Made by a program: the position numbers and the translations under genes
The notes under the pieces: model-generated
What the model was told of the DNA's origin: nothing
The model's input: only the letters and a program-made list of their open reading frames with translations
Databases searched by the model: none
Source: an uncultured virus (IMG/VR IMGVR_UViG_3300014057_000711)
Lineage: Duplodnaviria; Heunggongvirae; Uroviricota; Caudoviricetes
IMG/VR virus record: IMGVR_UViG_3300014057_000711
Reading direction: 5' to 3' (one strand)
DNA length: 20,000 nt
Shown: piece after piece, positions 1 through 20,000 of the stretch
Position numbering within the stretch: the first letter of the stretch is position 1
Layout of the letters: every line of letters begins with the position of its first letter

Positions 1-1
1 G

Positions 2-946
2 GCGTGCTACTGCCGCCTCACTCCTGCCGAGAAGGACGGCACCATACGACACGTGCTGTACGCCAACTGGCGGCAAACTGTGGCAAAGCGCGATGAGATA
101 GAGGTGATTGACTTGCTTGATGTGAACTCGCCATGGCGCGACCTAGCGGTGCGCCTGGGACGTATAGCAGGCGACGACGGCAAGAAGAAGGTGCGCACGA
201 AGTCACGCAAGTTTGCCGTGCTGACTCGTGTGCCGACACCAGACAGCACGTATTACCCGATACCGTACTACGCCGCACTTTTCAAAGGTAAGTGGTACAA
301 CATCAAGCAACTCATCGGGATGGCGAAGGAGGCGAAACTGAAGAACATCGCCCCAATCAAATATCAGATTGAAATCAGTAACAAGTACTGGGAGTCTATC
401 TTCAAGAGCGAGGGCATCACCGACCGACGGGAGCAACAGAAACGCATCGTCAAGGAGAAGCAGCAGATTCTGGACTTCCTCACTGGCGTTGAGAACGCCG
501 GCAAGGTGTGGTTCTCCACATTCTATGTGGCTCCCACTGGAGAGGTGCAGCACGAGGTGGTGATCAACAAAATTGACAACGACAAGGAGGGCGGCGACTG
601 GTCCACCGACATCCAGGAGGCGGTGAACATGTTCTGCTTCACGATGCGTGTGCACTCGAACCTCGTGGGTTCGGTGCCGGGGAAGTCGCAGACGAACAAC
701 AGCGGCTCGGACAAGCGCGAGCTTTACACCATCGCCCACTCCCTGCAGAAGCCCTACCACGACCTGCTATTTGCAGTGCATCGCCTGGTGATGCGATTCA
801 ACGGCTGGAAGGGAGCGTTCCCTGAATGTCCTTTCGTGCAGCTGACGCTCCTTAGCGACCATGTGGACGCACAAGAGGTGACAATGGAGAATGACAACGA
901 CAAAGACGGCAAGCCGTCTGCCGACGAGGTTTGGCGACACAAATAA
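2..946 (+). CDS. Probable phage portal-like protein, 5'-truncated
   Basis: Frame is open from base 2 (ACYCRLTPAEKDG...), so the ORF-track start at 53 is not the true start. YYPIPYY and SGSDKRELY motifs resemble Bacteroidales phage portal-like proteins as I recall them; it precedes head-tail genes. Confidence 0.6.
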   Translation, partial: ACYCRLTPAEKDGTIRHVLYANWRQTVAKRDEIEVIDLLDVNSPWRDLAVRLGRIAGDDGKKKVRTKSRKFAVLTRVPTPDSTYYPIPYYAALFKGKWYNIKQLIGMAKEAKLKNIAPIKYQIEISNKYWESIFKSEGITDRREQQKRIVKEKQQILDFLTGVENAGKVWFSTFYVAPTGEVQHEVVINKIDNDKEGGDWSTDIQEAVNMFCFTMRVHSNLVGSVPGKSQTNNSGSDKRELYTIAHSLQKPYHDLLFAVHRLVMRFNGWKGAFPECPFVQLTLLSDHVDAQEVTMENDNDKDGKPSADEVWRHK

Positions 947-1076
947 CCTTGGAAATCATACATCGAACTTATGCTCTTATGTCTAAGAAACATAATCGCA
1001 GGTGAGTAGAGCAATTGTCCGTAATAAAACAAGAACAAAGATTATTGTTATTAATTGTCTGAGAAAAACAAACTAT

Positions 1077-1931
1077 ATGGCTACACAAATAATCACATCT
1101 GATGAGCAGTTGCGCAGATACCTGCCCAACGCTTTTGCCACCGTGGAAGGTGAGGCACCGTTCTACGAGAAGGTGCTGCCGTGGCTTGAGGCAGCGGAAC
1201 GCTGGCTTTCCTTGCAGTTCATAGGCGATGAGTTCGCTGGCGCTCTCATCGCCATGGAGGAGAATGAGCCACTGAAGATGACGGCTTGCAGCGTGGTGGC
1301 GCACGAGGCGCTGATGCGTGCCGTGCCATCGCTGGACCTGGTGCTCACGCCGAACGGGTTCGGCATAGTGAGCAATTCCAACGTGGCACCGGCAAGCCGT
1401 GACCGTGTGACAAGGCTTGTCAAGTCGCTGGAGGAGTCGCGTGACATCGCCATCTCGCAGATGCTACAGTATCTGTTCCAAAACGAGCAGTGGTGCGACA
1501 CATCCAAGCGCCGATGGTTCACAGCTACGCTGTTTCCCAACATCGACCTGGCAGAACTGTGTGGCGTAACGGAACGGCGATGGGCTAACTACCTCTCGCT
1601 GCGCTTGAGGGTAGTGGATATCGAACAGCGCATAGCCGAGGAGTTCATCTCCATCGCACAGATGGATGTGCTGCGCAATGAGGTCATTGGCATCGATTGG
1701 TCATTCTCACTGCATGACCGGCTGCACATGCAGGTCATAGAGCAACTGCGCTCCATCGAGTTGAGCGCGTTGCAGGGCAACGCTCTCAACATCCAGGCAC
1801 TGCGTGACATCGCGGACCTTATGCGAAAGAACGAGGAGATTTTCCCTGAGTTCACCAACAGCGACACGGCGAAACTCTTCACTCCACCGATTTTTGAGAA
1901 TAAAAAGAAAGCAAATGGATACTGGTTCTAA
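1077..1931 (+). CDS. Conserved phage protein (DUF6712-like), possible head-tail adaptor
   Basis: ATG at 1077 after an A-rich leader; LDLVLTPNGFGIVSN..APAS motif recalled from this family; position directly after the portal-like gene. Confidence 0.6.
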   Translation: MATQIITSDEQLRRYLPNAFATVEGEAPFYEKVLPWLEAAERWLSLQFIGDEFAGALIAMEENEPLKMTACSVVAHEALMRAVPSLDLVLTPNGFGIVSNSNVAPASRDRVTRLVKSLEESRDIAISQMLQYLFQNEQWCDTSKRRWFTATLFPNIDLAELCGVTERRWANYLSLRLRVVDIEQRIAEEFISIAQMDVLRNEVIGIDWSFSLHDRLHMQVIEQLRSIELSALQGNALNIQALRDIADLMRKNEEIFPEFTNSDTAKLFTPPIFENKKKANGYWF

Positions 1932-2682
1932 GACTATCGACCTCAAACTTCCCACACGGTGGGAAGAGTTGACTCAAAAGCAACTGCGCTACCTGTTCTC
2001 TCTCATAGCGCAAGGGTATTCCATCGATGAGGTCAAGGCGTTCTGCCTGTTCAGATGGAACAAGATAACTGTCCTTCATCGCTATGGCGACAAGGGATAT
2101 ATGTGCAAGAAGCGCAATCAACGCTTCGTGGTCACCGCTGCGCAGGTGACAGCAGCCGTCACTGCGCTGGACTGGATAAAGACGCTGCCGGCTACTCCCG
2201 TCCGCATCGCACGGATCGGCTGCCGCCAAGCCGTGGCTGCGGACTTCCAGGGGGTGCCGTTTGAGACGTTCATAATCTGTGACAACCTCTATCAAGGGTA
2301 TATATCAACACAAAATGAGCAGCTGCTGGAGGAGATGGCCACACATCTGTACAGAAGCAAATGCTTCTCGCTGATAATCCGTCTGTCTCAAGCAGACAGA
2401 ATCGGTATCTTCTATTGGTTCGCTTCGCTGAAGGCGATGCTATCTCGTCAGTTCCATAACTTCCTGCAACCCGTCCCCCAGGACAATGCCAACCTGCTTG
2501 ACAGCGACAAATCTCAATATGAGATTCTGACTGCCGCAGTCAATGCGCAGATAAGGGCATTGACCAAGGGCGACGTGACGAAGGAGAAACAGGTGCTGGC
2601 ACTCGACACATGGCGAGCACTCACAGAGCTTGACGCCCTAGCTAAGGAGTATGAAGAACTAAACAAGCGAGTGCCACGCTAA
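1915..2682 (+). CDS. Hypothetical phage morphogenesis-region protein
   Basis: ATG at 1915 overlaps the upstream gene end by 17 nt; 255-aa ORF with normal composition. Confidence 0.75.
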   Translation: MDTGSKTIDLKLPTRWEELTQKQLRYLFSLIAQGYSIDEVKAFCLFRWNKITVLHRYGDKGYMCKKRNQRFVVTAAQVTAAVTALDWIKTLPATPVRIARIGCRQAVAADFQGVPFETFIICDNLYQGYISTQNEQLLEEMATHLYRSKCFSLIIRLSQADRIGIFYWFASLKAMLSRQFHNFLQPVPQDNANLLDSDKSQYEILTAAVNAQIRALTKGDVTKEKQVLALDTWRALTELDALAKEYEELNKRVPR

Positions 2683-2720
2683 AAAAACTGGCAACTGACA
2701 ACTCATAACTGAAAACTATT

Positions 2721-3218
2721 ATGAATGACTATCCTATTGGTCGCTGGGACGCGACAGATTATTTCAAGCAGTTGACGGCCACTAACCGCTTGGCAAAAGA
2801 GCAAGGTTTCACCTTTTGCTCGGTCAGCGGTCTGGACGGGTTCGAGGAAGCCCTTGACCACATGCAGCGGTCAAAGGCTTTGGTGTGCGTCTCGGACATC
2901 GCCAACGGCTACACCGAGCTTCACAACACTCCCCGCACGCGGCGAGTGAAGACGGTGTTCCTGGCGATGCGACACCGCATTGACGACATGAAGGCGCGCA
3001 ACTCCTGCATGGACACCATGCGGGAGGTGTTCCGGCAGTTTATGAGCAAGCTCATACTGGAGAAGACGAAACTGGAGCAGCACTGCATCTACATAGACCC
3101 TCGCATATCGTTCAACGAGATTGACCGGTATTTCTTCTCGGGTTGCGCCTGCGCCTATTTCCAAATTGCTGTTGATGTATATACCGACCTTCGCATCAAT
3201 CCTGCAGAGTGGGACTGA
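2721..3218 (+). CDS. Hypothetical protein, possible tail terminator/completion protein
   Basis: 165-aa ORF with A-rich leader; function inferred from size and position only. Confidence 0.65.
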   Translation: MNDYPIGRWDATDYFKQLTATNRLAKEQGFTFCSVSGLDGFEEALDHMQRSKALVCVSDIANGYTELHNTPRTRRVKTVFLAMRHRIDDMKARNSCMDTMREVFRQFMSKLILEKTKLEQHCIYIDPRISFNEIDRYFFSGCACAYFQIAVDVYTDLRINPAEWD

Positions 3219-3242
3219 TGACGACTAAAAAACTGAAAACTG

Positions 3243-3689
3243 ATGGCTGAGAACTTGAACAATCCCACAGAGCAAGAAGCTATACAGGCGAGGCAGAAGT
3301 ATGTCACCGCCTTCAACCAGACGATGATCAAGATTTGGAAGGAGAAAATCACCCTGCTGGATGTCATAGACACAGGCAGGTTGCTGCACAGCGTGCCCAT
3401 CGTGCTGGCGATGCGCAACGATGGACGGTTCCTGGAGGTGACGCTTACGCAGTCATTCCTCGAATACGGTCTGTGGCAGGACTACGGCACCGGGCGTGAG
3501 ACGCCTCGGGGCAACCCAGGCGACATCGGGCGAGCAAAAAAACGCCAACGGCGTAAGTGGTTCAGCACCAAATATTACGCCTCAGTCATGAATATCAAGG
3601 AGTTCTATGAGGAGAACCTGGGGTTACAATTCCTTGGGATTATTTCAAATGCCCTGAACAAGAAGAATTTCGCCCAAAATCACTTGTGA
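3243..3689 (+). CDS. Putative neck/tail-completion protein (HK97 gp10-like)
   Basis: VIDTGRLLHS resembles the DTGxLxxS motif; later Y.....YGT segment and basic C-terminal patch; 148 aa. Confidence 0.55.
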   Translation: MAENLNNPTEQEAIQARQKYVTAFNQTMIKIWKEKITLLDVIDTGRLLHSVPIVLAMRNDGRFLEVTLTQSFLEYGLWQDYGTGRETPRGNPGDIGRAKKRQRRKWFSTKYYASVMNIKEFYEENLGLQFLGIISNALNKKNFAQNHL

Positions 3690-3707
3690 TAATGTTCGAC
3701 AAATCGT

Positions 3708-3742
3708 GTCTTTTGACACACTACTATTTCATAATACTTTTG
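3708..3742 (+). promoter_or_regulatory. Bacteroidetes-type promoter, GTCTTTT-N20-TACTTTTG
   Basis: -7 box TAnnTTTG at 3735-3742 and TTTG at 3712-3715; lies 24 nt before the ATG at 3767. Confidence 0.75.
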
Positions 3743-3766
3743 CCTCAAATCTAAATCCAAACAAGT

Positions 3767-5278
3767 ATGATTGACACAACACAACTAACCCAACTTATCT
3801 CCGCATTCCGTGTGGAGACGGAGAAGGAGTCGATCTCGCCGGAGACCGTCGGCTCTCTCCTTCAGAACATCACTGACTTGCTCGCCAGTGCCTCAAGCAG
3901 CATCGAGCAGCAGATATTCGAGAACTGGAAGGCGATTCTCTCGCAACTCCACCTGGTGGAGAGTGTGGAGCAGGGAGCGAATAACGTGGAGCACGTGAAC
4001 ATCGCCATGACACTGCGCGACCTCGCCAACGGCGGGCGCACAGGGGCGAACTTCCAGATTGAGCCTGCCACCGAACAACGGGCAGGGGTGATGACGGCTG
4101 CACAGGCGCAGACGCTGGCTGCGCTCAACCTTGCAGTGGACGCACTGAAACTCGCAGCCGTGAATCTCGCAAACAAGAACACGGAGCAGGATAACCGGCT
4201 TGACATCATCCAGGGACGTAGTGACGTTATCACCGCAATCTCGCAGGGGAGCGACCACGCCTCGAAGGTCTATCTGACCATACGCAAGGAGAACCTGAAG
4301 ACTGGCGCCATCTACAACAAGATAAACAACAGGGAGATTGCAGCGGCCACCAGCGAGAAGGCGGGAGTGATGACGGCTCAACAAGCTAAAGACCTGCAGA
4401 AGGCTGTGAACGGCCTTCTGATCCAGGATGAGCTGATTCGTGTACTGCACAGCATCGACCTGGTGGTGACATCCATTGAGGACCGCCCCTACAGGAAGGA
4501 CTGTCTGTACTACGGGGTGGAATACTGCGACCTATATGCCGGTGAGCGATTCCCTGCGGATGACGATATCATGATTCCCGGTGCCACCATAGAGCACGCT
4601 GGAGTGATGACGGCCAGACAGGTGCAACGCCTTGATGACGCTGAGCGCGACATCTTCAACCTCAGGAAAGCTTTTGGCTCTGTCAATGGTGGCGGCACAG
4701 GGCAACTCCTGCCCATAGCGCTGCGCATAGGCAGCGGTGAGGGTCCACTGCAGGTGCTGGGCGCTCTGCCGCTGATTGACAAAGGGTACTTCCCTTACCT
4801 GTTCCGCTTCTCACGCAAGAGAAACCGCATCACCAACCGCAACGAGCACGATGAGATTATCCGGAAGCACGGCCCAGTCCGCAAGGGATGGAACATGGTG
4901 GGAAAGGTGGATGCCATCAGAGTCTCCAATGACGGCACGGTGTCGATAAGGAAGAACGTGTTCAAGCATCCGATGATAGACACCGAACTTCTCGACGAGT
5001 TCCAGACGAATGCAAAGTTCTTCATCAAAGAGGAGACTGACTCCAAGGGGACACCATACGTGAGCTACGGAAAGACCCAGGTGAAACTCACCCGGGAGGT
5101 GAACGGACTGGAGGTGCGCCGCAAGGTGCGGCTGCTATACGGCATCGCTTTCGCCGACTACAAGGTGGGACCGCGAGGCGCGCTGGACATGAGCCGCCTG
5201 GTGACACCGATCGTGCCGTTCCACGTCTGCAACCTGCTGCTTGACGCGGACAGCAGCGTGTGGATATTTGAGCGATAG
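3767..5278 (+). CDS. Putative tail fibre / receptor-binding-like protein with three internal repeats
   Basis: Three IxxATxxxAGVMTAxQxxxL repeats each followed by a coiled-coil-like segment; N-terminal FRxETxxxxIxPExVGxLL segment resembles Bacteroidales phage fibre N-termini. Confidence 0.55.
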   Translation: MIDTTQLTQLISAFRVETEKESISPETVGSLLQNITDLLASASSSIEQQIFENWKAILSQLHLVESVEQGANNVEHVNIAMTLRDLANGGRTGANFQIEPATEQRAGVMTAAQAQTLAALNLAVDALKLAAVNLANKNTEQDNRLDIIQGRSDVITAISQGSDHASKVYLTIRKENLKTGAIYNKINNREIAAATSEKAGVMTAQQAKDLQKAVNGLLIQDELIRVLHSIDLVVTSIEDRPYRKDCLYYGVEYCDLYAGERFPADDDIMIPGATIEHAGVMTARQVQRLDDAERDIFNLRKAFGSVNGGGTGQLLPIALRIGSGEGPLQVLGALPLIDKGYFPYLFRFSRKRNRITNRNEHDEIIRKHGPVRKGWNMVGKVDAIRVSNDGTVSIRKNVFKHPMIDTELLDEFQTNAKFFIKEETDSKGTPYVSYGKTQVKLTREVNGLEVRRKVRLLYGIAFADYKVGPRGALDMSRLVTPIVPFHVCNLLLDADSSVWIFER

Positions 5279-5283
5279 ATACG

Positions 5284-5372
5284 AAAAAAGGTGAGCCTGG
5301 GCACACCTTCAAACATGAGAGTGCGCACGGGCGGCACTCATATCTACACCAAGAGCCACGGCTCCTGCATAT
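5284..5372 (-). ncRNA. Candidate ~90-nt small RNA with three stem-loops and an intrinsic terminator
   Basis: Consensus - strand promoter at 5379-5410; hairpins GAGC/GCTC, GAGTGC/GCACTC and AAGGTG/CACCTT, the last running into a U6 tract on the - strand. Confidence 0.5.
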
Positions 5373-5378
5373 CTTCGG

Positions 5379-5410
5379 CAAAATTAGGCATTTTTCACCT
5401 TAAATCCAAA
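5379..5410 (-). promoter_or_regulatory. Bacteroidetes sigma-A promoter TTTG-N20-TAATTTTG
   Basis: + strand CAAAATTA at 5379-5386 and CAAA at 5407-5410, 20-nt spacer. Confidence 0.65.
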
Positions 5411-5448
5411 TAATCCTCATTAAATAATCAACAAAAAATCAACATCCT

Positions 5449-5952
5449 ATGAATTTTCTGATTGACACCCTGAAAGGCGCGTCGCTGCACGTGCACGCAG
5501 TATGGCTGGCGCTGGCCTACATCGCCGTGATAATCGCCATGGCGGTTGACTTCGTGGCGGGTCTGAGAAAGGCAAAGCAGGCTGGCATAGCATCGACATC
5601 CCGTGGTTATAAAATGACCACGGAGAAGGCAGCGAAATACTTCCTGCCGATGCTGTGCCTGACGTGCGTAGACCTGATGACCTCGGTCATTCTGCCGGCA
5701 CCGTTCTTCACGATGCTCATGGCGGGATTCAACATCTTCTGCGAATGGAAGTCGGTGCTGGAGAGCACGCATGACAAGCAGGAACTCCGGGACAAGGCGA
5801 ACACGTTCAACGTGATACTCAAGAACAAGGACGACATAGCCGCAATCGTCCTGCAAGCCATGCAGATGATGGAGAAAAAGAATGAGCTGGAGAAAGCTAA
5901 CCAAAGTATTAACGAACAAACACCACAACAAAATGAAGAAGAACTTCCTTAA
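5449..5952 (+). CDS. Phage holin family protein
   Basis: Hydrophobic transmembrane segments, DFVAGLRKAK..G...TSRGYK.T..K motif, charged C-terminus, upstream of the endolysin. Confidence 0.8.
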   Translation: MNFLIDTLKGASLHVHAVWLALAYIAVIIAMAVDFVAGLRKAKQAGIASTSRGYKMTTEKAAKYFLPMLCLTCVDLMTSVILPAPFFTMLMAGFNIFCEWKSVLESTHDKQELRDKANTFNVILKNKDDIAAIVLQAMQMMEKKNELEKANQSINEQTPQQNEEELP

Positions 5953-6547
5953 CATCGTGCCGCAGGAGGTGACCGATGGCAGTGAGCGCACCATCCGATA
6001 TAAAGGCAATGACGGCAAATACCACAGCATAGCCTCAGGTGACGCTGGCGACGCTCCCACGCTCAGCGTGGAGCAGGTCACCAGAACGGTACAGATTTCA
6101 TTGACAAATCCTTCAGCAAGTCCGCAGATAGCAGATTTCATGCTGAAATACGGCTCGATGAAACTCACGAACTTCAAAATCCTCTCTATGCGATACAACT
6201 CGACGTCCATAACCAAACTCTATTTTGAAAATGGTGTGCAGGGGCCTACTCCATACCGCTACAACCTGACCTCAGCAAAGGTCACTTTCGAGATTAACGC
6301 AAGTGTGATGGATGAAATCTCCCGTGAGACGTTCAACACCGGCAGCGCCGAGGTGATTGACTTCTTCGAGAGGACAGTGATGTCAATCATCGACGACGTG
6401 ACTCCATACATGATCTATTACTATATGCTGAAGGCGAACTTCATAATTCAGATAAGTGAGTTCACAGGCACGGAGATGCACCTTTTCAGCACCGCAAAGG
6501 ACGGCACAAAGACCGACCTGGGAGTGCTCAATCAAATCCATGATTGA
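5933..6547 (+). CDS. Hypothetical protein inside the lysis cassette
   Basis: ATG at 5933 overlaps the holin 3' end; 204-aa ORF with no recognised motif. Confidence 0.7.
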   Translation: MKKNFLNIVPQEVTDGSERTIRYKGNDGKYHSIASGDAGDAPTLSVEQVTRTVQISLTNPSASPQIADFMLKYGSMKLTNFKILSMRYNSTSITKLYFENGVQGPTPYRYNLTSAKVTFEINASVMDEISRETFNTGSAEVIDFFERTVMSIIDDVTPYMIYYYMLKANFIIQISEFTGTEMHLFSTAKDGTKTDLGVLNQIHD

Positions 6548-6659
6548 TCTCTAAAGGTCACTTTTAGCACCGTGAGAATTTAACACCAGGAACCATCATC
6601 TTATTAGATAATTCTTGATAATCAACTTGTTGAAACCAATACTTTAAATTTAATCTTTA

Positions 6660-7268
6660 ATGTCTAAAAAAGTAGTAATCCTGGGCACAGCCCATGGGAG
6701 CAACACTCCAGGGAAGTGTTCTCCCGACAAGAAATTCCGTGAGTATAAATTCAGTCGTGAGGTTATCAATGACCTCAAACCAAAGCTTGAGGCTTTGGGG
6801 CTGACAGTGTATATCGACATGCCGCAGGACGTGGTGCCTCGTCCGCCTGTGGCAGAACTCGCACAGCGATGCAGGATTGTGAACAATCTGTGCAGGAAGC
6901 ACGGCACGGCAAACTGCGTGTATGTGAGCATCCATGTGAACGCTGCTGGCTCGGGTGGTGTGTGGCGCACCGCACGTGGCTTCGCGGTCTATGTCGCACG
7001 TCAATGCTCGGACAACAGCAAGCGCCTTGCCAAAATGCTTTGGGACAAGGCGATGGACTTGGGGCTGCGTGGCAACCGGTCGGTGCCATCAGCCCGATAC
7101 CACCAGGCGAATTTCTACGTCATCAAGAACACGCATTGTCCTGCGGTTCTCACCGAGAACCTGTTCCAGGACAACCATGAGGATGTGGACTTCTTGATGT
7201 CGCCTGAAGGCAAAGCGAAAATCGTGGAACTGCACTATGAGTGCATCAAAGCTTACTGTGGACTATGA
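6660..7268 (+). CDS. N-acetylmuramoyl-L-alanine amidase (Amidase_3 family) endolysin
   Basis: Zinc-ligand motifs TAHG, RE, VSIHVNA and AVLTENLF; no signal peptide. Confidence 0.92.
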   Translation: MSKKVVILGTAHGSNTPGKCSPDKKFREYKFSREVINDLKPKLEALGLTVYIDMPQDVVPRPPVAELAQRCRIVNNLCRKHGTANCVYVSIHVNAAGSGGVWRTARGFAVYVARQCSDNSKRLAKMLWDKAMDLGLRGNRSVPSARYHQANFYVIKNTHCPAVLTENLFQDNHEDVDFLMSPEGKAKIVELHYECIKAYCGL

Positions 7269-7858
7269 AAAACTCACTAATCACTCATCTCTCATCACTA
7301 ATCATGCTAATGGCAGCTATGCTGATATTGGCATCAGGCTGCCGCTCGCAGAAGAAGGTGGTGAAATCAGAGGTCGCTATCGCTGACACGTGCTCGGTGA
7401 GCAGCTTATCCACCACGGCCGTAGAGCGGCTGAGGTGGATGGACAGCATCTCACTGCACTTCGACAGCCTGGAACTGGAATGGCGCGTGCCTGCAGACCA
7501 TTTTGCTGAAATCGGCAACATGGCCTACGACACGGCGCAAAACTCGTTGTATAGGCCGGCGGCCGGATCTGCGGCGAAGGGGGCTGCCCTTTTCCCAGCG
7601 CAACCTCGCCAGGGCTCGGTTTTGCTGAGGGCAAGACATGCATCACTGGGGAAGGTCGGCAGACTTGAGCGAGGCTCTGCGAGCTGCGCTCAGCAAGCCG
7701 ACAGTGTGATGCACCACCGCACATCAGCCTCCGACATGAAGACAGACAACGACACCACAGCAATCGCCAAACCTCCCGACCTGGAATGGCTCACATTTGC
7801 AATCATCGCTGGACTCGTGGTGGTGTTTATAATAATCTTCTGGATTGAATACGAATAG
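7265..7858 (+). CDS. Putative unimolecular spanin (lipoprotein with C-terminal transmembrane helix)
   Basis: ATGA overlap with the amidase stop; hydrophobic signal ending in lipobox LASG-C; C-terminal WLTFAIIAGLVVVFIIIFW helix. Confidence 0.65.
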   Translation: MKNSLITHLSSLIMLMAAMLILASGCRSQKKVVKSEVAIADTCSVSSLSTTAVERLRWMDSISLHFDSLELEWRVPADHFAEIGNMAYDTAQNSLYRPAAGSAAKGAALFPAQPRQGSVLLRARHASLGKVGRLERGSASCAQQADSVMHHRTSASDMKTDNDTTAIAKPPDLEWLTFAIIAGLVVVFIIIFWIEYE

Positions 7859-7906
7859 CTGAAGTTAGTATTTTTTTCTCATAAAGTGAATTTTTATGGT
7901 TATTGG

Positions 7907-7942
7907 GAAAGGCTGGACCGTGAGGTTCGGTCTTTCTTTTTT
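7907..7942 (+). terminator. Intrinsic terminator of the lysis operon
   Basis: GAAAGGCTGGACC-GTGA-GGTTCGGTCTTTC stem with G-U pairs, followed by a T-tract. Confidence 0.8.
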
Positions 7943-7951
7943 GCCTGGTGC

Positions 7952-8032
7952 AAAAGAAAGACTGCGCCCACGTCTCTCGACGAAAAGCGCAGACAACTAA
8001 AAAGGAATGTATTAATTACGATGGTTAAAATT
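7952..8032 (-). ncRNA. Candidate ~80-nt small RNA
   Basis: Consensus - strand promoter at 8039-8070; 3' hairpin CTGCGC..CGTC-GAGA-GACG..GCGCAG (7962-7992) followed by a U-rich tail. Confidence 0.45.
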
Positions 8033-8038
8033 CTAATG

Positions 8039-8070
8039 CAAATATAGTGTGTTTTTATGACATTCGCAAA
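8039..8070 (-). promoter_or_regulatory. Bacteroidetes sigma-A promoter TTTG-N20-TATATTTG
   Basis: + strand CAAATATA at 8039-8046 and CAAA at 8067-8070. Confidence 0.65.
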
Positions 8071-8136
8071 TGTTTTCAGCCAAACATTGGTTTTTATAGG
8101 TTTTTGTAGTGTTATTATTTACCTCGGGTACCAGGT

Positions 8137-8240
8137 GGTTTACTCATGGTTTACTTTGTTAAAAAAATGGCATCTGATAATCAGCGGTTTACAAAGGTAT
8201 GGTTTACTCTTGATTACTCATGGGTGCGCAAGTGGTTTAA
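8137..8240 (+). repeat. Cluster of GGTTTAC direct repeats
   Basis: GGTTTAC at 8137, 8148, 8186 and 8201, GGTTTAA at 8234; interrupted palindrome CTGAT-A-ATCAG at 8174-8184. Confidence 0.6.
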
Positions 8241-8346
8241 TCTTGCAGTGTTGAGTCCAGACGCAGACCGCCGCCATTGATGTTGACTATAACAAGCTGA
8301 TGTGGTGCCTCATACCGCCGCTTGACTGACAGAATTGCCGTGTCAT

Positions 8347-8544
8347 TGAATTTTGTGAAACATATTTTTACTTAGCAAAGTTAGCGCATCAGACCACCGC
8401 ACAAGGACAGGCCCTGGCGGGTTTTGCTGAAAAATCTCCACACCTGCGGGTAGTATTTTTCGGCAAAATCCTTGTGCTCGCAGTGGTCTCTACAGATGCG
8501 CACCTTATTGCACGTAAAAATTATGTTTCACTTCACAAAATTCA
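8347..8544. promoter_or_regulatory. ~200-nt long imperfect hairpin, candidate single-stranded-DNA promoter
   Basis: Six nested complementary segments; - strand TAACTTTG at 8376-8383 faces a mismatched segment; ends 6 nt before the ATG at 8551. Confidence 0.6.
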
Positions 8545-8550
8545 TCTATC

Positions 8551-8781
8551 ATGACACAGCAATTCTTCAACATCAGTCAAGCTCCAAGCCAAGGGGCACA
8601 AGAGAACATTCATGTCAACATCAATGACGGCTCAGCCAATGTATGGCTCGGTGATACTCCAATCTGCACTACAAACTGCAAGGATGCACTCGAACTTATA
8701 GTGCAGACTCTGGCTGACAAGTTCGACGCAAAGCTTCCTGCCAGGTCAGAAATGATATACGACACAGTGATGCAATGGTGA
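8551..8781 (+). CDS. Small acidic hypothetical protein (76 aa)
   Basis: ATG after an A-rich leader, protein-like composition, flanked by the long hairpin and a 13-bp inverted repeat. Confidence 0.75.
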   Translation: MTQQFFNISQAPSQGAQENIHVNINDGSANVWLGDTPICTTNCKDALELIVQTLADKFDAKLPARSEMIYDTVMQW

Positions 8782-8787
8782 TTTCTC

Positions 8788-8819
8788 ATCAGTCCTCCCG
8801 TCAAATCGGGAGGACTGAT
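8788..8819 (+). terminator. Perfect 13-bp inverted repeat after the small ORF (terminator or 3' stabiliser)
   Basis: ATCAGTCCTCCCG-TCAAAT-CGGGAGGACTGAT; no clear U-tract. Confidence 0.5.
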
Positions 8820-8889
8820 AGCAACCGACAGATGTGAGAAGAAAGGACAGCTGGACATTACCAATAGAGACCGCCATCTTTTAAACGCA

Positions 8890-11410
8890 CGCTGCCCCTG
8901 AAGGGGGAATCGTGGCACGCAGGACTGCCACGGCAGCACTCGCCGGCATCGGCAGTCGCTGGCATCAGCGAAGGGATGTGCATCCCACAGAGAGAGTGCC
9001 GCCCCATTCCATGCCGCAACCCTGCACTGCGTTACGGGTTGCGCCGTGGGCTGGGTCGCACCGCTCATTCCGCCATCGGCACACACTACGGAGGCTCCCG
9101 TGGGGCATCGGCCGGCCTGGACCCATGGCTGAGGCCCTGCGCTTATGCAGGCTCCGCTCCCTTGCCGTGGCGACACCCGAGTCGTCTGCGCCGACATCGG
9201 GTATCGCCACTCGTCCGCTACGCTTGCACGCTTGTCCTCCCGATGCCGCACTGCGCCTCCCAAGCTTGTCGTTATCACTCCATTGCCGCTGGCGGGCGGT
9301 GCTGCTGGCACACTCCCTTACGCTTATGCCTACGCGAGCGTTTCACTCTGCAGATGCCATGCTCTTAGTGCTGCACAGGCAGTCCACTCGTGCCATATCA
9401 GCGGCAGAGTGGTGTTCAGTTCCGTGAACTTCACGTCGTTGTTTGTCCGGCGATGCTGGCGCATCGTCGGGTGGAGGCAGCCTCATGCCACACCGACACC
9501 CGTTCCCTCGGCCCGGGTATCGGTGCCGCAGTCGGCATCACATCGCAGCTCGCCGTCCCCACCGCTACGCTTCGGGGGTGCGAGCCGCCAATCAGCACGG
9601 CACGCAACCTGGCGGTGCGAGCCGATCGCCCACATTCCCACCCCTCATATTGCTGCGGCAAGCCTTGCAATCCCTCTAAGTGCCATGACGAAGGCACGCA
9701 GGACTGCCAACACCTGCCATTGCGCCGCCGGCCTCCGTCGTGGGTCAGGCTGGCTCCTGGAGAGTGCTGCATGCCATGGCGCAACCCTGCACTTCTCTTC
9801 ATTTCGCTACGGGTTGCGCTATGGATGACGTACCTTGTTCCCACTGCGGGACAAACGCTCCGAATGAGGGCATGGCGCTTGACGGCCCAGCTTCACGCAG
9901 ATGGCGCTACCTTTCCGCACCGACACCCGAGATTCCTGCGTCGCCGTCGGGTGTCGGCACGGGTGCGCCACTCGCCGTTTCGCTGTTCCTGCGCCATACA
10001 CTCATTCCAAGCTTGACAACACAAGTGTATCATTGTCTCGAAGTGGCGGTACTCTACGCACACTCCATACGCCGCTTGACCCACGAGCGCTGGCGCTCTG
10101 CGGTCGGCAGTCTTCATTTGTGGAGGCAGTCCACTCTGTTGCCGTCGCCATAGCAAAGCGGTGTGCCACTGGCGTAGCACGCATTTGTTCGAGAGAGTGG
10201 CGAGCACTCTCAATCGCGATGCCTACGCTCGTGAGCCGTGCCTGCGGCGGTCGCTGCGCGCGCTTCGCCTGAAGGCCGACGCAGTGGCATGGTCGTCGTT
10301 ACGATGTGTGATGTTGGGCTGCGCTCAACATCTGTACACACATCTTCACTCCTGAACGCACCGACACCCCGCGCCTGCAGCAGGTCGCAGGACTACGCCG
10401 CGCCCGTCATTACGCTCCGTCGTCAAAAGTGCTCTGGTCGTGCCTGATGTGGGACGATGCGGACTCGCATCCGGCTCACGCCCGATGCTTGACGGTGGTC
10501 AGTCCGCAACGCCCCACGGCACTCGCTCGCACACTTGCCGCCGTCTCTCACTCCTATGCTTGCTGACGTCCTAGCTGACTTGCCACAGGCTTTCGCTTGC
10601 GCTCAGGGGTGTCGGTGCAGTATGCCATTGCATCCAGCCTCCAGGCTGTCGCCCACTTGCTCTCTTGAGGCACAGGCTCACGCTCTCCAGCATCGTTGGG
10701 GCAGCTGCGCATTGTCGCCAGGCTGTCTGTAACATGAATACTATCGCCTACACTTGTTACTATTACCTTCATCACTTCAAGCTGGCTTGACATGATTACG
10801 GCTGAAAGCGGTGCTGACACGCTCAATCGAAACCTTCTCCTGCGTCAAAGGTTCGCTTTCGCACGTCAGCGGATTTACCATGCAATCGCCTCATGTGCCA
10901 TGATGCTTTTACAGCTGCGCATCGCCGCCAGTTCATCGGAACAATAATACTATCGCCTTCACTTGTTAATGTCGCCTTCATCACGTCAAGCAGGCTTGAC
11001 ATGATTACGGCTGAAAGCGGGGCTGACACGCTCAATCGAAACCTTTTCCTGCGTCAAAGGTTCGCTTTCGCACGTCAGCGATTTGACCGCACAATCGCCT
11101 TGCTCGGCTTGCCTCGCTTGCATATTCCGATAACGAAAATCGCAGTCGCACGGAGTCGCTACGCAGGGCATCGGGGGGTCTTCCCAGACAGGGACGGTGG
11201 ACACCCCCGTACCCCCGTAAAAGGCTGTATAACAGCCTTGTGACTTCCGCAAAGGCGGAAAGTCGGAACAAACCGTGAACGCCGTTCGACGCTCACGGAT
11301 GATTTACGGTCGAAATCTTTGACCGTAAACGAGAAAAACATGCTTCAGGTAGCATTTAACGTCACTGCGTGACTGGGAACACATTAAGACATGGCTCGGC
11401 TTAATGTCTT
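8890..11410. other. GC-rich, hairpin-dense non-coding region
   Basis: All ORFs here are Arg/Ala/Cys/Pro-rich and non-protein-like; many inverted repeats and internal duplications. Confidence 0.75.
10702..11100. repeat. Tandem duplication, two copies, ~209-bp period
   Basis: 10702-10891 matches 10912-11100; the 88-nt core (10784-10871 vs 10993-11080) has 2 mismatches. Confidence 0.92.
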
Positions 11411-11440
11411 TTAACCGCTATCGCGGTTTGTTTATCTTTG
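11406..11440 (+). promoter_or_regulatory. Promoter GTCTTTT-N20-TATCTTTG upstream of the tape measure gene
   Basis: Same motif and spacing as the sites at 3708 and 16263. Confidence 0.75.
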
Positions 11441-11499
11441 TCTTCGACAAACTGGGAAACTGATTACTCATAACTGATTACGACAACTTAAAAACACCT

Positions 11500-14400
11500 A
11501 TGAGCAACATAAGCACACAAGCAACAGTGAACCTGACCATCAACGGTCAGCAACCTATCCAGGTGCTGCAGCAGCTTCGGCAGAACGCGCTGCAGCTGGA
11601 GAGTGCCATAGCACGGGCGGCGGCAGCGGGCAACCGCACCGACCTTCGCAGGCTGCGCCGTGAGCTCTCTGACACCCGAAGACAAATCCGTGAGATTGAG
11701 TCATCGACTATGCAGGTGGAGAGCGTGATGCGACGGCTAAACCGCGCCACCCCGAACGAGCTGAACCGAACCCTTCAGACGCTGAACCGACAGCTCCAAT
11801 ACATGGAGCGTGGCTCGGCGGCATGGGACTCACATGTCGCCAAGATTCGCCAGGTGAAAGCGGAGATCTCATCGCTGAACGCGGAGATGCGGGCGCAGGA
11901 AGGGTTCTGGAAACGTTTCACACGGACGATGAACGACTGGCAGGCATCGCTGTTCACCGTGGCGGCAGTGCTCTCGGGCGTGGTGATGGCTGGCCGTCGT
12001 GCCGTGACCTCCTATGCCGAGATGGAGGAGCAGATGGCGAACACCCGGAAATACACCCAGATGACGAAGGAGGAGGTGGATAAGCTGAATGAGGCGTTCC
12101 TTGATATGGACACCCGTACCGGGCGAGACAAACTGAACGAGTTTGCGCAGGAAGCAGGCCGACTGGGCAAGACTACCATGGAGGATGTCCAAGGCTACGT
12201 GGAGGCAGCGGACATCCTGTCGGTGGCTCTGGTGGATCTCGGTGAGGGTGCCACTCAGACTATCGCCAAGATTTCCAACATCTTCGGTGTGGAACAACTG
12301 CTTGGAACCAAGGAGGCGATGCTGTCTGTTGGCTCTACTGTGAATGTGCTCTCGCAGAACTGTACCGCGTCTAAGCCGTACCTGGTGGAGTTTGCACAAC
12401 GTTTGGCTGGTGTGGGCGCACAGGCGCACATGACTATACCACAGATTCTTGCCTTCGGTGCTACACTGGATGCCAACGGTCAGAAGGTGGAGATGGCGGC
12501 CTCGGCATTGTCACGTACCATCATGAAGCTGTTCCAGTCGCCTAAGGAGATTGCGGAGTCTGTGGGCCTGGATGTGGAGCAGTTCATCTCGACTCTTAAT
12601 GAATCGACAAACGAGGGTCTGATGATGTTCCTGGAGCGTCTGCACCAGATTGGCGACAAGGACGCGCTGGCGGCTCTCTCTCCACTGTTCAAGGACCTGG
12701 GCATGGATGGCATCCGTATGGCGCAGGTGCTGTCTGTGCTCTCAGGCAAGCTGGAGATGGTACGATGGGAGCAGCAGGAGGCGAACAAGGCTTTCGACGA
12801 GGCTACATCTGCCACCCGTGAGTATGATATCTTCAACAACACGGCGCAGGCTGGCATCGAGAAGGCGAAGAAGCGCATCCATGAGCTGGCAGTGGAACTC
12901 GGTGAGAAACTGCTGCCTGTATACCGCCATATAATGACGAGCGGCAGCGCTATGCTGCGTCTGCTGAACATGGTGGCTGACTTTGTGATTAACCACAAGA
13001 ATGCAATCATAACGGCTGTTGCTGCATGGGTGTCATACACTCTTACGGTGAACGCATCCAACATCGCCTTCAAGGCTCATTACTACTGGCTGGTGCTAAC
13101 GCAGGGGGCGATGCGGCTTCTCTCTACTGTGACTCTTGCGCTGAAGATAGCGTTCTTTGCGGTGACTGGGCAGATTGAGCGGGCAAAGGCTGCATATACT
13201 GCCTTCCATCTGCTGACAAAGAGCACGCCATGGGGAATAATAATAGCGGCCATAACTGCTGTGGGTGTGGCGATATACAACATGGCGACAGCCACCAAGG
13301 AGGCGACGAGGTCGGAGAAGGAGCTGCAGCAGATGAACCAGGAGCTTCAAGAGACAAGGAACAGGTACCAGGAACGTCTTGACGTGGAGAAGCGCCGTAT
13401 CAATGACCTGGTGGCTGTGGCTCGTGACGACAAGGCATCGATGGAGCAGCGCAAGAAGGCGATTGACACTCTTAACCGGATAATCCCCAACTACTGTGCC
13501 AAGCTGGACTCGGAGACGAAGAAGTACCATGAGAACAAGAAGGCTCTTGATGACTACCTTCTTTCTCTGGAGCGCAAGATCCGTCTGGAGTCGAACCGCG
13601 CCGAGTACGAGAGGCTGATCAAGGAGGATGAGCGTCTGTCCCGTGAGATTGCCACGGCACAGGACTATGACAAGGCAAGGGTGCAGGGTGCCATCGACAC
13701 GCACAAAGGAAGCGGAAGCTTCGATATGATTTCGGCTGTGGCTCATGCATACGGCGCGAGCACTACGCCTGGTGGCACCGTTACCGCTGTGCCTGACTCT
13801 AAGCGGGTGAAGGAGCTGAAGGGGCAGCAGGCTGCCGTGCGTATGCAGATAAACAGACTGATTAAATACGCTGGTAAGGAGAACCTGATAAATGCTGGCT
13901 CTGCTGATGTGTCTGAACCCGACATTGTTGACCCGTCTTATACTCCTGGAGGTGGTGGCTCGGGAAGTGGCAGTGGCAGCAGCAAGAGTGGGAGCAGCGG
14001 TAGCCACACCAGTACTCGCACTACCAGTGGCAGTGGCACCACGAAGGCCGAGGACAGGTTTGCGGCAGAGAAGGCCTGGAGGGAGCGGGAGGAGGCACTG
14101 ACGCGCATCTCCTACGCCACAGGTGTGCTTGACTATGAGGAGTACAGCGAGAAGATGAATCAGATAGCTCAGGACTTCTACGAGAAGCAGCTGGCACATA
14201 CTGACCTGAGCGAGAACGAGAGGCTGAAGATTATGGCTCAATATGCCGAGGAGGCCCTGAAGATGGAGGAGCTGAAGTACAAGCACCGCCTGAAGGAGGA
14301 GAAGGACGCATACTCTGAGCTGCGGGCAGAGACTATGCAGGACTATATTGACGGAAAGCTGTCGAAGAACGCCTACGACATGCAGATGGAGAACCTGGAG

Positions 14401-15642
14401 TATGCGCACCTGCGGGCTCTTGTCGACATAGCGGATGAGGGCTCTGACGAGAGAGCCGAGGCTGAGGAGAACCTGCGCAAGAAGCTCATAGAGGGGATGG
14501 AGCGCCGGCAGAGGGAGTACGAGGAGAAGGTTAGGGAGCACCAGCTGAAGCTCAAGGAGATGAAGGACGAGTACTTCGGCAACAATGCCGTGGAGGACAA
14601 GGCGCAGTTTGACGAGGCGATGGCGCTGCTGGATGAGCAGTACAAGAAGGAGCTTGACATGGTGGGTGACAACGCCAAGGAGAAGCTGCGCATCGAGGAG
14701 GCATACGAGAAGGCGAAGCTGGCCCTAAAGAAGAAGTACAACCAGCTCACGGAGACTGACACCAAGAACTTCATGCAGAAGTTCAACGAGGATGCCATGG
14801 AGTGGCTGGAGTCTGATGTGGGAAAGGCTGTCATCAAGTCTATAGAGGCTGTGACATCGGCGTTCTCGTCGATGTTCTCGCAGCTGCGCTCGCTGATGGA
14901 GGCTGAGATGGAGCTGGAGGTGGCGGCTGTGGAGAAGAAGTATGACCGCGAGATTGAGGCTGCACAGGGGAATGCCTACCAGACGAAGCTGCTTGAGAAG
15001 AAGAAGCAGCAGGAGGTGAAGAAGATAAAAGACGAGGCGAACCGGAAGATGTATGCCATGGAGGTGATGCAGGCGCTGGCACAGACTGCCACTTCGGCAA
15101 TAAATGCCTACTCATCGGCTGCGGCGATTCCTCTTGTGGGCTACATCATAGCTCCTATAGCGGCAGCGGCTGCACTGGCGGCTGGAATGATCCAGGTGGC
15201 TGCCATCAGGAAACAGGCGCAGAAGTCAGCGACTGAGGGGTATTCGGAGGGTGGTTTCACACGACCTGGACGTGTTGATGAGGTGGCTGGCGTGGTCCAT
15301 GCCGGGGAATGGGTGGCTTCGCAGAAGTTGCTCGCCTCGCCTGTGGCGCGTCCGCTGATCAACGCTTTGGACTATGCGCAGCGCACTAATACTATAGGCT
15401 CGCTCCGTGGCAGTGATGTGTCACGCTCTATAACGGCACCAGCAGCTATCGCCAATATGCAACCGCAGGTGATAATAAAAGAGAATGCGGAACTGCGAGA
15501 GGCAATTAAGAGGCTGAACGCTCGATTGGATGAGCCGTTTGTTACCGTGAACACCGTGACTGGCGATATGGGTATCAAGCAGGCGCAAGATGATTACCAA
15601 AGGCTGATGAATAATAAGTCCCCCAAGAATAAACGCAAGTAA
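11500..15642 (+). CDS. Phage tail tape measure protein
   Basis: 1380 aa, helical/coiled-coil, TP901-type core region, Ala-rich hydrophobic segments, C-terminal GYSEGGFT...AGVVHAGEWV motif. Confidence 0.9.
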   Translation: MSNISTQATVNLTINGQQPIQVLQQLRQNALQLESAIARAAAAGNRTDLRRLRRELSDTRRQIREIESSTMQVESVMRRLNRATPNELNRTLQTLNRQLQYMERGSAAWDSHVAKIRQVKAEISSLNAEMRAQEGFWKRFTRTMNDWQASLFTVAAVLSGVVMAGRRAVTSYAEMEEQMANTRKYTQMTKEEVDKLNEAFLDMDTRTGRDKLNEFAQEAGRLGKTTMEDVQGYVEAADILSVALVDLGEGATQTIAKISNIFGVEQLLGTKEAMLSVGSTVNVLSQNCTASKPYLVEFAQRLAGVGAQAHMTIPQILAFGATLDANGQKVEMAASALSRTIMKLFQSPKEIAESVGLDVEQFISTLNESTNEGLMMFLERLHQIGDKDALAALSPLFKDLGMDGIRMAQVLSVLSGKLEMVRWEQQEANKAFDEATSATREYDIFNNTAQAGIEKAKKRIHELAVELGEKLLPVYRHIMTSGSAMLRLLNMVADFVINHKNAIITAVAAWVSYTLTVNASNIAFKAHYYWLVLTQGAMRLLSTVTLALKIAFFAVTGQIERAKAAYTAFHLLTKSTPWGIIIAAITAVGVAIYNMATATKEATRSEKELQQMNQELQETRNRYQERLDVEKRRINDLVAVARDDKASMEQRKKAIDTLNRIIPNYCAKLDSETKKYHENKKALDDYLLSLERKIRLESNRAEYERLIKEDERLSREIATAQDYDKARVQGAIDTHKGSGSFDMISAVAHAYGASTTPGGTVTAVPDSKRVKELKGQQAAVRMQINRLIKYAGKENLINAGSADVSEPDIVDPSYTPGGGGSGSGSGSSKSGSSGSHTSTRTTSGSGTTKAEDRFAAEKAWREREEALTRISYATGVLDYEEYSEKMNQIAQDFYEKQLAHTDLSENERLKIMAQYAEEALKMEELKYKHRLKEEKDAYSELRAETMQDYIDGKLSKNAYDMQMENLEYAHLRALVDIADEGSDERAEAEENLRKKLIEGMERRQREYEEKVREHQLKLKEMKDEYFGNNAVEDKAQFDEAMALLDEQYKKELDMVGDNAKEKLRIEEAYEKAKLALKKKYNQLTETDTKNFMQKFNEDAMEWLESDVGKAVIKSIEAVTSAFSSMFSQLRSLMEAEMELEVAAVEKKYDREIEAAQGNAYQTKLLEKKKQQEVKKIKDEANRKMYAMEVMQALAQTATSAINAYSSAAAIPLVGYIIAPIAAAAALAAGMIQVAAIRKQAQKSATEGYSEGGFTRPGRVDEVAGVVHAGEWVASQKLLASPVARPLINALDYAQRTNTIGSLRGSDVSRSITAPAAIANMQPQVIIKENAELREAIKRLNARLDEPFVTVNTVTGDMGIKQAQDDYQRLMNNKSPKNKRK

Positions 15643-15739
15643 TCCTATCAAATGTTATAATAGTTAAAAATCTATACTTGATATAACATCAATGCTTTTT
15701 ATTCGTTTACTAAACTGTAATAATTATAACAATAAAGAT

Positions 15740-16252
15740 ATGAGAAAAATCGCATTTTTGCTGCTTATGGCAATCACAGTGACCCTTGCTGGTTGTGGTG
15801 GTGATGACCCGATTAGCGAGGAAGAATTCAGAACAAATGAACTGAGAAGTCAATACAACGAGAAAGTCTTAGGCTCTTGGTATCAAGAGAGGCAAAATGA
15901 TGCCAACAAACTTTTTGAACAACTGAATTTCTCTGCCGACGGCAAACTGACTGGTTATGTCAAATGGCTGCGCAGAACCAAAGTAACTGTTGGGGGCGAA
16001 GAAGTATGGACTGATTGGGCTACCGAAGAAGACGGAGAGTTAAATGGAACATGGAGTTTAGTTTGGGAAAAGGGTCTATCATGGATAGATCTTAATGCGA
16101 CACTTTCCGGTCGTGAGTTCCTTTGGTATGGCAGCAAATTTCCATTCCATGAAGCCACAGAAGAATATCTTGACTTTGAATCTCCATTTTGGCGCTTAAA
16201 CAACAATTACTATACGATATACGAGAGAGGAGAATCTTCGCCATCGTTCTAA
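15740..16252 (+). CDS. Lipoprotein, lipocalin-like; moron-type accessory gene
   Basis: ATG at 15740; MRKIAFLLLMAITVTLAG-C lipobox, acidic residues after Cys, LGSW and LNGTW motifs; lower GC than its flanks. Confidence 0.75.
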   Translation: MRKIAFLLLMAITVTLAGCGGDDPISEEEFRTNELRSQYNEKVLGSWYQERQNDANKLFEQLNFSADGKLTGYVKWLRRTKVTVGGEEVWTDWATEEDGELNGTWSLVWEKGLSWIDLNATLSGREFLWYGSKFPFHEATEEYLDFESPFWRLNNNYYTIYERGESSPSF

Positions 16253-16262
16253 TAGTGCTATC

Positions 16263-16297
16263 GTCTTTTAAGGAATCAAGCGGTTGGTTTACCTTTG
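16263..16297 (+). promoter_or_regulatory. Promoter GTCTTTT-N20-TACCTTTG upstream of the 648-aa gene
   Basis: Same motif and spacing as the sites at 3708 and 11406. Confidence 0.75.
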
Positions 16298-16318
16298 TGT
16301 AGATCAACCGCTTTTATT
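16278..16318 (+). terminator. Probable terminator of the lipoprotein gene, overlapping the next promoter
   Basis: AAGCGGTTG (16278-16286) pairs with CAACCGCTT (16305-16313), followed by a T-rich run. Confidence 0.55.
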
Positions 16319-16373
16319 GTGCGCGATAGTGGTCTATACACTATAAACAATACTCTATAAACCACGAAGTATC

Positions 16374-18320
16374 ATGGCTATATCACTTATCATTAACGGA
16401 AAGGAGGCTGCTCTGAAGAAGGGGGCCTCGATTGAGTATGTCTCGGAGAACCGTATCTTCACGGATGCTGATGACTACTCCATGGAGATAGAGCTGCCTC
16501 TTGCGGGATGTCAGCAGAACATCGATATCTTTGGGATGCTGACCCGGAAGGACATCGATGCTGATACGATATTCTTTGACGCTGTGCTGCAGGACACGAA
16601 CTTCTACAAGCGTGGGGCTGTAGTGATCACCGGCATCACGCAGGAGACGGTGAAGGTGCAGTTCCTGGAGAAGCGCTCGTACCAGAACTTCTTTCCTCGC
16701 TTTGACGAGAAGTATATCAATGAGCTTGACCTCGGGGAGTGGCCGAGCATGGCACCAGCGAGTGTGACGCCTCAGCAGATGTGGTCACGATGGCAGGACT
16801 ACACGGCGCTGCCCTGGGTGAACAACTCGTCGGGGGTGCTGCAGAACTGCGCCAGGTGGAATGCTTCTCTCAACCGCTATGAGTGGAAGACTGAGCCAAG
16901 CGATGACGAGGACATGAACTACTCAAAGGGCTTCTCCTTACAGCCGAACCTGCTGTGGCTGACGAAGAAGATCTGTGACGCGCTTGGTTACACCTACGAC
17001 TTCTCCATTTGGGAGAACAGCATCTACAAGTACCTGATGGTGATGAACACCACTCCGTTTGTGTGGTCTACCGGGAAATGGGCTGCTGCTCTGCCGCACT
17101 GGACCATCAATGAGTTCTTCCGTGAGCTGGAGGATTTTCTGCTCTTTGAGTTTGACATTGACCACAAGAAGAGGCATGTCTCGTGCTCGAAGACTTCTTC
17201 TAATGTGGAGTCGGCAGGCACAGTGCACATCGAGAATGTGGTGGATGAGTTCTCGGTGGAGGTTGACACGGAGGACGAGGAAGACTACAAGGCGATGCTG
17301 AACCGTGGTTATGCCAGCACTGGGCACCGACTTGACAACTTCTATTCGTGTGAGTGGTACATCCACAAGCTCACCCGTGAGGATGGCACGGTGAGATGCT
17401 CGGAGTATGAGACGATGAGCGCGCTGCTGAACCATCGGCTTCGTCAGGACTGTATCAGCGACAACATTGATCCTCGGGGAAGCAATCTATACCCAGGTGG
17501 TAAATGGGGACTGCACTATGTTAGGGACAAGGACACATACTTCGTGGTGGAGGTGATGAAGCGGGTGGAGTACCGAACCAAGGAAGGACTTGTGTTTGAG
17601 ACATGGGGCAATGTGTGCCGGCTGGTGCCGGTGAACCGCTTCGGCAATCTGATTCTTGACAGTGAGAACCGTGACAATATAGAGGAGCTGCGCATCGTTC
17701 CTGCATGGATCGATGAGGCTGACAATGAGCTTGGAGCCGTGGTGTTCCTGGAATGTGGCGACAATGGCTACGAGGGGGACACATCACCTGCGCACCATCA
17801 GCATAACCCTGACAATCCCTATACGGCTGATGATGCTGCCATTGACGAGGTGATTCAGTTCGGGGCATGTAGAACGGTATCAAACGGCGAGCGGGACTCG
17901 AAGGACGAGATATTCAGCAATCTGTTTGTGGCGTTCTGGGATGGGGCGACAGCAATGTTCCCACCGCACCTGCCGCATCCGTGGATTGACAGCTTTGACA
18001 CAGACTATTCCTACACGATTCAGAACCAGGACACACCGCAGGGGACGCTGACGATAAACTGGAGAGCAATCTATGCAAATCACAACTTCTCGCTGCGCAT
18101 CAACAACCGAGCCTATGGCCAGGGAGTGGAGCGAACCTCATTCACCAACATCGACCGCAAGAAGAAATACTCTTTCTCTTTCCTGGCAAAGGAAATTCCC
18201 AACGTCCGCTCTACCTTCTTCATCGACGGCAAGAAGTATTTATGTGCCAAAATCGTAGCCACGTTTAGCGAGGATGGCCTGTCCGAACTGATGAAAGGCG
18301 AGTTCTATAAAATCATCTAA
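16374..18320 (+). CDS. Putative phage tail/baseplate protein
   Basis: 648-aa acidic, beta-rich ORF downstream of the tape measure gene; N-terminal L.INGK....ENxIF....DYSxEIELP pattern resembles tail-tip proteins. Confidence 0.55.
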   Translation: MAISLIINGKEAALKKGASIEYVSENRIFTDADDYSMEIELPLAGCQQNIDIFGMLTRKDIDADTIFFDAVLQDTNFYKRGAVVITGITQETVKVQFLEKRSYQNFFPRFDEKYINELDLGEWPSMAPASVTPQQMWSRWQDYTALPWVNNSSGVLQNCARWNASLNRYEWKTEPSDDEDMNYSKGFSLQPNLLWLTKKICDALGYTYDFSIWENSIYKYLMVMNTTPFVWSTGKWAAALPHWTINEFFRELEDFLLFEFDIDHKKRHVSCSKTSSNVESAGTVHIENVVDEFSVEVDTEDEEDYKAMLNRGYASTGHRLDNFYSCEWYIHKLTREDGTVRCSEYETMSALLNHRLRQDCISDNIDPRGSNLYPGGKWGLHYVRDKDTYFVVEVMKRVEYRTKEGLVFETWGNVCRLVPVNRFGNLILDSENRDNIEELRIVPAWIDEADNELGAVVFLECGDNGYEGDTSPAHHQHNPDNPYTADDAAIDEVIQFGACRTVSNGERDSKDEIFSNLFVAFWDGATAMFPPHLPHPWIDSFDTDYSYTIQNQDTPQGTLTINWRAIYANHNFSLRINNRAYGQGVERTSFTNIDRKKKYSFSFLAKEIPNVRSTFFIDGKKYLCAKIVATFSEDGLSELMKGEFYKII

Positions 18321-18343
18321 ATACGCATAGAAATGTGCATGAC

Positions 18344-18694
18344 AGTGTAACACCTACTGTTACACCTGTGGTCACACTTTGTGTGGCCTTTTTTTGTTTG
18401 TATGGTCATCATACGGAATCACCGATGGTTGCACTGGTCAGCGCACCTTTGGTTTCACATAAAGAAGCACTAAATGTAGCACTAAAAGTCATACTGAATG
18501 TTACACATTCTGTTACACTTATTGTCACACTTTAGAGTTTTCATTTTTGTGTGTATAGTCATCATACGGCACCACTGATGGATGCACTAGTCGGTGCACT
18601 TATGGTTTCACTAAATGTAACACAAAAAGTTATACTCAATGTTACGCATTTTGTTACACCTATGGTTACACCTTTTGTCACACTTATAGTCACA
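18344..18694. repeat. Degenerate 12-bp-period repeat array nested in a 153-bp tandem repeat
   Basis: GTCACACTT at 18371, 18524 and 18677; the units differ by whole 12-bp indels. Confidence 0.85.
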
Positions 18695-18732
18695 GAAAAG
18701 GCTGCACTTCTTGTTTCAGAAAATGCAGCCTT
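18695..18732 (-). terminator. Probable integrase terminator
   Basis: AAGGCTGCA (18698-18706) pairs with TGCAGCCTT (18724-18732); short U-run on the - strand, 20 nt after the stop. Confidence 0.65.
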
Positions 18733-18752
18733 AATTAGATAGCCTTTAGGCT

Positions 18753-20000
18753 CTATTTCTTACCATATAACACCCAGTCGAGTACTTTACGGTTAGCTTC
18801 ATCCACTTTCGTCTGGTCAAAGTCAATGTAGATGTCAGTGACTGTGTTTCCACCATGCCCCAGGGCATGGGCTATCGTGTCCTTGGGGATGTCGAGGCTT
18901 GCAGCGATGGTCGCCCAGGAATGACGAGCCCAATAACTAGTGATTTCTGGGAAAAGAGGGTGACGAATTTTCTTGCCACCACGACCTACACGCTCATAAG
19001 GTCCCATCTGCTTTAATGCTTTGTTCATCTTGAGCATGAAATCCTTATGCTTTTTCCATCTATCCAGAATATCAATGAGATAGTCCTTGCCACGGTAACG
19101 CTCAATAATTTCCAACGCTTCGGGCTCAACCTTAATTGAATAAAGGCGATTTGTCTTGGAACGGTAGAACTCAGCCCTACCATCTCTAATCTCTTTAAGA
19201 TTGCATAAATCAATGACATTTATCCCAATGAGCATGAACATAAGCTTGAAAATATCTAAGTATTTCTGCTCACGGACATCACATTTGCAATCAAAAAAAG
19301 TGCGTAACTCGTCAACCTTCAAATTGCGTTTTGGTGTAGCAACAGATCTAATTTTGAAGCGACGAAATGGATAGAAGTTGGTGATCTCGTCATCAATGGC
19401 CTCGTTAAACACCGCACGGATGTTGCGTAAATGAATGTTCCTGGTGTTTTTAGATGGCGACGTCTTCGATAAGAACACATCGAAACTCGTAAGCCATTCC
19501 TTGGTGATGTCCTCGAATGCGAGCTTTCCAAGTTTCTCCTCACTTCCAACAAATGCTACCATCCGTTTATAGGAGTGCATATAAATCTCTTTTGTGCTTT
19601 CTTTCTTACTTCCTGCAAATGAAAGATAACGATAAGCAAAGCGAGTCTTGTCCAACTTGGCCTTTTCCAACCTCTCAGCCTTCTCAGGATTTAAAGCCTT
19701 TTCTACTTCCAACTTTAATTCCTTGACATTCATGGCCGATAAAGTTCCATCATCTTTTAATCTAAAAAGGACTCTATCAGCTATTAGCTTTTTGTTGGTT
19801 AGGTAGAGGTTGATTCTTTCCTTTTCTGGATGATTGATTACTTGACAAGTACCCTTGTCCCATTGATCTACATTAAGCCTTACATCTAAAGATATGTAAG
19901 AAGTTTCTTTTTGATGCGCCAAGGCAATCTTTAAGTCTCCCTGGCCTTGACTGTTCTTTCCCAGTCTCCTCGTTTCGAAGTAAAATCTTGTGTTAGCCAT
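18753..20000 (-). CDS. int: Site-specific tyrosine recombinase / integrase (Bacteroidetes type)
   Basis: 415 aa; N-terminal arm-binding-like domain, central SAM-like domain, RSKT, YWARHSWAT, ALGH and TDIY motifs. Confidence 0.92.
   Translation of the reverse strand: MANTRFYFETRRLGKNSQGQGDLKIALAHQKETSYISLDVRLNVDQWDKGTCQVINHPEKERINLYLTNKKLIADRVLFRLKDDGTLSAMNVKELKLEVEKALNPEKAERLEKAKLDKTRFAYRYLSFAGSKKESTKEIYMHSYKRMVAFVGSEEKLGKLAFEDITKEWLTSFDVFLSKTSPSKNTRNIHLRNIRAVFNEAIDDEITNFYPFRRFKIRSVATPKRNLKVDELRTFFDCKCDVREQKYLDIFKLMFMLIGINVIDLCNLKEIRDGRAEFYRSKTNRLYSIKVEPEALEIIERYRGKDYLIDILDRWKKHKDFMLKMNKALKQMGPYERVGRGGKKIRHPLFPEITSYWARHSWATIAASLDIPKDTIAHALGHGGNTVTDIYIDFDQTKVDEANRKVLDWVLYGKK

Follow-up and report, generated by a model that had tools for sequence, protein, structure and literature searches.

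We propose that a structured module lying between the lysis cassette and the tape-measure gene of a prophage encodes a large structured RNA of a new family on its minus strand, and we put the probability of this reading at roughly 0.4. The window, that is, the whole 20,000-nucleotide stretch of DNA analysed here, belongs to a rumen Bacteroidales prophage; G001, the nearest genome record, was used in place of the window's own assembly. In our model, the GC-rich part of the module (about 8830-11300) would encode a new family of large, multi-domain structured RNA, antisense to the adjoining phage genes. This RNA would be built of repeated hairpins of ~145 nt and a related element, each presenting the apical loop GACGCAGGAR, and the hairpins would flank a multi-branched domain of ~430 nt, as predicted in relatives, closed by a long-range helix. 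It would form part of an accessory cassette that moves between prophages, integrative elements and chromosomal islands within a single genus of rumen Bacteroidales. The active molecule would be the RNA itself, probably acting in the lysogen, and its repeated loops may bind a protein or pair with complementary loops, in the manner of a sponge or scaffold.

The module occupies a non-coding gap (7859-11499) with the lysis cassette on one side and the tape-measure gene on the other. A holin gene (5449-5952) and an amidase gene (6660-7268) were verified as the lysis-side flank, and a tape-measure protein of 1380 aa (11500-15642) as the opposite one. The lysis operon is ended, after the gene at 7241-7858, by a terminator-like hairpin with a T-run (7905..7938, plus strand), which is kept in L002 and L003, two relatives without the module. 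A single small conserved gene, ORF76, lies in the gap beside some 2.6 kb of non-coding, GC-rich DNA, and the conserved cassette within the gap spans about 8264-11180. The module that the preliminary description had placed at 8347-11410 is real, but somewhat larger than given there. Close to the lysis side lie three TGGTTTACTCATGGTT-like repeats (8136..8225; repeat family D4), overlapped by a 65-aa ORF (8057-8254) whose only Pfam match is below threshold.

The GC-rich part of the module is non-coding. The nine longest ORFs of the region besides ORF76 had no Pfam family match. Compared with the 94%-identical copy L029, the 110 substitutions between 8880 and 10700 are distributed over the codon positions as 40/40/30, with no periodicity, and the indels in the same interval measure 1, 10, 10, 7 and 5 nt. 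These data uphold the earlier impression of ~3 kb with a single credible ORF of 76 aa.

Within the non-coding DNA lie two diverged tandem super-units on the minus strand (8890..10480; 61-68% GC), a pair of ~770 nt each at 8890-9690 and 9670-10480. Model R1 recognises hairpin unit 1 at 9110..9251 (90.2 bits), a degenerate unit at 9431..9575 (26.4 bits) and hairpin unit 2 at 9861..10004 (94.2 bits), all on the minus strand. A second hairpin element follows on the same strand in two copies (model R2), at 10730..10901 (178 bits; loop GACGCAGGAG, as in the units) and 10939..11110 (189 bits), and here a 190-nt duplication of 87% identity joins 10702-10891 and 10912-11100. Both duplications named in the preliminary description were thereby verified. 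The units, ~145 nt long, and the second element have the invariant loop GACGCAGGAR in common. In relatives, a predicted multi-branched domain of ~430 nt with a long-range closing helix lies between the hairpins. The second element is also found upstream of the tape-measure gene in relatives that have neither ORF76 nor the array. Finally, a cluster of small hairpins (11156..11302), which includes a minus-strand terminator-like hairpin (11298->11273), is kept in all close relatives. Inspection of 17 small hairpins revealed no GNRA or UNCG tetraloops on either strand.

The region had also been described as containing strand-biased GCGNAGC motifs. Within 8347-11410 the motif indeed occurs nine times on the minus strand and once on the plus strand, against an expectation of 2.5 +/- 1.6, and nine was reached in none of 300 shuffles. 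The bias itself is not particular to the module, as 16 of the 18 sites outside it, across coding parts of the window, are likewise on the minus strand. At least two of the nine sites (9217 and 9564) belong to a conserved GCGUAGC stretch inside the hairpin units rather than to free mini-hairpins.

With RNA parameters, 300-nt windows of the minus strand reach z-scores of -8.0 and -8.9, compared with means of -1.05 (plus) and -1.10 (minus) in fifteen coding-flank windows, so that the nested hairpins noticed earlier do fold beyond shuffled sequence. In an alignment of 25 hairpin units, 97% of the cells are paired and 11 of 27 pairs show changes on both sides; with a covariation score of 0.311 the alignment lies above the 0.158 of shuffled ones, a score of this size occurs in none of 500 shuffles, and pairing in slid controls is at most 47%. 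The second element (13 sequences, including those of the distant loci L002-L004) is 94.5% paired, with 24 of 41 pairs changed on both sides, and its covariation is matched in 0/500 shuffles of an alignment that was fitted to the model. The inter-unit domain, where 5 of 126 pairs covary, is too conserved for covariation.

The same comparisons single out one strand. Consensus energies for minus and plus are -36.0/-23.2, -37.9/-22.8 and -137.1/-123.0 kcal/mol, and over the union of predicted pairs the minus strand has 288 G.U cells to 155 on the plus strand. With model R1, full units score 90-157 bits on the minus strand, whereas the plus strand gives about 18-23 bits. Single-window z-scores are also lower for the minus strand in most windows with RNA parameters; with DNA parameters the two strands give similar z-scores and the advantage is gone, which indicates that the asymmetry comes from G.U-type pairs, better suited to RNA. 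The structure is thus conserved with compensatory changes, and the minus strand is the folding strand, as the preliminary description had favoured.

Promoters in relatives hint at minus-strand transcription of the array. Upstream sequence of at least 600 nt was available for 19 arrays; in 12 of them a TAnnTTTG box lies no more than 900 nt away on the model strand, and in six of these loci (L023, L024, L027, L028, L050 and L042) the sequence TTTG-N19-TACCTTTG stands at a fixed distance of ~313 nt. In the promoter-bearing relatives a terminator-like hairpin with a U6 run, identified by eye, follows about 45 nt downstream, and the array promoter may therefore make just a small RNA. No canonical minus-strand promoter was found within 900 nt of the array in the window, L029, L022, L026, L049, L057 or L051, nor upstream of the second element in L002-L004. 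Further along the minus strand of the window, TTTG-N20-TATATTTG, with its -7 box at 8046->8039, precedes a hairpin with a U-rich tail (7950..8075); the whole resembles a small-RNA or leader unit, and a copy of it stands at the right end of the hairpin array in relatives. On the plus strand, a terminator-like hairpin (11413-11428) is followed by the tape-measure promoter with the -7 box TATCTTTG (11433-11440; whole feature 11413..11440), a box kept at this position in six of the seven related loci scanned, L003 being the exception. Plus-strand terminator-like hairpins thus stand on both sides of the module, and another, by reading of the sequence, follows the cargo gene in L026, from which it follows that the array is more than a 3' UTR. 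RNA library X6 yielded strandless, low-depth contigs in which the phage structural genes are covered equally, and four runs mapped to the whole window gave low-depth contigs only, with the phage genes covered as well. A large structured ncRNA, which the preliminary description had kept as its main alternative, is at least as well supported as the single-stranded DNA that it preferred.

ORF76 (8551..8781, plus strand) encodes a conserved 76-aa protein with no assigned function, represented by nine homologues at 66-99% identity and by 22 genomic loci. Pfam, PHROG and PADLOC gave no match, and the AlphaFold2 model has a pLDDT of 53.6, which makes it unfit for a fold search. Directly 3' of the gene, a conserved hairpin (8788..8819) shows compensatory stem changes between loci and has no U-tail on either strand. 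The start of the gene is embedded in a giant imperfect palindrome (8270..8631, centre near 8443; inverted repeats I2 and I6), whose right arm includes the start and first 27 codons of ORF76 and whose left arm is a degenerate inverted copy. Its inner repeats lie at 8355-8369 / 8517-8531 and its outer repeats at 8270-8287 / 8614-8631. The arms show compensatory changes between loci, and the DNA fold of 8262-8640 has an energy of -100.7 kcal/mol versus -47.9 +/- 4.8 for shuffles (z = -11). The left arm carries TAACTTTG on the minus strand (8376..8383, read 8383->8376), a perfect match to the Bacteroides -7 consensus TAnnTTTG as given in the part of the source relied on here (PMC4747536). In duplex DNA this box is directed away from ORF76; driving the gene from it would require a folded-back minus strand or an inversion of the segment. 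Its orientation is identical in all ten distinct sequences, nine with TAACTTTG and one, L027, with GAACTTTG. No TAnnTTTG box for ORF76 was found on the plus strand within 750 nt, and the expression of ORF76 without a plus-strand promoter is left unexplained by an RNA made from the array.

Together with the strand polarity, this arrangement favours the model of the preliminary description, taken here in a form widened to ssi/sso-type signals; overall, we regard that model as unlikely. In it, the minus strand would become single-stranded in transfer, rolling-circle or strand-displacement replication, the hairpins would prime, protect or mark nicks, and the folded palindrome promoter would transcribe ORF76 before second-strand synthesis. 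Two independent features, the array folding and the TAACTTTG box on the far palindrome arm, which is the only perfect -7 box close to ORF76, have one polarity in common, both being minus; in the minus-strand hairpin TAACTTTG would be the non-template strand, with a start about 30 nt before the ORF76 ATG. The arrangement is kept in 10/10 distinct sequences, and ORF76 has no plus-strand box within 750 nt. Of the putative hairpin promoter, the hairpin is strong and a -7 box sits on the correct arm, but the -33 element looks poor by eye, with no clear box, and two sigma-70-type matches were counted where chance alone would give 1.9. DNA-parameter energies are lower for the minus strand in 8/9 windows; against this stand the similar z-scores of the two strands with the same parameters and the conserved G.U-type pairs, better suited to RNA. 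HUH enzymes nick at motifs in hairpin loops, and the invariant loop motif is reminiscent of such sites. In L020 and L026/L050 the arrays follow immediately after primase/DUF3987 or HTH_17/HTH_36 genes, in the same orientation. Known single-stranded signals, however, span about 100-300 nt, and the structured region covers about 2.5 kb, including the 430-nt domain with its long-range helix. The main context is a tailed prophage, and tailed-phage DNA is double-stranded. The status of a leading region is not supported: none of the 16 scanned ORFs of the window is a relaxase or Rep, and the relaxase family PF03432, the one family searched, was found in none of three module-bearing host genomes, which may be incomplete. 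A more specific form of the model appears slightly more doubtful still: a Bacteroidales counterpart of plasmid leading regions on prophages and satellite-like elements that would enter or replicate as minus-strand ssDNA, with the array priming or protecting that strand and a 360-nt palindrome promoter, built on the Bacteroides -7 box, firing ORF76 and the neighbouring surface-protein cargo genes before the DNA is double-stranded again.

The distribution of the module bears on a further alternative. In rumen Bacteroidales a recurring cassette has the order palindrome, ORF76, optional lipoprotein cargo genes and hairpin array, and it occurs in prophages, in primase- or excisionase-bearing integrative elements and in chromosomal islands. 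Arrays have between one and five units. Among 40 further genomes of one genus the cassette turned up in 3, and among 150 others of the order in none; it is patchy and mobile. In L030 and L056 the arrays have chromosomal settings with no phage or mobility gene found nearby, a point in favour of the RNA reading. A phage database search gave a single match of 73 nt, and an IMG/VR scan for the hairpin pattern, from which the window's own record was absent, gave none. Three IMG/VR loci picked up by a 17-mer were rejected as chance: L014 and L016 match the window over just 23 nt, and L015 not at all.

Prophages and small primase/excisionase elements with the module share genomes, with three arrays in G006 and two in G159. 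This could point to a cis-acting duplex site, such as an origin, packaging region or recombination hotspot, that is common to helper phage and satellite-like elements and whose cruciform-prone repeats would be bound by a phage or satellite protein, an idea that we consider improbable. PICI-type satellites have their origins right after replication genes, where the module also lies in the satellite-like loci. The loop motif recurs 4-5 times per array in a single orientation, as iterons would, and the second hairpin element belongs to the core of the phage lineage. The spacing of 140-700 nt is nonetheless unlike that of iterons, and the array is GC-rich, not AT-rich. ORF76 and the array are absent from the close relatives L002-L004 and are thus not essential. 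Nor would a duplex site explain why G.U-type mismatches outnumber A.C-type ones by 288:155 on one strand.

Alternatively, the palindrome may be an ordinary Bacteroidales phase switch, an invertible promoter for ORF76 and cargo, with the array an unrelated RNA or set of selfish repeats. This would account for the 15-nt inverted repeats (93% complementary) around a 147-bp segment with a perfect TAnnTTTG box, which would lie about 41 nt upstream of the ATG once inverted, and the sources, in the parts drawn upon, describe such promoters as common in Bacteroides (PMC4747536; PMC8748976). Contigs L021, L023 and L017/L018 end within 110 nt upstream of the ATG, L022 and L041 end inside the first ORF76 codons, and the cargo genes encode surface-type proteins. 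We nevertheless hold it to be quite improbable, as the ON orientation occurs in 0/10 distinct sequences, no strand-switch joint is seen there in the contigs of four runs, no dedicated invertase lies nearby, and the segment is itself palindromic, with arms that run on into the gene well beyond the repeats, an uncommon feature in invertons. The likeness to the invertible promoters of the cited account (PMC4747536) is one of inverted repeats around a TAnnTTTG promoter upstream of surface-protein genes; the differences are the single orientation and the placement of the repeats within a palindrome of ~360 bp that includes the 5' end of the gene.

That the region consists of non-functional expanding palindromic repeats, or is a plus-strand 3' UTR or regulatory leader of the tape-measure operon, would agree with the variable copy number (1 to 5 units per array; a 209-nt duplication collapsed in the contigs of 4/4 runs, joint 10822->11059) and with the window array having no promoter of its own, yet it is very improbable, since orthologous units are preserved in identity and order from genome to genome, unlike the paralogous ones, which differ from one another. 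Selection on pairing is indicated by the compensatory changes and by G.U positions that are conserved. A plus-strand RNA would have A.C mismatches, and between the region and the tape-measure promoter there is a terminator-like hairpin.

The predicted minus-strand RNA was also compared with known systems. Rfam covariance models gave no match at gathering score over the whole window; within 7800-11600 there were only four chance-level matches (E 0.49-4.3, 15-21 bits versus cut-offs of 80-91). GOLLD and ROOL models did not match even at E <= 5. In the portions of the literature consulted, GOLLD and ROOL are large, elaborately folded RNAs of unassigned function, often in prophages and also outside them, and ROOL, 581 nt on average, was first found in cow rumen metagenomes (PMC5737381; PMC12286853). 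The module resembles them as a large, elaborately folded non-coding element in and outside prophages. It differs in its Bacteroidales host, in having no tRNA neighbour, and in its tandem, similar long hairpins with one loop motif, which total about 1.5-2.5 kb compared with the 581 nt of ROOL; no tRNA was found in the region. Frpo/ssi elements of plasmid leading regions are, in the excerpted account, long imperfect hairpins with a promoter box in the stem and a small gene downstream (PMC11541004). Here the layout is similar, with a putative promoter box in the stem that would be active towards the small gene only from the folded template strand; however, no oriT, relaxase or conjugative context was found, the box is of the Bacteroides -7 type rather than sigma-70 -35/-10, and the structured part has ten times the length.

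Rolling-circle plasmids have single-strand origins (sso) and ssDNA phages have complementary-strand origins; both are strand-specific hairpin regions that work only as ssDNA and carry a short conserved motif in the loop. The module is likewise a strand- and orientation-specific hairpin region with a short conserved loop motif, but no Rep gene was found, its hairpins are far more numerous and larger, and it resides in a tailed prophage. The sponge RNAs CsrB and RsmZ are single transcripts with many hairpins and a short GGA-containing loop motif; a transcript of the array would be of this kind, though with stems of about 30 bp and units of about 145 nt.

Several other identities were tried and rejected. 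The attC core of integrons has the consensus R''/R' = RYYYAAC ... GTTRRRY. GTTRRRY was found at the stem base in 0/25 units (alignment A3), the closest sequence being GTTATGG, which speaks against an attC array (CALIN), and no ORFs lie between the hairpin units, as they would in a cassette array. The DRT3 ncRNA is placed downstream of DRT3b with an ACACAC template loop in the section of the report used here (PMC13174585). In our case the loop is GACGCAGGAR and the window has no RT. Both the ncRNA and a decoy of it were rejected, as only one locus, L056, has DRT3a/b next to the units, and there they stand on the wrong side of the RT genes, some 730 nt upstream of DRT3a. A diversity-generating retroelement, which has a TR/VR repeat pair and an RT beside a target gene of C-type-lectin/FGE fold, was also discarded: no Pfam reverse transcriptase was found in the 16 window ORFs or in the scanned flanking ORFs of L020, L026 and L030, and no TR/VR pair exists, since no part of the FGE-sulfatase cargo genes in L026 and L019 is duplicated within their loci. 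In frame +2, all 11 stops between 8899 and 10735 are TGA; the code-4 translation is Arg-, Cys- and His-rich and has no Pfam match, and the flanking genes are open in the standard code, which speaks against a hidden gene in another genetic code. Homology to a decayed gene, named in the preliminary description as a finding that would count against it, is absent: tblastx against 12 related phage loci gave no protein-level similarity in 8300-11100.

If a minus-strand transcript exists, it would rank among the longest structured ncRNAs known from bacteria or phages once rRNA and group II introns are set aside, and it would give Bacteroidales a large ornate phage RNA built as tandem hairpins. This rumen example would then join the small set of GOLLD, ROOL and OLE, whose function awaits establishment. 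Should the single-stranded reading be true instead, the range of single-strand promoters and priming signals would widen from proteobacterial plasmids to the phages and satellites of Bacteroidales, with a different promoter grammar. With either reading, the cassette is a hotspot at which prophages swap surface-protein genes, which bears on phage-host dynamics in the rumen.

A minor observation concerns a plus-strand CGCAGGA hairpin (8918 and 9697) that is complementary to the unit loops and could form kissing loops with them; we give this little weight because the CGCAGGA motif varies in relatives.

Between the lysis genes and the tape-measure gene, the window carries a novel structured element, conserved and strand-specific, within a mobile accessory cassette, which comprises a palindrome, the small gene ORF76, optional cargo and a hairpin array. 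The window covers part of the genome of a temperate tailed phage, and its nearest related record (G001; 20,093 bp) is 48% complete according to CheckV. Pfam and PHROG matches assign a holin (5449-5952), an N-acetylmuramoyl-L-alanine amidase (6660-7268), a tape-measure protein of 1380 aa (11500-15642) and, on the minus strand, a Bacteroidetes-type integrase (18753-20000). Related sequences derive from Bacteroidales genomes of rumen or gut origin, with labels such as Muribaculaceae and Prevotellaceae. Within the gap (7859-11499), only ORF76 (8551-8781, plus strand), which encodes 76 aa, has homologues, in agreement with the single credible reading frame of the preliminary description. These form nine protein clusters (66-99% identity), and ORF76 was located at 22 genomic loci. 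The long ORFs in the gap are composition artefacts. GC rises to 0.61-0.65 in 9001-10500, where C outnumbers G on the plus strand, and no Pfam match was obtained for nine of the gap's long ORFs or for a TGA-readthrough translation of frame +2. Compared with a 94%-identical copy in L029, 8880-10700 differs by 110 substitutions (40/40/30 by position) and by indels of 1, 10, 10, 7 and 5 nt. In frame +2, all 11 stops in 8899-10735 are TGA; a hidden gene was considered here and rejected as a composition effect, the translation being unlike protein. Neither a tRNA nor an Rfam family was found in the region.

From left to right, the gap begins with the terminator closing the lysis operon (7905-7938), followed on the minus strand by a promoter, hairpin and U-tail (8075->7950). 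Three short direct repeats of the TGGTTTACTC type (8136-8225), which could be regulator binding sites, separate this small-RNA-like unit from a palindrome of ~360 nt (8270-8631). The right arm of the palindrome contains the ORF76 start, and the left arm is a degenerate inverted copy. Beyond ORF76 lie a conserved hairpin (8788-8819), two diverged tandem super-units of ~770 nt each (8890-10480), a second hairpin element, present twice (10730-10901 and 10939-11110), a conserved group of small hairpins (11156-11302) and a terminator-like hairpin with the tape-measure promoter box TATCTTTG (11413-11440). Both duplications reported earlier are present, as the super-units and within 10702-11100. The latter, a 209-nt tandem duplication, is polymorphic: in contigs of 4/4 runs, 10822 and 11059 are linked through 26 other letters, corresponding to the single-copy form.

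The unit at 7950-8075 (minus strand) is a small movable sub-module in which a canonical Bacteroides promoter precedes a leader of ~35 nt, a GC hairpin that shows a compensatory change, and a U-run. Its place varies: the window has it to the left of the cassette, L023, L027 and L028 (L028:7880-7937) have it to the right of the array, and L024 has it in both positions (L024:2258-2379 and L024:5017-5060). It resembles a small-RNA gene or an attenuated leader.

Folding of the region exceeds that of shuffled controls, with minus-strand z-scores of -8.0 (9001-9300), -5.8 (9751-10050), -8.9 (10951-11250) and -6.8 (11101-11400), against means of -1.05 and -1.10 for fifteen coding-flank windows. A ~145-nt unit, first spotted through the motif GACACCC, was aligned in 25 copies from 12 loci. 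On the minus strand it folds into a long hairpin whose 27 pairs are formed in 97% of cells (slid controls: ≤47%). Both sides have changed in 11 of the 27 pairs, and the covariation score is 0.311 versus 0.158 in shuffles, none of 500 reaching the observed value. Three pairs are mostly G.U on the minus strand, equivalent to A.C on the plus strand, and the consensus fold reaches -36.0 kcal/mol for the minus versus -23.2 to -23.8 kcal/mol for the plus strand. The apical loop is GACGCAGGAA or GACGCAGGAG in nearly all aligned units. R1, the covariance model of this unit, detects two units at 90 and 94 bits and a third at 26 bits on the minus strand of the window, scores on the plus strand being about 18 bits. 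Homologues, folding against shuffles and covariation bear out the structured non-coding module first observed. The strand bias of GCGNAGC also described stands in number, with nine minus-strand sites in the region where 2.5 ± 1.6 are expected; coding parts of the window show the bias too. At least two of the nine (9217 and 9564) fall within the units' conserved GCGUAGC stretch. A weak R1 match (19 bits, E = 0.003) at L010:5290-5461 (minus strand), within a stretch of 60-66% GC that precedes the tape-measure gene in a more distant phage (57% identity), could be distantly related to the unit.

The second hairpin element has the same loop as the unit. Across 13 sequences, in an alignment fitted to the model, 94.5% of its cells are paired and 24/41 pairs changed on both sides. 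Its covariance model, R2, matches the minus strand of every module-bearing locus searched that extends far enough, and also L002-L004 (44-58 bits), phage relatives without ORF76 and array. In the minus strand of relatives, the inter-unit stretch forms a ~430-nt domain with a 23-pair long-range closing helix (consensus energy -137.1 kcal/mol, versus -123.0 on the plus strand); only 5/126 pairs covary, because the domain is too conserved.

At the DNA level, 13 of the 22 ORF76 loci are homologous to the cassette over its full length (about 8264-11180). The order amidase, gene 7241, ORF76, array and tape-measure gene is kept in L024, L027 and L028, and L022, whose contig starts inside ORF76, shares the part from ORF76 to the tape-measure gene. 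L002-L004, whose tape-measure segment is 68-73% identical, retain a 1.2-1.8-kb non-coding gap holding the second element. Elsewhere the cassette neighbours primase and DUF3987 genes (L020), HTH_17 and HTH_36 genes (L026, L050), a DRT3a/DRT3b pair (L056) or housekeeping genes (L030). Scanning metagenomes yielded a further 21 loci, most with full-scoring R1 units on one strand and only ~20-bit echoes on the other. In three host genomes the number of arrays is between one and three; R1 matches occur in 3/40 other genomes of the genus and in 0/150 further genomes sampled from the order. This is a mobile element with a narrow and patchy distribution. A full-text literature search by general terms found no published description.

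We tentatively favour a large structured RNA from the minus strand, with a probability of about 0.4. Among the union of predicted pairs, G.U-type cells number 288 on the minus and 155 on the plus strand, and such pairs account for the strand asymmetry. The minus-strand z advantage holds with RNA parameters and vanishes with DNA parameters. The Bacteroides -7 promoter box TAnnTTTG (consensus from PMC4747536) occurs on the model strand in 12 of 19 arrays with ≥600 nt of upstream sequence; in six of these it is part of a complete TTTG-N19-TACCTTTG at a constant distance of ~313 nt. Plus-strand terminator-like hairpins on both sides of the module also speak for RNA. Against it, no canonical minus-strand promoter was found at the window's own array or in six relatives, a hairpin and a U6 run come after the fixed promoter, and no GNRA or UNCG loops were seen. 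Contigs from the sole RNA library are unstranded and of low depth, and phage genes are covered too.

The preliminary description proposed that the minus strand may be exposed as single-stranded DNA, as in a conjugative leading region, and would then express ORF76; we consider this unlikely. Its best point is the palindrome, with hairpin-promoter geometry and the same polarity as the array. No plus-strand TAnnTTTG box for ORF76 lies within 750 nt, and a perfect box, TAACTTTG, sits on the minus strand of the left arm, directed away from the gene and conserved in 7/8 loci aligned at the palindrome. In a self-folded minus strand, this arm could become the non-template strand of a hairpin promoter for ORF76, by analogy with Frpo of plasmid leading regions (PMC11541004). 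As DNA, minus strand 8262-8640 folds at -100.7 kcal/mol (z = -11). However, this is a tailed prophage with a very large structured region, and no relaxase or Rep was found among the 16 window ORFs scanned, nor the PF03432 relaxase in three host genomes that carry the module. More doubtful is a cis-acting site in duplex DNA. Inversion of the 147-bp segment between inverted repeats 8355-8369 and 8517-8531 could also drive ORF76, and invertible promoters are known in Bacteroides (PMC4747536). The box orientation is identical in 10/10 distinct sequences, including the one-base variant GAACTTTG of L027, and an inverton with an unrelated array seems improbable. Least credible are non-functional repeats or a plus-strand leader.

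The cargo between ORF76 and the array differs among relatives (FGE-sulfatase fold, TonB_C, CarboxypepD_reg-like, unknown), with a 5' junction, ...GAAACCGAAAAATGAGCAAATATTTGGTTTTTAATGAAAAA, common to L019, L020, L024, L025, L026, L031 and L050. Comparison of these sequences suggests that surface or lipoprotein cargo genes are swapped as cassettes via recombination at conserved flanks. At L029:1332, L030:6005 and L031:6005, homology to the window begins sharply at 8636, just past the outer palindrome arm, so that ORF76 lacks its first 27 codons. Two to three copies of TTCCAAAATCCCACTTTTT precede this point, which may be a recombination or insertion junction; the sequence upstream of it in L030 resembles, by eye, the conserved end of an Rhs/YD-repeat core, a candidate match. 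Two prophage remnants (L049:3225-3626 and L061:4754-5155), which keep only tape-measure residues 1-73, 240-265 and 277-295, adjoin one unit and a second hairpin element that is intact; an integrase and an AAA_14/DUF4143 gene are close by. At L056:6144-9790, ~730 nt downstream of two hairpin units and on their strand, is the DRT3a/DRT3b reverse-transcriptase defence pair (PADLOC E = 2.6e-81 and 6.1e-177); the proximity is probably coincidental, owing to where the island lies.

Follow-up and report, generated by a model that had tools for sequence, protein, structure and literature searches.

The hairpin at 8340..8557 (- strand) of the 20,000-nt stretch of DNA analyzed here (the window) is likely, judging from its sequence and its relatives, to be a promoter that works in single-stranded DNA (ssDNA) as Frpo does and that serves the Bacteroidetes primary sigma factor. 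In the proposed mechanism, the - strand, once single-stranded, would fold back on itself. Its left arm would then supply the -33 and -7 boxes as the non-template strand, and its right arm would provide a partly mismatched template. RNA polymerase would begin at approximately 8513-8514, exit at the base of the hairpin, and transcribe the open reading frame (ORF) at 8551-8781; the fold-back transcript may also leave a primer for second-strand synthesis. In duplex DNA, the boxes would turn leftward and ORF 8551 would lose its fold-back promoter. We infer the formation of the fold, the rightward transcription, and the passage of the - strand in single-stranded form from the features described below.

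Folding energies and an alignment of homologous elements identify the hairpin as an imperfect fold-back structure of approximately 200 nt with a three-way junction, and it is a real feature of the window. As DNA, 8340-8560 folded with -58.3 kcal/mol on the + strand (z -11.2) and -60.1 kcal/mol on the - strand (z -10.9), in each case better than all 200 shuffles; as RNA, the two strands gave z values of -9.7 and -8.4. The nested arms seen in a first-pass annotation made from the letters alone were recovered at 8347/8532, 8355/8514, 8384/8495, 8391/8483, 8399/8469, and 8422/8455, as was the apical CC-GCA-GG of the - strand at 8443-8449, and the stem reaches 8340-8557. The inner stem and the highly conserved apical part with its C-GCA-G triloop occupy 8422..8468 (- strand), whose columns in the family alignment are partly fixed by the search pattern. 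The DNA fold also contains a side hairpin at the junction that was absent from the first-pass annotation (8412..8421, - strand), with a GNNA-type loop on the - strand. The segment described as lying opposite the -7 box was found at 8502-8511; on the - strand, 8502..8513 forms the template side facing the box and the start region, to which it is an imperfect complement, and read on the + strand it does not amount to a -7 box. Rfam covariance models gave no match near the gathering score for the window or for 12 homologous loci. An 18-nt inverted repeat (94%) flanks the hairpin at 8270-8287 and 8614-8631, with one arm within ORF 8551.

Homologs of the hairpin form a family. Its core matched 6 plasmid records among 72,556, all from Bacteroidales, and the plasmid copies are intergenic, ahead of PcfK/PcfJ or JAB/ArdA clusters. 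Scanning species genomes with a sequence pattern gave at least 123 stretches, and the matches listed span Bacteroidales, Flavobacteriales, Cytophagales, Sphingobacteriales, and Chitinophagales. Earlier loci and the scan matches listed together made 130, of which 123 had full flanks and 61 remained after removal of those more than 80% alike; 9 of the 61 were then removed by eye as chance pattern matches with a weak fold and a divergent core, leaving a 52-member set. A model search found the element in 34 of the 41 genomes of one genus (that of G009). Among 83 loci examined, the nearest downstream ORF lay on the same strand as the hairpin in 65 of 76. Its products include SSB with DUF932, PcfK, DUF6943, DUF6266, JAB, a methylase-helicase, and Rep3, and ardA, ardC, radC-JAB, and methylase genes also lie downstream of family hairpins; products were assigned for 69 selected ORFs, about one third of which had no family match. 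Family hairpins precede establishment-type genes (ssb, ardA, pcfK, JAB, methylase), in keeping with the first reading of the window. Three contigs of approximately 6 kb (L018, L045, and L048) have a hairpin near each end, with 5.7 kb separating the two copies, and the interval holds one gene for a 1,700-aa methylase-SNF2 helicase and an 83-aa ORF, as in a small circle or a tandem unit.

The -7 box TAACTTTG was confirmed on the - strand at 8376..8383, in the arm that becomes the non-template strand when the - strand folds. It matches TAnnTTTG, the -7 consensus of the Bacteroidetes primary sigma factor according to PMC7366714. A -33 box-like CTTG, which the first-pass annotation had missed, lies in the paired stem at 8402..8405 (- strand), 18 nt from the -7 box. 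The box had been described as pre-melted, and this holds for its 5' end, where a T and one A are open, and not for CTTTG, which stays paired (0.95-1.00). In the - strand ensemble, the probability of pairing was 0.01 at 8383, 0.74 at 8382, and 0.09 at 8381, and positions 8372 and 8374 were also open. The modeled box of the window would therefore be only partly unpaired, or about half melted; across the family, mean pairing over the box was 0.40-0.69, with 0.93 at the last G.

The boxes occur almost exclusively on one strand of the family. On the anti-gene strand, 24 of the 52 members have an exact -7 box accompanied by a -33 box at a distance of 17-23 nt, against a mean of 0.22 and a maximum of 3 in shuffles. 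Without the -33 requirement, the -7 box was found in 37/52 members on the anti-gene strand and in 1/52 on the sense strand, and a search for a full sense-direction promoter (-7 and -33) yielded 0/52. Among 50 fold-anchored members (36 of the 52-member set and 14 of 18 prophage copies), 39 have an exact -7 box and none has its exact mirror on the strand of the gene. A perfect palindrome would give the gene an ordinary promoter; the mirror is spoiled, so the family avoids such a promoter. In the window, sense boxes with one mismatch occur at 8454 and 8522. The element thus has its host-sigma boxes within the stem, where they face the gene solely after folding, and forms a long stable stem-loop in one strand, both of which are features of an Frpo-type ssDNA promoter. 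Two further exact TAnnTTTG boxes are found on the - strand at 8039-8046 and 8192-8199, aimed at the 3' end of the lysis genes.

The stems covary, and their pairing is tied to one register. In the 37 of 52 members with near-standard spacing, 81.4% of cells were paired, compared to 68.4% in shuffles, and the structure derived from the consensus of these members showed 164 two-sided changes, compared to 66.6 in shuffles, a value reached by 0/500 shuffles under a null that ignores the relatedness of the members. Slid registers of the consensus structure were 35-57% paired. RNAalifold applied to a MAFFT alignment gave only 12 pairs. The loops point to DNA and to the - strand, on which the 52 apical loops are GNA (33), GNNA (8), GNAB (9), or other (2); the first G, and not the A, was imposed by the search pattern. 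GNA, GNNA, and GNAB are stable DNA loop motifs. The side hairpin, which lies outside the search pattern, has a GNA or GNNA loop in 18 of 36 cases. DNA energy was lower on the - strand in 48/52 members. Isolated mismatches showed a strong G.T asymmetry toward the - strand when pooled (64 versus 28) and a weak one when counted by member (24 versus 13, with 15 ties; p 0.10). The window copy is opposite: the warning in the first-pass annotation that a T-G pair favors folding of the + strand is correct for this copy, which has 2 isolated G.T mismatches on the + strand versus 1 A.C.

One family member, on plasmid p5482 of Bacteroides thetaiotaomicron VPI-5482, could be compared with mapped transcript starts, using the transcription start sites (TSS) tabulated by Ryan et al. 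2020 in supplementary file 3 of PMC7366714. On the - strand, the table lists one at 31349, seen in mid-log phase only, which is 4 nt past the box of the element. The p5482 box is therefore a real promoter, recognized by polymerase in vivo, and because this leftward start is used during growth, the p5482 element is not silent in duplex DNA. Frpo-type promoters are reported to be silent in the duplex, according to PMC12672017. For the right (3') arm of the p5482 hairpin, the parts of the table covered list no start during vegetative growth. ArdC, whose gene lies 400 nt from the hairpin, has its own starts in that table at 31781/31783. The start predicted for the window at approximately 8513-8514 applies the 4-nt distance between box and start of this homolog. 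Of the two observations that the first-pass annotation had set against its own reading, a leftward transcript from the box and stems without covariation, the former has a counterpart in the p5482 start and the latter was not borne out. Six motif strings from members of the ICE type matched 0 rows of the table, an uninformative outcome because the chromosome of this strain may lack such copies. The plasmid has the classic leading-region layout, in which the relaxase lies on one side of the presumed oriT and the hairpin and ArdC lie on the other, approximately 6 kb from it.

We reasoned about the transferred strand from the orientation of relaxase genes, comparing the 150 hairpin matches listed (16 more were unlisted) with the best 131 of 157 relaxase matches. 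Among the matches listed, 62 hairpins lie within 35 kb of a relaxase of ICE size (376-600 aa), and 60 of these 62 (37 of 39 by locus, the ICEs being related) are co-oriented with it; the other 88 of the 150 have no relaxase of this size inside 35 kb. Relaxases of IME size gave no orientation signal among the matches listed (3 same, 4 opposite). Homologs are not confined to leading regions, where the first-pass annotation had proposed to look for clustering: 22 of the 60 co-oriented ICE copies among the matches listed sit behind the relaxase, and other ICE copies listed lie on the tra side at distances of 14-34 kb. Relaxase genes typically enter the recipient last, as stated in PMC11541004, and the mob operon of CTnDOT is transcribed divergently from tra, according to PMC3809561, a layout also seen in an element examined here. 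Given the co-orientation with the relaxase and the rule that the relaxase enters last, the transferred strand would be the template of the hairpin-led genes. The folding strand may therefore be the transferred strand, by a rule that is general and does not derive from these elements.

The first-pass annotation did not note the setting of the hairpin. The window is a fragment of a tailed prophage, not of an ICE or plasmid, with DUF6712, holin, amidase, tape-measure, and tyrosine integrase genes, and its relatives have capsid, portal, and terminase. In one relative, G003, portal and TerL were weak matches, a Clp-like protease was present, and the capsid was recognized by atlas features (0.99). 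This gene content is that of a Caudoviricetes-type tailed prophage. A relaxase was looked for, without a match, in 124 ORFs of G003 and G004 (Pfam) and in 88 ORFs mostly of G006 and G003 (NCBIfam). The defense cargo of G003, G004, and G006 (L220-L230) comprises BREX, restriction-modification, TIR, ApeA-HEPN, and UmuDC, with weak Zorya-like and DarT matches. A search of a phage collection gave one unannotated match to the region, none for DUF6712, and none for the tape-measure query. Imperfect repeats with 12-nt and 141-nt spacing occupy 18343-18690, in the interval that separates the integrase from the last tail gene.

Within the window, the hairpin follows the lysis genes and precedes a 76-aa ORF on the + strand (8551..8781), the proposed target, with an A-rich leader of approximately 37 nt. 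The ORF had 9 matches including the window's own protein and no match in Pfam, PHROG, or NCBIfam; its structural model, of low confidence (pLDDT 52), had no PDB match at E <= 0.001, and atlas scores were 0.76 or less. A short perfect inverted repeat without a T-run on the + strand, read from the sequence just 3' of the ORF (8787..8819), is a possible terminator or processing hairpin. In one RNA run with a small share (0.12), assembled contigs cover 8442-8800; such contigs carry no strand, start, or end and are therefore no evidence of transcription. The stretch 8800-11100 is GC-rich (54-65%), with skews opposite to those of the coding genes and no convincing ORF. It ends before a G-rich site with an inverted repeat, located between the lysis module and the tape-measure gene (11164..11235, + strand), toward which ORF 8551 points; relatives have a variable stretch of 0.5-3 kb of similar kind between their lysis genes and this site.

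Of 80 DUF6712 loci, a good number of which are short fragments, 27 contain a family hairpin, always on the DUF6712 strand; the HMM used was built partly from the same loci. Those in G003 and G004 precede ArdA, others precede small ORFs of unknown function together with a MutS-I-like gene, and one precedes a protein that was judged ArdC-like by eye and had no NCBIfam match. Such hairpins ahead of ArdA in complete tailed prophages raise the question of a single-stranded entry route. In one copy (L009, 643-2507), a reverse transcriptase gene, possibly of a diversity-generating retroelement, lies just upstream of the hairpin in a prophage that bears the tape-measure gene.

The main job of the hairpin might be to prime or delay second-strand synthesis during transfer or phage replication, as an ssi/sso-like signal or a roadblock, with transcription of the neighboring gene secondary. 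A single element can have several co-oriented copies, including copies behind the relaxase and up to approximately 49 kb from the G-rich site of prophages; ArdC of p5482 is set apart from its hairpin and has its own promoter; and promoters of F are reported to act in priming and as roadblocks. We nevertheless consider this quite unlikely as the main role, because the copies mostly lie just ahead of a same-strand gene of the establishment type, and priming is in any case compatible with an ssDNA promoter, which would use the same strand and the same polymerase. That the box is an ordinary duplex promoter whose leftward product is an antisense RNA or a small RNA, and that the hairpin serves a rightward mRNA as its structured leader, is suggested by the leftward start at the p5482 box, by the good folding of the + strand RNA, by the 2 G.T mismatches on the + strand of the window copy, and by the fact that 33/52 apical loops can be read as the RNA-type cUNCGg on the + strand. 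Against it, 17 tetraloop variants match DNA motifs on the - strand and do not fit cUNCGg on the + strand, a leftward transcript that begins outside the hairpin leaves the conserved pairing unexplained, neither the co-orientation with the relaxase nor the spoiled mirror is predicted by a duplex promoter, and the hairpin lacks an Rfam match. We regard this explanation as very unlikely.

The block of hairpin and ORF in the window could also be a relic captured from an ICE, with selection lost. ORF 8551 is tiny and rare, the 2.4 kb beyond it look noncoding and differ among relatives, and in most of the related prophages this position has no hairpin. Such a relic would hardly be expected to have an intact stem, however, or to be kept together with its ORF and the G-rich site in a second locus (L001); moreover, the DUF6712 loci with a family hairpin carry it elsewhere, on one strand and in G003 and G004 ahead of ArdA, and two Bacteroides prophages with a different gene order have it too. 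We give the relic the lowest probability of these explanations and prefer the ssDNA promoter.

Several known systems resemble the element in part. The early promoters of phage N4 are short hairpins for the virion RNA polymerase with a GNA-type loop on the template strand. The phage setting and the short GNA-type loop on the template strand are common to both, whereas N4 has its own polymerase and short hairpins and the window element has 200 nt and host-sigma boxes; the scan of relatives revealed no phage RNA polymerase. The sso/ssi of rolling-circle plasmids is a strand-specific hairpin recognized by the host RNA polymerase. Family hairpins, unlike these, usually lie just before a gene and occur several per element, and no rolling-circle initiator was found. 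The ssDNA promoters of conjugative plasmids are Frpo1/Frpo2 (ssp1a/b), ssp2, and ssp3 of plasmid F and ssi1-3 and the class 1-3 ssDNA promoters of ColIb-P9/pESBL, as described in PMC11541004, PMC12672017, PMC13478746, and bioRxiv 10.64898/2026.01.09.698686. They share with the window family a long imperfect DNA hairpin ahead of ssb, ardA, and methylase genes, boxes in the stem, and a gene template on the strand inferred to be transferred. The window family differs from them in having Bacteroidetes -7/-33 boxes rather than -10/-35 boxes, in its own conserved apical core and side hairpin, in its occurrence beyond the leading region and in tailed prophages, and in one member that is leftward-active in duplex DNA. 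With its TAnnTTTG/TTG boxes and plasmid matches that are all from Bacteroidales, it is set apart from the IncF/IncI Frpo/ssi sequence family by boxes and host.

The working mode would thus be Frpo/ssi-like in a different sequence family, and the setting in Bacteroidota and prophages appears to be new. The word "Bacteroid" is absent from the main texts of PMC11541004, PMC12672017, PMC13478746, and bioRxiv 10.64898/2026.01.09.698686, and the openly accessible literature searched gave no account of the hairpin family, of ssDNA promoters in Bacteroidota or prophages, of DUF6712, or of Bacteroides nic sequences; the Frpo-like list that supplements PMC11541004 might include members from Bacteroidota. 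Bacteroidota ICEs carry antibiotic resistance and other genes across gut communities. The ssDNA promoters characterized to date are those of Proteobacteria. A definable family would offer a handle on how Bacteroidota elements establish in a new cell: the hairpin would mark the transferred strand from sequence alone, the genes behind it would be candidate anti-defense genes, and p5482, in the model strain B. thetaiotaomicron VPI-5482, is a ready test case.

For the prophage, our leading guess at the source of ssDNA is mobilization by a co-resident conjugative element; other conceivable sources are an ICE close by, through Hfr-like transfer, and a stage of replication that is single-stranded. 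After removal of 7 chance or unrelated pattern matches and 3 duplicates, 38 distinct loci remained, and in 31 of them the G-rich site lies ahead of the tape-measure gene. Hairpin and site are co-oriented in 12/12 distinct elements that have both, of which only L001 is discriminating, because nearly all genes elsewhere share this orientation; in L001, hairpin, ORF, and site are opposed to the terminase. If the site is an oriT, the window hairpin lies 2.6 kb into the leading region with the right polarity. Against an oriT, other prophage copies lie 17-49 kb from the site, no plasmid matched the site, and it was not evident before mobA or bfmA (two elements, by eye). Four Bacteroides prophage regions also lacked the site; in 41 genomes, the short site pattern was near background and not visibly beside relaxases. 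There is a weak HNH match near the terminase genes. An HNH gene near terminase genes suits a cos site. On balance, cos or pac is slightly more probable for the site than an oriT, and some other function is less probable than either.

Relaxase-less integrated elements with an oriT (iOriT) are described for Pseudomonadota genomic islands in bioRxiv 10.64898/2026.01.13.699239 and PMC5704250. The prophages are similar in being integrated, carrying defense cargo, and lacking a relaxase, and they would likewise use the conjugation machinery of a helper; they differ in being complete tailed prophages in which the oriT is only a candidate. There are hints, short of proof, that phage-like elements can enter new cells as ssDNA. 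A wider proposal is that the widespread relaxase-less tailed prophages of Bacteroidales also spread as ssDNA, with co-resident conjugative elements nicking the G-rich site in trans as their oriT, the - strand entering first from that site, and fold-back promoters switching on ArdA, ArdC-like, and small proteins of no known function (such as that of ORF 8551) ahead of second-strand synthesis; we consider it doubtful.

Just before the G-rich site, a 161-nt direct repeat occurs at 10731-10891 and 10940-11100 (89% identical, 209 nt apart), and contigs of other runs skip or replace one copy. In one prophage subgroup (L208, L209, L213, L215, L216, and many of L236-L273), the site is abutted by a box-like half element that lacks its partner arm. 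In G034, a short inverted-repeat element that is G-rich and has arms 86-110 nt apart occurs in approximately 60 copies; it is probably REP- or MITE-like.
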